64,000 bases of DNA. Origin: a bacterium UBP13_UBA5359 (GTDB lineage Bacteria > UBP13 > UBA5359). This document shows, piece after piece, positions 1-64,000 of the stretch. Under the pieces are notes generated by a model, which had not been told where the DNA came from, did not search any database, and worked only from the letters and a program-made list of their open reading frames with translations. The position numbers and the translations under genes were made by a program. Position 1 is the first letter of the stretch, and each line of letters starts with the position of its first letter. The stretch is from assembly GCA_002410925.1 (NCBI GenBank), contig DHPR01000012.1, positions 84,643 through 148,642 of the forward strand, given 5' to 3'.

Positions 1-487
1 CAGGCAAACCCAGATCCATTCTGCGTAGTGCTTCCTGCAATGCCAGCCGTCCTGTTCTATATCCACTGCCGGCATCGCCGAATTTCCAGCCCCAACCATC
101 GATTACCCTGAGTGAATCGCCTGCCGACACAGCCAGGACTGTTCCTGTACCGGCCATCAACACTCCCTTACAATCCGACTCGAGGGCGGCAAAGAGTGCA
201 ACTCCGGCTTCAGCCTCCCTGGAAGCAAAGACATCCATTGCGCCGCGCCGCATCAGAGCAGTCCGAAAGCCCTCTTTATTTCTGCCGACAAAGTTTATAA
301 CGGCATGAGAAGGTATTTTCGGCAGACTATCGAGCAGTTCCTCAAAAAACGACAGCGATTTGCCTGCCTCCATGCAGGGCACACCCACGCTGGGAACCGT
401 ACGTATTTCCGGCCGGTTACTGCCCTGCTCCAATATTACAGCTTCGGTTTTACTCGCTCCTATATCAAAACCTGCAACTATCCTCAC
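1..487 (-). CDS. BadF/BadG/BcrA/BcrD ATPase family sugar kinase (GlcNAc-kinase-like), 3' end runs off the window
   Basis: Not in the ORF track. Manual translation from GTG 487 (GGGAG upstream) gives VRIVAGFDIGASKTEAV...MAGTGTV...DGWGWKFGDAGSGYRTGRLAL, matching the DxGxxKT, AGTG and GWG..GD.GSG motifs of this family. An in-frame ATG at 559 is an alternative start. Confidence 0.8.
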   Translation of the reverse strand, partial: MRIVAGFDIGASKTEAVILEQGSNRPEIRTVPSVGVPCMEAGKSLSFFEELLDSLPKIPSHAVINFVGRNKEGFRTALMRRGAMDVFASREAEAGVALFAALESDCKGVLMAGTGTVLAVSAGDSLRVIDGWGWKFGDAGSGYRTGRLALQEALRRMDLGLP

Positions 488-530
488 CGTAAAAACTCTC
501 CCGCTACCATCCTTGCACCGGCTTCGGCAG

Positions 531-1364
531 CTATGCCCGGCAAAGATCTTCCGTTGCATAAGATAGACGCTCTTTCAAAAAGCCTTTAATCCATTTCGCC
601 TGATCGGGATGCTTGGCGATCTCTCTGTCGCCCAGAATCACGATATCGTCGATTTTACCCTCAGCCAGCGCTTTAGCGGCAAAATCGAACTGATACTCTA
701 CCCTATCCCTGGGCATTTCCTGGCTATCCGGTTCCGCCTCACCGTAATCATGCATGAAGAGGCCCAGCATAATAGGTTTTCCAGGAAACACTCTCCGTGC
801 ACGACCTATATATTCCGGCAAAGCCTGCAAATTGGAATACTTCCAAACCCAGAGATTTATAACATCTATAAATGGCAGATATGGACCGAACTCTTTATGC
901 AAATTCTCTGCATAGACGACCATGGCCAGCTTCATGGCAGGATTATAGAAACGCAGTGCATCCTGGACAGCCTTTATTCTTTCCGCCGGCAATTTTTCCA
1001 CGTGAACGCTGAAATCATCGACCAGCCCGCCCTCTATCGCATTATTAGATAACGACAGCTTGCTGATTATCCTGGCATCCTCAAGATCAGGGTGGCAAAG
1101 CTGCCCCTCTTCTCCTTGGGCAACCTCCTTACGGTCCTTTATCACCTCATCGTAACCTGCCGCACAACCCTTCACCTGGCAGAATATCCTGCTGCACGGT
1201 TCAAGGTAAGAGAGCATCTCTTCATTGTTAGGTCCGTAAACGTAGACTGCATTCCGGGCATGGAAATACTCCACCGCCTTGATAAGAGAGTCTTTTTCCA
1301 TGCTCCCTCCCCACCATTTGACAGGGCCGCCCCAGACCCAGACATTCTCATTAGCCTGCCACAT
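531..1364 (-). CDS. hypothetical protein (277 aa)
   Basis: ORF with strong RBS (AGGAGGAG), co-oriented between the large GH and the kinase; no recognised motif. Confidence 0.75.
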   Translation of the reverse strand: MWQANENVWVWGGPVKWWGGSMEKDSLIKAVEYFHARNAVYVYGPNNEEMLSYLEPCSRIFCQVKGCAAGYDEVIKDRKEVAQGEEGQLCHPDLEDARIISKLSLSNNAIEGGLVDDFSVHVEKLPAERIKAVQDALRFYNPAMKLAMVVYAENLHKEFGPYLPFIDVINLWVWKYSNLQALPEYIGRARRVFPGKPIMLGLFMHDYGEAEPDSQEMPRDRVEYQFDFAAKALAEGKIDDIVILGDREIAKHPDQAKWIKGFLKERLSYATEDLCRA

Positions 1365-1457
1365 ATTGACTGCTCCTCCTTATATATAAAACCTCTCTAT
1401 GATTTTACCTCTTTAAATCGATAAGCCGAACCGGCTCTTTCTTTCCGGACGCTCTCT

Positions 1458-4400
1458 CTATTCCAGTATAAATGTCTTGAACATTGCCGGATCCTTACCG
1501 CCGATTATACCGCGTGTCAAAGCCATCCAGTAAGACCAGCCGCCTTTGGGAACATCAACATCCATGTAAGCGAAATTACAGCCCAAAGCACTGCCCGGCT
1601 TACCTGCTAAAGGCTTAAGGCAGTTCCAGGGTATGGCCAGTTCATAATTCCATTTGCCGGGACAGGACTGAACAACAGCCGGTTTAAAGAGAGCGGTGGT
1701 ATCACCCTTTATCTTTTCATTCTCTGCAGCTGCAAACCACATATATGACTGCGGTCCTTCCCGAGTCAAGGCTATGCCGAAATCATAATCATCATCGCCA
1801 TATCCTGATTCACCGGATACCTCTGAAGAGAGCGCATCATTGCGTGCATCGATAGCAACAGCAAAACCATCTCCAGCCCATATGCCTGTACCGGTGTTAT
1901 CCTGTACATGAACGTCATCGGTTACCTCAGCAGCAAAATAAAGATGGCTATCGTCATAGGTCAACCAAACCTTCATGCTAAGATCCTCAGGCCCCATCCA
2001 CAGTCTGCCGGCTATATCTACTCCCGAGGGATAGATATTCTCCGTATTATCCAGAACTATCGGCCGCAGATGCTTGTATTCCTGTAGATTGCCGTCAACG
2101 TTTACTCGGCTGTGTAAACGAAACACCTGATAAGGAGCAAGATGTTTTTCGAGAACGGTTGTCCTGCCTTCCACTGTAATCACAGATGAAAACTCCTGGC
2201 CGGACAGAGCTAAAATATTACCTCTTTCAGGTCTTAGGGAGAGCACGCCTTTACCCTTAGCCGGTATTGAAAGATCTCCCTGTGCTGCCGAACGCCAGTT
2301 GATACCATTCATCGGGGCAGGCTCCACTCTGGCCTTGATCTCCCTGTCGGTTTGATTGGCTATATGTATATCCAGTGTCCTGGCATCGGAAATAACTGCT
2401 TCCGCTTTGATAAGGGGTAGCGCAAATTTCCCCTTTTGCAATGCAGCAGCCAGATCACAAGGCCTGGCTGTACTGCTAAGATAAATCGGAGAATCGGTCA
2501 ACAGAAGCTCCCTTCGCCCGGAATTGATAACAGCAGTCCTGTTGCCCATAACATCATAACTCTCAACTGCGGCAGGAAGATAAGCCAGCAGAGAGACCGG
2601 CTCTTTCAGGACCGTCCACAATGCAGCTACGGATTTATTCCCCTGCCTAAAAACGTATATCAAAATATCCTTATGGATACTGACCTCAACCGGCTCGACG
2701 GCATCGGCCAGCAATCTGGCTACAGCAGCATAAGATGCAACTACCGGCCGCGGTCCCTCTTTCTTCCACATATAGAAATCGGTTCTCAGAGGTGGGTCCG
2801 GTTCCCAGGTGGAGTAGACCATGAAATAGAGATAATGGCTTACCTCCGGCACGGATTTGGCTACAACAAAGCCCCGGGCCGCAACTTTGGCCATATCTTT
2901 GGCGTAAGGGCTATCTACGGCCAGATTGGAATCTATCATATATCCCTTTTCATCGATAGATAGTTTTTTCTTGCCGCAGGCGGCAGCTATATCTCTTGCA
3001 CGATGCAATATACTGCGTAATCCTCCTCGTTCCTCGCCGATGGGCAGAGAGCCCGGGCCGAAGATATTAGGCGAAACATATGGATTAAAACTAATGCCGT
3101 CAAGCACATCCCCGGTCTTCTGCCAGTATTTCTCAGCCACCACCAGATCGTTCTGAGAATCAACTCCGCTGACTCCGACCCCGCCCACGGTGCAATCAGG
3201 GTCGGCTTCCTTGGCGGCAGCTGCAATCGCTCTGGTAATCTTCACAAAATGGTCAAAAGAGGAAACCCTTTCACTGGTGCCCCACAGATAAGGCAAACCA
3301 TCATATTCTCCTGTAATATTCCATGCTTTTATACTGCTCTTGTAGCGTTTAACCGTCTCTTTGACAAATTTGCTCCAGGCATCATAATAATACTCCGGAA
3401 AGGGCTCTTTGTTGCTTTTACGCCATTCCATTACCTCTTTATACAGCCAGTTGGGAATATTGAACTGCCTGCCGTCAAAGGGAGAATAGAACATTCCTAC
3501 AACGTTAAGGCCCTCTTTCTGCCATTTACTGATTCTCTCATCCAAGCGAGAGAAATCAAAAACACCTTTTTTTTCCTCAGCCCACATCCAGTGCATGACA
3601 AACCCGATAGAGCCTGCATTCATGGCACGACAGCGTTCCGGCCCGCTGGGACCAAAGCAACTGATGCCAAAGAAAGGATCTCGTTTTTGAGCCTCCTTAA
3701 CTACACAGAAGCTATAAGTTTTAGCAGCCAAAGGCACTCCTTTCTCCTTAAAAACCATATTTACACCAAAGAAACCCTGGGTCTCCTGTCCTGGTATCGT
3801 CAGCCTGTACTCATAAGAAGATGAGGGCTTGAGCAGAAGCTGATCATTCTTACTGAACGTAACTTTATCCTCAAAATCCCTGACCGTAACCGCAACCTGA
3901 AGCCTGCGTTCTTGCCCAAGCTGATCAGCCAACCTGATGATGAAGGGAGCCTCTTGCCCGGGTGCAAGCAATCCGAACACACCGGGAAACTCTACATGGT
4001 CTCTGGCAGGGTCCTCGATCTGCAGGCCGGCGGAAGGAGCAACGACAGCCTCGCTCTTTTTTGTTCCATCCGCCTTCACCCTGCTTGCATTGTTATAAAC
4101 AGGCGCCAGGTTGATATCGTCATACCAGATAGTGCCCGTGTAAGGTGCGCCTTTAGCATCCCAGCCGGCCGATTTTCTGATCACCAAGCCTATCCTGAGC
4201 AGTTCCGTCCCCTCTTTAATCTCGAACTCCTTCTCCAGCTTCCGCCAGTCGACATCCCCGGCGCTCTGGTCCCATGGAGTCGCCAAGGTGGTAATGCCCA
4301 GCCACTTTCCATTCTCTCCGATATACTCTATAGTGACTATCCCCTGCCAGCCAAGAGCAAAATTCTTCATCTTCACCCAGACAGATGCTTTGAACTTCTT

Positions 4401-4676
4401 ATGCCCTTTAGGCAAATCACGAATGTCCTGCTGCACCCATCCTCCTGCCTTACCGGCCTCGCCCCGCAATACCAGCGATCCTGTACCCGGTCCGTGCATG
4501 ACCGTATTATCCACGGCAGGCTCTACCAGATCATTCCTCCAGCCGGCACCCCAGCCCTTTAAAGCATCTTCAAAACCCGGATTCTTTACCAAATTCTCTT
4601 CGCCGTATACCGTGCCCCCTATAAAAAGGACGCCAAAGAACAGCATCAAGATACGTATGGCTTGCCTCATTTTCAA
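1458..4676 (-). CDS. secreted multidomain glycoside hydrolase-like protein (CBM4/9-like + clan-A-like TIM barrel + CBM9/DOMON-like)
   Basis: Signal peptide; NLVKNPGFE CBM start; GH39/GH5-like W.WAE..KGVFDFS, WNITGE and DEKG; C-terminal YFAAEVTDD..Q / YELAIPW CBM9-like motifs. Confidence 0.75.
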   Translation of the reverse strand: MKMRQAIRILMLFFGVLFIGGTVYGEENLVKNPGFEDALKGWGAGWRNDLVEPAVDNTVMHGPGTGSLVLRGEAGKAGGWVQQDIRDLPKGHKKFKASVWVKMKNFALGWQGIVTIEYIGENGKWLGITTLATPWDQSAGDVDWRKLEKEFEIKEGTELLRIGLVIRKSAGWDAKGAPYTGTIWYDDINLAPVYNNASRVKADGTKKSEAVVAPSAGLQIEDPARDHVEFPGVFGLLAPGQEAPFIIRLADQLGQERRLQVAVTVRDFEDKVTFSKNDQLLLKPSSSYEYRLTIPGQETQGFFGVNMVFKEKGVPLAAKTYSFCVVKEAQKRDPFFGISCFGPSGPERCRAMNAGSIGFVMHWMWAEEKKGVFDFSRLDERISKWQKEGLNVVGMFYSPFDGRQFNIPNWLYKEVMEWRKSNKEPFPEYYYDAWSKFVKETVKRYKSSIKAWNITGEYDGLPYLWGTSERVSSFDHFVKITRAIAAAAKEADPDCTVGGVGVSGVDSQNDLVVAEKYWQKTGDVLDGISFNPYVSPNIFGPGSLPIGEERGGLRSILHRARDIAAACGKKKLSIDEKGYMIDSNLAVDSPYAKDMAKVAARGFVVAKSVPEVSHYLYFMVYSTWEPDPPLRTDFYMWKKEGPRPVVASYAAVARLLADAVEPVEVSIHKDILIYVFRQGNKSVAALWTVLKEPVSLLAYLPAAVESYDVMGNRTAVINSGRRELLLTDSPIYLSSTARPCDLAAALQKGKFALPLIKAEAVISDARTLDIHIANQTDREIKARVEPAPMNGINWRSAAQGDLSIPAKGKGVLSLRPERGNILALSGQEFSSVITVEGRTTVLEKHLAPYQVFRLHSRVNVDGNLQEYKHLRPIVLDNTENIYPSGVDIAGRLWMGPEDLSMKVWLTYDDSHLYFAAEVTDDVHVQDNTGTGIWAGDGFAVAIDARNDALSSEVSGESGYGDDDYDFGIALTREGPQSYMWFAAAENEKIKGDTTALFKPAVVQSCPGKWNYELAIPWNCLKPLAGKPGSALGCNFAYMDVDVPKGGWSYWMALTRGIIGGKDPAMFKTFILE

Positions 4677-4726
4677 CCTCCCGATTAATCAGATATGAAT
4701 ATACTCTTTTTGCTTCAATGCCAATA

Positions 4727-4754
4727 ATTCTGTTGAGCCTTCTTCCTGACCTGC
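4727..4754 (-). promoter_or_regulatory. putative sigmaH-like promoter (GCAGGT-N18-GAAT)
   Basis: Same spacing as four AGGA-N18-GAAT sites in the window; about 50 nt upstream of the GH start. Confidence 0.45.
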
Positions 4755-4785
4755 CCAAAAATGGAAAAGAAGACAGCAGCTAATA

Positions 4786-4835
4786 TAGCGCTTATTGCTA
4801 TAACAACTAATTATTATATTGGCATAAAAGCGCTT
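4786..4835. promoter_or_regulatory. two LacI-family operator-like palindromes (TAGCGCTT 4786-4793, AAGCGCTT 4828-4835)
   Basis: Central CG palindrome typical of LacI/GalR operators; same core recurs at 5958, 6021 and 6997. Confidence 0.5.
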
Positions 4836-4914
4836 ACTCCCTCTCTATCAGAACTCTTCTCTTGCTGCTTGCCAAATAAATTAAACGGCGTTGCAGCATC
4901 TCCTCTTTGCTTTC

Positions 4915-5940
4915 TTACCCAGGCGATGGCGAAGCCGTAGAATTACCGATTTGCAAATATGAAGGCAACACCATCTCTCTATAGCTTCCGCTATTGCCGC
5001 TCTCGATAATACTATATAGCAGCTCAACAGCCTTCTCACCGTATTCGTATGTCGGCTGCCTGACGATAGTACACCCCGGTAACGATCTAATGCTTGCCCC
5101 ATCAGAATCATTGGCAAACCCTATCAAAGATATATCTTTGGGTATGGCCAGATCTCTGTCGCGAAAAAACCTTATGGCCCCATAGGCCACCCGATTGGAA
5201 AGAGAGAGCACAGCACTATAAGAAACCCCTTCTCGCTCCATTTTTGTCAAAGCATCATAGGCAATATCTTCCTGGAACCCTATCTGCGCTTCCAGCAACT
5301 GGTCTGTCTCCAGCCCGGCCTTCTTCATGGCCAACCGGCACCCTTCCAACCTATGCTCGGTAGTGCCGGCGCCTTTTATGCCGCCCAAGACAAGAATACG
5401 GCGATGTCCCAACCCGATGAGATGCTCAATCGCCTGGCAGGATACTTCCTTATCATTGGTCAATACATAGTTGGCCTCTATGCCCATATGCTGATCTATA
5501 AAGACCACCGGCAGCAGCTTGATAATTTCCTTAAAATATTCGATATTCTCATTTCCGGGAGCAGCTATAAGAATTAACCCTGAAACTCTTTTCCGGATAA
5601 AATCATTTATCAATTGTCGTTCTCTTTGAAACTCATTTTTTGACTGACCGAGCAACATGTTATAACCGTTGGTAAAGATTCTATCCTCCACGGCTTTCGT
5701 AATGCCGGGAGTGAACAGATCTCCAGCACTCGGTATGACGTAACCGATCAGATTGGTCGGCTTGGACAGAGCCAGGTTAGAAGCGAAATAATCTGGCTGG
5801 TACCCTTTCTCTTCTGCTATACGCCGAACCATGCGCTTGACCCTTTCACTTACGTCCGGCTTGTCGTTCAGCGCTTTAGAAACGGTAGCCAGGGAGACTC
5901 CCAGCTCGGCTGCTATATCCTTTAATGTAACATTACTCAT
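4915..5940 (-). CDS. LacI family transcriptional regulator
   Basis: TLKDIAAELGVSLATVSKALN HTH plus periplasmic-binding-protein-like domain. Confidence 0.95.
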   Translation of the reverse strand: MSNVTLKDIAAELGVSLATVSKALNDKPDVSERVKRMVRRIAEEKGYQPDYFASNLALSKPTNLIGYVIPSAGDLFTPGITKAVEDRIFTNGYNMLLGQSKNEFQRERQLINDFIRKRVSGLILIAAPGNENIEYFKEIIKLLPVVFIDQHMGIEANYVLTNDKEVSCQAIEHLIGLGHRRILVLGGIKGAGTTEHRLEGCRLAMKKAGLETDQLLEAQIGFQEDIAYDALTKMEREGVSYSAVLSLSNRVAYGAIRFFRDRDLAIPKDISLIGFANDSDGASIRSLPGCTIVRQPTYEYGEKAVELLYSIIESGNSGSYREMVLPSYLQIGNSTASPSPG

Positions 5941-5952
5941 CTATTACACCTT

Positions 5953-6028
5953 TACTTAAGCGCTTTCGCAATATATTATTTATTCGCCGCTTGAAGGATT
6001 AATTCCTGCAAAAAAGATCAAAGCGCTT
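5953..6028 (-). promoter_or_regulatory. sigmaH-like promoter (GCAGGA-N18-GAAT, 5982-6009) flanked by AAGCGCTT operators (5958-5965, 6021-6028)
   Basis: Read directly from the sequence; near-duplicate of 6992-7044. Confidence 0.6.
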
Positions 6029-6098
6029 GGATTGATAAGCTGGGCATACTCTTTCTTTCCGGATATCCTCTAAAGTAATATTACTTTGCTGCCAAGCA

Positions 6099-6812
6099 CT
6101 AATATCCCACACCACTGTAATAAGTCTTTACATTCCAGTTGGCAACCGGCACCGGGTCTATAGCTACGTGGCCGTCAACATACAGAATATTCATGCCCGC
6201 ACTATGCCGAAAATCGCCATTGGCCTGCAAAGTAGCTGCAGACGACACATCGAAGCCGTGTACGCCCCAGAGAGGCTTGGGCCCTCCACCGACCGCGCTG
6301 CGGCCCCGACCGTCGATCAGAACGGCAAAATTGCTGGGCTGCCTTGCTGCCTTGAAATCGGCCAGAGTCAGCAGCGGATAGTTGACAACAGTCGGTGTTG
6401 TAAAGCCCAGGCGCTTGTTGTACATATAATTTGTCTGCCTGGTAGTGGTATCGGCACCGCTTACATAGACCGTCTCTTCAGATCCTTTCGGACATATCCA
6501 TATCTTGGGATTGGTCACATATTTGAGCGTCTCCATGGTTTTGAGCCAATCCAGGTTACGGCAACTATAAGCCAGTATATACTCATCCCAATCCTGGCTG
6601 TACATCGTTACCGCCAGCCCTATCTGCTTCATATTGCTCAGACAGGTAGTCTGCTGGGCCTTATCCCTGGCCCGCGCAAAAACAGGGAAGAGGATAGCTG
6701 CTAGAATCGCTATAATAGCAATAACAACCAGCAATTCTATAAGTGTGAACCCTCGCCGTTTCTCTCCTGCACCATCGGCTACTCGCCTCTCATACGATAA
6801 TTTGAACAACAT
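6099..6812 (-). CDS. prepilin-type N-terminal cleavage/methylation protein with DUF1559 / H-X9-DG domain
   Basis: [31 protein letters not shown] and [15 protein letters not shown]. Confidence 0.92.
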
Positions 6813-6991
6813 CGTATTCCTCCTTCACCAATTATTTAGTTACCCGCATTTTACAGCGACAGAGCTATTGTATTGTCAGCCTGCAAAACATCTATCGGTC
6901 GCTTTATTTCCAACCGCTGTGGCGCTCTTCATCATTGGCGCTCCTTAAAGCAAGCCCGCGAGGTTCTCTGCTAGTTTTCCTATAGCATTCA

Positions 6992-7044
6992 TACTTAAGC
7001 GCTTTCGTAATATATTATTCGACGCTGGAAGTGTTGATTCCTGC
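6992..7044 (-). promoter_or_regulatory. sigmaH-like promoter (GCAGGA-N18-GAAT, 7017-7044) with downstream AAGCGCTT operator (6997-7004)
   Basis: TACTTAAGCGCTTTCG(C/T)AATATATTATT shared with 5953-5980. Confidence 0.6.
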
Positions 7045-7096
7045 AAAGAGATATCTCTGTGCTCTCCGAAAGAATGCCTGCCGAACGGATAGCAGC

Positions 7097-9442
7097 TTAT
7101 TCACCTCCCTCATAATTCTCACATTTTATAATTTTCAGAACGTATGCGCTTTTAGGCGCAAGAGTGGCTGTAAGAATAAGCACTCCGTCCCCGGCAGCTT
7201 CCACCTGTCCTGTAATTTCACCCGGTGCAGCCCCGGTATCCCAAAGGTAATACTGCCCGCTCTTCGTGATGCCCGCCTCTGGCGCTTCCAACCTATATTT
7301 TACGATTCTCTCCCCGGGGGACATATTGGTTATTGCCAGCGCCGGGTCACCGTCAGGAGCCAGCCATAAAGTACAGAGCACATCCGGCATCTCCACCGTT
7401 AGCCCGTCCTCGGAGGACTGCTTGACTGTATGCATGGTAAATTTATTTTCCCAGCGTGTTATCAGTTTTTCGTTCCGGGAAAGCAGCTGAGGCAAACGCA
7501 ACATTCTCCCTTCGGTGAGATACCGCCCACCTGTCGTGAAGGCTCGGCAAACTGCATCAAGATATCTCGCCGCCGCCTCATGTTCCTGTAAGAGCAGCTT
7601 CTCTGCCACCGAACTCTGTATCCAGCCCGGCTGGCAGCCCCAGGCAAACATCTGGCCCAGCTTGCTTATAAATGCAGACGGGTCTTGTAAATCCGCATCA
7701 TAAAAAGCCCGGCCAAAGGTCAGCACGTATCCGCCGTAAATTGCCGGGAAGATAGGCACTGATTGCGGATGAGCGGAAAACCACATCAAAAAAGCAGCCA
7801 CACCGGACATAAAGGGCTCGGCATTGGACTCCGTAGTCAACGCAACCTCTTCACCGGATTCCTCCGACCAGGTGACGATCTTCTCCAGCATATTCTGGTA
7901 TCCGGTCACTCCATAACCGCCGCCGCCAAGAGGATGGCCATGGGAGGCATCAAAGCAAAGAGGGGGAGCTCCCGCCGCCACCTGATCCAGATAGATGGCA
8001 TCAACACCCAGTTCACGGCGTATACAACTGATCACCTCTCGTATCTTATCCTGCCAGTACGAAGTATGGCTGCACATCGGCACCATTAGCTGCTCGTTGG
8101 GATATTGCTCTATATAATTATGCATAACTGCCGGATAACAACGAGGAGAAGATCTTTTGGCAGAGAATCTCTCCATCCCATCCTCTTGCCAGGATTTGCA
8201 ATTGGGATCAGCCAGGCGGGCGTTGATATAAGGCATAACGGTTATACCCTGCTCACGAAGGCGTTCCACCTGCTCTTTGAACCCCGTTTTTGCAGGCAGA
8301 AAATCAGGGAAATCGGTATTGAAGAGGTTCTGACCCCAGTTATACCAGTGAACACCGGTCCGGTATGGAAAGCGCTCATGCAAACGAATTGCCAGATCAG
8401 CCGTATCCTCAATGTGCGGCTCTGAAGGCAGGGATAGAGAGCCGGTATCTTTGCCGGAAGAGAGACACCACCAGAGAACAATCTTACGCAACCATTCCGG
8501 TACATCACTGCGATCGGCAATATTGCCTTTAGCCGCCCATTTCTGTTTCAATGCCCATTCTCTATAGATGCCGGAGGCGTCATACCAATCTCCCTGAAAA
8601 ACACCGGTAACCATGTGCTTCAAATTGGAGCAGGGCTGAGCCTGAGTCATATTTTCCGGAAAATGGTCAACGGATATATTCAAATTGCCGTTCACAGCCT
8701 CCATATTCAACCTCTTAGGATGCGCTTCCGGATCATGAAAGCCGATATATAAACCCTGCTTATCATTATCAAAGGCTAAGAATTGCATAGGCCACATAAA
8801 ACTGGGGTACATCGCCTGAAGCTTTGCATTCCAACCTTCAAACAGGCTCTCTGCCGGGCGGGATAAATAGGCTCCCCAGCCTCCTTCAGGAACGGTCAGA
8901 TTATCATACCGGCGATCGGCTCCATCTCTATGAACGTTATCGGCCAGCGGCAGCGTCCAGCGCCATAACGTCCAGCTGGAGCTATGATTATGCGCTGAAG
9001 CTCTCCAACAGGCAAGAGAAGTGCCACGACGCAGCTTCACGCTGATCCGCACATCAACTTTGTCATCCTTCTTTTTCCGAGAAATTGCCCGGTTTGGATC
9101 ACCGCAACACGCTCGATAGAGCGATATCTCCTTCCATTCCAAAAGAAGCGTCGCCTCTTCATCCGTTTCGGACAACTCCAAGCCGTAGTTACCGCAAGCA
9201 GGAGAGGAACTATTGATCAGAGCGCGAAAACCGCCTGTGTCACGCCATTCCATTTCCCACCATGGGCTATTAAGCATATTCTGAAAGCGAAAAAAAGCTC
9301 CGCTGTGCATATCTCTGATTCCACGGAGAGCAACAACGCCGCTGTCTCCCTCAAGACGAGCGAACTCAAGGCCGATCAGATTATTGTCCAGCCGTATTTC
9401 GTTTCCCTCTTCAAGCAGATTAAAATGCTTTGATGCGATCAT
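7097..9442 (-). CDS. putative glycoside hydrolase (DUF6259-like; supersandwich + TIM barrel)
   Basis: HWYNW...D.DFPDF, PYINARL.D and GVDAIYLDQV motifs; adjacent to GH20. Confidence 0.65.
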   Translation of the reverse strand: MIASKHFNLLEEGNEIRLDNNLIGLEFARLEGDSGVVALRGIRDMHSGAFFRFQNMLNSPWWEMEWRDTGGFRALINSSSPACGNYGLELSETDEEATLLLEWKEISLYRACCGDPNRAISRKKKDDKVDVRISVKLRRGTSLACWRASAHNHSSSWTLWRWTLPLADNVHRDGADRRYDNLTVPEGGWGAYLSRPAESLFEGWNAKLQAMYPSFMWPMQFLAFDNDKQGLYIGFHDPEAHPKRLNMEAVNGNLNISVDHFPENMTQAQPCSNLKHMVTGVFQGDWYDASGIYREWALKQKWAAKGNIADRSDVPEWLRKIVLWWCLSSGKDTGSLSLPSEPHIEDTADLAIRLHERFPYRTGVHWYNWGQNLFNTDFPDFLPAKTGFKEQVERLREQGITVMPYINARLADPNCKSWQEDGMERFSAKRSSPRCYPAVMHNYIEQYPNEQLMVPMCSHTSYWQDKIREVISCIRRELGVDAIYLDQVAAGAPPLCFDASHGHPLGGGGYGVTGYQNMLEKIVTWSEESGEEVALTTESNAEPFMSGVAAFLMWFSAHPQSVPIFPAIYGGYVLTFGRAFYDADLQDPSAFISKLGQMFAWGCQPGWIQSSVAEKLLLQEHEAAARYLDAVCRAFTTGGRYLTEGRMLRLPQLLSRNEKLITRWENKFTMHTVKQSSEDGLTVEMPDVLCTLWLAPDGDPALAITNMSPGERIVKYRLEAPEAGITKSGQYYLWDTGAAPGEITGQVEAAGDGVLILTATLAPKSAYVLKIIKCENYEGGE

Positions 9443-9458
9443 CGTGTCACCGTTATCT

Positions 9459-11357
9459 CTATTTTATATGACTGGGCGTAGCTACGCGTGCATAACCGAC
9501 ATAGGGCAGATCACAGCCCTCTTGCGTAAAGATCTTCTCCAGCTTAACTTCCAATTCCGGTATCTCTTTCAGCTCTCCGTCAAGGTACTTTGACAAACGA
9601 TCGGAAAGACTTTCCAGACGGGTACGCAAGCCGCCGTAGCGGCATTCCAGCACCTCAAGTCCGAAAGGCTTATAATCGTTGAGCCACATCTCTCTGTGAT
9701 ATCTCCAGAGATCATCGACAGCTGTACGCAACGCGGCCAGGTCCGATGCAGCTATACGTTGCAGGCGCTCTCTGTCTCCGGCAGCATAGGCAGCTGCCAG
9801 ATCCCGGCGCAACCCGAACTTTAGAGCGAGCACCCTGGACAAATGAGCAGGAAGCTGCAAACGGCGAGCAGACGGTTTCTTGGCAGCAGCTTCAAAGAGG
9901 TAATCCGCCAAATCATCGTAATGTTCACGCAGTTCCAAATGCTCCACATGCGGATCCATCAGGCTAAGAAGCGGATCCTGCCATAATAACCATTTGCTGA
10001 CATTATCCGCCAGAAAGGTATCGGCAGGATCCACGATTCCCGGCACTCTGTCCAGTTCACTGGCTTTGACCCAATCATCAAAATCGGCATCGCACGATCC
10101 TCGAAAGTTGCTCCTGAGCAATTCCGGGTCTACAGAATCGGCATAACAATGTTCAGCAAAGAACTGGATGCCAGGCAAGGATGAATAGATATCGCACTCC
10201 ATGCCGTCATCCCCCCACATAGTAACGAAAGCCTGCCGCAGGCCTTTCGCCTTACAGGCCTGCATGCAGGATTCGGTAACCGTAAGGGAGAAGGGCAATG
10301 CCGCCCAAAAATGGCTCCATGTCCAGATGCCGCCGGCCATGATCGGCTCAAAGCCGATAGCCCGATGCTTATCGATAAACTCTTCGTAGAAGTCTCTGCC
10401 TTTATGGTAATAATCCCAGTAAACCAGCTCGACATCCTTGGGAATGGCGGCAGCGACCTCTTGAGGTATAACAGCCTCTCTATCATAATAGGCATCTACC
10501 TTGGAGGCTACCCGAAAGTACATATCGCTCCAGATCATAGGACTCAATCCCAGCTTCTGACAGATGCCTATCATACGCTTCAAATGGTCATTGAAGATAT
10601 CGAAACGAGGCTTATCCCCAAAGAGTTTTTTGAAACGGCCGGTTCCCAAGCCGAAGGTCTCATCCATACCAATATGGATACGTTTGGATCTGAGCGGCGA
10701 TGATATAGCCCGGATCATTCTCTCCAACAGCTCGTACGTTTTTTCCCATTCCGCCAGAATGATGCCATCCGTATCACAGTATTCGGCATAAGCCGGCCAT
10801 TGCAGTACCGGCTCCAGATGACCCAGCGTCTGCATACAGGGTATGACCTCGATACCCAGATTAAAAGCATAATCATCTATTCGCTTGAGCTCGGCAGCAG
10901 AGTAGGCGCCTCGCAAGTAGCCGAACATCGGCTCACCTGGAACCTGATAGATATCTTTGGTATAAAGCATTAGAGTATTGATACCCATAAGAGCACAGCG
11001 TTTAAGCAAAGATTCAATTGTTTTCGGAGTCAGTACTCCGTTGCGTGAAACATCCAGCATAATGCCGGTCATATCAAAGCGAGCCTTCTCTGAAAAGCCT
11101 TGCCGTATTGCCTGCTCATCTGCTGCACCCAGAAGACGTCCCAGTGCTCGAAAAGCATAGCAGGGCCTGGCAAAGCACACTGTCAACCCATCATGACCGA
11201 AGACAACGGAGTTACCCGCACCCAGGCCATAGTCAGATATAAACCGCAGTTCGATCCCCGCAGGAGTGAATCTTTCAGGATACTCTGCCTTTATCTCCTG
11301 CAACCCACCTCTTATTTCTGGTGGCAAAGACTCTCTCTCTACATTGAAGGACAGCAT
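9459..11357 (-). CDS. beta-N-acetylhexosaminidase, GH20 (GcnA-like)
   Basis: MLDVSRN, QTLGHL, catalytic HIGMDE, WSDM and VYWDYY. Confidence 0.9.
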   Translation of the reverse strand: MLSFNVERESLPPEIRGGLQEIKAEYPERFTPAGIELRFISDYGLGAGNSVVFGHDGLTVCFARPCYAFRALGRLLGAADEQAIRQGFSEKARFDMTGIMLDVSRNGVLTPKTIESLLKRCALMGINTLMLYTKDIYQVPGEPMFGYLRGAYSAAELKRIDDYAFNLGIEVIPCMQTLGHLEPVLQWPAYAEYCDTDGIILAEWEKTYELLERMIRAISSPLRSKRIHIGMDETFGLGTGRFKKLFGDKPRFDIFNDHLKRMIGICQKLGLSPMIWSDMYFRVASKVDAYYDREAVIPQEVAAAIPKDVELVYWDYYHKGRDFYEEFIDKHRAIGFEPIMAGGIWTWSHFWAALPFSLTVTESCMQACKAKGLRQAFVTMWGDDGMECDIYSSLPGIQFFAEHCYADSVDPELLRSNFRGSCDADFDDWVKASELDRVPGIVDPADTFLADNVSKWLLWQDPLLSLMDPHVEHLELREHYDDLADYLFEAAAKKPSARRLQLPAHLSRVLALKFGLRRDLAAAYAAGDRERLQRIAASDLAALRTAVDDLWRYHREMWLNDYKPFGLEVLECRYGGLRTRLESLSDRLSKYLDGELKEIPELEVKLEKIFTQEGCDLPYVGYARVATPSHIK

Positions 11358-11524
11358 CTCTCTCCCCTTTTAACTGCTCCAGCCGGTGCCGGTTATTTTG
11401 TCGCTGTATAAATCATAACGCTCTGGCATAAAATTATATCTTCATTATTTGTCATATAATGTATATTTTTTGCTATTAGAGCTCTTTCATCTTTTGCATC
11501 CGGGGAAGAATAGACAGACCCTCA

Positions 11525-11995
11525 GCATCCCGACCTGACACCGGCAAAGCTGCCAACGCTGTGATCGATTTTTCAGCTTTATGTCGAGATCGTGAAGGAG
11601 CAGCGATTTGCACTGATACTCAGCGAATTCCAATATCTTGCAGAGACAGATCCCTCGGTTTCTTCGCAGATACAGGCATGGTGGAACACCTCGGGCCTTC
11701 GCAATCAAGCTTACATCGTATTATGCGGCTCGCATACAGGCATGATGAAATCTCTTGCCGGTACAAATCAGCCCCTTTACGGCCGGTTTACATCCCGCTG
11801 CAAGCTACAGCCCATGGCCTACTATAACACAGCGCTCTTCTATCAGAAGTCCAATTGGAGTACTCGTGATAAACTTATTGCTTGCGGCGTGCTTGGCGAA
11901 ACATCGAAATATCATGCCGTATTTTCATCTGATTATGATAGAAACAGCGACAAGAGATAAGGTGATCCTGCTTTCCGGTGATCAGATGATTTTAG
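11525..11995 (+). pseudogene. remnant of archaeal-type ATPase / DUF234 family gene
   Basis: Degenerate Walker B (SEFQY for DEFQY), LCGS and PLYGR motifs, GETSKY for GG.P.Y; in-frame TGA upstream, no Walker A, early stop; boundaries approximate. Confidence 0.65.
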
Positions 11996-12022
11996 CGCCA
12001 GTGCGGTCTGAAATTTTTGACT

Positions 12023-13069
12023 TTATCTTACCTCTATTTTGCACCCCGTTTTGCTGCTCTCGTAAGCAGCTTTAGCTACCTTGAGGATAAATAGCCCCTC
12101 TTCACCGGTACTCATGGTCGGGGCCTGCCCCTTCTCTATGCACTGCGACAGATAATCCATTTCAGCAGCATACATGTTGACAGGGCTGTAATCCACCCCC
12201 CGCTTGTCAACATCCAGGCTATCCTTGCTTTGCTGCGGATCGTAAGCTTTGGCATCGTCACTTAAATAAGCCGCCATCCGCCCGGTAGACGCCTGTCCTA
12301 TGGTGCCTTCGGCCTGAATGCTACCCTTGTTGCCGTAGAGCTCCAGCTTGCCCTGGCCAGCACTGTCGGGAATATTAAAGAAAGCATCTACCACTGCCTG
12401 AGCGCCATTTTCAAACTTCAGCATGGTGGTCGAGCTGTCATCAACCGGATATTTAAAAGTCAGCGTATCGGTAAAAGCAAAGACTTCCTTTATCTTCGAA
12501 CCAATGATGTACTGCAGCAGATCATAGCAATGGGTAGCCATATCTATCAGCGCACCGCCGCCGCCCAGCCTGGGGTCCTGGCGCCAGGCACCCGGCATAT
12601 CGGGATACCAGCAGCCCAGTTGCGCCCTGGCAAAAACCACCGGTCCTATCTCTCCAGCCTGCACCATCTCTCTGGCCTTGACGTTTAAAGCATGGTATTT
12701 CATCATATAGCCTTCGGTAAAATAGCACTCTGCTTGCCGGCAGGCTGCTATCATCTCTTCGGCCTCGGTCGCACTGGTGGATATGGGTTTTTCCACCATG
12801 ATATGTTTGCCGGCTGCAGCAGCTTGTAATACCTGCTTGTGATGCAGAAAGACAGGCGTGGCAATATAAACGGCCTCTATCTCAGGATCAGCCAGAAGAG
12901 AGGCCTCCGTATAAAAGGCTCTGGCCCCGATCTGACCGGCTACTTCATCAGCAACCTTCTTATCCACATCCATGACAGCCACAACCTTACTATCCTTGCA
13001 CTCGGCCAGAGCCGGTATCATCCTGCGCCTGGCAATGCCGCCGCAACCTATTATGCCCCATTTAACCAT
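12023..13069 (-). CDS. Gfo/Idh/MocA family oxidoreductase
   Basis: WGIIGCGGIA, EKP and GGGALIDMATH. Confidence 0.93.
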   Translation of the reverse strand: MVKWGIIGCGGIARRRMIPALAECKDSKVVAVMDVDKKVADEVAGQIGARAFYTEASLLADPEIEAVYIATPVFLHHKQVLQAAAAGKHIMVEKPISTSATEAEEMIAACRQAECYFTEGYMMKYHALNVKAREMVQAGEIGPVVFARAQLGCWYPDMPGAWRQDPRLGGGGALIDMATHCYDLLQYIIGSKIKEVFAFTDTLTFKYPVDDSSTTMLKFENGAQAVVDAFFNIPDSAGQGKLELYGNKGSIQAEGTIGQASTGRMAAYLSDDAKAYDPQQSKDSLDVDKRGVDYSPVNMYAAEMDYLSQCIEKGQAPTMSTGEEGLFILKVAKAAYESSKTGCKIEVR

Positions 13070-13087
13070 TCTGCTACCTCCGTTTTT

Positions 13088-13142
13088 AAAGATAGAATGC
13101 GAGTTTCAAAATACAAACTATTTCACTCTGCACTCCATCTTT
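13088..13142 (-). other. long intergenic RNA stem-loop
   Basis: AAAGAUGGAGUGCAGAGU pairs with ACUCGCAUUCUAUCUUU (17 bp, two G-U pairs, one bulge) on the coding strand. Confidence 0.5.
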
Positions 13143-13210
13143 ATTTTCAGATATCTCTTATCAGCTAAACAAGGAGCTGAAATCCGGTTTTATAAAGAGA
13201 TCAACCCCTT

Positions 13211-14512
13211 TTAACTGCTATGAATGATTTTCTGCTTTGCATAAGCAGCCGCCACCTTCAGGATAGCTTTAGCAATAAGCTTCATATGGCTCTGGTCCAT
13301 GGTGGGATGTACCACTGTAAAGAAGGTCCTCTCCTCCAGCCAGGCGGCATTGGCACAGAAGACATCGGCGTATTTGATCGCTTCAGGGTTGGTGTATTCC
13401 TTGGATTTAAAGGGAAATTTGTGGCTGCCGAAGCCACCGTGCTCGGTAAAAGCTTTCTCTTTATATGCCTGCGGCCAGAGCACCGGGCCTACCGGGATAC
13501 CCTCGGCTTCCAGCGCTTTGGTGAAACTCTTGACGTCACAAGTCAGCTTCTCCAAATCGATGACGATAGGGAAGAGCCAAAAGGCATTCTGTTTTTCATC
13601 ATTATCCACCGGCAGATATAGAAGCTGCGGGCAATCCTTAAGCGCCCCGAGCAGGTATTCTCCATTAGCTCGGCGGTTCTTCAGGTTCCAACTGTCCAAT
13701 TTTTCCAGACACTTGAGGCCTATCACCGATTGCATCTCGGTCAGACGATAATTGAAGCCCACCATATTATGAATGTAAGGCAGTTTGGCTTCCAGTTCAA
13801 GCATATTTATCCTATGACGGACATCGTAACCGTGATCACGAAAAGAACGACATATCCAGGCAACGTCTTCGTCGTTAGTCACCACACAGCCGCCCTCGCC
13901 GCCGGTGGTGAAGTGCTTGCTCTGGCAGAAACTAAAGGCGCCGGCATGTCCGATAGAGCCCACTTTGCGTCCTTTATACTTACCGCCGTGCGCCTGAGCA
14001 CAATCCTCTACCACTACCAGGTTATGCTTGTGGGCTATATCCATGATAGGATCCATGTCGCATATCTGGCCGTAGAGATGGACCGGGATTATGGCCTTGG
14101 TCCTGGACGTTATCTTGCGCTCGATATCCAGAGGATCAATGGTGTGGTCTTCCTTCCTGACATCGGCAAATACAGGAATAGCACCCGCCTGCAGTACGCA
14201 GAAGCTGGAGGCAATAAAGGAATAAGATGTGACAATGACCTCGTCGCCAGGGCCTACGCCTAGTCCGGCCAGTGCCGTGTGCAGAGCGGCAGTGCCATTA
14301 GCGGTGGAGATACCGAACTTGCATCCCACCCAATCAGCAAACTTCTGCTCAAACTCCATGCCTTTGGAGCCCGTCCAGTAATTGACTTTACCGGAACGCA
14401 GAGGCTCCATAGCAGCCTGAATACTTTCTTCATCGAATACCGGCCATCCAGGCAGCCTGATCTCCGGACCTACTACCGGATTTCCACCCTCTATGGCTAA
14501 CTTTTCAGACAT
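13211..14512 (-). CDS. DegT/DnrJ/EryC1/StrS family PLP aminotransferase
   Basis: NGTAAL, EDCAQAHG, FSFCQSKHFTTGGEGG (PLP lysine) and GFNYRLTEMQ. Confidence 0.93.
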   Translation of the reverse strand: MSEKLAIEGGNPVVGPEIRLPGWPVFDEESIQAAMEPLRSGKVNYWTGSKGMEFEQKFADWVGCKFGISTANGTAALHTALAGLGVGPGDEVIVTSYSFIASSFCVLQAGAIPVFADVRKEDHTIDPLDIERKITSRTKAIIPVHLYGQICDMDPIMDIAHKHNLVVVEDCAQAHGGKYKGRKVGSIGHAGAFSFCQSKHFTTGGEGGCVVTNDEDVAWICRSFRDHGYDVRHRINMLELEAKLPYIHNMVGFNYRLTEMQSVIGLKCLEKLDSWNLKNRRANGEYLLGALKDCPQLLYLPVDNDEKQNAFWLFPIVIDLEKLTCDVKSFTKALEAEGIPVGPVLWPQAYKEKAFTEHGGFGSHKFPFKSKEYTNPEAIKYADVFCANAAWLEERTFFTVVHPTMDQSHMKLIAKAILKVAAAYAKQKIIHSS

Positions 14513-14559
14513 ATTCCGTCTCTCCTTTTTAGCTTTTTAGTAATATGGAAGTATATTAT

Positions 14560-15894
14560 TCAGCTCTGACGGTACTTATCATGAATCTCCTCATGCAGCT
14601 GCCGCAGCATTTCCAGCAGAGCGGATACTACGGTTTCAGCAGCCCCCTCATCCAAAGAACTGCTGAGACTGGTGGGCACAACCTCATACCCTCCCTCAGC
14701 AAAGGCCTCTCGGGTAGGTATATATCCCTGATAGCCGTTGGCATATGACGTTACCAGCGTTTTAGAAAAGGGTGATTCTGATTTAATATCCAGCGCCAGC
14801 TCAGCAAACGGCTCACCGGGTATGGCAGCTATGGCCACATCTCCAACAGCAATAACTTGAAGAGGTATTACAGCCGGGGAATCCTGCATCTCAGCCAGCT
14901 TGAACAGCTCAGAGGCATAGACACTCTCGCTCAATCCGTCTACCAATGCTTCCTTCTTTCCCTTGTTTCTGGCCAGTATCTTTCGGGCATGCGCCAGGGC
15001 CTCTATCGAAATGCGGCGATGTGGTATCTCAATCTCACCGGCTACCGCTCTCACTTCTCCATCACTGATAGGCGAAGCTGATTCGGCTACAGGAATAACA
15101 GCTTTCAAAAGCATATACCCCAATCTATCCACTTCAGAAAAGCCTCGTCCCTGTTCAGGATTATAGATATCTATATGGTTGATATTTCCGGTGGCACCGT
15201 TAAAGAATATGGCTACACCACCAAAATGCTCCTCCAGACCATCCACCAGAACACCAGGCCAGTCACGTGAATAAAGAAAATTATCTCCGGCTAGAACGGC
15301 GGGATGATTGGCATAATTAACCAGCGTGGCTATACGTTCACCTTCAGGAGAATCAAAATTCAGAAGAATAATTTCCGAATCCTTCCTGCCCACCGGCCCT
15401 TCTGCTTGCGCCGGATCAAGCCCTTCCCAGTTCATGCAAAGCGAGCCGTCCTTCATCCTGATGCGCCGGATATGCGCCATGTCATCGCATATACCCGTAC
15501 CCAAGCTGATGGTGACATCGGTCATGGAAGAGAGTGCCGCCTTGCCGGCATCAGCGGCCCTCTTAAACATATCGCCCATATATGCCGGATCACTTTCATA
15601 GAAAAGATCGGTAGCCGGTCCGGCATGATTATGAATGGCCGCCACCAGAATATTTCCTTCCGGCAATCCAGTACGCCCAGCCAGCTCCTGCCTGATCTTT
15701 TTGGCCTGATCATTCTTGACGGCGCAGATATCCAGAGAGATCAGCAGAACGCTCTGTCTGCCGTCCCCTATAGCCAGCACCCGACAGAATAAGGGGTCAT
15801 GCACTCCTTTGGCGCCTTCAACTCGTGCGTTTCCCTCCATCATCAATCCTGGCGGCGGAGTAATATCTATCTTCGCGATGCCTGCTTTATACAT
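14560..15894 (-). CDS. neutral/alkaline ceramidase-like amidohydrolase
   Basis: AGIAKIDITPP, HNHAGP, NYANHP, NGATGN, PGEPF and GYIPT..AF.EGGYE; start moved to ATG 15894 (MYKAG) with a GGGG RBS. Confidence 0.75.
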   Translation of the reverse strand: MYKAGIAKIDITPPPGLMMEGNARVEGAKGVHDPLFCRVLAIGDGRQSVLLISLDICAVKNDQAKKIRQELAGRTGLPEGNILVAAIHNHAGPATDLFYESDPAYMGDMFKRAADAGKAALSSMTDVTISLGTGICDDMAHIRRIRMKDGSLCMNWEGLDPAQAEGPVGRKDSEIILLNFDSPEGERIATLVNYANHPAVLAGDNFLYSRDWPGVLVDGLEEHFGGVAIFFNGATGNINHIDIYNPEQGRGFSEVDRLGYMLLKAVIPVAESASPISDGEVRAVAGEIEIPHRRISIEALAHARKILARNKGKKEALVDGLSESVYASELFKLAEMQDSPAVIPLQVIAVGDVAIAAIPGEPFAELALDIKSESPFSKTLVTSYANGYQGYIPTREAFAEGGYEVVPTSLSSSLDEGAAETVVSALLEMLRQLHEEIHDKYRQS

Positions 15895-16073
15895 CCGGAA
15901 TTTCCCCCAACTTGCCTGACAGCCCAATAAAAAGCCCCTTACAGGCACTTTATCAGATAATTTCCGATAAGTCAATACAACGAGATCAAAGGGCTTATTG
16001 CAACATAAATATGTCCTGTGTACTGCTTTGAATAAGCGTTGATCTTACTTAAAGATTAAAACAGAAAATAATT

Positions 16074-16268
16074 CTATTGCTTGCCCTGCATACACACAAT
16101 CTTGCGATAAGCAGAGGGTGTTATTCCCATAATCTGCCTGAAATTATGATTGAATATGAGAATACCATTGAAGCCGACAATCCGTGGTATCGAGGCTATT
16201 TTGAGCGCTGGGTCATTCTCCAGCAACCGCTTGGCCTCAATGATACGGCGCTGGATGATATACTGTAA
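16074..16268 (-). pseudogene. AraC family regulator C-terminal HTH remnant
   Basis: Manual translation LQYIIQRRIIEAKRLLENDPALKIASIPRIVGFNGILIFNHNFRQIMGITPSAYRK; in-frame TGA a few codons upstream and no start codon. Confidence 0.75.
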
Positions 16269-16306
16269 CCTCCTGACCCCGCATACTCACCATACTCACG
16301 CATAAA

Positions 16307-17494
16307 CTATATGGTCAGCACTCCTTCGACCTCGTAGACTTCTCTCAGAGCCAGGGCAGCCGCACCCAGGGCGGCTCCGCCATGCAGGGATGAGACCTGG
16401 ACCGTCAGTTGGCGTAAAGAGGAGCTTAAAGCATGAGCCGATAGATCCCGTCGTGCACTTTCCACCAACGGAGAGTCTTCCCAGGCAAGGGGACCGGCAA
16501 AGATCAACATACGCGGATTGAAGAGATTGACAGCATTGGCTACAGCCATGCCGATATGCTTACCCGCTTGTTTAAGAAGATTTACAACCTCCTTATCGCC
16601 TGCGACAGCCGCCTCTTTCAGCCTATTTAAATCCTCGGATGAATATCTGCCGGATTGCCTGATACCGGATATCTTTTCCAACAAGGCTCTGCCGGAGGCC
16701 AAAGCCTCCAGGCAGCCTCTGTTACCGCAATAACACAGCGGGCCATCTCGCTTTATTACGGTATGTCCCATCTCCCCGGAACTGTTGCTCGTGCCGCGAT
16801 ATATTCTGCCCTCACTGTAAATACCCAGACCGATACCGATATCTATATCTACCAGCAGAAAGTTTTCCACTCCCCTTGCCCGGCCGAACCAGCTTTCGGC
16901 TATGGCCATGCTGCGGGAGGAATCCTCAATGCTTACCGGTATACCGTAACGTTCGGCCAGCATATCGCCAACGGGAATATCTTTAAATCCCGGAATATTG
17001 ACACTCAATAAAAATCCGGAACCTTCCGGCATCATAACGCCGGGAGCAGCAAAACCTATTTGCCTGGCAGCTCCGGATCTTCCAAAGCTTCCAATCAAGC
17101 TGTCTATCAGCCTGAAAACAGCTCTCATCAGGCTCTCTCTGTCGGCATCGGGACTTATATCCTGAAAACTTTTAGCCTGAATCGCTCCATCCAGACCGCA
17201 TCGTACAGCTACAACCCTTCCCGGATTCAAAGCCGCTCCTATAAAAGACTCGCTATCAGATCTGATTCTCAAAAGCTGTCTGGGCCGTCCTATAGCCGGA
17301 TTGCTCAGACCGCAGCTCTCCAGCCACCCTTCTGACAGCAGCTCTCCGGTTATATTTGTAAGGCTCTTTGAATCCAGTCCCGTAGCCTCAGTCATTTCCG
17401 CCCGGGAGAGCGTACCGTTGATACGCAGCAGGTTCATGACCCTGGCTCGGTTGATGCGTTTCATCAGGCTGTGGTTGCCGATTAAATAATGCAA
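16307..17494 (-). CDS. ROK family transcriptional repressor (NagC/XylR-like)
   Basis: N-terminal LSRAEM..ATGL HTH; GEMGH...CYCGNRGCLEA ROK motif. Confidence 0.9.
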   Translation of the reverse strand: MHYLIGNHSLMKRINRARVMNLLRINGTLSRAEMTEATGLDSKSLTNITGELLSEGWLESCGLSNPAIGRPRQLLRIRSDSESFIGAALNPGRVVAVRCGLDGAIQAKSFQDISPDADRESLMRAVFRLIDSLIGSFGRSGAARQIGFAAPGVMMPEGSGFLLSVNIPGFKDIPVGDMLAERYGIPVSIEDSSRSMAIAESWFGRARGVENFLLVDIDIGIGLGIYSEGRIYRGTSNSSGEMGHTVIKRDGPLCYCGNRGCLEALASGRALLEKISGIRQSGRYSSEDLNRLKEAAVAGDKEVVNLLKQAGKHIGMAVANAVNLFNPRMLIFAGPLAWEDSPLVESARRDLSAHALSSSLRQLTVQVSSLHGGAALGAAALALREVYEVEGVLTI

Positions 17495-17560
17495 GAGAAT
17501 ACTCCGTCAATATACTTGCTGGCGATATTATATCATAAGATCGTCCCGAGCAGTGGTACA

Positions 17561-17607
17561 GGCAACTTCCTCTCCTGCCCGGCCACCGGAAAGGAGAGGA
17601 AGCTGCC
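17561..17607 (-). terminator. long inverted repeat downstream of the M23 gene (3' stem-loop or terminator)
   Basis: GGCAACTTCCTCTCCT...AGGAGAGGAAGCTGCC 16-bp stem; no clear U-tract. Confidence 0.45.
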
Positions 17608-17636
17608 GCCCGTCGTTTTCCTGATTATTAGATTAT

Positions 17637-18506
17637 TTATTTGATCCAGCCTTTGAGATAAGGAACAGGGTTTACGGCACTACCGTTTTTACGCACCTCA
17701 AAGTGCAAATGCGGCCCGGTAGATAGGCCCGTTGATCCACTTCTGGCTATGACCTGCCCTCGAGCAACCCTCTGCCCCGGCTTGACTGAGAGAACGGAAT
17801 TATGGCCGTAACGGGTAGTCAACCCATTCCCGTGATCTATAATGACCAGCTTGCCGTAACCACCGGCATTTCTGGCCAGGATAACCTTGCCGTCACGACA
17901 GGCCTTGACCGGTGTTCCGGCAGGTACCGCTATATCCAAACCGGCATGCAAACGCTTGCTTCTCGATACCGGATGTACCCTTAAGCCGAAACGCGATGTA
18001 ATGCATCCGCTGGAAACCGGCCGTAGAAAGCGTTGAGGTTTGGAAAGCTGCTTCTTCGGCGGTGCAACCTCCAACCGGCCACCCGGAACGATCACTTTGG
18101 TACCGGGCGCCAATCCTTCATGATCATCGATATCGGGATTAGCGTTCAACAATGTCTCCAGAGGAATTTTATAAAGGGCAGCTATCTCATCAAGAGTCTC
18201 TCCCTCTTTCCCATTGTGAATAACACCATCTACGGGTGGTAGATTGAGTATTTGATTTACCTTGATAATGTTCGGATTCACAATATCATTGGACCATTGC
18301 AATGTGGTAAGCTGTAAACCGTGCATCCCGGCGATCTTACACAGAGTATCGCCCTTTTTAACTACATAGGTAGATATTACCCCCGGCTTAATTGCTGCTT
18401 TACCGGAATTAACATCACCCTCACTGTCCTGAGCTTCGGCCGGTTGCTGACCGCCGACCATGCCCAGATAGATCGCAGCCGCTGCTGCCAGCAGCTTGAT
18501 ATCCAT
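17637..18506 (-). CDS. LysM-domain M23 family peptidoglycan endopeptidase
   Basis: Signal peptide, two LysM repeats (YVVKKGDTL), HAGLD and GPHLHFE. Confidence 0.93.
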   Translation of the reverse strand: MDIKLLAAAAAIYLGMVGGQQPAEAQDSEGDVNSGKAAIKPGVISTYVVKKGDTLCKIAGMHGLQLTTLQWSNDIVNPNIIKVNQILNLPPVDGVIHNGKEGETLDEIAALYKIPLETLLNANPDIDDHEGLAPGTKVIVPGGRLEVAPPKKQLSKPQRFLRPVSSGCITSRFGLRVHPVSRSKRLHAGLDIAVPAGTPVKACRDGKVILARNAGGYGKLVIIDHGNGLTTRYGHNSVLSVKPGQRVARGQVIARSGSTGLSTGPHLHFEVRKNGSAVNPVPYLKGWIK

Positions 18507-18524
18507 TTTTTACCTTCCCCCATA

Positions 18525-18635
18525 TTGCCGACGAGGTTAGCTGACGGGTAACGGCCGGTGGATAGCCTATTCGTCCAAGCGAAATTCACCCCTAACAACG
18601 GTTCCCCCGCTCTTTTTGCGAAGATTAGGCTCTGT
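18525..18635 (-). ncRNA. cyclic di-AMP (ydaO/yuaA) riboswitch
   Basis: Minus strand reads GCCTAATC...GGGGGAACC...GGGGTGAAT...TAGG...CCCGTCAGCTAACCTCGTCGGC, the family consensus blocks, upstream of a cell-wall hydrolase. Confidence 0.9.
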
Positions 18636-18643
18636 TTGGGCAT

Positions 18644-18672
18644 ATGGTACATGATTGATATTTTTGTGTCAA
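18644..18672 (-). promoter_or_regulatory. sigma70/sigmaA promoter TTGACA-N17-TACCAT
   Basis: Immediately upstream of the riboswitch. Confidence 0.6.
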
Positions 18673-18798
18673 GAATAGCTGTAATAGCTATTGTATGCTT
18701 ATAACTCTAACAACCGCTTGGTATATTATGATGACTTCACCGTTGCGAAAACAGGCATTTGTTAATACCTTTTTGCTCTTTTTGAACCCTTTGCGTTT

Positions 18799-19725
18799 TC
18801 AAGAGAAGGACTCCACGCAGTAGCTTACCCTGATCGTCCTTCTTTCTCCAGGCTGCAGTATATTGAGAGCGCCGGCACTCTCCCAACCTGGCCGGCATAA
18901 GCCTTCATAAGCACCCAGCCCCCTGGTCCAGGGTTCTATGCAGATAAAGGAGGAGCCGACCGTAGAAAAAACTACCAGTGCTTCTATCCAATCATCGAAA
19001 TCGATATGGATAATCCTGGCTGCACCGGTATCTGTAAGCGATGCCCTATGCCCACACATGCCGCTGAAGAGAGCATCATACTGTACGCCATCTTCCAACA
19101 ACAAAGGAAAGCCTGCCGGCATGACAGCGCCTGTCGGCACTAGGCATTCCGGATCCAGTTGCAAGCGCTGATTACAGGGCAACTCAATTTTTACTCCCTG
19201 CCGGGAATTATCCGAGAGTGCAAAATAAGAATGATAACCAAAGGCTAAGGGTGCCGGTGTTGCTCCCGCATTCCTAAAAAATGCTGTTATAGAAAGCTTG
19301 CCTGGGGCTATGGTATAAGCAAGCCTGAAATCCATGTCAAAAGGGTAGTGCCTCTCTCTTATCTCCCTGGGTATGCAACATCCATATTCAACCCTGATAA
19401 TACTCTCTTTCACCTGTTCCGCCGTTTTTTCCCAAACGGCATCCGGCAGGATACCATGGATAGGCATTCTATACTCTTCTTCCAGACCGTATATTCTATA
19501 ACTCTCCGGCCGTGGCTTATCACCGCTTCTGTTCCAGGTACGACCTACAGAAGGGAAGAGTACCGGATTGCCGCCTTTATAAAATTTTCCCCTCTCGCCC
19601 GGAACTCCTTCAGGACGGTAGAAAACTTCCCGGCCGCCGACATGCCAGGAGAAAAGGTTACAACCAAAATCAGGGGCTATGGAAAAAGAGCTTCCATCAT
19701 TAAGAAAATAACGATCGATCTTCAA
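18799..19725 (-). CDS. aldose 1-epimerase family protein
   Basis: GNPVLFP, HG, YPF, GYHSYF and FICIEPW. Confidence 0.88.
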   Translation of the reverse strand: MKIDRYFLNDGSSFSIAPDFGCNLFSWHVGGREVFYRPEGVPGERGKFYKGGNPVLFPSVGRTWNRSGDKPRPESYRIYGLEEEYRMPIHGILPDAVWEKTAEQVKESIIRVEYGCCIPREIRERHYPFDMDFRLAYTIAPGKLSITAFFRNAGATPAPLAFGYHSYFALSDNSRQGVKIELPCNQRLQLDPECLVPTGAVMPAGFPLLLEDGVQYDALFSGMCGHRASLTDTGAARIIHIDFDDWIEALVVFSTVGSSFICIEPWTRGLGAYEGLCRPGWESAGALNILQPGERRTIRVSYCVESFS

Positions 19726-19737
19726 ATCCGCCTCCTC

Positions 19738-21042
19738 CTATTTTACCTTGTCCGTCCAGGCATCCCTGATAGCATCCCAATAATTATAGCGTTCTATCCA
19801 GTAGAGATCGAATAGCATCACACCCTGGCCTTTGCTCCTGATCAGCTTTATCGCCTGTTTCAGCCGCTCCGGCCTGTTTTTATACATCAACATATAGAGT
19901 CCGCCTATCAATGGAGTTTTCTTCTGAGTTACCCAGTATGCCATATCTATGGCCCCTTCCACTGTGGGCCGATTGGGATTATCATTGGCCTCCTTCCTGG
20001 TAATACGGCCGAAATAATATCCCAGCATCATGCAGTCGTAAATCTCTGCCATTCCGGTCTGGTGATAATCAGAAGAAGCCAGGGAACTGGTAGGTTTGAA
20101 CTCATTGCTGGCCCAGTTAACACCCATTCCCCAGTGATGCCTGTACCATCCGCCATAATAGGCGCTAAAAGCGCATTTCGGCCGAGCCTTGGTCGCCGTC
20201 GCTTTGGCTTTTTCTACAAAATCTCTGATTACCTGAGATCTCCATTTAAGCCATTTTGTCCTCCAGATTCCGCCTCCAAAAACATCATCAGGCCATACTG
20301 CCACCCGGCAACCGATATACTGCTCAAAGGCCTGCCGGCTGGCCTGACTGAAATCGGCGTTAAAATCAGCAAAACGGCAATAATCGAGACAAAGGCCGTC
20401 AAAAGCATATTTTTCCACAATTTCTCGAAGAAGACTCAATTCGTAATCTTGGACCTCTTTGATTACCGGATTTACGAAGACAAAAGGATAGCTGGAGGAT
20501 ATCTTTTGCATCTTTCCACTTCTGTATATTACTGTTTCCCAATCAGGATGGAGAAAAACCGGGCCTATGCGATAATCGGCTCCGGCCCTGAGGGTGCCCT
20601 CTGTAAAGACGGGAAAGCCGGCATATACCTTAAGTCCAAAGCGATGTCCCGTTTCCAGAACATCCTTTACAGCATCAAAACCGGCAGGAAAATTACAGGC
20701 CTGGGGCGTACCTCTGGCAAGCTCGCTCCAAAGGCTCATGTGAGGTGCAATACGGCTGGGGTAAAGCACCAGCCCACTGACATCCTTTACACTCAGAACT
20801 ACAGTATCAGCACCAGAGGCTTTTACCCTCGTCATAAAAGACTCTATGTTTTCATGATTTGATAAGCGCTGACAATTGGCATAAGCATCTATCCAGATCG
20901 CCTTAGCGGGCAATCCATTTCCAACAGCTGCGAGTGATTTCTTCATCTCTTCTGCCTGCGTCCATCCGGCACAAAGCACTTTGCATGCTACAGCGGCAAC
21001 GATTATTGCTCTGAATATAGATTGTCTCATTAAGCATAACAT
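19738..21042 (-). CDS. secreted glycoside-hydrolase-like protein (GHL10/DUF187, UPF0748 type)
   Basis: Signal peptide; VKD.SG.VLYPS, FVNP..KEVQDY and DGLCLDYCRF. Confidence 0.75.
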   Translation of the reverse strand: MLCLMRQSIFRAIIVAAVACKVLCAGWTQAEEMKKSLAAVGNGLPAKAIWIDAYANCQRLSNHENIESFMTRVKASGADTVVLSVKDVSGLVLYPSRIAPHMSLWSELARGTPQACNFPAGFDAVKDVLETGHRFGLKVYAGFPVFTEGTLRAGADYRIGPVFLHPDWETVIYRSGKMQKISSSYPFVFVNPVIKEVQDYELSLLREIVEKYAFDGLCLDYCRFADFNADFSQASRQAFEQYIGCRVAVWPDDVFGGGIWRTKWLKWRSQVIRDFVEKAKATATKARPKCAFSAYYGGWYRHHWGMGVNWASNEFKPTSSLASSDYHQTGMAEIYDCMMLGYYFGRITRKEANDNPNRPTVEGAIDMAYWVTQKKTPLIGGLYMLMYKNRPERLKQAIKLIRSKGQGVMLFDLYWIERYNYWDAIRDAWTDKVK

Positions 21043-21064
21043 CCCTTGCGAATTCCCTCTTGAT

Positions 21065-21092
21065 ATTCAACGCAGGCAAGCTGAAATCCTAC
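21065..21092 (-). promoter_or_regulatory. sigmaH-like promoter GTAGGA-N18-GAAT
   Basis: Matches the recurring motif; upstream of the GHL10 gene. Confidence 0.5.
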
Positions 21093-21122
21093 CTGGCAAG
21101 GTTTACCGTCTACCTGGTAAGG
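21089..21122. repeat. 13-bp direct repeat CTACCTGG(C/T)AAGG with 21-bp period
   Basis: Copies at 21089-21101 and 21110-21122 in the divergent intergenic region. Confidence 0.5.
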
Positions 21123-21161
21123 GTAGAATTTTAAAAGAGTGTATCATCAAGGAGGTTTTCC

Positions 21162-23633
21162 ATGAATAAAATCAATGAGGTTCCAGTAGAAGATCTGAGG
21201 CATTACGTAAGCCCGGATCAATTTGATTTTGAAACCACCAGGGATATAGCTCCGCTTACCGGCACCGTTGGTCAGGAGAGAGCTATCAGCGCTCTCAATT
21301 TCGGCTTTAATATCAAGACCGGTGGTTTCAACATTTATGCTGCCGGAGCCAAAGGAACGGGCAAGAATTCTACTATCAAGGCCTTTGTGCATGATAAGGC
21401 CCGGCAGGAAGCTCCTCACGGTGACTGGGTTTATGTTAACAATTTCAAGGAGACTGACAAGCCTAAGGCCATCAGCATCCCTACCGGCAAAGGCCCGGAA
21501 CTGGCCGCGGATATGGATCAGTTGATAGCTGCCTGTAAAGAAGAGATCCCGCGTGCTTTTGAGAATGAAGATTATGATAAGCGCAAAAGTGAGATCCTCA
21601 AGGATGTTCAAAAACACCGCGACGAAATTCTTACGGGGATCCAGACCATGGCTGAAAATAGCGGCTTCATAATAGAGATGACCAATATGGGGATTGTCAC
21701 CGTTCCTGCCAGAAAAGGCAAGCCTATGTCCAGGGATGAGTTCGAGGCTCTGAGTAAAGATGAAAAGGATCGCTTGCAAGACAAGCTGATCAACCTCCAA
21801 ACAGAGATCAGCCAGGCCCAGAATAAGGCCAGAAAGCTGGAACAGGAGGCGGAAGAAAAAATACGCAGCCTGGATAAAGAGGTGGCGCTCTTTGCTATTG
21901 GACATTTACTGGATAGAATGCAAGATGATTACAAAGAATGTCCCAAAGTAATAGATTATCTAAGAGAAGTGCAGAATGATATTATCGAACATCTGGATAA
22001 TTTCAAACATATCGCACGGCCGGAGGGAGCTACAGATGGCCAGCTTGCTTTGATGCAGGCGTTAGGACAGGGCGAACCTACCTTTGACCAATATAAGGTC
22101 AACGTTTTTATAACCAATGGTCATGCTGAGGGTGCTCCTGTAGTTATCGAGAATAACCCGACATATTATAATCTGATAGGCCGGATAGATTACGATGCCA
22201 AGTTCGGCATCATGACTACCAATTTCAATTTGGTCAAGCCTGGAGCTATCCACAGAGCCAACGGTGGTTATCTGGTACTGCAGGCGCTGGATCTGCTGAT
22301 GAATTTTCAATCATGGGACGCTCTGAAAAGAGTATTGAGAAGCGGTGAGATTACCATAGAGAATATCGGTGATCAATACCGTCCTATCCCCACCTCTACT
22401 CTAAAACCCGAACCTATTCCGGTCAATGTCAAGGTCATTCTCATTGGAAATCCGATGATCTATCATCTGCTTTACGCCTATGATGAAGATTTTCCTAAAC
22501 TTTTCAAAGTTAAGGCCGATTTCGGGCCGGATATGAATCGTAATGATGAACATATGTATGAATACGCCTCATTTATCACTGCCCGTGTCAATGAAGCCGG
22601 ATTAAAGCACTTTCATAAAAGCGGCGTGGCCAGAATAGTGGAGTATGGCTCCCGCCTGATCGAGAATCAGAAGAAGCTTTCCACACGTTTCATCGAAATA
22701 TCGGATATCATCAGCGAGGCCAGTTACTGGGCTAACAAGGATAACAGCGAATATGTCATGGCCCGACATGTGGAAAAAGCTTTATATGAGAAAAAATATC
22801 GCTCCAGCATGATAGAAGAACGCCTGCAGGAGATGATCAATGAAGGTACTCTGCTTATTGATACCGAGGGCGCTGTCGTAGGACAGGTCAACGGTTTGTC
22901 CGTGCTGGATATTGGAGACTACATGTTCGGTAAGCCTTCTCGCATCACCGCCAAGACATTTGTCGGGCGGTCAGGAGTAACCAACATTGAGAGGGAGACA
23001 GCTATGGGCGGTCCGATACATAACAAGGGTGTCATGATCCTGACCGGGTATTTGGGAAGCAAATTCGCTGTTGATAAGCCCTTGGCTCTATCCGCCAGCA
23101 TCACTTTCGAGCAGGAATATGGTGGAGTGGAAGGAGATAGTGCCTCCAGCACAGAGCTTTACGCCATATTATCCAGCCTGGCGGAGGTGCCCATCAAGCA
23201 AAATCTGGCGGTTACCGGATCCGTCAATCAGAAAGGAGAGATCCAGCCTATAGGAGGCGTCAATCAGAAAATCGAAGGCTTTTTCGATGTCTGTCGCCTG
23301 CGTGGCCTGACAGGAGATCAGGGCATCATGATCCCTCATCAGAATGTCAAGCATCTGATGTTGAGAAATGATGTCATAGAAGCCGTTAAGAGCGGAAGTT
23401 TTCACATCTTTCCCGTAAAATTCATAGATGAAGGCATCGAAATACTCACCGGTATGGAAGCCGGAACCAGAGATGAAAACGGGAAATATCCGGAAAACAG
23501 CATCTTTGGCAAAGCTGATAATAAAATTCAGCAATTTACCGATATCATGCGTATCTTCGGTGGCGGCGAGGAGAAGGAAGAGCGCAAGGAAGGTAAGATG
23601 GGCATGGCTGCAGAAGGAATAGATGAAGAATAA
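21162..23633 (+). CDS. Lon-like protease (LonC/YcbZ-type AAA-like domain + S16 domain)
   Basis: GQERA, GTGK, PGAIHRANGGYL, GDSAS (Ser) and GGVNQKIEGF (Lys). Confidence 0.9.
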   Translation: MNKINEVPVEDLRHYVSPDQFDFETTRDIAPLTGTVGQERAISALNFGFNIKTGGFNIYAAGAKGTGKNSTIKAFVHDKARQEAPHGDWVYVNNFKETDKPKAISIPTGKGPELAADMDQLIAACKEEIPRAFENEDYDKRKSEILKDVQKHRDEILTGIQTMAENSGFIIEMTNMGIVTVPARKGKPMSRDEFEALSKDEKDRLQDKLINLQTEISQAQNKARKLEQEAEEKIRSLDKEVALFAIGHLLDRMQDDYKECPKVIDYLREVQNDIIEHLDNFKHIARPEGATDGQLALMQALGQGEPTFDQYKVNVFITNGHAEGAPVVIENNPTYYNLIGRIDYDAKFGIMTTNFNLVKPGAIHRANGGYLVLQALDLLMNFQSWDALKRVLRSGEITIENIGDQYRPIPTSTLKPEPIPVNVKVILIGNPMIYHLLYAYDEDFPKLFKVKADFGPDMNRNDEHMYEYASFITARVNEAGLKHFHKSGVARIVEYGSRLIENQKKLSTRFIEISDIISEASYWANKDNSEYVMARHVEKALYEKKYRSSMIEERLQEMINEGTLLIDTEGAVVGQVNGLSVLDIGDYMFGKPSRITAKTFVGRSGVTNIERETAMGGPIHNKGVMILTGYLGSKFAVDKPLALSASITFEQEYGGVEGDSASSTELYAILSSLAEVPIKQNLAVTGSVNQKGEIQPIGGVNQKIEGFFDVCRLRGLTGDQGIMIPHQNVKHLMLRNDVIEAVKSGSFHIFPVKFIDEGIEILTGMEAGTRDENGKYPENSIFGKADNKIQQFTDIMRIFGGGEEKEERKEGKMGMAAEGIDEE

Positions 23634-23642
23634 GCTGTTTTC

Positions 23643-23677
23643 CCCCCTGGCAACCGGGCGCCAGGGGGCGCTTCTTT
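23643..23677 (+). terminator. GC-rich hairpin between convergent genes
   Basis: CCCCCTGGC/GCCAGGGGG stem followed by CGCTTCTTT. Confidence 0.55.
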
Positions 23678-24839
23678 ATCCGCCCACTTGCTGTTTCATA
23701 CTGATCAATCCGGCGATATCCTTGCGGCTGACGATACCTTCAAGCCCATCATCGCCAATAACCAGCAAACGCCCCGTATCACCCTGAGCAATTCTCTCCA
23801 GAGCTTCAAACGCATCGTCGTCGGGCGCCGCTTCAAGATCGGATGTCAGCGGGCGTGCTATCTGTCCGGCGGTAGTGCCGGACCAATGATCACGAGACAC
23901 ATCCTTAATATCGTTAAAAACCACTAGGCCGACCAGCCGTTCATCCTTTGATACCGGAAATGCAGCGTGCTTGTAACGAAAAAAGTAATCCTCCACCAGA
24001 TGATCCAGGGTTATATCAGCCGGAACCGTAATCACCTCTCTTGTCATAATCTGCCTTACCTTGACCTCTCCAAGAGAACGCCTGATCAGCAATTGCTGAT
24101 AGCTTTGCTGCGCTGCATTCTGTAGAAACCAACCTATCAGAACCAGCCATATTCCGCTGATATTCCCGCCCAGCACCGATAAGATACCGAAAAATATCAA
24201 GGTATAGGCCACGCCTATACCTACATAAGAGGCTATCCGGGTAGACCGGGTCAGATCACCGGTAATCCTCCATATGATGGATCTCAATACTCTGCCTCCA
24301 TCCAGAGGAAAACCGGGCACGAGGTTGAACACCGCCAGAACAAGATTGATAACTGTCAGATAAAAGCTTAGGCCTACCAGTAATACGCCCCAGTCCTGGG
24401 TAGCAGCCAATCTGGCAATGGCATAGAAGATCACCGCCATTACCAGACTTGTCAACGGCCCGACTATAGCCATTTTGAATTCAGCGGCCGCAGAGCCGGG
24501 CTCATCCGTCATTTGAGAAGCTCCGCCGAAAATAAAGAGAGTGATCCCTGATATGGGAATATTGTTGCGCCTGGCTACTACGGAATGCATCAATTCATGT
24601 ATCAATACCGAAGCAAAGAGCAGCAAGGAAGCAACGGCACCCAGCAACCAGTGTGTCACCGGACTGTGGGTGGGAAATATCTGTGGAAAATATCCGGCAG
24701 CCAGTGCATAAGTCAAGAGAATAAAGATTATAAACCAGCTATAATCAACGTATATCGGTATTCCGGCTATCCTGCCTAAAAAAAAACCGTTCTGTAGCGG
24801 TTGTGCCACTCTGCGGTTTTCACCATTCATCGGCAACAC
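23676..24839 (-). CDS. site-2 protease (M50) with CBS domains
   Basis: HELMH, NLVPGFPLDGG and tandem CBS domains; true start may be ATG 24830. Confidence 0.92.
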   Translation of the reverse strand: MLPMNGENRRVAQPLQNGFFLGRIAGIPIYVDYSWFIIFILLTYALAAGYFPQIFPTHSPVTHWLLGAVASLLLFASVLIHELMHSVVARRNNIPISGITLFIFGGASQMTDEPGSAAAEFKMAIVGPLTSLVMAVIFYAIARLAATQDWGVLLVGLSFYLTVINLVLAVFNLVPGFPLDGGRVLRSIIWRITGDLTRSTRIASYVGIGVAYTLIFFGILSVLGGNISGIWLVLIGWFLQNAAQQSYQQLLIRRSLGEVKVRQIMTREVITVPADITLDHLVEDYFFRYKHAAFPVSKDERLVGLVVFNDIKDVSRDHWSGTTAGQIARPLTSDLEAAPDDDAFEALERIAQGDTGRLLVIGDDGLEGIVSRKDIAGLISMKQQVGG

Positions 24840-24889
24840 CTCCCGGGATATTCTTACCCGAAGGATTATGGTTCAAACACCAAAGCTAT

Positions 24890-25930
24890 TCACTGCCGGC
24901 TGCTTTTGCCGGATTCTCTGATCATCAGCTTGGGCTGTATCGTCAGCTGCTCCGGCATCCTGGCAAGATCCTCTATCCTGGCCATAAGCAGAGAGAGTAT
25001 TCCGGCGGCAATATCTCCAATCCGAAGATCGAACGTCATCAGCGACGGCTTGTAGAAAAGACTTTCCGAAGTATTGCCAAAGCCGCAAACCGCAATATCC
25101 TCCGGTATGGACAGACCGCTCTCGCTCACGGCCCTCATAGCGCCAAAGGCTATCTGATCAGTACAACAAAAAACAGCCTCCGGTATCTTTTCGGATTTGA
25201 GAAGCTCGTTCATTCCCTGATATCCGCTCATGGAAGTATCTTCCCGCAGCACGGTCTGCCTGCACAGGGGCGGCAGGCTTTTATTTTCCAGAACAGCCTT
25301 CATACCTTGCAACACGGAAGATCCCAGCTTAAGATTAAGGTTGGGCGAACAGAGACAGGCAATATCGCAACGTCCTATTCCGACAAAATGCTCTGCTGCC
25401 ATTAAAGCAGCCGCTTCCATATCGGTAATTACGCAATCATACTCTGTACCGGAGTAATTATAAATCACAAAAGGAATCGCCTGTATCAATAAACGCTCAG
25501 CAACAACCTGACAGGCATCAGGCGAAATCCCTCCGGCCATAACAACCATGCCATCTATCTTGCCGGCGATAACAGGCTCTAGACGGCTTTCCATGCGGGC
25601 AATATCCCGGTAGTAAAAAGCGATAGCGGTATATCCGTATCCTGACAGACCCTCATCGAGAGCGTTAAAGAGACTGCTGGATATATAGCCGCCCATGTCC
25701 GGCAGGATAACACCTATTCTATACCTACGCTTAAGAGCGCGTTGCCGGGCTGCCAAATTTGGACTGTAGCTCAGGCTGACAGCTATCTTTCTTACTCTGC
25801 GCTTGGTATCCTCACTAATATCCGGCTTATCACGAAGGGCACGTGAAACAGTGTTTACCGATAAACCCGTCATTTCAGCAATATCTTTAAGCGTAGCTCT
25901 CCTTTGCTGCGGCAAAGCACCCATTACCAT
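24890..25930 (-). CDS. LacI family transcriptional regulator
   Basis: TLKDIAEMTGLSVNTVSRAL. Confidence 0.92.
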   Translation of the reverse strand: MVMGALPQQRRATLKDIAEMTGLSVNTVSRALRDKPDISEDTKRRVRKIAVSLSYSPNLAARQRALKRRYRIGVILPDMGGYISSSLFNALDEGLSGYGYTAIAFYYRDIARMESRLEPVIAGKIDGMVVMAGGISPDACQVVAERLLIQAIPFVIYNYSGTEYDCVITDMEAAALMAAEHFVGIGRCDIACLCSPNLNLKLGSSVLQGMKAVLENKSLPPLCRQTVLREDTSMSGYQGMNELLKSEKIPEAVFCCTDQIAFGAMRAVSESGLSIPEDIAVCGFGNTSESLFYKPSLMTFDLRIGDIAAGILSLLMARIEDLARMPEQLTIQPKLMIRESGKSSRQ

Positions 25931-25940
25931 GACCTCCCTT

Positions 25941-26819
25941 CTAAGAGTCCATGACCGGTGCTATGAGCTTGAAAGCCACTTCACCCAACCCGATTCCCAG
26001 CGAGGCAGCCACCAGAGGACATTTAGCCCGCAGCAGACAGTATATACGTCTGGGAGTAGATGATGACAGGCTCTCATAATGTCCGTGTCCTTTGCCGATA
26101 ACAATGTCGACGCTATCGAAGATATCATGAAACTCACGGCTGACATCCGCCAGAGGCGTGCCTATGCCGTTGCTGCCGCTGGTAATCACCCGACAAAGCT
26201 TGTCCAGGCCGACGTAAGAAGCATCTTCCAGTGTAGAATCGTTAATGATAGGCCCATCTTTAACAGCATAGGTTAAATCCAAGCCGTAAGGCTCTAGTTC
26301 CTCTACCAGTATCTTATCAAAGACTATTTCGCCGGTGTTATCGCCCAAAATAAGAAGGCTGCGAGCCATTTTTAGATCCGCCAGCAGGGTATCGTAGTCG
26401 TCCACGGCAAAATCACCTCCGGCCACCTCTGCCACAACCTCGGCCAGATCAAACTTCATACCTATGCCCAGGTCTATGATGTTACCGGCTACCGCCAGCT
26501 TCAAGGCGGTATGCAAACGGTCGGAGCAATTTTCCAGCAAATCACAGGCCTCTGGATAAAGCTCCAGGGCCAGATCGTTATACTTTCTCTTCATAGAAAC
26601 ATAAGGATCAGGATTACCGGAAAGATCTTCTATCATGCGGTAAAGAGGTGTGCATAAAGTCGTCGGCGTCAGGGAGAGATCCATATCACGAGAATAATCA
26701 TGGGCAGCTGCCATAATCCTAGCTAAAGTATCCCGATCATCGGTGGCCAGTCTGGCGGTATTGAGCGCCTGCGTCAAAACACAGGGCATACATTCAAATC
26801 CGGCTTTCATTGTAACCAC
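25941..26819 (-). CDS. ARMT1/DUF89 family damage-control phosphatase
   Basis: CMPC, AGNIID, DNTGEIVFD, PIIND, KG.G.YESL and KC motifs. Confidence 0.88.
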   Translation of the reverse strand: MVTMKAGFECMPCVLTQALNTARLATDDRDTLARIMAAAHDYSRDMDLSLTPTTLCTPLYRMIEDLSGNPDPYVSMKRKYNDLALELYPEACDLLENCSDRLHTALKLAVAGNIIDLGIGMKFDLAEVVAEVAGGDFAVDDYDTLLADLKMARSLLILGDNTGEIVFDKILVEELEPYGLDLTYAVKDGPIINDSTLEDASYVGLDKLCRVITSGSNGIGTPLADVSREFHDIFDSVDIVIGKGHGHYESLSSSTPRRIYCLLRAKCPLVAASLGIGLGEVAFKLIAPVMDS

Positions 26820-26995
26820 TGCTCCGCTGCTTTCTCCGGCATGATGACAAGCGTGCCGGGCAAAGCTATTTTACCATGACGGGGGTGAAATGGAAAATTT
26901 CGCCTGTCAGTGCAGCCGGAGCTTACCTCACTCCTTGAGACGCTATCAAGCTCTTTTATCGCTCTGCTTACGGCGGCATAGCTGCTATTCTTATG

Positions 26996-27649
26996 CTAAA
27001 CTGACCCCATGTTCTTTTGCAGCAGCCAGCGGGCCGCTGTATCTACGCCTTCTCCAGTGGTGCAGGAAACATTGATGATGGGAGCTTCCTCATTGACTGC
27101 CCTGACGGCGGCGGTAAAGGCCTGCAGCTTAAAATCTATAAGGGGTAAGAGATCGATTTTGTTAAGAATAATCATATCGGCCTGGGCAAAAATTGCCGGG
27201 TATTTGATCGGTTTATCGTCACCCTCCGGAACGCTGGCCACTACCATATCGGCCGTTTCTCCCAGCCTGAAGTTGGTAGGGCAGATCAAATTGCCTATAT
27301 TCTCTATGAAAAGATATCCCGGCCCCGATAATTCGAGATCATCCATAGCCCGGTCTATCATGAAGGCGTCCAGATGGCAAGCTCCTCCGGTATTGATCTG
27401 AGTAACAGGCACACCGACGGCGGCAATACGATCAGCATCTATAGAGGAAGCAACATCTCCTTCGATAACGCCTCGTGAGAATTCCAAAGGAATATTTTCC
27501 AGCAAGCGCATGATCAGGCTGGTCTTGCCGGCGCCAGGAGAGGCCATAACATTGACAACCATCAGCTGAGATGCCTTAAATCTAACTTTATTCCGCTCAG
27601 CCTGCTCATCGTTGGCACTGAGGATGGGTTTGCGCACATTAATTTTCAA
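26996..27649 (-). CDS. hypB: hydrogenase nickel incorporation GTPase HypB
   Basis: SPGAGKT, IEGD, NTGGACHLDA, ENIGNLICP, EGDDKP.KYP and NKID. Confidence 0.96.
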   Translation of the reverse strand: MKINVRKPILSANDEQAERNKVRFKASQLMVVNVMASPGAGKTSLIMRLLENIPLEFSRGVIEGDVASSIDADRIAAVGVPVTQINTGGACHLDAFMIDRAMDDLELSGPGYLFIENIGNLICPTNFRLGETADMVVASVPEGDDKPIKYPAIFAQADMIILNKIDLLPLIDFKLQAFTAAVRAVNEEAPIINVSCTTGEGVDTAARWLLQKNMGSV

Positions 27650-27993
27650 GATTCCACCTCTACACTGTCCAGATAAAGCGCTTTCCCGCCTTCAAGATGA
27701 TTGAGACCGCCGCAGGCGGAACACTCCAGCGCCAGGCGCCCGCCCCCGGCATAATTCGTCTGCTTACCGCACTCTTTACATATCAGGCGGGCAGGCTCCA
27801 TCACCAATCGCAAAGAGGCTCCTTCTGCTGCCGTACATCTGCATAGTTCATTGAAATAAGCCGCCAGGCATTCCTCTTCCACACCGGCAAGCACACCGGC
27901 TACCACAGTGATGGTAGTAATCCTGCTTTCTTTATCGGGCAGAGCCTCCAGAGCAGTATCCAAAACAGCCTGAGCTATGGCCGCCTCATGCAA
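27646..27993 (-). CDS. hypA: hydrogenase maturation nickel metallochaperone HypA
   Basis: N-terminal MHE and two CxxC zinc-finger motifs. Confidence 0.93.
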   Translation of the reverse strand: MHEAAIAQAVLDTALEALPDKESRITTITVVAGVLAGVEEECLAAYFNELCRCTAAEGASLRLVMEPARLICKECGKQTNYAGGGRLALECSACGGLNHLEGGKALYLDSVEVES

Positions 27994-28299
27994 TCATATC
28001 CCCCCCGGCAGACCGTGATTGGGGTTCATGGAGATGCTCTTCCTGGGACAGATATCCGCACAATAACCACAGACAATGCATTTGTAGGGTTCCAATGTCC
28101 ATGACCTGGGCTCCTTGGACACGGTCAGGGCATTGGCCGGACACTTACGAGCACAAATGCCGCAGAAGGTACAGGTTGACGGGTCCATTTCCACATGTCC
28201 TCTGGATCCTGCAAAGGAATTACGGCGCTCTACCGGATAACACCTTGTCACAGGCTTGCGCAGCACATTATTGATAATGCTTTTCAGCAGACTAACCAT
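27994..28299 (-). CDS. echF: Ech hydrogenase subunit F (2x[4Fe-4S])
   Basis: CTFCGICARKCP and CIVCGYCADICP; operon position. Confidence 0.88.
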   Translation of the reverse strand: MVSLLKSIINNVLRKPVTRCYPVERRNSFAGSRGHVEMDPSTCTFCGICARKCPANALTVSKEPRSWTLEPYKCIVCGYCADICPRKSISMNPNHGLPGGI

Positions 28300-28314
28300 C
28301 TTACAAGACTCCCA

Positions 28315-29397
28315 TCATCTCTCCGTGCAGCTTATACACGGATCGATCGAAAGAACTATAACCGGCACGTTGGCCAGTTCACAACCCGGCAGCATGGCCA
28401 GCAATGGAGCCATGTTGGCAAAGGTTGGGGTTCGCACCCGCAGGCGCTCCAGGTTCTTGGTGCCGTCGCCTTTGATATAGTAGATGACTTCACCCCTGGG
28501 CTGCTCCACCCTGGATATGACTTCGCCCTCGGGATTACCTCTGGCAGACACGGCTATATCGCCGACAGGTATATCCCTGACAGCCTGACGAACAATATCT
28601 ATGGATTGATACATCTCCCTTATCCTGACCCGAGCACGAGCATAAGCATCGCCGCCGGTTTCCGTAATGGGAGTTACCTTGATCTCTTTGTAGGCGGCAT
28701 AACCCGTCTCGCGGAAATCCCTGGCAATGCCGCAGGCTCGGGCCACAGGCCCGACACTTCCCAGATCGTAAGCCTGCTCTGAAGTTATACGGCCAGTACC
28801 TACCAGGCGCTGTTTAACACTATAATCATCAAAGACCACCGGTCGAACGATCTCCAAATCACGCTCCAGAGCATCTACCGTCTTCAGCACTTCAGCCATA
28901 AGCTCTTCGGAGATATCGCGCCTGACGCCTCCCACGATACAAGTGGAAATAATTATACGCCCGCCTGTAGTAGCTTCCATAATATCCAGTACGGCTTCAC
29001 GGCTGCGCCAGGCTTGCATGAAGAGACTCTCAAAACCGAAAGAATCCGCTAGCAGCCCCAGCCAAAGCAAGTGGCTGTGCAGCCGATGCAATTCACTCCA
29101 GATAACTCTTAGATAACGAGCGCGATCGGGCACGGTTACATTCATCAGCATTTCTATGCCCTGGCAGTATGCCAGAGCATGCATGAAGCTACAGATACCG
29201 CAAATTCGCTCTACCAGGAAGATATTCTGCGTATATTCCTTCTTCTCGGCCAGCTTCTCTATGCCTCTGTGGACATAACCTATGGCCGGAAGAGCCTCCA
29301 CAACTTTTTCATCCTCCAGCATCAGCCGAAGCTGCAATGGCTCTGGAAAAACGGGATGCTGTGGTCCAAAAGGTATTATCGACTTGCTTCCAGGCAT
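28315..29397 (-). CDS. echE: Ech [NiFe]-hydrogenase large subunit
   Basis: ERICGICS (L1) and DPCISCTER at the C-terminus (L2, no cleavable extension). Confidence 0.95.
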   Translation of the reverse strand: MPGSKSIIPFGPQHPVFPEPLQLRLMLEDEKVVEALPAIGYVHRGIEKLAEKKEYTQNIFLVERICGICSFMHALAYCQGIEMLMNVTVPDRARYLRVIWSELHRLHSHLLWLGLLADSFGFESLFMQAWRSREAVLDIMEATTGGRIIISTCIVGGVRRDISEELMAEVLKTVDALERDLEIVRPVVFDDYSVKQRLVGTGRITSEQAYDLGSVGPVARACGIARDFRETGYAAYKEIKVTPITETGGDAYARARVRIREMYQSIDIVRQAVRDIPVGDIAVSARGNPEGEVISRVEQPRGEVIYYIKGDGTKNLERLRVRTPTFANMAPLLAMLPGCELANVPVIVLSIDPCISCTER

Positions 29398-29802
29398 CTA
29401 TTTATCCTCCTCTTCCGGAGCTCCCTGCAATCGAATATCTATAGACCTGGAACACCCTTCTCTGCCCATGGGAGCTACGGGAGCATCCTCGGTCAGAAGA
29501 AATCTGCCGCCGTAATCTATGACCAGATCCCTGATGGGAATGGAAAAAAGATCCTTGATCTCATTCTCCACCAACAATGCGGCAAAGAAGATGGAAGATA
29601 TACTGGGCAGTTCTTCGCCTTTTTTTAAATACAGACGCAGATTATAAAGCTCATAATCCTTATCGAAATGGTACAGAATATCGTAACCATCCCCTATATC
29701 GGTGCAGGTCATAGTCACAAAACGATATCTCTTTCTATGTTTATCGGCAACCTCCTGCAAGAGGCTGCCCAGGCTCACTGCTGCCGTATTCATCAAACTC
29801 AT
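29398..29802 (-). CDS. echD: Ech hydrogenase subunit D (NuoC-like)
   Basis: ILYHF...LPSIS.IF.AA.L.ENEI.DLF. Confidence 0.88.
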   Translation of the reverse strand: MSLMNTAAVSLGSLLQEVADKHRKRYRFVTMTCTDIGDGYDILYHFDKDYELYNLRLYLKKGEELPSISSIFFAALLVENEIKDLFSIPIRDLVIDYGGRFLLTEDAPVAPMGREGCSRSIDIRLQGAPEEEDK

Positions 29803-29829
29803 TTCATCTCTCCTATGCAGAACGCTTCT

Positions 29830-30309
29830 TCAAACCTTTTCCGGCTCACCTGCAGGCTGAATCGTCAGCCGCACTTCAGCGCCGGCATTGCGATCTTCCT
29901 GGCGCACATTCAGAAGACCGGCCGCCTGCAGTATGCCATCCATGATAGCCTCCGGGCGAGGCGGGCATCCGGGCACAAACACATCTACCGGAATGACCTG
30001 ATTCACTCCGCCCAACACATTATAGCAATCGGCCATAATACCGCCGGTAGCGCCGCAAGCTCCCAGAGCCACCACTGCTTTGGGAGAGGGCATCTGCGCA
30101 TAAACGTTCTTCAAAACTCTGACATTGCGGTAATTCACCGCTCCGCTTACCACCAGAATATCAGCATGTTTAGGGTTTCCCACATGCACAATTCCAAACC
30201 GCTCAACATCATATATAGGTGTCAGGCAAGCTAAAAATTCTATATCACACCCATTGCAGCTGTTGCAATTAAAATGGACTATCCAGGGTGATTTCTCCCG
30301 ACAATTCAT
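29830..30309 (-). CDS. echC: Ech hydrogenase small subunit
   Basis: KSPW, SCNGCDIE, GAC and PGCPPRPE. Confidence 0.94.
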   Translation of the reverse strand: MNCREKSPWIVHFNCNSCNGCDIEFLACLTPIYDVERFGIVHVGNPKHADILVVSGAVNYRNVRVLKNVYAQMPSPKAVVALGACGATGGIMADCYNVLGGVNQVIPVDVFVPGCPPRPEAIMDGILQAAGLLNVRQEDRNAGAEVRLTIQPAGEPEKV

Positions 30310-30330
30310 AAGACAGGCACTCCTAAAGCT

Positions 30331-31185
30331 TTAAATATACAACCATAACACATTGGTAACCGCCAGGCCTAAGCCCACCATCCACATAAACCTGAGCATC
30401 CATGGCCAGGTCAGCCTGGCCATAATGTTATCCAACAGTATTTCGCAGAAAAAACAGACCGCCGCTATCAGCAGCCCAACCGGGATACTGGTAGCCCAGA
30501 ACATCGTTACAATAAAGAAGAGCAAAAATATTTCATACCAGTGCGTAATTTCCAGAATAGCCAGAAAGGGGCCTGAATATTCCAGGGTAATCCCTTTGAT
30601 TATCTCCTGATGCCCGTGATGTGAAGTGGAAAAATCAAAGGGTGATTTCTGCAATTTTATAGTCATTACCATCAAAAAGGCCGGAAAAATAAGTGGTAAA
30701 GATAGAAGAAGCGGCTTACCGGAAGCCAGGATATCTCGCGCCATGAAACTATCGTTAACCAGATATACGCCTACAAGCATCAGAATTAAAATCGGTTCAT
30801 AGGAAAGCATCTGCATGATCTCTCTTTGGCTTCCTATTCTGCTGTAAGGTGAGCGCACGCTCATTCCTCCCAGGATTAAGGATATAGTGGAGAAAGCCAG
30901 GATAAAGAGCACCATCAGCATATCCTGACCAAGAGCCAGCAGAACGACGCAAAGAACCATAAATGCCAGATGAAGGCCGGCATAAATTATTTGCACTCTG
31001 TTGACAACAATGGGCTCCTTATGCAGCAGTTTGATAACATCATAGACAGGCTGTAGCAATGGAGGACCGATCCTGCTCTGCATTCTGGCCGTGAGCTTGC
31101 GATCGAGTCCCACTAAAAACGCACCAATAAATGGTACTGCGAATATGGCCAGAAGAGCTGTAATTATCGGATCAACCATGATCAC
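30331..31185 (-). CDS. echB: Ech hydrogenase membrane subunit B (NuoH-like)
   Basis: DRKLTARMQSRIGPPLLQP.YD and SPFD.S.SHHGHQE. Confidence 0.93.
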   Translation of the reverse strand: MIMVDPIITALLAIFAVPFIGAFLVGLDRKLTARMQSRIGPPLLQPVYDVIKLLHKEPIVVNRVQIIYAGLHLAFMVLCVVLLALGQDMLMVLFILAFSTISLILGGMSVRSPYSRIGSQREIMQMLSYEPILILMLVGVYLVNDSFMARDILASGKPLLLSLPLIFPAFLMVMTIKLQKSPFDFSTSHHGHQEIIKGITLEYSGPFLAILEITHWYEIFLLFFIVTMFWATSIPVGLLIAAVCFFCEILLDNIMARLTWPWMLRFMWMVGLGLAVTNVLWLYI

Positions 31186-33086
31186 TTGCTTATCACCCCA
31201 AACATTATAAATATTAGCGCTATAGCTATTGAATTGGCCCAGACCGTAAGATGAGCTTCACCAAAAAGCGGGTTCAGATAGTAGCTCCTAATACGGGCGG
31301 ATTCTCCTTTATCCATCAGAGTTCTGAACTCAAAGGTGGTTTTTGCGCCCTCTAAATTCTCGCCACAGAGAAAGGGCTGCCGAATATGGCTTTTTTTGAT
31401 GCCTCTAACCACCAAAAAAAGCACCGGCACCACCAGTGCCAGCATGAAGAAAAGAGGCCACTCGATAAAGGTACTGGCAGAGTTCATCAGATCCCAAGAA
31501 CGAGAAGTTACCTCTGTTTCGGAGAACATCGTCATGGACATGGGACTTATTACTCGCTTGAACAGTGGAACAACAACTGCAGCAGCAGCAATAATTCCCA
31601 GCAGCAAAACACCTTTAGCGGCAAACATAGAGAAGGGAACATCCTCAATCTTATAAACAGGATGATAGGCCACCGTCTGTATTCTTCCTATCCACTTGGA
31701 CCAGAACACTACTGTCAAAGCGCTGCCCATAATCAGCAAAAAGAGGACCAGCGGCGACATAATGACTGCCTCCAGAGCCATCCACTTGCCGATAAGCATA
31801 CCAAAAGGAGGCATCATCATGGAAACCATACCGATTATGGCGATAACGGTTGTTATCGGCATCTTCCGCATCAGCCCCTCCATATCCTCGATATCACGGC
31901 TACCTATACCCTGCTCTATCGTTCCCACACACAGAAAGAGCAGCGCCTTGGAAATTGCATGGAAGCAGGTGAGTAGGATAGCTGCCGCATAAGCCAGAGG
32001 CGTATGGATAGCGGCACAAATGATTATAAGCCCAAGGTTGGCTATAGTTGAATAAGCCAGAACCTTCTTCCCGTTGCTCTGGCTTATCGCCATGGCGGAA
32101 GCAAGAGCAAAAGTGAAAGCACCGGCTATGGCCACTACCTGTCCCATTCTGGTGCCGCCCAGCCCCGGAGCCAGGCGAATGATGAGGTAGACACCGGCTT
32201 TGACCATGGTGGTGGAGTGAAGCAGAGCGGATACAGGCGTCGGCGCTACCATAGCCCCCAGCAGCCAGCTCTGGAAAGGCAATTGTGCCGATTTGGTAAA
32301 AGCGGCCAGACAGATCATTGCCAGCGGCAGCAGAGCGCCAACAGCTACAAGCTCATCCAAACCTGCCGAGCCGCTGGCAGATATGCTGAGAAATAAAGCC
32401 AGCATCAACGCTGCGCCGCCCAAAGAGTTTATCCATAATGCTCTGTAGGCACTCTCTTCGGCATCCCCTGTCCTATCATGGCCGATAAGCATAAAGGAGC
32501 AAAGTGTAGTCAATTCCCAGAAAATAGTCAATAATTTCAGATTATTGGACATGACCAGACCGTTCATCACACCCAGAAAACCTATTAAAAAGAAAAAGAA
32601 AAGTCCGGTACTTCTCATCTGCACCGGGCCATGCGCTTCATACCGTTTCATATAGCCGATAGCATATATAACAATCAGAGGCCCGATGATGGAAATTATA
32701 AGAACCATAATTATAGCAAGGAGATCCACATTTAGCGCGGGCACATATGCCTGCACTGAATGCGGCAGCATTTCCGAAGCAAGGCTTATAGCCAGCTGAA
32801 GAAGCCCCAGGCCGATAATCAGCATTTTTTTAATTGCAAAGCCTATATAAATAATGATGGCGAGAATCAGCAATTCAATCAGAGGCAGAACCTTCATCAA
32901 GCCGTTATCGACGGAGAGCGTGAAAGGGCCTTGCAAAGCTAAAAGAATACTGCCTGCCATTATTGTCAAAGCAGATAAAACGATCACGGGTGTCTTGCAT
33001 CGCCAGCCGGGAGCCAGCATGACTAGCAAGCCAAAAATTAACGGACCAAAAATTAACAATAGAGGCAAAAAAGCGTACAAATGCAT
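31182..33086 (-). CDS. echA: Ech hydrogenase antiporter-like subunit A (NuoL-like)
   Basis: KSAQLPF..WL..AM.APTPVSALLHS.TMVKAG. Confidence 0.93.
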   Translation of the reverse strand: MHLYAFLPLLLIFGPLIFGLLVMLAPGWRCKTPVIVLSALTIMAGSILLALQGPFTLSVDNGLMKVLPLIELLILAIIIYIGFAIKKMLIIGLGLLQLAISLASEMLPHSVQAYVPALNVDLLAIIMVLIISIIGPLIVIYAIGYMKRYEAHGPVQMRSTGLFFFFLIGFLGVMNGLVMSNNLKLLTIFWELTTLCSFMLIGHDRTGDAEESAYRALWINSLGGAALMLALFLSISASGSAGLDELVAVGALLPLAMICLAAFTKSAQLPFQSWLLGAMVAPTPVSALLHSTTMVKAGVYLIIRLAPGLGGTRMGQVVAIAGAFTFALASAMAISQSNGKKVLAYSTIANLGLIIICAAIHTPLAYAAAILLTCFHAISKALLFLCVGTIEQGIGSRDIEDMEGLMRKMPITTVIAIIGMVSMMMPPFGMLIGKWMALEAVIMSPLVLFLLIMGSALTVVFWSKWIGRIQTVAYHPVYKIEDVPFSMFAAKGVLLLGIIAAAAVVVPLFKRVISPMSMTMFSETEVTSRSWDLMNSASTFIEWPLFFMLALVVPVLFLVVRGIKKSHIRQPFLCGENLEGAKTTFEFRTLMDKGESARIRSYYLNPLFGEAHLTVWANSIAIALIFIMFGVISK

Positions 33087-33108
33087 GGCCTTCTCCTAAT
33101 AACGACAT

Positions 33109-33149
33109 AAAAAAACCTGTCACGGCCCACTCATAAGAAGCCGACAAGG
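33109..33149 (-). terminator. intrinsic terminator-like hairpin plus U7 in the echA leader
   Basis: CCTTGTCGGCTT...GGGCCGTGACAGG followed by TTTTTTT on the minus strand. Confidence 0.6.
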
Positions 33150-33166
33150 CAGCGTAATACACCGCT

Positions 33167-33195
33167 ATTTTACCCTGCCGATGCAGCCGTGTCAA
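33167..33195 (-). promoter_or_regulatory. sigma70/sigmaA promoter TTGACA-N17-TAAAAT upstream of echA
   Basis: Near-consensus boxes with 17-bp spacing. Confidence 0.65.
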
Positions 33196-34512
33196 TTAAG
33201 ACGCTGTATGGCTTACCCCTATATCGGTGGGCGCCCGACCAAGATCTGAAAGAATTTCCAGAAGATCTGAAATCTGATTTTCAAGACTTTCATTCAAATG
33301 CGCTCGATCAGGATAGAGCGTATATTCCCGACGCAAAGCATCGGGTGTCAAGCTTATCATAACGGAATTGGCTCCGGCACTCAGGCCCTGCCGGCGGGCA
33401 TCCTTCTCCAGAGTTTCAAAGCTGGTAGTGACGACAATTTTAGCATTTCGGGCATCGACAATACGGGCAACAGCTAATGCCTTAAGCACCTCCGCAGCGG
33501 CCGGACTATGCGAATTTGCCAAGGGCGTCCCCGGATGTGGAATAAAGGGGCCGAAGGAATACATTTCAGCTTGCAAACTCTTGGTAAGAGAGATGTCTCC
33601 AAGTATGTCCTCTCTCGTCTGACCGGGAAGACCTATAAGCCCTCCGGTTATAAGCAGATAGCCCATATCGAAAGCAGCACGCAGATGCTCCAGACGGCTG
33701 TCCAGTCTGCGCCCGGGATGCAATTGCTCATAAAGACGCGAATTGCTCGTTTCAAAACGCATCAATAATCCTCTGGCACCGGCTTCATACAATCTCTGCA
33801 ATCCGGGTAGGCCTACCTCCCCGCAACTGACAAAGATCAACGCCGGCTCTCTCTCTCTGATGCCGCTGACTATTTGACAGAGATTATCGATTGAATATGC
33901 CGAATCTTCGCCGCTTTGCAGAACCAATGCCTTGAAACCGTACTTGTCTATGGCTTCGCAGGCGGCTTTTACCACTTCCTCCGGGGTCATCCTGTAAGGC
34001 TTCAGCCCCTTGTTACGGGCTGATATGCCGCAATAGCCACAGCTCTGCCTACAATAATTGGAAAACTCTATTATGCCGTGGATACAGCAGGAGTTACCCA
34101 GATGCTTATGGCGCAGATAATTGGCCGCCTGCATCAGCCGGGCTATATCCTCTTTGCCTTCCAGATTGAGAAGATAGAGCAGCTCCTCTTCCGCCACCTC
34201 TTCTTCATCAGCAACTATCCGCTCCAATATCAACGACAACCGATCGCCGGCTCTCTTATCCATACGTTTGAAACCGGACAGATGCTGGTCTCTCTCCTGG
34301 AGCTCAAAGAAGAGCTCCTTCCAGAGTGCCAGCACCTCTTGTGCCTCAGCATCAGGAACAGCATCTATAACGTATCCTCCCTGCGCATAGATATAATCGC
34401 CCACTTTCAGGTTGCTGATCTCATTAACAGCCCGCCGCTGCTCACCAAAATAATCTATAATGCTGATGCACCCATCAATACTCACTACCCTACCGGGAAT
34501 GGAATAACACAT
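33196..34512 (-). CDS. HypC-domain / HydE(PylB)-like radical SAM fusion protein
   Basis: N-terminus MCYSIPGRVV...LKVGDYIYAQGGYVI (HypC-like), then CRQSCGYC, LQSGE, RFETSN..LY..LHP, GLPGQT, GPFIPHPGTPL, GAN.VM and YTLYP (HydE family). Confidence 0.85.
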   Translation of the reverse strand: MCYSIPGRVVSIDGCISIIDYFGEQRRAVNEISNLKVGDYIYAQGGYVIDAVPDAEAQEVLALWKELFFELQERDQHLSGFKRMDKRAGDRLSLILERIVADEEEVAEEELLYLLNLEGKEDIARLMQAANYLRHKHLGNSCCIHGIIEFSNYCRQSCGYCGISARNKGLKPYRMTPEEVVKAACEAIDKYGFKALVLQSGEDSAYSIDNLCQIVSGIREREPALIFVSCGEVGLPGLQRLYEAGARGLLMRFETSNSRLYEQLHPGRRLDSRLEHLRAAFDMGYLLITGGLIGLPGQTREDILGDISLTKSLQAEMYSFGPFIPHPGTPLANSHSPAAAEVLKALAVARIVDARNAKIVVTTSFETLEKDARRQGLSAGANSVMISLTPDALRREYTLYPDRAHLNESLENQISDLLEILSDLGRAPTDIGVSHTAS

Positions 34513-34635
34513 TTCATGCTCCGATATAACTTATAGATATGCTAACAAAGACTTCGCTTACGATCAGCTATCCTCCGATACCTACCAATATCTTTATAGC
34601 ATTCTCACGAAAAAACTATCGATAAAACCTCATAT

Positions 34636-34664
34636 ATGCTAACTCTGCTGAACAAATGTGTCAA
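34636..34664 (-). promoter_or_regulatory. sigma70/sigmaA promoter TTGACA-N17-TAGCAT
   Basis: Upstream of the HypC-radical SAM gene. Confidence 0.5.
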
Positions 34665-34705
34665 GAACTGTTCCCCTGGGCAAGATAGTACGGTAGAATA
34701 GGATA

Positions 34706-35395
34706 ATGGTCACGAGCTTTTTAGAAATATTCCTCCATATCGATAAATACCTCCATATCATTGTATCACAGTACGGCATCTGGACTTATTTGATTCTTTT
34801 TTTCATCGTCTTCTGTGAGACGGGGCTGGTGGTAACTCCCTTCCTGCCTGGTGATTGGTTGCTCTTCATAGCCGGCTCTCTGGCTGCCGCCGGCAGCCTT
34901 AAACTAGTGCCGCTGCTTATTATTTTCAATATCGCAGCCATTGCCGGTAATGCCGTCAATTACTGGATCGGCTACTCTATCGGGCCGGGCATGCTGAGCA
35001 AAAAATCCCGTTTTCTCAAACAGGAATATCTGGACAGAACTCATCAGTTTTATGAACGCTACGGCGGCAGGACTATCATTGTAGCCAGATTCGTACCCAT
35101 AGTCAGAACCTTTGCGCCTTTCATGGCTGGAGTAGGACAGATGACACCTTGGCGCTTTACCTATTACAATATCCTGGGCAGTATATCCTGGGTGGTGATC
35201 TTTATACTGGGCGGCTATTACTTCAGCAATCTGCCGCTGATAAAAAACAATCTCTCGATCGTCGTTATTTTCATCACTCTCTTTTCCGTGGCGCCTATAG
35301 CTGCGGATCTTCTGAAGCGAAGAAGAGAAACCGATCGGTTGAAAAAAGAGCCGGCCGTAACAGCAGATGTCAGACCGGATCAAGACGAGGGGTAA
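34706..35395 (+). CDS. DedA family membrane protein
   Basis: ETGLVVTPFLPGD.LLF.AG and ARFVPIVRTFAPF.AG. Confidence 0.95.
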   Translation: MVTSFLEIFLHIDKYLHIIVSQYGIWTYLILFFIVFCETGLVVTPFLPGDWLLFIAGSLAAAGSLKLVPLLIIFNIAAIAGNAVNYWIGYSIGPGMLSKKSRFLKQEYLDRTHQFYERYGGRTIIVARFVPIVRTFAPFMAGVGQMTPWRFTYYNILGSISWVVIFILGGYYFSNLPLIKNNLSIVVIFITLFSVAPIAADLLKRRRETDRLKKEPAVTADVRPDQDEG

Positions 35396-35401
35396 AAACA
35401 C

Positions 35402-37225
35402 CTACATTTCCACCCGGGTCACAACTCCCTGTATCTTGCCTGCAGGCAATTTATAAAACTGAACGAAAGTCGGCGCCAGACGTTTGAGCATCGCAAAAAC
35501 CGTCCAGAAAAAATTATTGGTAGTTATATCTTCCACACCGTAGAAGATGACTCTCTCTTCAATATCGTTCTGCTTCAGCAAGCTCTCTATATCCAGAACC
35601 TCCCTGTAGCCGGCCCAGAACTCCAGAAGATCCATACCGGAAGCCCTGTTGCGATAGATTTCCGTTGCCAAGCCGTAGGGTTCGTCGGTCCTACGAACGG
35701 AGACCAGAACATTTCTGTCATAGATAATACCGCTATCCAGAATGCAGTGTGCCAGATATGGATGCACGATATCGACTGTTCTATTAAAGAACAATGCCGT
35801 GCCTTCAAGCCGCTTCCCCCTTTCATATAATTTTTCATAGCGGCCTATGAAACTCTTCATATCCATGGGGCACATAGCATGGTAAAGAGCCTTCTGCCCG
35901 CTAGTCCAGATCAAGATGGTGGCCAGGGGAATAGCGGCCAGAATCAAGGACCAGTAGCCACCATGACTGAGCTTGTTGAGGTTGGCAATCAGAAAGGCGG
36001 CATCAACCACTGTCACCATAGCTGCAACAGGCGCCTTCCAGGAAGATAAGCGGGAAAAGATCATGGTCATCATTATCCCGGTTATAGTCATTGTACCTGT
36101 AACAGCCAGGCCATAAGCAGCCGCCAGATTTTCCGACCGGCGAAAAACAAGCATAATAAAAACGACAGCTACCATGAGGGACCAATTAACGGAACCCAGA
36201 TATATTTGCGATTTAAGCTTGCTGGAAGTATAGCTTATTCTCAACCAGGGCATGATACGAGTGGTAATTCCCTGATAAACTATGGAATAGACACCGCTGA
36301 TCAAGGACTGGGAAGCAATGACAGTGGCAAGGATAGTCAGTATCAGAGTGGGTATGTAAAGTATATTCAACTCCTCGCGGAACATGCCGAAGAGGATGTT
36401 CTGCGCTTCGGGATGCCGCAGAATAAAGGCGCCCTGTCCAAGATAATTGATAACCAAGGCAAGGAAGACGAAATACCAGGCCCTGATTATCGGGCGTTTC
36501 CCCAGGTGTCCCATATCGGCATACAAAGCCTCCCCACCGGTAGCACAAAGTATGACTTCTGAGAGAATCAAGCCACCGGCAATTCCATTATGCATAAGGA
36601 AGCTTAAAGCGTATAAAGGATTTACCGCCTTGATTACCCCTGGCAGGCTCTGTATGGAGATTATTCCGGAAACGGCTAAGGTTATGAACCATACCACCAT
36701 CAACGGTCCAAATGCTCCGGCCACTTTATCCGTTCCCTTGTATTGGAAGAAAAAGAGGCTGATGGCTATCAATGCGGCAATAAGAATGATCATCCATTGA
36801 TGCATACCGGCCAGGCCGGGTACCAGGCGCATACCTTCAACAGCAGAGAGAATAGTTATAGCCGGCGTTATAACGCCGTCTCCCAGTATCAGCGATATTC
36901 CCAAAAAGGATAAAAAGCTGACAAAGGCTATCTGCCGATTGCTTTTCAGGAGCTTGACCAGAATCTCTTTGAGGACAACAGTTCCTCCCTGTCCATCTCG
37001 CTCCAAACTCATGGCCAGCCAGGCATACTCAATGGTAACTAGAAGAATTAGAGTCCAGACGATCAGCGACAGTATACCGAAAACGTTGCTCTCTGTAGGC
37101 TTTATCAAAGCCATGATAACCGTCAGGGTATATATGGGACTGGTACCGATATCGCCAAAGACCAACCCCATGGCTTTGACGATACCCTCCCAAAAAGAGT
37201 AATCTTCATTCCTGTGCCGAGACAT
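35402..37225 (-). CDS. kup: KUP/HAK/KT family potassium transporter
   Basis: GLVFGDIGTSPIY, GDGVITPAI and TGGEALYADMGH. Confidence 0.95.
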   Translation of the reverse strand: MSRHRNEDYSFWEGIVKAMGLVFGDIGTSPIYTLTVIMALIKPTESNVFGILSLIVWTLILLVTIEYAWLAMSLERDGQGGTVVLKEILVKLLKSNRQIAFVSFLSFLGISLILGDGVITPAITILSAVEGMRLVPGLAGMHQWMIILIAALIAISLFFFQYKGTDKVAGAFGPLMVVWFITLAVSGIISIQSLPGVIKAVNPLYALSFLMHNGIAGGLILSEVILCATGGEALYADMGHLGKRPIIRAWYFVFLALVINYLGQGAFILRHPEAQNILFGMFREELNILYIPTLILTILATVIASQSLISGVYSIVYQGITTRIMPWLRISYTSSKLKSQIYLGSVNWSLMVAVVFIMLVFRRSENLAAAYGLAVTGTMTITGIMMTMIFSRLSSWKAPVAAMVTVVDAAFLIANLNKLSHGGYWSLILAAIPLATILIWTSGQKALYHAMCPMDMKSFIGRYEKLYERGKRLEGTALFFNRTVDIVHPYLAHCILDSGIIYDRNVLVSVRRTDEPYGLATEIYRNRASGMDLLEFWAGYREVLDIESLLKQNDIEERVIFYGVEDITTNNFFWTVFAMLKRLAPTFVQFYKLPAGKIQGVVTRVEM

Positions 37226-37315
37226 GACTATTCCTGATTACCGCCTGTTTTCACTTAATACGGGGATTTGATAGCCTTACTAATCTATCACAAAGAGAGA
37301 GGCGACTCAATACTT

Positions 37316-38029
37316 TCAGAATTTATTCAAATAGCCATCCGCCTCACCACTGATGATTACTCTTCTTTCCTGAAGGGTCAGCTTTCTAATGCGCATGGTA
37401 AAGGGGAGATTGGAAGCATCAAAAACAGGATTATAGCTTGCGATAATCTTCTCTGCCAGCTTAGGAGGAAGAGGCAACTTGCTGACATAAAGTTTGGTAA
37501 GGCAAAAGCTTACCTGCTGCTCGTTATCAGGTACAAGATAACCATTAGCGGTTATGCATACTCTCAGCCCGGATATGGAACGCAAAGTAGATAGGGTCAG
37601 ACCACTCTCTTTTATCGTTACATCGGCCTGATCATCGTATTTACTGCGTAAAAAATCACGAAGATCGTCCTGGTCCAGCTCAACTTGGAAAGTAGTTTCA
37701 GCAACGCTGTTAACAGTCCTTTGCTGCATATCCGCCTTGATATGCCTGGCATCGATAACCATATGCTTAATGACAGGCATATCTTTCGGTCGCACCCCGG
37801 TGCCTTCGATATGAATACGACCTACCTTTCCCCTGAGAAGAGAGAGTGCCGAGGTATCTGCAAGACGAACCTCATAGTTATCAGCAGGACCTATAGCTGA
37901 CGGCAGCTTAGCCTTTATCTGTGCCTCAATGCAACCGGTAATAGGTCCGCAGCCGGATTCTGCTACCAGCGCAGCCAGACCGGTAAGAACAGCAAAACCC
38001 ATTAAAGCCTTACCTGACGCTAATCTCAT
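37316..38029 (-). CDS. DUF2993 / LmeA-like protein
   Basis: N-terminal anchor or possible lipobox, LL.GKV..I.I.G pattern. Confidence 0.6.
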   Translation of the reverse strand: MRLASGKALMGFAVLTGLAALVAESGCGPITGCIEAQIKAKLPSAIGPADNYEVRLADTSALSLLRGKVGRIHIEGTGVRPKDMPVIKHMVIDARHIKADMQQRTVNSVAETTFQVELDQDDLRDFLRSKYDDQADVTIKESGLTLSTLRSISGLRVCITANGYLVPDNEQQVSFCLTKLYVSKLPLPPKLAEKIIASYNPVFDASNLPFTMRIRKLTLQERRVIISGEADGYLNKF

Positions 38030-38039
38030 CTTTTATCTT

Positions 38040-39278
38040 TCACTTCTCTTCCAATTTTATCTCGGGAACGCCCCACCTGTAGCCCGCAGCAAGTTTGCGC
38101 TGGACATTAGCCTGAATTTTATTATCAACCACTTTATCTCTTACTTGAGTTTTAACCTCTTTCAGGCTCTTCAAGCGAGCTGGAATACGCTTTTCCACCT
38201 TTATTACATGATACCCAAACTTAGTCTTCACAATACCGCTGATATGATTTTCTTTGAGAGCAAAAGCAACCCGATCAAATTCCGGTACCATCTGCCCTCT
38301 TGAAAAGAGGCCCAGGCTGCCACCGATTTCTTGCGTTCCCTTATCGATAGAAACTTTACTCGCCAAAGCAGCAAAGTCTTCGCCTTTTTCCAATCTCTCC
38401 AATACTCTTGCTGCCGCAGCCCTGCTGCTTAACAGAATGTGCCTGGCCTGAATCTTTTCCGGCTCCATGTAGAGATCCTTATGAGCGTTATAATAAGCTT
38501 CGAGCTCCGATTCGGGAACCTCTATCTTGTCAGCCAAACACTTCTCCCACTCCTGGCCTCTATTCCTCAATTTATACATAGGAACACCTGTGCGGCAATC
38601 TCCCTTTAGCAGCCTGGAATAATTGCCAAAGGCCGGAGAACAATCGCCTTCATCTATGCACTGCTTCCATAGCTTTTTAGCTTCCTCTATACGGCCAAGC
38701 CTCTCTAAAGTATGCGCTACCATATGGCGCACATAATGGGGGTGATCTTTAATAGCATAGGCAGCCTCAATTTCCGGCAGCGCGCGCTGATAATCCAACT
38801 GCCGATCAAAACGGTTCCAGCCGAGCTCGAAATGTAGATCATAAATATGAGGGTTATGCTTGATGCCCCTTTGCAGGAATTCATCCCCCTGCCGGATCAT
38901 CTGCTCTTTTATTTTTACACTGGAAGCCGGCACGCTTATATTATATGCGAAATGCCAGGCGCCGACAGACCAGACCTGGATGAATTTGGGATCAAGACGA
39001 GCTACAAGGTCTATTGTGGGCACCAGGCGCTGCCAATCTCCGGAATGAAAGAAGGAATCCATGGTTACCCAGAGATAATCAGCCGTAATCTCCCTGAAAG
39101 CACCTACCAGGCCGCCTAAAACCTGATCGGACGGAGATAGATTCTCCGGCACCATATCATACTTAATTCGGTCGGTTTCAATATCTTTTTTGACAAATAC
39201 CATGATGATGAAAATACCGACCAAAGCCAAGAGATAAAATTTCTGCGCTTTGCTTATGTTCCCTGACAGGCCCCTCAT
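38040..39278 (-). CDS. membrane-anchored TPR-like protein fused to parvulin-type PPIase
   Basis: N-terminal TM; LDPKF...GAWHFAYN helical repeats; C-terminal ARHILL...GEDFAALA...GG.LG.F.RGQMVPEF...FGYHVI. Confidence 0.8.
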   Translation of the reverse strand: MRGLSGNISKAQKFYLLALVGIFIIMVFVKKDIETDRIKYDMVPENLSPSDQVLGGLVGAFREITADYLWVTMDSFFHSGDWQRLVPTIDLVARLDPKFIQVWSVGAWHFAYNISVPASSVKIKEQMIRQGDEFLQRGIKHNPHIYDLHFELGWNRFDRQLDYQRALPEIEAAYAIKDHPHYVRHMVAHTLERLGRIEEAKKLWKQCIDEGDCSPAFGNYSRLLKGDCRTGVPMYKLRNRGQEWEKCLADKIEVPESELEAYYNAHKDLYMEPEKIQARHILLSSRAAAARVLERLEKGEDFAALASKVSIDKGTQEIGGSLGLFSRGQMVPEFDRVAFALKENHISGIVKTKFGYHVIKVEKRIPARLKSLKEVKTQVRDKVVDNKIQANVQRKLAAGYRWGVPEIKLEEK

Positions 39279-39280
39279 GC

Positions 39281-40042
39281 TTACACTTCCTTTTCCTGGA
39301 AGAACATGCCGGCAACTATCAATAGCGCCGCCGAAAGTAGAAGGCCGTAGATTATAGCCTTAAAAATGTAAACCCACGGTACAGCTTCATTATGCAACAC
39401 CTGGGATCTGATGTTAAAGATCTCAAAATTCGGTATCAGATAACCAAAGCCTTTAACCGCAGCTTTGAGCAGCGGCGAGTCGGAGCGTCCGCCTAAATAT
39501 TGCAGTGAATCGGATGAGCTACCAAGAATATAGAAGAAAATAGTCAACACCACGCTAAGGGTGGTGGACGCAAAAGTCGAGAATGTCACGGCCATAGCCA
39601 GGACAACCAAAAGTTCAAAAAAAGTCAAAACTATAGCCAGGACGGTAACAGGCGCCAGGGAATGCTCCTTGAAAAATACCAGACCCATAAAAACCAGGCC
39701 CATAAGCAAAACCATCAGCAGCACTGCCAGCGCCGCACCCAGATATTTACCTACAACTACTTCCAGGCGCCTGACAGGTTTGGACAGAATGGTATAAATA
39801 ATGCGCTTCTCTATCTCAGTCGGTATCAATGACATGCCCAAAAATGTGGCTATAAGCAGACCGAAAACAAGCATACCGGTCAGGCCCACGTCCTTGACCA
39901 TACGTATCTCCTCACCGCCGGAGAAATAGGTAAAAAGGAGAGAGCTACCGATAAAAATAAAGGCGAAGACCAGAAGAACCAGAAGGACCTTTTTTCTGAT
40001 GGCTTCCTTGAAGGTGGTCATGGCCAAAGCTATTGCCTTCAA
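39281..40042 (-). CDS. ABC-2 type transporter permease (PilI-like)
   Basis: Multiple TM helices; EIEKR.IYTILSKPV.R...VVGKYLG. Confidence 0.88.
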   Translation of the reverse strand: MKAIALAMTTFKEAIRKKVLLVLLVFAFIFIGSSLLFTYFSGGEEIRMVKDVGLTGMLVFGLLIATFLGMSLIPTEIEKRIIYTILSKPVRRLEVVVGKYLGAALAVLLMVLLMGLVFMGLVFFKEHSLAPVTVLAIVLTFFELLVVLAMAVTFSTFASTTLSVVLTIFFYILGSSSDSLQYLGGRSDSPLLKAAVKGFGYLIPNFEIFNIRSQVLHNEAVPWVYIFKAIIYGLLLSAALLIVAGMFFQEKEV

Positions 40043-41007
40043 CTTTCCTTACCTCCCTTGACGATGGAAACAAAGAGGTCTTCCAGTGACCGACGACGAT
40101 CGGCCATCGATACCAGAACCGCATTGTCGTTACCACGAATAATATCTATAACCTTATCCGCGTGGATACGGCTGTCTACAGTCACTAGGGCTTCCTGGCT
40201 ATCCAGAACCGATATGTTGACAGCCGCCTCTTTGATGCGGCTTAATAACTCTTCATTGAATCCCCGAACAACTATTTCCAATTCGCCCTCTATGCTGAGA
40301 AGCTCCTCCATTGTGCCCATACGTAACAGGTTTCCCTTATGAATAACAGCTACACGGTCACAGACCATTTCAACCTCATTCAACAGGTGAGAGCAGTAAA
40401 GAATACTCTTTCCTTCCTTTTTTAACCTGAGAACCAGATCTCTGATCTCTATACGACCTAGAGGATCCAACCCGGATGTGGGTTCATCCAATATCAAAAG
40501 TTTGGGGTCGCTGATCAATGCCTGCGCCAGACCCACACGCTGCAGCATTCCCTTAGAGAATTTGCGCAGCTGCAGCTTGCGTGCACCGGAAAGCCCCACT
40601 ATCTCCAGAAGCTCGTCCGATCTACGCTTTATTTTAGCGGAATCCAGACCGGAGAGCTTGCCGTAAAAAGATAAAAGCTCCTCGGGAGTAAGAAAATCGT
40701 AGTAATAAGGGCCCTCCGGAAGATAGCCGATAAGATTCTTGACGGCAACATCTCCTGCAGGCCTATCATATATCCAGGCTTTGCCTTTAGAAGGCCTGTA
40801 CAGGCCTAGAAGAAGCTTAATAGTAGTGGTCTTTCCTGCCCCGTTGGGTCCCACAAACCCAAAGGTCTCTCCATCGGATATACTTATATTCAAATCATTA
40901 AGGATGACCGCCTTGTTACCCCAGAAGTTGAGATAATACTTAGTCAATCCCTCGGTCCTGACTACATCAGCCAAAGGGACAGCACCTCCCCCCAAAGATG
41001 ACGCCAT
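40039..41007 (-). CDS. ABC transporter ATP-binding protein (PilH-like)
   Basis: GPNGAGKTT, FSKGMLQR and LDEP; likely start TTG 40974 with GGAGG RBS. Confidence 0.94.
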   Translation of the reverse strand: MASSLGGGAVPLADVVRTEGLTKYYLNFWGNKAVILNDLNISISDGETFGFVGPNGAGKTTTIKLLLGLYRPSKGKAWIYDRPAGDVAVKNLIGYLPEGPYYYDFLTPEELLSFYGKLSGLDSAKIKRRSDELLEIVGLSGARKLQLRKFSKGMLQRVGLAQALISDPKLLILDEPTSGLDPLGRIEIRDLVLRLKKEGKSILYCSHLLNEVEMVCDRVAVIHKGNLLRMGTMEELLSIEGELEIVVRGFNEELLSRIKEAAVNISVLDSQEALVTVDSRIHADKVIDIIRGNDNAVLVSMADRRRSLEDLFVSIVKGGKES

Positions 41008-41074
41008 CCATATAAGGCCCTAGCCCGAAGCATATACTGCACCCGGGCATCAGAGCCATGTAATGACAAGCAAA

Positions 41075-41103
41075 AGTGTACTATCAGACCTATCCTTTGT
41101 CAA
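41075..41103 (-). promoter_or_regulatory. sigma70/sigmaA promoter TTGACA-N17-TACACT
   Basis: Upstream of the ABC operon. Confidence 0.55.
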
Positions 41104-41164
41104 TAAGAAGCTGCCATGTGCCAGATGGCCTGGCAAGCCGTAAGCAATATGCCTGACAGAAAAG

Positions 41165-42202
41165 CTACTTGGTTAAGGTTACCTTACGCAGGGAGCGCGG
41201 CTTATCAGGGTCATATCCCTTGGAATATGAAAGATAATAAGCAAATAGCTGCCCCGATACTATACTTACTAATGGAGAGAGGCCTTCGTCCGCAATGGCA
41301 GGAAGACGAAAAGCCGTCTTGCCCAGATCCAGAGCCTCCGGCATATCGGAGATGACAATAGTTTCCGCCTTACGCTCATTAAGATCTTTCGTCAGTTGCA
41401 GCATATTGGGATATGTACGCCCTGATAAGGCAAAGAGTATAACAGGAAAACCCTCTTCCACTAATGCAATAGGTCCGTGCATAAGATCAGCGGCTGAGAA
41501 AGGTTCTGCTACCACATAACAGGTCTCCTTAAGCTTCAACGCCATTTCCAATGCTGTGGCATAATTCATTCCTCTGCCTATTACCATGCACTCATTCATA
41601 TATCGATATCGCTCACAACCGCACTCTATATCTTTCTCCGTCTCAAAGAGACGTTCCATTTTTTCACCGACACCCGCCAGGCGGCCTACCGCCTCCTTAT
41701 CTCCCTTAAGCAACGAAGATAAAAGATAAAAGATGGCCAGTTGCGATGTATATGTCTTCGTAGCGGCTACGCTCAGCTCTTTGCCGGCTCTGCAGTAAAC
41801 CGCTCTATCTGCCGCTACTGCCAGAGGCGAGCCCTCTTCATTGGTAATAGCTATCGTCATTGCTCCCTTTTGACGAGCATTCTCCACTACACTGATAACA
41901 TCCGGGGCTGCGCCGGATTGGGATACGCCGATTACCAGGGTGTTATCCATCCTTATATCAGCCTCATAAAGAGTAAAAAGGGATGGTGCAGCCATGGCCA
42001 CCGGCAGGCCGTTGTTTATCTGAAAAAGATACTTGGCGTAGGTAGAAGCGTTATCTGAGGTGCCCCTGGCAGCGATAATTATAAAACGTATATCCCTGGC
42101 CTTTATCTCTTCGCAGATAGAAGCTATGCCGGCCTCCTCCTGTTTGATAATCTGCTGCAGCACCTTGGGCTGCTCGTGAATCTCCTGTACCATCAAATGC
42201 AT
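41165..42202 (-). CDS. SIS-domain sugar-phosphate isomerase/deaminase (glucosamine-6-phosphate deaminase, GlmD-like)
   Basis: EIHEQP, ARGTS, SQSG, VAATKT, ALKLKE, HGP and PD.PR.L.KVT; no glutaminase domain. Confidence 0.88.
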   Translation of the reverse strand: MHLMVQEIHEQPKVLQQIIKQEEAGIASICEEIKARDIRFIIIAARGTSDNASTYAKYLFQINNGLPVAMAAPSLFTLYEADIRMDNTLVIGVSQSGAAPDVISVVENARQKGAMTIAITNEEGSPLAVAADRAVYCRAGKELSVAATKTYTSQLAIFYLLSSLLKGDKEAVGRLAGVGEKMERLFETEKDIECGCERYRYMNECMVIGRGMNYATALEMALKLKETCYVVAEPFSAADLMHGPIALVEEGFPVILFALSGRTYPNMLQLTKDLNERKAETIVISDMPEALDLGKTAFRLPAIADEGLSPLVSIVSGQLFAYYLSYSKGYDPDKPRSLRKVTLTK

Positions 42203-42400
42203 TTGATTTGCCTTCCTTTGCTTGTTTTTGCTACCAAGTTACATCATAGCAGAAAACATGCCCTGTATTCAAGCGGTACTCCACACTTTTCGTAGCCCGT
42301 TACCAGCCTCTTCTCTCTTGCTTCAAGCCGCAATTTTACCTTGACTTGCAAACGCACCCCGGGCTGCTTTCAGCATTGCAACAGAAAAAATAGATTCTGT

Positions 42401-42428
42401 GCAGGAGTAGCTCTGCATACCGGCGAAT
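42401..42428 (+). promoter_or_regulatory. sigmaH-like promoter GCAGGA-N18-GAAT
   Basis: 22 nt upstream of the prepilin ATG, with a GGAGG RBS between. Confidence 0.6.
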
Positions 42429-42450
42429 AATTAAGCGGGAGGAGTAATAT

Positions 42451-42981
42451 ATGAAACCGCTTCATGAATATCGTCAGGGCTTCACCCTGATAGAACTTCT
42501 TGTTGTTTTGGCCGTCGTCGCCATGCTGATAGCTATAGTCATGCCGGTATTCAGCAAGGTTAAGGCTCAGTCTCGTCAGGCTCAATGTATCTCCAACCTT
42601 CATGCCATAGGACAGGCTCTGGCTGTATACAGAATTGATTTCAAGGGATATCCTCCAAAAAATAATACGAACTACAACAGCATAAACGGCTTTTTATCCC
42701 TGGCTGATCCTGCTGTCTACAGACCTAACCCGCCTTACCTCAGTGATAAAAAGGCCTTTATCTGCCCTTCCGATGACAATGGCAGCACAGTAAGGGATGC
42801 GGTAGAGGAGAAGTACTCCTCGTATCAGTATGATCCATTATACATTACCGATCCACCCAACTCTCTGACTAACAACAAGGATGTCAGCGGCGACACTCCG
42901 GCAGTTCGATGCCCTAAACTCAAACATGGCGTAGAGCTTGAACTGAGAATAAATGGAGAAGTCATTCTTAATAGAGATTAA
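42451..42981 (+). CDS. prepilin-type N-terminal cleavage/methylation protein
   Basis: [34 protein letters not shown] and FICPSD; degenerate C-terminal H-X8-NG. Confidence 0.88.
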   Translation: MKPLHEYRQGFTLIELLVVLAVVAMLIAIVMPVFSKVKAQSRQAQCISNLHAIGQALAVYRIDFKGYPPKNNTNYNSINGFLSLADPAVYRPNPPYLSDKKAFICPSDDNGSTVRDAVEEKYSSYQYDPLYITDPPNSLTNNKDVSGDTPAVRCPKLKHGVELELRINGEVILNRD

Positions 42982-43047
42982 ATAGGAGCAAGACCTACAT
43001 TCTCGGCACAACCCTAAAGCTCTCGCATATGGATTACGGAAATAAGG

Positions 43048-43977
43048 TTAGGCTTGAGCTGCCGCTGCATACTCCCGCTCAAATTTATCACCATCAAACC
43101 CCGGGTCATTCTCCGGTATATTCCTGAGCATGACCTCACTGCCGCCGTTTTCCCGAGACAGACGCCCTGCCAGCATGATTTTAACCGCATGCGTCAGCCT
43201 TGACACCGGCGCCAGCCTATTTGTTCCCGTTTCCATATAATCACAAATCCTATCCAACAACGTCCCATACAGCTTTTTGTTATCTATCCTGAAATGATAA
43301 ATCGTTTTAGTCGTCATGACGACCACTTCAAAGGGCTGCCAAAGGCCATGGCAGGTATTGTAAGTGGCCGTAATACCGTTATTGAAAGTCACAAAAAAAG
43401 TCTCACAGATATTACTACCGAGACAGCCGCGGCCGATGAATCTGGTTGAGAGGGCATCCGCGCCGGCTAAAGCATCTATGGCTTCCACAATATGAATAGC
43501 GTAATTGAACTCATCCACCCCGGCCGTTCCGTAAATATTCAGAACCTTGCCTCTCTCCTCTTCCAGAATGCTCATAAACTCCGTTACTTCGTTGGCATAA
43601 CGAACCGAGGAACTGCCCAGAATTACTGCTCCATCGACTGCAAGCTCCTCCAGCTTAAGGCAGTCGCTCAGAGATCCCACTATCGGCTTATCTATAAAAA
43701 CCGGCTTGCCGGCGGTCAAAAAGAGCCTTGCCTGGCTTAAATGCCTATTCCAGTTAGACCCCTGCACAAACCCGATATCGACACAATCCGCCAATTCCTC
43801 AATGCTACTGCATCTCTTTTCCAGCCCGTATTTACCGATAAAGGCCTCTACCTCGACATCACTACGGAAGCCGTCGTTGTAGACGGCCGTATAACGGGCT
43901 CTCTTGCCTTGCTTCAGATACTCGGCAAAAGTAATCGGATGAGAAGTATCGATGTTTATTATTCCTATTCTAATCAT
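43048..43977 (-). CDS. Gfo/Idh/MocA-like oxidoreductase
   Basis: IGII..DTSH, GKPVFIDKP, SSSVRY and YAIH. Confidence 0.8.
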   Translation of the reverse strand: MIRIGIINIDTSHPITFAEYLKQGKRARYTAVYNDGFRSDVEVEAFIGKYGLEKRCSSIEELADCVDIGFVQGSNWNRHLSQARLFLTAGKPVFIDKPIVGSLSDCLKLEELAVDGAVILGSSSVRYANEVTEFMSILEEERGKVLNIYGTAGVDEFNYAIHIVEAIDALAGADALSTRFIGRGCLGSNICETFFVTFNNGITATYNTCHGLWQPFEVVVMTTKTIYHFRIDNKKLYGTLLDRICDYMETGTNRLAPVSRLTHAVKIMLAGRLSRENGGSEVMLRNIPENDPGFDGDKFEREYAAAAQA

Positions 43978-44744
43978 TACCTGTCACTCCTGAAGATATT
44001 ATTCGCATTATTGAAATATATATGCTCCATCATATGTCTTGAGAAGCTTTGAGAGCATAGCTTCCTCAGGCTGGCTTCCATATAGAAAAAGGGATAGTTG
44101 CTGCCATACAGGATTTTCTGCACACCATATTTATCTATTATTTCTTCCAGCAATCCTTCGCCTTCCAGAAAAGAGGTAGTGACAAAGATATTCTTCCTGC
44201 CTGCGGCAAGCAACTCTATCGCTTCATAAGGTAATGGAGCGGAAAAAACGAAATTAACAGCCGGCCAGGCATCTGCTGTTTGCAGAAGATCCTCTACCTT
44301 AACTTCCTCAAGATAATCAAAATAATGCACAGCGATCCTCTCTTCAAAGAGATGCAACGGTATGACGATGGGCTGCTGTGTGCTTTGAGCTGTCTCATAT
44401 ATTATTTCCAATAGCGAATCGGATAGATTGTATCGCTGAAAGCGGTGAAATAATTTGATACCGGCAGCTTGATCGATATATCTTTCCATTGCTTTTTCAA
44501 GCCCGGGCTGCTGAGGGTTCAAAGCCAGCATAGGCATTATCTGCAAAGAGTACCCCTCTATTTCCTTGAAGAAACGGTAATTCACTTCCAGGTTATCCTC
44601 TGCTAGGATGCTTTCCAAGGGGGTAGCTAAACCATATTCTATACCGTGACGACGTATGGCCTTCTGTAACGTGGCTAAGCTGCTTTGAACAGCGCTGTTG
44701 TGCAGCCATTGCCCTATGTGCAAATCTACGTCAATTATCTTCAT
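43977..44744 (-). CDS. amidohydrolase family (TIM-barrel) protein, possibly degenerate metal site
   Basis: Start reassigned to ATG 44744 (MKIIDVDLH); GIKL and KILYGSNYP. Confidence 0.75.
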   Translation of the reverse strand: MKIIDVDLHIGQWLHNSAVQSSLATLQKAIRRHGIEYGLATPLESILAEDNLEVNYRFFKEIEGYSLQIMPMLALNPQQPGLEKAMERYIDQAAGIKLFHRFQRYNLSDSLLEIIYETAQSTQQPIVIPLHLFEERIAVHYFDYLEEVKVEDLLQTADAWPAVNFVFSAPLPYEAIELLAAGRKNIFVTTSFLEGEGLLEEIIDKYGVQKILYGSNYPFFYMEASLRKLCSQSFSRHMMEHIYFNNANNIFRSDR

Positions 44745-45501
44745 GCCTGATAAACTCCTGAAAATTACTTCCCATAATCCGACGTTTAACGGCAGCGGGT
44801 ATACTTGCAGCTGTAATCTTTGCCTGTTGTACGGCATAGCTTCTTCCCGGAGCATCACTGCCGAAAAGCACTCTTTGGGAGCCGAGTATCGCAACTGCAT
44901 TCTCTATTACGCCGCATTCAGGTACCCCTCCGGAGGTATCGACATAGATATTAGGCATAGGTGCAATGGCTTTCAAGCCTTCCCGCCCGTTTCCACCTGC
45001 GTGAGCCATAATAATCCTGGCCTGAGGATACTCTATTCCTAAACGAGCTACATCAAAGGGCTCTGATTCGTCGCGGTAGTTGCCTCTGCTCTTCAGGAAG
45101 GAGTGCTGCTGTATAAAAAGGTTCCTTTGCATAGCTGCTTCAATAACGGGAAAAAGTATAGGGGATGATGCTTTAACGGCTATCCAAAGCTTTATACCGA
45201 TCATACCTCTGTCATAACATCGCTGCATCTCTTCCTTCCAATCGGGATTCCTGGGATTCAGATAACAAAGTCCGTATACCTCTTCAGGAAACTCCTGCAT
45301 CAGCTTCAAAACATCATCGTTAGCCTCTCTTACCTCTTGTGAGGATGGATAAGGCAAATACGCTGTTCGACCCAATGATGAGATAACTATTCTATCTATG
45401 CCTGCTTTCCGAGCTCTGGTGACGATCTCCTGAAAAAGCCTGCTTCCCAGAAGGGCGTCATGAGATCTATTATAGGTATGAACATGGACATCTATTATCA
45501 T
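44731..45501 (-). CDS. amidohydrolase_2 family protein
   Basis: IIDVHVH, GIKL, AHAGG, YVDTSG and LFGSDAP. Confidence 0.88.
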   Translation of the reverse strand: MIIDVHVHTYNRSHDALLGSRLFQEIVTRARKAGIDRIVISSLGRTAYLPYPSSQEVREANDDVLKLMQEFPEEVYGLCYLNPRNPDWKEEMQRCYDRGMIGIKLWIAVKASSPILFPVIEAAMQRNLFIQQHSFLKSRGNYRDESEPFDVARLGIEYPQARIIMAHAGGNGREGLKAIAPMPNIYVDTSGGVPECGVIENAVAILGSQRVLFGSDAPGRSYAVQQAKITAASIPAAVKRRIMGSNFQEFIRHEDN

Positions 45502-46811
45502 GCTTTATATCTCGCAATAATAGATTCCATGGGAGTACCAGTGGCTGTTATCCTGGCAGACAGGTCTCCCTTTTCCAGAGCCTGGGCTATATTAAAGAAG
45601 ACTTTAGCGGATGCGGCCAGAGTCTGCTTAAGGTCTCTTTCATTATGGGAGTATGAGATATATATTGGACCGCCTCGCCTGTAAAGGATACCGTTCTCAG
45701 CATTATCCTGCAGAAAATACGTCATCAGATCAGCGTTCAGCCGAGCCTCTTCATAAGTAAATTTAAAAACTGTCAGCGGCGGATATCCAATGAAAGAGCA
45801 TTTTATGTTATAATTCTCAGCCTGCTTGTTCAACCCTTCCATCAATCTGGCTCCATAGCTCCACATATGAGCTACTACAGGCTTGGTCATGTACTCTTCG
45901 CATACGGCTGTCAGAGCGGCTAGAGAGAGGACCTCTCCTCCGTATGTCGTGCTTATGGAGAGGTCTTCCATGCCTTGTATGATCTCTCTCTTTCCTGTCA
46001 GAACGGATATGGGCATGCCGTTTGCTATTCCTTTAGCATAACAGGCCAAATCTGGTATGACATTGAAATATTCCTGCGCCCCGCCGTTGGCCATACGAAA
46101 GCCCGTAACTATCTCATCGAATACCAGAATGGCTCCATAGGCATCTGCCATCTCTCTGACATATTCAAGGTATCCCTCTGCAGCTTTCTCCCAATAATTG
46201 TTAGGGGTCATGACTATAGCGGCCACGGCTTCTTTGTTCTCTTCCAGCTTGCTTTTTAAGGATTGGGGCGAAGTAAAATCGTTGTAACTAAAAGGTATTA
46301 TCAAGTCATGTTGATCTTGAGGCACGCCTTTGCTTAAAGGCTGAGGCAATTGGGCACACCACATATCATGCCAGCCGTGATACCCCCAGGATAGTATTTT
46401 ATCTCTGCCGGTGTATGCTCTGGCCACGCGCACTGCAGCCGATACGGCTTCAGCACCGGTCTTAAAAAAGCGCACCATATCAGCTCCGGGAATCAGCTCT
46501 ATCAATGCTTCTGCGGCCTCTACTTCCAGCGGATGAGGCAGGTTGAAAATGATGCCGCCTTTCAGCTGCCTGGCGATAGCCTGATCTACGGCAGGGTAGC
46601 AATAGCCTAAATTTATCGGCCCCAGTGCCATTATATAATCGATATGCTCCCGCCCATCCGCATCAAAGATATGGCTTCCTTTGCCAGAAACGGTAAACAT
46701 GGGAAAGGCACCGGGAGCAAAGGCTGATACCCTCTTGCTGTCTGTCTGCGAAGCGCCGGGAATAATTTCTATCGCTTTTTGGTAAAGCTCTTTGGATTTT
46801 GCCAGTTGCAT
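45498..46811 (-). CDS. class III PLP aminotransferase, glutamate-1-semialdehyde aminomutase-like
   Basis: DADGREHIDY, VRF.KTG.EA, YHGWHD, FDEIVTGFR and AKGIANG. Confidence 0.88.
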   Translation of the reverse strand: MQLAKSKELYQKAIEIIPGASQTDSKRVSAFAPGAFPMFTVSGKGSHIFDADGREHIDYIMALGPINLGYCYPAVDQAIARQLKGGIIFNLPHPLEVEAAEALIELIPGADMVRFFKTGAEAVSAAVRVARAYTGRDKILSWGYHGWHDMWCAQLPQPLSKGVPQDQHDLIIPFSYNDFTSPQSLKSKLEENKEAVAAIVMTPNNYWEKAAEGYLEYVREMADAYGAILVFDEIVTGFRMANGGAQEYFNVIPDLACYAKGIANGMPISVLTGKREIIQGMEDLSISTTYGGEVLSLAALTAVCEEYMTKPVVAHMWSYGARLMEGLNKQAENYNIKCSFIGYPPLTVFKFTYEEARLNADLMTYFLQDNAENGILYRRGGPIYISYSHNERDLKQTLAASAKVFFNIAQALEKGDLSARITATGTPMESIIARYKA

Positions 46812-46910
46812 GATAGCATACCTCTTAAATTCATTCTTTTTAAAATATTATTTCGACATCGCAAGGGTATTTGCTTACAGCCTTGCCATGCATGATCATC
46901 ATCAAACTAT

Positions 46911-48224
46911 CTAATCTCCAACATACTTCTTAAATAAAACCGTATTCAGCTCCCTTTCGATATTTTTCAGAGCGGAGCTTACATCATTTTTTTCAAGCAC
47001 TGTAGCTTCAATCTGATTTTTCCAAATACTTCCAAGTTCCTCCACATTATGCAAAGAGGGAACGGCACGGGCAAATTCGAGAGATTCAACTACTACTTCC
47101 TCCCGACAAGCCGTATCCGGTTTTATGAAGTCCGAAGAGTTCAGCACGGAGATTTTTGCAGGAACCATACTCCTCTTTGCCAGTTCTCGGGCGACCTCCT
47201 TGGAACACAGGCGTTTAAGAAGCAGCCAAGCTTCCTTTGGATGCCGGGTTTTAGATGATATTGTCCAGCATTCTCCCGTATACCTGACAACTCTTTTGCC
47301 AAGCCGTGATTTGGGTACAGGAGCAATATCCCAGTCAAGCTTTTTTACCTTGCTGAACTCCGTTAAGGCAACGTAAGGAATGCCTACAAACATACCTAAA
47401 TTACCCCCCATAAATAGATCAGCAACGGAATTCTGCTTGGCATCCAACAGCTTTTTAGGAGTAACCCTGTATTTGTCGGTAAGGTCCGCCAAAAACTGTA
47501 TAGCTTCCCTGGCCTGTCTATTGTCTACCACACACTTATTCAATTTATTATTGAAGACTTCGCCGCCGTTAGACCATATCCAGGCAATATCCTGCGCCCA
47601 CCAGCCAGGCACAATCGAAATACCGAATTGATCGATTCTACCATCACCATTTGTATCCCGAGTCAGCTTAATGGAGGCAGCAAGCAGATCATCCCAATTC
47701 CATCTTTCATCGGGATAACTTAAAGAGAGTTCATCAAACAGGCCCTTATTATAGATCAAGACCTCAGGAGCGCCCGTAACAGGCATGCCGTATATCTGTT
47801 CTCCGGATATGCCACCTTCGATAAGTCCGAGTTCACAAATGTCGTCAAGATCGTATTTCTCCTTACTTATAAACGCTTTCAAATTTAAAAGCACGCCTCT
47901 GTCTCTGTAATCAGCCAAGCTTTTATTCTGTATATACATTACATCAGGCGCCGTTCCGGATGCCATTCGGGTCTGAAGTTTGGCATAGTAATTTGTTACT
48001 CCTCTTTCACTCTTAATCCGGATATACGGATAATCCCTTTCGAATTTCCGAAAAACACTCAGATAGTAATCACTTATATGAAGCGGAGCGTCGTAATAAA
48101 CTTCTAGTATGATCTTCTTCCCAGAATCACGACCTGTGCAACCAACAAGCGTGCAAGCCGGCAGATATGCCATTAAGACCAGGAGGAATAATCCGCCCAA
48201 GGGTATTCTTCTTCGTTGCGACAT
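46911..48224 (-). CDS. ABC transporter sugar-binding lipoprotein
   Basis: Lipobox LVGC, SGTAPDV and YNK.LF; start reassigned to ATG 48224 (AAGGAG RBS). Confidence 0.88.
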   Translation of the reverse strand: MSQRRRIPLGGLFLLVLMAYLPACTLVGCTGRDSGKKIILEVYYDAPLHISDYYLSVFRKFERDYPYIRIKSERGVTNYYAKLQTRMASGTAPDVMYIQNKSLADYRDRGVLLNLKAFISKEKYDLDDICELGLIEGGISGEQIYGMPVTGAPEVLIYNKGLFDELSLSYPDERWNWDDLLAASIKLTRDTNGDGRIDQFGISIVPGWWAQDIAWIWSNGGEVFNNKLNKCVVDNRQAREAIQFLADLTDKYRVTPKKLLDAKQNSVADLFMGGNLGMFVGIPYVALTEFSKVKKLDWDIAPVPKSRLGKRVVRYTGECWTISSKTRHPKEAWLLLKRLCSKEVARELAKRSMVPAKISVLNSSDFIKPDTACREEVVVESLEFARAVPSLHNVEELGSIWKNQIEATVLEKNDVSSALKNIERELNTVLFKKYVGD

Positions 48225-48312
48225 TACCTTCTCCTTAAACAGAGCTACTGCTTCCTCTTTCATAAATTCAACTTAACGGTAAGAGAGACCCTAACTAAAG
48301 CGACGGTTTTAT

Positions 48313-51300
48313 TTATTCCAGCATCCATAATCCCGTGAAGGCTGCCGGCAGATTAACTTTGAATTCTTCTACTTTTTTGGCGATGTACTCTTTTTTGAAT
48401 GGGTCGTAAACATCGCATTTTTTAGGCAATTTGATAATTCTCTCTCCGGCATATCTTGTATGGATTGCCAGCAATCTTTCGCTAGCAAAAACCTGGTCAT
48501 CACCCTTACCGTAAATATGAACTCCTGCATATCCGGCTATATTTCTTAACAAAGAGGAGGGTATATTGGGCACCGCAGACCAGACTGAAGTCCAATCTTT
48601 AAATTCCCTGACACAAAGACCTGCTTGCCTGAAAGTCCATACGGTTGGACTGGTGCTGACACCCTCACCCAGAACGATAGCCTGCTTATCAATACAGGAA
48701 AACACCGGCGTCAGAGACTGTCTAAAGCCATATCTTAAATCAGTGGCCAACCCTTTAGTTATTCTGTGTGCATAGTCAATAAGGTAAACATCCAATCCTT
48801 TTTGCAGTTCGACAGCTTTGGCGCCTGATATATTGTTCTGTATTGAACGCGTATAATCGGTAACTTCACCGGGTAGATCCAGATGCTTCATTTCCATACC
48901 GATAGTATCCGACATAGCCTTTACTGATAACCCATTATCCGTTATATAACCGGGAGCATATATCCATAGCAAAACATTGCCGTTTCTCTTTATTCTCTGA
49001 TCAATAATCTCTCTTACCTTATCAGAAAGGTAAAAGGTATTAGCAAAGATATACAGTTTGTATCGATCAAAAGGGAAATCCGAAGATGTAAGATCGGTAT
49101 CAAGATAATCATCAAAGGGAGCTCCTAACCTGGATATGCCTTCTACACTCTGGCGAAAGATGAAATCTTCGCATGCAAAACTGAATTTCTGATAATTAAA
49201 CGATTTATTGTTATAAATTACTGCTACCTGAGCGTTATTGCGATCATTCTCCAGCAACCGATCCGTTATAGCGGAAAGATTCTTTATCGCCTTGAATATC
49301 TCCGGATGATCGAATGATTTACCCCCGGGACTGCCCATACTAAACCAGCAGATACTACTCCCTGCGTGGGTATGGATGCCGGCAAAGTTGCGTTTGAGAA
49401 CGCTGATTGTTTCTTCCGGAGTTTTGGCCCAGCCGAAATTATCCCCAATGGATTCAGCAATTACATAGCTTGGATGTCCCAGAGTGGAAGCACAGGTCCG
49501 ACTGTCATCCTCCACTATTGCCATCTTGCCATGTAAAATAGCGGAAGGTAAAAGATATTGGGGCTGAAAGACACCGCCTGCATGCCTTTCGCGATAATTA
49601 AATGGAGTAAAAAAGAAATCTATATTTTTATCATATACCAAACGCTCAAAAGCGCCACGCCTTCTGGAAGCGACCAGGCCGGTATAAGGTTGATCACCCC
49701 ACCCGGGATAGTAATTTGCGCCCACCCAGGCACCAACAAGGCTCTCATTGTTCGAAGCTTCTTTCATTGCTTTTGCAAAGTCAGAAATAACTTCCGCTGC
49801 CAATTCATAATACTGTTCAAAAAAATCGGCTACTTTCCTACTCTTTATCGGATTATAGAAAATGCCGTCGTCAGCGACGAATAATTTTTCAAATCCGGGC
49901 ATAGAAATATTTTTGAAATCCAGTGTGCTATCGTTCCAGGCATCTTTAAGCAATTCGATATCGTTGTTGTATTTATTCATAGCGTATCTTGCAAATGCTT
50001 TTTGTGCTACCGGGCTATAATCCCAATAATCTCCCCATTCACCGCCTCCGCCACAAATGATATAACCGATAATTCTGTCGGCAAAGGGGCTTTCTCTTAA
50101 ATAGCTTACCTGGGCTTTCAGGCATTTGATAGTTTCCTCTCGCCAAATTTCAGATGCTATAGATCCCCGGTTGCCTTTGGCCATATTAGGCGGCCATACG
50201 GCTATATGGTCAGGATATTGCTCAAACCAATCCTTCATTTTTTGGACACGGGCGGTTGTATCCAATTGAATAATAAACTTTGCATCGGGAGCAGCCTTGA
50301 TAATCTCTCTTAAAACCGGGGCGTTGAATTTCCCACCCCAATATTCCTTTTCAAAGAACTCCGGCAATGACCCGTATTTCTTTTGCGCCGGATGGAATGC
50401 TCCCGATGAAACACTCCAAAAGAATACGTTAACCCCGCTTGCCGCCAGATTTTTTATATATTCTTCCTTGCCTTTGTAATCATGCTCTCTATATATGCGA
50501 ATCGACGCAGGCTTATCATTTAAAAACAGCGCCGGCACCCCATGGCTGCTTTTTACCTGCGCCTTAAGGGGGGCAACGGGCAACGACATCTTGGTTGAGT
50601 TGCTATCTTCAGTACGCTGTGAAGAAATTGTTGATGTGGCAGAAACTTTTGCAGATAAATATCTAATCCTGCCGTCATTGCCTTTGCCGGAAGTATCCTT
50701 ATATACTCCTTCCTTTAACATGCCTTCAAAAAGAAGTTCAAGAACCAATCCGTCCCTATTATTTATTCCCCTTTTGCCATTGCGATGGTTATCAAAGTTC
50801 CACGCGACCTCATTTGAATCAATCGCTCGGTTATAAATCCTTAAGGTAGCCATATCTCCTTTTAAAAGCGAGCTTCCCGGGCCTTTTCCTATTACCAGGC
50901 GATTCTTGTTTTTTATTATCGCCGTATAGATAAAGGACTTCTTTCCTCTTAGCACACCATTTATATAAATAGTTGCGACACCTTTATCATATACAGCGAC
51001 TATATGATTATACTGCTTTTCCATTATTCCCGCGCTAGACCAAATAGCGTTTTTATTGTCGCAGCTGTTTATGCCGAACTTCAACCTTGTGGATTTATAC
51101 AAGAATAAGGCAAAGCCGTCTTCTTTGCCCAACACGGAAATTATGCCGTTATAGTCATGCTGCCCCAGTGGCTTAAGCCATACTTCCAGCGTAACTGCAT
51201 CCGTAATATCCAACCTATCCAGGGTGCTGCATTCTATATACGCTCTACCATCAAAATGAAATTCTTTGTCCGCAGTTGCTCCAGTCGTACCACCACAACT

Positions 51301-51399
51301 GCCTTTGCCCGCAAATATCCCCACAAACACTATACAAGCCAGTGCTGCAAGCAAAGCCCTTAACCGTTTAGTCACGACAATCTCCTCCATCCGCACCAT
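48313..51399 (-). CDS. secreted LamG-domain + GH42-like glycoside hydrolase
   Basis: Signal peptide; LamG (TLEVW..P, HIVAVYD, YING, RIYNRA); GGGGEW, DYS, EDD.RT and YKLYIF.N trimerisation-like domain. Confidence 0.7.
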   Translation of the reverse strand: MVRMEEIVVTKRLRALLAALACIVFVGIFAGKGSCGGTTGATADKEFHFDGRAYIECSTLDRLDITDAVTLEVWLKPLGQHDYNGIISVLGKEDGFALFLYKSTRLKFGINSCDNKNAIWSSAGIMEKQYNHIVAVYDKGVATIYINGVLRGKKSFIYTAIIKNKNRLVIGKGPGSSLLKGDMATLRIYNRAIDSNEVAWNFDNHRNGKRGINNRDGLVLELLFEGMLKEGVYKDTSGKGNDGRIRYLSAKVSATSTISSQRTEDSNSTKMSLPVAPLKAQVKSSHGVPALFLNDKPASIRIYREHDYKGKEEYIKNLAASGVNVFFWSVSSGAFHPAQKKYGSLPEFFEKEYWGGKFNAPVLREIIKAAPDAKFIIQLDTTARVQKMKDWFEQYPDHIAVWPPNMAKGNRGSIASEIWREETIKCLKAQVSYLRESPFADRIIGYIICGGGGEWGDYWDYSPVAQKAFARYAMNKYNNDIELLKDAWNDSTLDFKNISMPGFEKLFVADDGIFYNPIKSRKVADFFEQYYELAAEVISDFAKAMKEASNNESLVGAWVGANYYPGWGDQPYTGLVASRRRGAFERLVYDKNIDFFFTPFNYRERHAGGVFQPQYLLPSAILHGKMAIVEDDSRTCASTLGHPSYVIAESIGDNFGWAKTPEETISVLKRNFAGIHTHAGSSICWFSMGSPGGKSFDHPEIFKAIKNLSAITDRLLENDRNNAQVAVIYNNKSFNYQKFSFACEDFIFRQSVEGISRLGAPFDDYLDTDLTSSDFPFDRYKLYIFANTFYLSDKVREIIDQRIKRNGNVLLWIYAPGYITDNGLSVKAMSDTIGMEMKHLDLPGEVTDYTRSIQNNISGAKAVELQKGLDVYLIDYAHRITKGLATDLRYGFRQSLTPVFSCIDKQAIVLGEGVSTSPTVWTFRQAGLCVREFKDWTSVWSAVPNIPSSLLRNIAGYAGVHIYGKGDDQVFASERLLAIHTRYAGERIIKLPKKCDVYDPFKKEYIAKKVEEFKVNLPAAFTGLWMLE

Positions 51400-52097
51400 T
51401 ATCTATGTTTTGATTCATCGAAAATATTTGCCAGATTATCCCCTATTGAGGCCCGTTGCCATTTCACATGGCCATCGCAGTAGAGAATATTCAAGCCCTC
51501 GGAGTGCCGGTTGCGCAAGCGCTGTGATGTAACTTTTTCACCCGGCACGCCTATACCGGCACTGCTCCCAGGAACACCCCAATCGTATCCCTCCGAATCC
51601 GCTACCACACCTACTTCGCTCGGCTTCATAATTCTGGTCATATCATTATAAGCAGCCCATGGATTTGCGCCTCCACTCCAATAAGCCCATAGCACTCGAA
51701 AATAGAGATAATCGGCAGAAGAGCTAAGCGAGCCGTCTAGGGATGGGCAATCGAAAATAGTGTTTGCATAATTGGGAATTGCATTCTTGTTATACTTGCC
51801 TTTAGCTCCCACATAACCGGCCAAAAGATCCGACCAATATCTGCTTTCTCCAACCGTACCATTCTCGTTATAAACCAGTGGAAACCACTCGTCGTAATCC
51901 TGTGCATACATCAGCAATCCCTGCCCAATTTGCTTCAAATTGCTCTGACAGGTTGTCTGCCTGGCTTTCTCTCTCGCTCTACCGAAAACAGGAAAAAGTA
52001 TGGCACTAAGAATGGCTATGATAGCAATAACTACTAATAACTCAATAAGTGTAAATCCTCTTCTTTTTCTGCAGCAGCCCTCACACCTGATAATCAC
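51399..52097 (-). CDS. prepilin-type protein with DUF1559 / H-X9-DG domain
   Basis: [19 protein letters not shown] and [16 protein letters not shown]. Confidence 0.92.
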
Positions 52098-52160
52098 CTT
52101 GCACCTCCGATAGTCTTTTAACTTTCCATATCATTCTTTGTAATATTATTTGCTATGCTG

Positions 52161-53351
52161 TCAACATACCGGTATATTGAACTCCACCGGCAGGATTTCC
52201 TTGTGTTTAAAATCCATGCCGTTGATCTGATCTATCAACATTTTGAATACCCTTTTTCCCTGTAGCTTCAACGGTAAACAGATGGATGCGGTACCAGGTA
52301 TATTTACAGGAACGCCGGTAAGAATATAGAGGTCAACATCTTTACCAATAATTCTGCCCTCCCGACAAAGGTAATCATAGACTCCCTGAGCCAGCCAATC
52401 ACCAGCTATGACCAATGCTGTAGCTTCCTGCAAAACGGTATGTTTATCCGCTACAATATCGGCTATTCTCTTATCGTTATCTCTAACATATTTAGTTATC
52501 ATTTCCAGAAAATCAAGCTTCGCCTCCTTTATCGCCCTTTTATACCCTCTGCACATTCTCTCCCTGCCTCTCTCAATACGCGGATCAAGCGGCAGCCTCT
52601 GGCTGACAACTAGAGCGACTTTTTGATGACCCTTTCGTATCAATTCTCTGGCAGCAAAATATGTTGTCTCTTCATTATCAAATAAAACGCTTGGGACTTC
52701 CATATTAAGATAGACATCGTCAACAACAGCTAACGGACAACTCAGCCTCTGCAACTCCCTGATATCGCTCTCTTCCATGGGACTAAGAAATATCAGCCCC
52801 GCCAGATGTCTTTTGAATATGTTTTCACGTAAAATGGTGCTGCCGTCAAATATTTTACGCCCGTTGGTGGTAAAAACATGAATTTCATAACCGTATGCCT
52901 GCGTAGCTTCGGCAATTCCTTCAACTGTCCTGGCAATAGATGGATCTGTCACGGAGAAGACATTATGAAAAACTATGCCGATGTTTTTAGAATCTGAAAA
53001 GGGTCGATTGGCAGGAGTCATATCCTGAGCAACAAATGTTCCTCTGCCGGGATATCGTTCCAGATACCCAGTCTTAACCAGCTCACTGTAAGCCTGCTTT
53101 ACCGTGGCGACACTTACTCCCAATCTCTGGCAAACTTCGTGATCAGTAGGCAGTCTTGTTCCGCCGGCAAGAATACCGCTAGCTATCTTCCTCTTCAAGT
53201 GTTCCCTTATCTGCATATAAATAGGCGTGCCATTATTGAGCTCTATATCGAACAACTGAATACTACCTTTCTGTTTAGATGTATTATTAGCAGATTTAGA
53301 TGGTTCATAATAATAATGTTCTACAACTTTTGAAATATTCCTTTTTTGCAT
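52161..53351 (-). CDS. GntR HTH + LacI-type sugar-binding regulator (AraR-like)
   Basis: PIYMQI...RLPT....LGVS..TV.QAY..L...G.L....GRGTFV followed by a PBP-like domain; start uncertain. Confidence 0.88.
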   Translation of the reverse strand: MQKRNISKVVEHYYYEPSKSANNTSKQKGSIQLFDIELNNGTPIYMQIREHLKRKIASGILAGGTRLPTDHEVCQRLGVSVATVKQAYSELVKTGYLERYPGRGTFVAQDMTPANRPFSDSKNIGIVFHNVFSVTDPSIARTVEGIAEATQAYGYEIHVFTTNGRKIFDGSTILRENIFKRHLAGLIFLSPMEESDIRELQRLSCPLAVVDDVYLNMEVPSVLFDNEETTYFAARELIRKGHQKVALVVSQRLPLDPRIERGRERMCRGYKRAIKEAKLDFLEMITKYVRDNDKRIADIVADKHTVLQEATALVIAGDWLAQGVYDYLCREGRIIGKDVDLYILTGVPVNIPGTASICLPLKLQGKRVFKMLIDQINGMDFKHKEILPVEFNIPVC

Positions 53352-53418
53352 ATTGAGTTTTCGTTTTTGTGAAGCTGGAAGTTCCTCTGGGCATGCGATA
53401 TATTATTCAGCCTTTTAT

Positions 53419-54726
53419 CTAATCTCTGCTTTGGCGGAAATGGTTGGGGGTAGTACCCGTATATTTTTTGAAGACTTTGCTGAAGTAGCTGGAATCGTTA
53501 TATCCTACTTCCTGAGCCACTTGCGTTATACTGCGAAGGGTCTCCTTAAGCATCTGCCTGGCCTTCTCTATGCGGACTTCGGAAATGTGCTCCACCAGCG
53601 TGCAATCCATCTCCTGCTTGAAGAGACGGCTAAGATAGAACGGGCTAAGATGAACTGCCTTGGCTATCTCCTCTATGGATAGATCACGATTGTAATTCTG
53701 TTCAATATAATCTACCGTCTGCTTGATGACACGGAAGTTTTTGAGGTCGCGCGTATCGTAAACAGAATCTATAAAGCCATCCAGAGCCTTGACTATCCAG
53801 TGAGACAACTCGTCCAGAGAATCAATGCCGTACAGCTCCTGCAGATAGTAGAAATTAAGCCCCAGGAGACGTTCCAGGCCGGCCCCGCCCTCAACGGCAG
53901 CTCGCGATAGGACTACGACCAACTCCAGAATGCGGGCTTTGATGACCTCCGGATGCCCCGCACTCTTAAAGAAGATATCCCCCAGCAGATTGTTGAGAAT
54001 CTCTTTGGCTCCAAGACGATCTCCCATACGGACTCTGGACAGGAGCTCCCGCTCCTTCTCTATGGGATAAAGCGGTGAAATAACTGCGCTCTTGCTCTGT
54101 TCCAGCTCCTCCTCCAGGCTCTTACGTGCCTGTATCTCATCATTTAGCCGTGACAGCTGCTCACTGATTTCACGCCGCTGTGTCAGAGTCACCAATCCTG
54201 TTCCAGCCAGGTGATTGGCAATAACGAAGATCAGTTCGGCTGCAGCCCGAACTCTGGGCCCGGAAACAACCTTCAGCTCCCCGGCCGCCGCCATAAGCTC
54301 TTCATGACCGATATTCAGATCTTTGTTCTTCTCTCTGATGTCATTGAGAAAGAGCTCGTCCGGTTGCCACATCAGGACCTGTCCGCAGGCTACGCAACCC
54401 AGATAATGGTCTTCCACCAGGATAGGCGCTACCCACTCCACCAGTCCGCTATGACAGAAGAAAATATACGGCTCGCCCAGTTTGGATGCCTGCAAGCCTC
54501 CCTTAAGTATGGATTGCAAACATCGCTCTGCACCCCTGGGAGAGGCCTTCAGCAAACGACAGAAGCGACAGCTATCCTCATAGCCCTCCGGCTCCGCCAG
54601 CTTGCAGCCGCCGGCGTCCAGCACTCTGGCCGTAAGCCCGGTAGCTTCACGAAAAGAGACTAATACTTTATTCAACACTTTCCGGTCGATAAGCTCTTGT
54701 AGTTCGATCTTCTCCGGCTTGCGCAT
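53419..54726 (-). CDS. PocR sensory domain / AraC family transcriptional regulator
   Basis: CRFC...RC..S...G...PYIF.CHSGL (PocR domain) and C-terminal AraC HTH; start set at ATG 54726 with AAGGA RBS. Confidence 0.9.
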   Translation of the reverse strand: MRKPEKIELQELIDRKVLNKVLVSFREATGLTARVLDAGGCKLAEPEGYEDSCRFCRLLKASPRGAERCLQSILKGGLQASKLGEPYIFFCHSGLVEWVAPILVEDHYLGCVACGQVLMWQPDELFLNDIREKNKDLNIGHEELMAAAGELKVVSGPRVRAAAELIFVIANHLAGTGLVTLTQRREISEQLSRLNDEIQARKSLEEELEQSKSAVISPLYPIEKERELLSRVRMGDRLGAKEILNNLLGDIFFKSAGHPEVIKARILELVVVLSRAAVEGGAGLERLLGLNFYYLQELYGIDSLDELSHWIVKALDGFIDSVYDTRDLKNFRVIKQTVDYIEQNYNRDLSIEEIAKAVHLSPFYLSRLFKQEMDCTLVEHISEVRIEKARQMLKETLRSITQVAQEVGYNDSSYFSKVFKKYTGTTPNHFRQSRD

Positions 54727-54748
54727 ATACACATGCTTCCTTGTGAAT

Positions 54749-56137
54749 TTACTTATGAAGCGCCAATCCCAGAACATCCATAGCTGCTTCGTCTACAGCC
54801 TCGGGCAACGTCGGATGAGCATGAATAGTAGCGATTATCTCTTCCACCGTTACTTCAGCCTTCATAGCCAAAGCCAGTTCACTGATGAGGCTGGTAGCCT
54901 GAGGTCCGATTATATGAGCGCCCAGCACCTCGCCGTAGCGGGCATCAGCGATGATCTTGACAAAGCCCTCGCGCTCTCCCATAGCCAGAGCTCTTCCTAT
55001 ATTGCGGAAGGGGAAGCGGCCTACTTTGATGTCACGGCCATCCTGCCTGGCCTGCTCTTCCGTCAGGCCCACGCTGGCTATCTCCGGTGATGCAAAAACA
55101 CAAGCAGGTATTACTTTGTAATCCATGCTTTCATTGCCGCCCATAGCATTGGCGGCTGCTACCAGTCCCTGGGCTGAGGCCACGTGCGCCAACTGAATAA
55201 TAGCGGCGGCATCACCAATGGCATAGATGCCCGGAGCCGTTGTCCTCATATGATCATCTACCGTAATGCCACGCTTTTCTACCGCCACGCCGGCTTCTTC
55301 CAGTCCCAAACCCTCCAAGCAAGCACGTCTGCCTACCGCTAAAAGAACAAGATCGGCACTCTCAACCTTGTTGCCGGAAAGCTGCACCCGGCAGCCTTCA
55401 CCTTCGCGCTCTACCCTCTGTACACTGGTAGATGTCATGACCCGTATTCCTTCACGCCCCAGAGCCTTCTCCATCTCCGTACTTATTTCAATATCTTCCG
55501 TGGGCAAAATATGCGGCAGCACTTCCACCAGGGTTACCTCGGAACCGAATTGCCTGAATATGTAGGAGAATTCCACACCTACAGCCCCTGCGCCTATGAC
55601 CAGCAGCCGACTCGGTATCTGTTGCAGCTCCAGCATTTCATCGCTGGTGACTACATTGCCCTGGTCCAGGCCGCATCCCTCTATGGGAATGCCGCAAGGA
55701 TAGGAACCGGTAGCAAGTATGATGTTATGCCCCTGTAACTCCTCTTCTCCCTGTTCGCTGGAAACTATAACAGATGTGCCTTTGCCCAGGCGACCTTTTC
55801 CCTTGTATATATCTACATTTCCTGCTTTACAAAGGTGCTCTATCCCTCCCCGCAACTGTTTGACGATCTGCTCTTTACGTTTAATAATAGCGGATAGGTC
55901 GGGAATTATTCCCTCTATTTTGATACCGAAACGATCGGCTTTTCGAGTGGTCGCCAGCAGCTCGGCGCTGGCGATAAGCGCTTTGGTAGGTATACACCCT
56001 CTGTTAAGGCAGGTGCCTCCCAGCTTGTCTCTTTCCACCAGAGCCACACGCCCTCCCAATTTTGCAGCACGAAGTGCGGCTACATAACCGCCTGGGCCGC
56101 CGCCGATAACGATGACATCATAAATATTATTGCTCAT
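54749..56137 (-). CDS. lpdA: dihydrolipoyl dehydrogenase (E3)
   Basis: GGGPGGY, GGTCLNRGCIP and HAHPTL.E; start ATG 56137. Confidence 0.95.
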   Translation of the reverse strand: MSNNIYDVIVIGGGPGGYVAALRAAKLGGRVALVERDKLGGTCLNRGCIPTKALIASAELLATTRKADRFGIKIEGIIPDLSAIIKRKEQIVKQLRGGIEHLCKAGNVDIYKGKGRLGKGTSVIVSSEQGEEELQGHNIILATGSYPCGIPIEGCGLDQGNVVTSDEMLELQQIPSRLLVIGAGAVGVEFSYIFRQFGSEVTLVEVLPHILPTEDIEISTEMEKALGREGIRVMTSTSVQRVEREGEGCRVQLSGNKVESADLVLLAVGRRACLEGLGLEEAGVAVEKRGITVDDHMRTTAPGIYAIGDAAAIIQLAHVASAQGLVAAANAMGGNESMDYKVIPACVFASPEIASVGLTEEQARQDGRDIKVGRFPFRNIGRALAMGEREGFVKIIADARYGEVLGAHIIGPQATSLISELALAMKAEVTVEEIIATIHAHPTLPEAVDEAAMDVLGLALHK

Positions 56138-56253
56138 TACTATCCCCCTGAGATTGTTTGTTATGTAAAGTTTCCGGATTCGCTCTGCGGACTTCCATGC
56201 GGCAGGCACTAAAGCGCTGCTTTGGAAGGCGAACTGATGGATTTAATTAAATC

Positions 56254-56901
56254 TTACTTCTTTACCAGAGCTAAAATAAATGCCAGTCCCAGGAAGACAT
56301 TCGTGCGTCGCTGTGATTTTTGCAGTCGCTGCTCCATCTCTTTTGAAGCCTTTATACTATCATTGGCATCGGACAGATCTTTTTTAAGTACGGATACCTC
56401 TGAATTGGCTGCTGCTAGTTCGGTTTTAGTCTTGGCTAACTCTATCTTCAGGCCATCGAGCTCTTTTTGCAGTGCCCTCATCCCTACCGTCATTCTGGCA
56501 AAATCCTCATTCAAGACGACCCTTTGCTTCTCCAGATTGGCTATCTTCTCATCAAGGGCCTTCATTTTGTCCTGCGCATCCACCATCTCGTTGCGGAATT
56601 CGTTAATCAGCTTACGTACGCCATCCAGATCCTCTCGCAGAGCCTGAACCTTGCCGCCCTCTATCTCTTTAAGCAATTTATCCACAGCCAGAGCAAACTC
56701 CATACGAGTAACCGGCTTGCCTGATCCTAAAACACCGCCTTGATAGCTGGACAGGTAACCCTTGCTGATAAGGTTTTGCATCGTCTTATAAGCCCAATGA
56801 TCGGGGCTTATTTCATCCGCTCCCGCTGCCATAGCCGCAGTCGGTATTATAAACAGCATCAGTAGTACCAGCAACAGATATTTTCTCACTCTAGACCACA
56901 T
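56254..56901 (-). CDS. SLH-domain coiled-coil protein with C-terminal hydrophobic anchor (Omp-alpha-like)
   Basis: Signal peptide, DHWAY...TRMEFA SLH domain, long heptad coil, VFLGLAFILALVKK tail. Confidence 0.8.
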   Translation of the reverse strand: MWSRVRKYLLLVLLMLFIIPTAAMAAGADEISPDHWAYKTMQNLISKGYLSSYQGGVLGSGKPVTRMEFALAVDKLLKEIEGGKVQALREDLDGVRKLINEFRNEMVDAQDKMKALDEKIANLEKQRVVLNEDFARMTVGMRALQKELDGLKIELAKTKTELAAANSEVSVLKKDLSDANDSIKASKEMEQRLQKSQRRTNVFLGLAFILALVKK

Positions 56902-56913
56902 CCTTAATATTTA

Positions 56914-58950
56914 TTATTCAACGGAGATCTCCGACCGGCAGCCGGGAAGCTCTATCTCCTTGCCCTTGCCGTCCTTTATGCTCTTTTCCACCAGCTGAAC
57001 CTTAGCCACGCCCCTCTGCAGCGTTCTGAAATGCAGTACGCAAAGGCTGCCGCTGCCGGAGAAGGGCTGGCTGCCGCTGCCGGATATTGTTATTCTGCCT
57101 GCTTCCCGGTCTATCCCCGGTTCTGTCCACTCAGACAGGGAGCCACCCTGAACAAAGAGCGTACCCCGCGAGATAAAAACGAGTTCCGCAATGGCCGGGT
57201 CATAGGTTATCACTGCCTGTCCACAGGTAAACTCCCTCAGCCTGTCCAGCATTAATTCGATATCGATAAATCCACCGGCTTCAATACGACTCTTACCGGG
57301 CTGGAAATAGATTGCGGGCCTGAGAGGAGGAACGGATATCCTGCCGGATGCTTTCTGAGCATCTACACTGGTGGAGTATACCGCCACCTGATAGATCAGA
57401 TCTCCCTCTGCCCATTTCGCTGGCGAGAGGTTCCATTTAAATTCTATTTCCTGTCCCGGCTCCAGATAGGGAATGCTCTCCAACGGCAGTGAGCCGGAAA
57501 GCAGCTTCAGATCGTCCCCGGGCATCATGTAAACTCTAACGTTGCCGGCTTCAGAGCCGCCTGTATTACTGAGAATCGCCCTGATTTGAAGAGGATCGGG
57601 TTGCCTGATGCCGTCGATATTCAATATCTGCGCCTCCGGCGCCATTGTTTTGAGAACCAGCCTGGGAGGCGAGAGTATGTTTATTCCCCGGCTCACTTTG
57701 TTGCCCTCAATATTGGAAGAGAAGACCTCCAGTGTCAGTGCCTGCTTACCTCCGGAGAGACCACTGGCCTGCACGCTCCAGACCATCTGCTGGACCTCGC
57801 CGATATCCATCTTTCCGATTTCGCGCTCTGCTCTGTCATCGGCAAAGGCCAACCCCTCCGGCAGATGAAGAACAGCCTTGACGCCGCGAGCTTCAAAGCC
57901 GCCACTGTTCTCCAGATAGCCGATAATAGTGATTATCCCTTGCTTGTCCTTGCCGCTCTGCACTTCGGCTGGAGCAGTGATACCCAGAGTCAGGCGGCCG
58001 GGCTGTATATCCACTCCGCCCAGCCCGTAGTAAGTCGTTACCGTTCGAGATGCCCCCGCTCCCAGCTCCACCGGATCCCAGAAGAGCGCTACGGCGCTAT
58101 CAAGCTCCTCTTCATCCTTACGGATAAAGGGCGCACCCGGTTCAACGCTGATGCTCCACAGCTCATCGGCAGCGGTGCCCCAATCCGTAAAGCAGACTCT
58201 ATCGGGAGTTACGGCATGCAATCCGCGCAGCGTTCCCTGCGCCACGACATGAGGATCGCTGAGGGAATCGAAAGCCAGCCAGTAATCCGGAATCTCGGCT
58301 CCATAGAGCCAGGCAGCACCTGTCAATGCCTTCTCTCCAACGCGAAATGGTGCGCCGTCATTATCTCCCAGCATAGTATCCAGCAGCACCCGTATGCCTA
58401 TGCTGTGAGGCTTATCATCAAGATTGGATATTCTGTAAGTGATTTCAGCTGTATCCTCCATGCGTGTAGTCAGGCTGCGAGCAAAGCTCAGGATTTGTGT
58501 TACCTCGACAGAGCCGAAACGACAAGTGGTAACCAGCGCTCTGTCCTGTGCTCTGGGCAGGCCGGACAGGACGCCGGTCGGTCCGCCCCTGCCGGAACGG
58601 CGTTTGGTCTGCCCGCCGAAAATATAGTCCTGACCATCTATGCGTATGGTAGTATATGAAGTCCAGGGAACAGGGCGCCCGTATATCAAGGGTTTATCAT
58701 TGTCGCTATCGCGCCCTATATCGCCGCCAGTGGTATCGACGGATATACGTCCGGTATCATAATCACCGGCATTGACACGCAAAGAGATGAATTCATTAGA
58801 GATTACAGCTACCGATCCTTCATTCATCTCTGCCCAAGCAACACAGGAGCCTGCCGCCAACAGGATAAACAACCCCACTATCCAAAAAATGCGCTCTTTA
58901 AGCGAGGTTGCCGGTTGTTGATTGTTAGTTGTTAGTTTCGGGATTTCCAT
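56914..58950 (-). CDS. secreted beta-rich protein with Ig-like repeats and C-terminal cohesin-like domain
   Basis: Signal/TM; LDTMLG.NDGAPF domain; two N.GG.EA..V repeats; YDP...L....G...GSGSL..L.F cohesin-like end. Confidence 0.6.
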   Translation of the reverse strand: MEIPKLTTNNQQPATSLKERIFWIVGLFILLAAGSCVAWAEMNEGSVAVISNEFISLRVNAGDYDTGRISVDTTGGDIGRDSDNDKPLIYGRPVPWTSYTTIRIDGQDYIFGGQTKRRSGRGGPTGVLSGLPRAQDRALVTTCRFGSVEVTQILSFARSLTTRMEDTAEITYRISNLDDKPHSIGIRVLLDTMLGDNDGAPFRVGEKALTGAAWLYGAEIPDYWLAFDSLSDPHVVAQGTLRGLHAVTPDRVCFTDWGTAADELWSISVEPGAPFIRKDEEELDSAVALFWDPVELGAGASRTVTTYYGLGGVDIQPGRLTLGITAPAEVQSGKDKQGIITIIGYLENSGGFEARGVKAVLHLPEGLAFADDRAEREIGKMDIGEVQQMVWSVQASGLSGGKQALTLEVFSSNIEGNKVSRGINILSPPRLVLKTMAPEAQILNIDGIRQPDPLQIRAILSNTGGSEAGNVRVYMMPGDDLKLLSGSLPLESIPYLEPGQEIEFKWNLSPAKWAEGDLIYQVAVYSTSVDAQKASGRISVPPLRPAIYFQPGKSRIEAGGFIDIELMLDRLREFTCGQAVITYDPAIAELVFISRGTLFVQGGSLSEWTEPGIDREAGRITISGSGSQPFSGSGSLCVLHFRTLQRGVAKVQLVEKSIKDGKGKEIELPGCRSEISVE

Positions 58951-59062
58951 TTTTATTCCTTGCTATCCGTTATTCGGCCCGGATTACGGATTACCGGCTC
59001 GAGCTTCCGGCTTCTCAACCTGCAAACGAGCTTAAATCCAGAATAACCAGCCCATGTTTCTC

Positions 59063-59791
59063 CTAGTCTCCCTCGCCGAATTTCACCGTCACCGCAATCC
59101 AATCCGCCACAGGATGTCCGCTCTTTAAACGCGGCTTAAAGCGCCATCTCCTGCTTATTTCTTGCAAGGCTCTGCTATCCAGTTCACTGTAACCGGAACC
59201 TTCCTGCAATTCGATTTGAGCAGGAGTACCATCTTCAAGTACCAGCACATTGAAAACCACTTTTGCCTTGATCACGCCCCGGTTTTCAAGCCCCTTGGGA
59301 ATGGAAGGCCATCTGCCGGGGCCAATGGCTGTGGGCGCTCCGGTATCACCTTCACCAGGGCCTTCTCGGTGCCCCTGCGTTGTACCGGACCCCGGAATGC
59401 CGGATGATGCCCTGCTTCCCTGTCCCTGGCCTTTAGCATCTGCCTGTGCATCTCCGGAATGCCTGCCCGGAGTTTTAGAAGCTCCCGCTGCCTCTGCCTG
59501 GCTGGGAATAGGCCTGGGTTGAAGAGATTGCACCTGTTCGCTATCTACGCTTTGGCCAGGTGTTCTCTCTGCTATGGCCGGCTCCAAAGAGGCAAGATCT
59601 TCAATATCCGCAGGCGGATTCTCGCCGGAAACAGGCAAGACCAGATCATCCGCCTCCTCTATCAGGGTGACGGGCACGAAAACCTCCATCGGCTGCAGTG
59701 CTGTAACTCCACCCTTTATCACCAGAAAAAGCAGCACGTGCAACAGCATAGATATAAAGGCTGCTAAAATTATAGGACGATTCTCTCTCAA
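59063..59791 (-). CDS. tonB: energy transducer TonB
   Basis: SMLLH TM motif, low-complexity linker, SGYSELD..AL....WRFKP C-terminal domain. Confidence 0.85.
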   Translation of the reverse strand: MRENRPIILAAFISMLLHVLLFLVIKGGVTALQPMEVFVPVTLIEEADDLVLPVSGENPPADIEDLASLEPAIAERTPGQSVDSEQVQSLQPRPIPSQAEAAGASKTPGRHSGDAQADAKGQGQGSRASSGIPGSGTTQGHREGPGEGDTGAPTAIGPGRWPSIPKGLENRGVIKAKVVFNVLVLEDGTPAQIELQEGSGYSELDSRALQEISRRWRFKPRLKSGHPVADWIAVTVKFGEGD

Positions 59792-60219
59792 CCGGTCTTC
59801 TCCTTGATGACGGCCAGGGAGAGATTGCCCAGACCGGCACCTCTGACTTCATCAAGCACACGCACCACGACATCGTATATTACATTCTTATCTGCTCTGA
59901 CGATCACTGCCGTGGCAGGGCTGTCCATACCGGCTTCCACCAGCCGATTACGCATCTGCTCCCATGTGACCTCGTTATCGTTGATCTCTATTCTTCCATC
60001 CCGGCTCAGACTGATAACTATATTGGCGTTTTGCTGAATAGTTGTCCTGGCTTTAGGTAGATTCACCTTCATACTGGCCGATGAAGAAGCAACCGTCATA
60101 GTAACAGCAAAGAAAATCAATAAATTGAAGACAACATCGATCAGCGGTGTCGTTTCCAGAAAGGGACGGCGCTTGGTGGAACGGCGATAATTCCGCAACT
60201 CAAGCTGCATCCGTCTCAC
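59788..60219 (-). CDS. exbD: biopolymer transport ExbD/TolR
   Basis: TPLIDVVF.LLIFF, V.LP.A and RAD..V.Y. Confidence 0.9.
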   Translation of the reverse strand: MRRMQLELRNYRRSTKRRPFLETTPLIDVVFNLLIFFAVTMTVASSSASMKVNLPKARTTIQQNANIVISLSRDGRIEINDNEVTWEQMRNRLVEAGMDSPATAVIVRADKNVIYDVVVRVLDEVRGAGLGNLSLAVIKEKTG

Positions 60220-60820
60220 CCCGACTCTTCATGTAATTCATCAATTCTGTGGCTCTTTTTTCCATCTCATTAATAATATCATCGATTTTGCCGGATAGAG
60301 CATTGTAAACAATCATAAAAGGTATGGCTATAAGCAATCCGGTAAAGGTGGTGATTAGAGCTTCGGCAATTCCAGCCGATAGGGCTGTGTAATTGCCGAT
60401 CTCCCCACCGGAAATGACATTGAATATCTTTATCAGACCTGATATCGTTCCCAGCAAACCCAGCATAGGAGAGATGGTTATTATAGTGGAGAGCAAGCCC
60501 ATAAAACGCTCCAGGCGAGGAATCTCTATCAGCGCCGCTTCTTTCACCGCTTCCCGGAGCTCCTCACGGTTGCGATCATGTGCCGCCAGGCTGACGGCAA
60601 GCACTCTGGCTACCGGCCCCGGCGTCTCTTCACAGATGCTCAGAGCCTCCTCAGCCCCACTCCGTGCTACCTTGGCTTTAACCTGGTTCATCAATCTGGA
60701 GGTGTTGATTTCGGCCCGTCTCAGATGATAAAAGCGCTCAAGACTTACCGCCAGGGCTATGACCGAACAGATCAAGAGTGGATACATCACCAGCCCGCCT
60801 TTGAGGAAATACTGCAACAT
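60200..60820 (-). CDS. exbB: MotA/TolQ/ExbB proton channel
   Basis: GG.VM.PL, P.LGLLGT..G and GIAEALITT..GL.IAIP. Confidence 0.92.
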   Translation of the reverse strand: MLQYFLKGGLVMYPLLICSVIALAVSLERFYHLRRAEINTSRLMNQVKAKVARSGAEEALSICEETPGPVARVLAVSLAAHDRNREELREAVKEAALIEIPRLERFMGLLSTIITISPMLGLLGTISGLIKIFNVISGGEIGNYTALSAGIAEALITTFTGLLIAIPFMIVYNALSGKIDDIINEMEKRATELMNYMKSRGETDAA

Positions 60821-60978
60821 AATCGTCCCATCCCTTCACTCTGTTTGACATTACAATAGCCTGTCCTGTTCCTATACGAACAAGGCAGGCAAAATGTTTC
60901 AGGGAGAGCTTGTTACAAAGCGTTCCTCGGCAGTACCTTCCATCCGGCACTTGCTTCAACGCCTCCCCCTCTTTGGGT

Positions 60979-61006
60979 ATTCGTTACCAGCCGGATATTT
61001 CCCTTC
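60979..61006 (-). promoter_or_regulatory. weak sigmaH-like promoter GAAGGG-N18-GAAT
   Basis: Same spacing as the other sites; upstream of exbB. Confidence 0.35.
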
Positions 61007-61019
61007 CTATGCCGGAAAC

Positions 61020-61808
61020 TCAATACATTTGCTGCCCGCCTGTAACGTTGATAGCCTGTCCTGTAATATATGAGGCTTCGTTCGAAGCCAGAAAAACCAC
61101 CACATTGGCCACGTCCTGCAGATCACAGGAGCGCCCAAGCGGTACCTTTTCCACATATTTGGCCCTTACTTGCTCCGGCGGAATACCCAGCTTTTTAGCG
61201 TATTCCTTATCCAATCTATCCCAGAGAGGCGTTTCAAAGACATTTCCCGGACAGACAGCGTTAACCGTTACTCCGAACGGAGCCAGATCAAGGGCTGCGC
61301 TCTGCGTCATGCCAATGATGCCGAATTTAGAGGTGCTGTAAGCCGCCAGCCAAAGCCCGCCCTTCTTGCCCGATTTGGAACTCATATTGATGATGCGGCC
61401 ACTCTTCTGTTCAATCATCATCCTGGCTGCTCCACGAGTGCAGAGCATCGTGCCTCTGAGATTTACGGACATGGAGAGATCCCAGTCCTTGATCTCCATA
61501 TCGAATATTGGCTTGCTATGCAGAATACCGGCATTATTGACCAGGATATCCAGACGACCGAATTTATCCATAACAGCCCTGAAAACATCTGCTACCTGCG
61601 CTTCATCGGAAATATCCACTCCCAGAGCCAATGAACGCCTTCCTCCGGCCTCTATCTCCTCCGCCACAGCCTGCGCATTATTATAATTAAGATCAGCTAC
61701 AGCTATATGGCAACCCTCGTCGGCCAGACGAAGGGCTAATCCTCTGCCTATGCCCTGTCCTGCACCAGTCACCAAAGCGATTTTATTTTCCAATCTGTTG
61801 CAACACAT
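61020..61808 (-). CDS. srlD: SDR oxidoreductase, sorbitol-6-phosphate 2-dehydrogenase-like
   Basis: TGAGQGIG, SSKSGKKG, YSTSKFG, CPGN...PL and YAKKLGI...V...Y..KVPL.R.C. Confidence 0.8.
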   Translation of the reverse strand: MCCNRLENKIALVTGAGQGIGRGLALRLADEGCHIAVADLNYNNAQAVAEEIEAGGRRSLALGVDISDEAQVADVFRAVMDKFGRLDILVNNAGILHSKPIFDMEIKDWDLSMSVNLRGTMLCTRGAARMMIEQKSGRIINMSSKSGKKGGLWLAAYSTSKFGIIGMTQSAALDLAPFGVTVNAVCPGNVFETPLWDRLDKEYAKKLGIPPEQVRAKYVEKVPLGRSCDLQDVANVVVFLASNEASYITGQAINVTGGQQMY

Positions 61809-61923
61809 TTTACTTTTGCCTCCTTGATCCAGCTAAAGCCTGAAATCTGAAGTATTTCTCGCTCAAAGAGCCTACCGGCGTGTTCTGCTTCAGGACTATC
61901 CGCTAAATTACCTGCTCCGGCAA

Positions 61924-63243
61924 TTAGACCAGCATCAACTCCGGTTGCTCCAGCAGAGATTTGATTCGTTGTAGGAAACGAGCAGCATCAGCTCCATCCA
62001 TAACCCGATGATCAAAGACCATGCTCAGATACATCATGAAGCGCGGAACGATCTGTCCATCGACCACTGCCGGCTTCTCCTTGATAGCACCGACTCCCAG
62101 GATTCCGGTTTGGGGCGGATTAATGACAGGCGTAAAGGCCTCCACACCAAAAGCACCGAGATTGGTTACGGTAAAGGTGCCGCCGTTCATCTCGGCTGCA
62201 CCGAGCTTGCCCTGTCGGGCTTTCTCTACCAGACCCTTGATGGAAGCCGATATGGCTGCCAGACCCAGTGCATCAGCCTCTCTGATAACCGGAACAACCA
62301 GACCCTGTTCCAGAGCCACTGCCACCCCCAGATTGACATCTCTGTGCAGTGTTATTTCTTCTCCGTCAAAGGTGGAATTAATCAACGGCATTTCCGATAG
62401 CGCCATGGCTGTAGCCTTGACGATAATATCGGTGAATGTCAGACGCACACCAGCGGCCTTTTCCACCGCAGGCAATAGCCGTCCTCTCACAGCTACTGCA
62501 GATGTCATATCCACTTCGCTGGTCAGAGTAACCTGCACAGCGGTATGAGCGCTCTGCGATAACCTGTCGGCAATGATCTTTCTCATACCGGCCAGCTTAA
62601 TGACCTCGCCCGCAGCGGATGCCGATACTCCCGCCGGGATATCCCGGCTGTAAATCTTACCTCCGGGCCCGCTACCGATTATACCGGACAGGTCTGCACC
62701 CTCAACAGCAGCTATCCTGGCAGCCAAAGGAGTAGCCGAAGGTTCTTCCAGCAGATAGGCTTCTACATCCCTTTCTACTATACGTCCGCCTGGGCCACTG
62801 CCTCTGCCGGCTAATGCCTCTGCTGATACTCCGCGATCATTGGCCAGCCTTCTGGCCCGTGGTGATATCTTTATTCGCGTTTGATCAGTCGCCATTGTCT
62901 CCGCGGCTTCCGGCAAGGTCACAGGGGCCTGTTCTTTCAGCGTTCTCTTCGGCTCCGCCGTTTCCTGGGCCTTGCTGCCGGTGTCTAATTTCGGAAGCTT
63001 CTCTCCGGCTTCACCGATAACGGCTATGGGTTCATAAACCGGCACGGTAGTTCCCTCTGAAGCTACTATCTTTAGCATGACGCCGGAAGCAACAGCCACA
63101 ACCTCCATGTTGGCTTTATCCGTTTCTACTTCTACAACAGGATCGCCCCTCTTGACTGTATCACCCTCTTTGACCATCCATCTGGCTATAGTGCCCTCAT
63201 CCATAGTCTCAGCCAGCAAGGGCATTATCATAATATGAGCCAT
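61924..63243 (-). CDS. dihydrolipoamide acyltransferase E2 (AcoC/PdhC-like)
   Basis: Lipoyl ETDKA, two E3-binding repeats (GSGPGG) and DHRVMDG. Confidence 0.93.
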   Translation of the reverse strand: MAHIMIMPLLAETMDEGTIARWMVKEGDTVKRGDPVVEVETDKANMEVVAVASGVMLKIVASEGTTVPVYEPIAVIGEAGEKLPKLDTGSKAQETAEPKRTLKEQAPVTLPEAAETMATDQTRIKISPRARRLANDRGVSAEALAGRGSGPGGRIVERDVEAYLLEEPSATPLAARIAAVEGADLSGIIGSGPGGKIYSRDIPAGVSASAAGEVIKLAGMRKIIADRLSQSAHTAVQVTLTSEVDMTSAVAVRGRLLPAVEKAAGVRLTFTDIIVKATAMALSEMPLINSTFDGEEITLHRDVNLGVAVALEQGLVVPVIREADALGLAAISASIKGLVEKARQGKLGAAEMNGGTFTVTNLGAFGVEAFTPVINPPQTGILGVGAIKEKPAVVDGQIVPRFMMYLSMVFDHRVMDGADAARFLQRIKSLLEQPELMLV

Positions 63244-63258
63244 TATTCAGCGTCCTCC

Positions 63259-64000
63259 TCAGATTATTTCTTTTACAGCCCCTATTATATCGCTGATCTG
63301 AGGCACAGCGGCCTCTTCCAAAACGGGACTGCAAGGCATAGGACAATTCTTGCCGGACAACCGCTTCACGGGAGCATCCAGGTAATCAAAGGCCTCTTCC
63401 ATAATACGGGTGGCTATCTCAGCCCCGGGGCCGCTGCGTTCCACCGATTCATGAACTACAATAACCCGCCCGGTCTTTTTGACGGAATTGCAAATGCTCT
63501 CCATGTCCAGCGGCACCAGGCTGCGAGGATCTATAACCTCCACCTCGATACCCTCTGCGGCCAATTCTTCGGCTGCTTTGAGAGCCCTCTGCACCATAGT
63601 GGAGATAGCAATTACGGTTACGTCCCCACCCGCGCGCTTGACATCAGCCTGCCCCAGCGGAATCAAATACTCTTCTTCCGGCACCTGACCTTTCATCTTA
63701 TATGACATCTTATGTTCAATGAACATAACCGGGTTATCATCTCTGATGCAAGTCTTAAGAAGGCCCTTGGCATCATATGGATTTGAAGGCATGACTACGT
63801 AAAGCCCCGGCACATGCATAAACCAGGCCTCCAGGCACTGAGAGTGCTGAGCAGCAAAGGAACGTCCGCTGCCGCAACTGGTACGTATCACCAGCGGCAC
63901 CCTGGCCTTGCCGCCGAACATATAACGAACCTTGGCCGCCTGATTGGCAATCTGATCCATGGCAATACCAGTAAAATCGATATACATTATTTCCGCTATG
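63259..64000 (-). CDS. 2-oxoacid/acetoin dehydrogenase E1 beta subunit, 5' end beyond the window
   Basis: IAEIMYIDF, NQAAK.RYM.GG, AAQHSQ.LE and DYLDAPV; frame open to the window edge. Confidence 0.93.
   Translation of the reverse strand, partial: IAEIMYIDFTGIAMDQIANQAAKVRYMFGGKARVPLVIRTSCGSGRSFAAQHSQCLEAWFMHVPGLYVVMPSNPYDAKGLLKTCIRDDNPVMFIEHKMSYKMKGQVPEEEYLIPLGQADVKRAGGDVTVIAISTMVQRALKAAEELAAEGIEVEVIDPRSLVPLDMESICNSVKKTGRVIVVHESVERSGPGAEIATRIMEEAFDYLDAPVKRLSGKNCPMPCSPVLEEAAVPQISDIIGAVKEII

What the first reader, a model, noticed from the sequence alone, without database searches (positions are those of the whole stretch)
33196..34512. HypC fused to a HydE-like radical SAM enzyme, directly upstream of Ech hydrogenase
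Seen: one ORF whose first ~70 aa look like HypC (N-terminal Met-Cys, IPG, VGDY) joined by a helical linker to a full HydE/PylB-family radical SAM barrel (CxxxCxxC, ETSN..LY..LHP, GPFIPHP.TPL, YxxY). Established: HypC carries the Fe(CN)2CO unit for [NiFe]-hydrogenases, while HydE acts on an Fe(CO)2(CN)-cysteine synthon in [FeFe]-hydrogenase maturation; the two pathways are regarded as independent. Inference: the fusion may bridge them, with the radical SAM domain making or trimming an Fe-carbonyl/cyanide synthon and handing it to HypC for EchE. I do not know of a characterised example, but cannot check databases.
Basis: partly seen in the sequence, partly recalled or inferred. Interest (0 to 1): 0.88.

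Follow-up and report, generated by a model that had tools for sequence, protein, structure and literature searches.

The report
HypC–HydE-like maturase replacing HypDEF
One gene joins the iron-carrier protein of nickel-iron hydrogenases to a remodelled copy of a radical enzyme known only from iron-iron hydrogenase assembly, and genomes that carry it lack the usual ligand-making genes, which points to an undescribed way of building the nickel-iron active site.

Summary
A 438-aa ORF on the minus strand (34512..33196) joins a HypC domain (PF01455, 44.4 bits) to a HydE-like radical SAM barrel (TIGR03956, 234.9 bits, just under its 254.6 cut-off). It is the first gene before echABCDEF-hypA-hypB.

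The fusion is real and conserved: 118 of the 120 best database relatives carry both domains. All 51 fusion rows form one clade beside true HydE, and independent assemblies bridge the junction.

- **This genome (98.4% complete):** the fusion is the only HypC and Ech the only [NiFe] large subunit. HypD, HypE and HypF are not found; HydG, HydE, HydF and HydA are.
- **301 Omnitrophota genomes:** 133 have a [NiFe] large subunit; 41 carry the fusion, 88 carry HypD, none both, 4 neither.
- **Fusion genomes without HydA:** all 21 also lack HydF and a separate HydE, yet all keep HydG, often adjacent and once fused.

Best reading (about 0.65): HydG plus this fusion build and deliver the Fe-CO/CN unit of [NiFe] hydrogenases in place of HypD/E/F. 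The evidence is comparative only. I found no paper on it. This scan noted the same family eight times before on other DNA.

The parts
33196..34512 (-). Fusion gene, 438 aa: HypC domain + helical linker + HydE-paralog radical SAM barrel
   Evidence: ORF. Pfam and NCBIfam hits. AF2 model mean pLDDT 91.5, pTM 0.91.
34321..34512 (-). HypC domain (residues 1-64): invariant Cys2, and Gln44 in place of the conserved HypC histidine
   Evidence: PF01455 44.4 bits. C2 and Q44 are invariant in 67 of 67 aligned fusions. Q44 aligns with the conserved His of all four solved HypC chains.
33268..34212 (-). HydE-like radical SAM domain (residues 101-415)
   Evidence: TIGR03956 234.9 bits against a cut-off of 254.6. 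T. maritima HydE E 2.9e-59. Foldseek hit 3iiz: target TM 0.92, rmsd 1.7 A.
34078..34089 (-). Family-specific Cys142-Cys143-x-His145 motif; His145 replaces the HydE arginine that equals T. maritima R54
   Evidence: At least 97% conserved in 158 fusions, while 35 of 35 HydE have Arg at position 145. Mapped onto TmHydE by hand from the alignment.
34030..34053 (-). Radical SAM cluster motif C154-x3-C158-x2-C161
   Evidence: Invariant in both fusions and HydE.
31182..33086 (-). echA-like antiporter-type membrane subunit (634 aa)
   Evidence: PF00361 179.9 bits.
30331..31185 (-). echB-like membrane subunit
   Evidence: PF00146 161.1 bits.
29830..30309 (-). echC-like [NiFe] small subunit
   Evidence: PF01058 113.9 bits.
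29398..29802 (-). echD-like subunit
   Evidence: PF00329 33 bits.
28315..29397 (-). echE-like [NiFe] large subunit. It has both ligand-cysteine motifs (RICGIC at residues 64-69, DPCISC at 352-357) and no C-terminal extension. It is the only [NiFe] large subunit in the genome.
   Evidence: PF00346 203.9 and PF00374 48.4 bits. Motifs. Single PF00374 match in G000.
27994..28299 (-). echF-like 2x[4Fe-4S] subunit
   Evidence: PF00037 and related ferredoxin families.
27646..27993 (-). hypA (nickel insertion)
   Evidence: PF01155 79.6 bits.
26996..27649 (-). hypB-like GTPase (nickel insertion)
   Evidence: PF02492 70.7 bits.
34636..34664 (-). Promoter-like site upstream of the fusion gene (10 of 12 consensus positions)
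   Evidence: Consensus scan only: 18 sites found against 14.3 +/- 3.1 in shuffles. Not evidence of function.

Best explanation
The gene encodes a two-domain maturase for [NiFe] hydrogenase that, with HydG, replaces HypD, HypE and HypF. Proposed sequence of events:

1. HydG cleaves tyrosine and builds the [Fe(Cys)(CO)2(CN)] synthon. This is established chemistry for HydG (abstract of PMC11826987); its use here is inferred.
2. The HydE-like barrel of the fusion takes this synthon. As in HydE, the 5'-deoxyadenosyl radical attacks the cysteine sulfur to strip off the cysteine. This is inferred from the retained radical SAM motif and from the retained equivalents of TmHydE E58, M224 and M291.
3. 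HydE pairs two Fe units at its lower 'S3' product site for HydF. The fusion's remodelled lower site would instead hold one Fe unit: invariant Cys142-Cys143-x-His145 and Arg247-Gly248 replace the HydE arginines that equal R54 and R155. Inferred.
4. The Fe unit passes to Cys2 of the tethered HypC domain, which inserts it into the large subunit (EchE here). HypA and HypB then add nickel. Inferred from the known role of HypC.

How an Fe(CO)2(CN) unit would become the canonical Fe(CO)(CN)2 is unknown; HydG's second cyanide is a candidate source.
For: **This genome (98.4% complete).** There is one HypC domain, the fusion, and one [NiFe] large subunit, EchE. HypD has no match. HypE and HypF have no match over cut-off: best 65 bits against 251.6, and 19 against 466. 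HydG (670 bits), HydE (355), HydF (566) and two HydA are present.

**Forty-four other fusion genomes (2 of the same genus, 42 Omnitrophota).**
- HypD 0 of 44; HypE 0 of 44 and HypF 0 of 44 over cut-off.
- Exactly one HypC domain in each, at the fusion's coordinates.
- HydG over cut-off in 42 of 44.

**Omnitrophota sample of 301 genomes.** Of 133 with a PF00374 match at my cut of best E <= 1e-10, 41 carry the fusion, 88 carry HypD, 0 both and 4 neither. Fisher p = 4e-30, not corrected for kinship.

**HydG without an [FeFe] system.** The 21 fusion genomes without HydA all lack HydF and a separate HydE (one match each). All 21 have HydG at 448-550 bits. As a control, 91 of 100 non-fusion HydG genomes do have a separate HydE.

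**Gene linkage.**
- HydG lies within 110 nt of the fusion in 13 genome loci and within 670 nt in 4 more.
- HydG is fused to it in one 917-aa open frame in G159.
- In 53 metagenome loci of 8 kb or more: large subunit 43, small subunit 40, HyaD-like protease 39, HydG 26, HypD 0, HypF 0.
- 77 of 81 neighbouring large subunits keep both ligand-cysteine motifs.

**Sequence and structure.**
- All 51 fusion rows form one clade (SH-aLRT 100, stem 1.27) set apart from 35 HydE.
- The fold matches TmHydE: target TM 0.92, rmsd 1.7 A.
- The equivalents of M224 and M291 are kept, while R54 becomes His (100%), R155 becomes Gly (92%) and K309 becomes Arg (94%).
- The HypC histidine at the HypC-HypD interface (PMC9002611, passages) is an invariant Gln here, which fits a HypC that no longer meets HypD.
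Against: - No chemistry was tested; everything is co-occurrence, gene order and residue conservation.
- HydG's known product carries two CO and one CN, whereas the canonical [NiFe] iron carries one CO and two CN. No gene or residue seen here accounts for the exchange.
- In this genome HydG is on another contig (C6) beside a TM1266-type [FeFe]-system regulator. A full HydEFG set and two HydA exist, so HydG's presence here needs no [NiFe] role.
- Fusion-partner HydGs are not a distinct clade; they interleave with ordinary HydGs. Nothing in HydG itself marks a new function.
- Two fusion genomes lack a HydG over cut-off: G166 has none, and G112 has a fragment at a contig end.
- Only 26 of 53 long metagenome loci show HydG nearby.
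- At Pfam's own PF00374 cut-off the census is 142 genomes with 12 'neither', not 4. The extra 8 have only 26-35-bit matches.
- Most genomes are MAGs, their kinship was not disclosed, and the Fisher test overstates independence.
- Whole-genome absence was tested in two phyla only.
- The class-specific residues were mapped to TmHydE numbering by hand from one pairwise alignment.
- I could not read model coordinates, so the nearness of Cys2 to the Cys-Cys-x-His site is not shown.
Confidence: 0.65

Rival explanations
1. The fusion supplies only part of the ligand set, for example CO, whose anaerobic source in [NiFe] maturation is unsettled (recalled background). Or it only trims and carries iron. 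In either case cyanide comes from an unrecognised enzyme rather than from HydG.
For: HydG is not adjacent in this genome. It was not found near the fusion in 27 of 53 long metagenome loci. It was missing or fragmentary in 2 of 44 fusion genomes. The CO/CN stoichiometry of HydG's synthon does not fit the [NiFe] site.
Against: HypE and HypF, the known cyanide makers, are not found in 45 of 45 fusion genomes. HydG persists in 21 of 21 fusion genomes that have no HydA, HydF or HydE to serve. HydG is fused to the protein in G159. HydE itself makes no diatomic ligand; it processes HydG's product (abstract of PMC11826987).
Confidence: 0.12
2. The fusion is a HydE variant that still works in [FeFe]-hydrogenase maturation. 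Its HypC-like domain would be a generic carrier towards HydF or HydA, and its place beside [NiFe] genes would be incidental.
For: HydE is the best family match. This genome has HydA, HydF and HydG. In some genomes (G241, G193, G242) the fusion lies in one stretch with HydA, HydG, HydE and HydF.
Against: Twenty-one of 44 fusion genomes have no HydA, and 23 have no HydF. This genome and 15 Omnitrophota fusion genomes keep a separate true HydE as well. All 41 Omnitrophota fusion genomes have a [NiFe] large subunit and none has HypD. The usual gene order is small subunit, large subunit, protease, fusion. The HydE residues that contact the dimer product are replaced.
Confidence: 0.03
3. The missing HypD/E/F is an artefact: incomplete MAGs, or Hyp proteins too divergent for the models. 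The fusion would then be an ordinary HypC with an accessory domain of unrelated function.
For: Most genomes are MAGs of unstated completeness, and family models can miss divergent members.
Against: G000 is 98.4% complete and G001 99%. The same models found HypD at 420-528 bits in 87 of the 90 HypD-positive genomes of the same phylum sample; the other three hold only fragments. Zero of 41 against 90 of 260 cannot come from random loss. The HypC residue that contacts HypD is changed to an invariant Gln.
Confidence: 0.04
4. The fusion and HydG deliver a non-canonical iron unit, for example Fe(CO)2(CN). The [NiFe] hydrogenases of these lineages would then carry a ligand set different from Fe(CO)(CN)2.
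For: HydG's product has two CO and one CN (review PMC10114646, section 5, passages). Partner HydGs are ordinary HydGs. Nothing found here explains a CO-to-CN exchange.
Against: Seventy-seven of 81 neighbouring large subunits keep the standard ligand-cysteine motifs. Fusion-linked hydrogenases belong to several ordinary groups that also occur with HypD in the same phylum. I did not examine the residues that hydrogen-bond the CN ligands.
Confidence: 0.1

Closest known systems
HydE, the [FeFe]-hydrogenase H-cluster radical SAM maturase (Thermotoga maritima HydE; TIGR03956; PDB 3iiz, 7o1o)
   Same: Best sequence and fold match: E 2.9e-59; target TM 0.92 and rmsd 1.7 A. It keeps the CX3CX2C motif and the equivalents of E58, M224, M291 and T269. 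It travels with HydG.
   Different: - Scores below the family cut-off (234.9 against 254.6).
- Forms its own clade.
- The equivalents of R54, R155 and K309 are His, Gly and Arg; it gains an invariant Cys-Cys-x-His.
- Carries an N-terminal HypC domain.
- Occurs without HydF or HydA in 21 of 44 genomes.
- Only 35% identical to the true HydE of the same genome.
HypC/HybG/HupF chaperones of [NiFe]-hydrogenase maturation (PF01455, TIGR00074; PDB 2z1c, 3vyr, 2ot2)
   Same: The full-length domain matches. The N-terminal Met-Cys and the I-P-G motif are invariant. It is the only HypC in the genome. It sits in a [NiFe] hydrogenase operon with hypA and hypB.
   Different: It is fused rather than a free protein of 70-90 aa. 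The conserved histidine (E. coli H51) is an invariant Gln. Its partner HypD is not found in any of 45 genomes.
HypCDEF pathway for Fe(CN)2CO assembly
   Same: The same presumed end: an iron with CO and CN ligands delivered to the large subunit before nickel insertion by HypA/HypB.
   Different: HypD (scaffold) and HypE/HypF (cyanide from carbamoyl phosphate; PMC6802093, introduction passage) are not found. A tyrosine-cleaving radical SAM enzyme is the likely ligand source instead.
HydG-HydE-HydF pathway for the [2Fe]H subcluster
   Same: A HydG plus HydE-type pair. Direct HydG-to-HydE synthon transfer has been reported (cited in PMC11826987, introduction passage), and the natural HydG fusion in G159 echoes it.
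   Different: No HydF or HydA is needed. The presumed product is mononuclear and goes to a HypC domain, not to HydF.

Membership tests
HypC/HupF (PF01455, TIGR00074) | Family HMM match over the curated cut-off | tested here: inconclusive
   PF01455 scores 44.4 bits against a cut-off of 28.5, so it passes. TIGR00074 scores 42.5 against 48, so it fails.
HypC/HupF (PF01455, TIGR00074) | N-terminal Met-Cys (Cys2), the essential iron ligand | tested here: met
   MCYSIPG at the start. C2 is invariant in 67 of 67 aligned fusions.
HypC/HupF (PF01455, TIGR00074) | Conserved histidine near Cys2 (E. coli H51, T. kodakarensis H44), at the HypC-HypD interface | tested here: not met
   Gln44 aligns with this His in 4 of 4 solved HypC chains. 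It is invariant in the fusion family. Role of the His: PMC9002611, passages of the introduction and discussion.
HypC/HupF (PF01455, TIGR00074) | Works with a HypD scaffold encoded in the same genome | tested here: not met
   HypD was not found in G000 or in 44 other fusion genomes. It was found in 90 of 260 non-fusion genomes of the sample.
HydE (TIGR03956) | Equivalog model score over the cut-off | tested here: not met
   234.9 bits against 254.6. The genome's true HydE scores 355.1.
HydE (TIGR03956) | Radical SAM CX3CX2C motif and a (beta-alpha)8 barrel like TmHydE | tested here: met
   C154, C158 and C161 are invariant. Foldseek target TM 0.92 and rmsd 1.7 A to 3iiz.
HydE (TIGR03956) | Iron-holding methionines M224 and M291 and the E58 partner residue | tested here: met
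   M317, M385 and E149 are conserved in both fusions and HydE. Mapped by hand from the alignment.
HydE (TIGR03956) | Product-site residues R54 and R155, and K309 | tested here: not met
   His145 (100% of 158 fusions), Gly248 (92%) and Arg403 (94%). The 35 HydE have R (100%), R (100%) and K (97%).
HydE (TIGR03956) | Co-occurs with HydF and an [FeFe] hydrogenase | tested here: not met
   HydA is found in 23 of 44 fusion genomes and HydF in 21 of 44. It does co-occur in G000 itself.
Ech-type (group 4) [NiFe] hydrogenase, the neighbouring client | Six subunits including a large subunit with both pairs of ligand cysteines | tested here: met
   Pfam families of six consecutive genes. RICGIC and DPCISC in EchE. 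The subgroup label (4e) is recalled and was not tested.

The most novel reading that the evidence does not exclude
Many uncultivated anaerobes make the CO and CN ligands of their [NiFe] hydrogenases from tyrosine. They would use HydG and a dedicated HypC-HydE-like maturase with no HypD, HypE or HypF. This would be a second, radical-SAM route to the [NiFe] cofactor. It would also give the CO ligand a defined anaerobic source and tie the [FeFe] and [NiFe] maturation systems together in evolution.
Probability: 0.55. Interest if true: 0.92.

Novelty: new variant of a known kind. Interest (0 to 1): 0.85.

Why it matters
HypCDEF is treated as the universal machinery for the Fe(CN)2CO unit of [NiFe] hydrogenases, and HydEFG as a separate machinery for [FeFe] hydrogenases. 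PMC6802093 says in its introduction that 'different machinery' serves each.

If a HydG/HypC-HydE route exists, that separation falls. It would offer a tractable two-protein system to study how an organometallic iron unit is made, trimmed and handed to a client. It might also simplify heterologous production of [NiFe] hydrogenases.

It changes annotation too. These genes are now named 'biotin synthase' or '[FeFe] hydrogenase maturase HydE', and [NiFe] hydrogenases in such genomes may be judged unmaturable.

In the Omnitrophota sample about a third of the [NiFe]-bearing genomes use it (41 of 133). Source names include Saganbacteria, Margulisbacteria, Riflebacteria, Ozemobacteraceae and Caldatribacterium.

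Tried and rejected
- **Literature.** Searches covered HypC, HydE, HydG, fusion, radical SAM, Omnitrophica, Margulisbacteria and the string 'HypC-HydE'. No paper on the fusion or on a HydG role in [NiFe] maturation turned up in the held library. Subscription journals and supplements are not covered. PMC9431212, PMC9431491 and PMC11216029 were read as passages only and do not mention it. PMC8300475 (the HydE-complex-B structure) is not held.
- **Genome-contig scan.** Whole-genome tests were therefore limited to G000's own phylum (3 genomes) and Omnitrophota.
- **'Split' forms.** Ten matches that began at residue ~122, some with a stop inside, looked like split genes. One search showed they are fusions of 392-393 aa with a shorter linker.
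- **Second HydG as [NiFe] partner.** G000's second HydG-family gene (C28, 441.9 bits) sits in a thiamine operon, so I do not count it.
- **A dedicated partner-HydG clade.** Rejected by the tree.
- **Triple fusions in metagenome loci.** labelled 20 loci 'FUS+HydG'. That was an over-call from domain homology. With an ORF-length test, one search finds none among the 80. The only HydG fusion seen is G159 (L077).
- **Domain docking.** Complex prediction of the HypC domain against the radical SAM domain gave weak support: score 0.47, best of 3 controls 0.00. The mark was reached by 58 of 80 solved complexes and 2 of 110 mismatched pairs. At 0.60 or under, only 7 of those 80 solved complexes and both passing mismatches reached it. 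The runs agree in at least 62% of contacts, and the partner's pLDDT is at least 78. My own alignment was used and no contacts were given, so it does not show where the domains touch.
- **Expression.** No RNA holder was listed.
- **Promoter and terminator scan.** One search is near shuffle expectation for promoters and is not used as evidence.
Full report
**What is there.** The finding's coordinates hold one ORF, but on the minus strand: 34512 down to 33196, 438 aa, ATG start.
- Residues 1-64 match Pfam HupF_HypC end to end (44.4 bits, cut-off 28.5). Residues 148-305 match Radical_SAM.
- NCBIfam ranks rSAM_HydE first: 234.9 bits over residues 101-415, just under the 254.6 cut-off. PylB (142.8) and BioB (103.8) follow.
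- An AlphaFold2 model built on 67 family members is confident throughout (mean pLDDT 91.5, pTM 0.91). It shows a beta-barrel HypC domain, a long helix (54-78), a less certain loop (about 79-90) and the barrel.
- The barrel superposes on T. maritima HydE with target TM 0.92 and rmsd 1.7 A over 337 columns.
- Downstream on the same strand lie echA, B, C, D, E and F, then hypA, hypB and an ARMT1-like gene.
- EchE has both pairs of [NiFe] ligand cysteines (RICGIC, DPCISC) and ends three residues after the second.

**The fusion is real and old.**
- 118 of the 120 best relatives in the protein database carry both Pfam domains. The other two are 421 and 426 aa, and one is marked partial.
- Names given by sources include Saganbacteria, Margulisbacteria, Omnitrophota, Riflebacteria, Ozemobacteraceae and Caldatribacterium. 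The proteins are mostly called 'biotin synthase' or 'HydE'.
- In 43 of 43 genome loci both domains lie in one ORF. Ten of these have a shorter linker (392-393 aa).
- In a quick maximum-likelihood tree of 88 rows, all 51 fusion rows form one clade (SH-aLRT 100, stem length 1.27) nested among 35 true HydE, with HydG as outgroup. That tree kept the HypC columns and used the quick search.
- Contigs of runs from other studies bridge the domain junction. X5 has no differences. X8 covers the whole stretch in one 9.5-kb piece, but it is near-identical and may be this DNA's source.
- The true HydE of the same genome is only 35% identical to the fused barrel.

**What the genome lacks and has.** G000 is 2.25 Mb in 40 contigs, 98.4% complete.
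- It holds one HypC domain, the fusion, and one [NiFe] large subunit, EchE.
- HypD is not found. HypE's best match is 65 bits against a cut-off of 251.6. HypF's best is 19 bits against 466. The same searches ring in the four control genomes that have [NiFe] hydrogenases.
- The genome has a HydG (670 bits, beside a TM1266-type regulator), a true HydE (355 bits), HydF (566 bits) and two HydA.
- A second HydG-family gene (442 bits) lies in a thiamine operon and is set aside.
- So an apparently functional Ech, with nickel-insertion genes, has no known way to obtain its Fe(CN)2CO unit except through the fusion.

**Does the pattern hold elsewhere?** G000's phylum has only three genomes in the held set. 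All three have the fusion, and the other two have no HypD. I therefore used Omnitrophota, where two loci gave an entry point. In an even sample of 301 genomes:

| Feature | Genomes |
|---|---|
| Fusion | 41 of 301 |
| HypD | 90 of 301 |
| Fusion and HypD together | 0 |
| PF00374 match, best E <= 1e-10 (my cut) | 133 of 301 |
| of these: fusion / HypD / both / neither | 41 / 88 / 0 / 4 |

- The Fisher test within the 133 gives p = 4e-30, not corrected for kinship.
- Three of the four 'neither' genomes have HydG.
- At Pfam's own cut-off the census is 142 genomes: 41, 89 and 12. The extra genomes have only 26-35-bit matches, which may be complex-I subunits.
- In 44 fusion genomes other than G000, HypE and HypF are over cut-off in none.
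- Each of the 44 has exactly one HypC domain, at the fusion.

**HydG is the partner.**
- HydG is over cut-off in 42 of 44 fusion genomes. G112 has a fragment at a contig end and G166 has none.
- HydA is found in only 23 and HydF in 21.
- The 21 genomes without HydA all lack HydF and have no second HydE-like match. All 21 still have HydG.
- As a control for MAG gaps, 91 of the 100 non-fusion genomes with HydG have a separate HydE.
- HydG lies within 110 nt of the fusion in 13 loci, and at 629-667 nt in 4 more.
- In G159 HydG is part of the same 917-aa open frame.
- Among 53 metagenome loci of 8 kb or more the commonest order is small subunit, large subunit, HyaD-like protease, fusion, HydG. Counts: large subunit 43, small subunit 40, protease 39, HydG 26, HypD 0, HypF 0, one HypE-like ORF on the opposite strand.
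- These counts rest on blastp against references from this genome and from one Omnitrophota hyp cluster (L225). The Hyp genes in L225 were identified by the HypD coordinates and by gene order and size. Short or divergent genes such as hypA are under-counted.
- The client hydrogenases are of several kinds, not only Ech. 77 of 81 neighbouring large subunits keep both cysteine motifs; two of the four exceptions are cut by contig ends.
- Partner HydGs are not a separate clade. For example, the HydG next to the fusion in G130 is nearly identical to the one next to HydE in G204. HydG is probably doing its ordinary chemistry, and the specialisation sits in the fusion.

**What changed in the two domains.** I compared 158 fusions with 35 HydE and mapped positions to T. 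maritima HydE by hand from the alignment.

| Position in the fusion | TmHydE equivalent | Fusions | HydE |
|---|---|---|---|
| C154, C158, C161 | radical SAM motif | kept | kept |
| E149 | E58 | kept | kept |
| M317 | M224 | kept | kept |
| M385 | M291 | kept | kept |
| T363 | T269 | kept | kept |
| H145 | R54 | His 100% | Arg 100% |
| G248 | R155 | Gly 92% | Arg 100% |
| R403 | K309 | Arg 94% | Lys 97% |
| C142, C143, R247 | none | near-invariant, new | not conserved |

- According to passages of PMC11826987 and of the review PMC10114646, M224 and M291 hold the Fe(CO)2(CN) units.
- The part of HydE that receives and attacks the synthon is therefore kept. The part that pairs two iron units and releases them to HydF is rebuilt, with new potential metal ligands.
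- In the HypC domain, Cys2 is invariant. The conserved histidine (E. coli H51) is an invariant glutamine.
- PMC9002611 (passages) places that histidine at the HypC-HypD interface and shows that it is needed for good HypD binding. Its loss fits a HypC that no longer meets HypD.

**Mechanism proposed.** Shown here: the two domains, their conservation, the gene company, the absence of HypD/E/F, and HydG without an [FeFe] system. Established elsewhere: HydG makes [Fe(Cys)(CO)2(CN)], HydE attacks its cysteine sulfur, and HypC carries the iron unit through Cys2. Inferred:
1. HydG hands its synthon to the fused barrel.
2. Radical chemistry removes the cysteine.
3. The rebuilt lower site keeps a single iron unit.
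4. The tethered HypC takes it to the large subunit, and HypA/HypB add nickel.

The change from two CO and one CN to one CO and two CN is unexplained. It is the weakest link.

**Limits.**
- No experiment was done.
- Whole-genome absence was tested in two phyla, most genomes are MAGs, and kinship is not controlled.
- Residue mapping was by hand.
- No coordinates were available to test domain contacts. The docking test gave only weak support (see Tried and rejected).
- In G000 itself a complete [FeFe] system exists and HydG is unlinked, so the case for HydG's role rests on the other genomes.
- Supplements of the papers could not be seen. The tables of maturase distribution in PMC11216029 might bear on how common HydG without HydA is.

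**Novelty.** Nine literature searches found nothing on this fusion or on HydG in [NiFe] maturation within the held library. This scan had already noted the same family on eight other genomes with the same reading. Those are unchecked AI notes and are not counted as support.
- the whole-genome census;
- the HydG-without-[FeFe] test with its control;
- the clade test;
- the residue-level comparison with HydE and HypC.

Noticed in passing
G000:C28:19975-21348 (outside the window; locus L012): A 457-aa protein scores 441.9 bits on the HydG equivalog model (cut-off 312) over its full length. It lies directly after a thiE-like gene and before two ORFs that look, by recalled motifs only, like thiG and thiC. 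It may be a HydG-type tyrosine lyase doing ThiH's job.
   Followed up: partly
window 25941-26819 (-): An ARMT1-like/DUF89 gene (217.5 bits) follows hypB. It is kept in the same place in L025 (same genus) and in metagenome locus L145. It was not seen in other fusion loci, and any role in maturation is unknown.
   Followed up: partly
G000 as a whole: The genome's phylum holds only three genomes, all of one genus, in the held set of about 200,000 species. The stretch recurs in landfill, fermentation, soil and sediment metagenomes by the run records.
   Followed up: no
window 33167-33195 (-): The best promoter-like match of the region (11 of 12 positions) lies right after the fusion's stop codon, before echA. 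The fusion and ech may therefore be transcribed separately as well as together. This is a consensus scan only.
   Followed up: no
window 34547-34609: Contigs of runs X3 and X4 skip 61 nt in the intergenic stretch upstream of the fusion gene. This is a strain variant in the putative promoter region (table 5).
   Followed up: no
L071:4194-6026 and L201:8167-9999: Two [NiFe] large-subunit ORFs next to fusions are 610 aa long and have no DxCxxC motif in their last 80 residues. They may be fused to a downstream gene such as the protease.
   Followed up: no
L167 (2.2-kb metagenome contig): A separate HypC-like ORF and a HydE-like ORF appear instead of one fusion ORF. This is either a truly split form or a frameshift in a low-coverage contig.
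   Followed up: no
L077 = G159:C1:683650-686388: One 917-aa open frame holds the HypC domain, the HydE-like barrel and a full HydG (455.7 bits). The genome has no HydA or HydF.
   Followed up: partly
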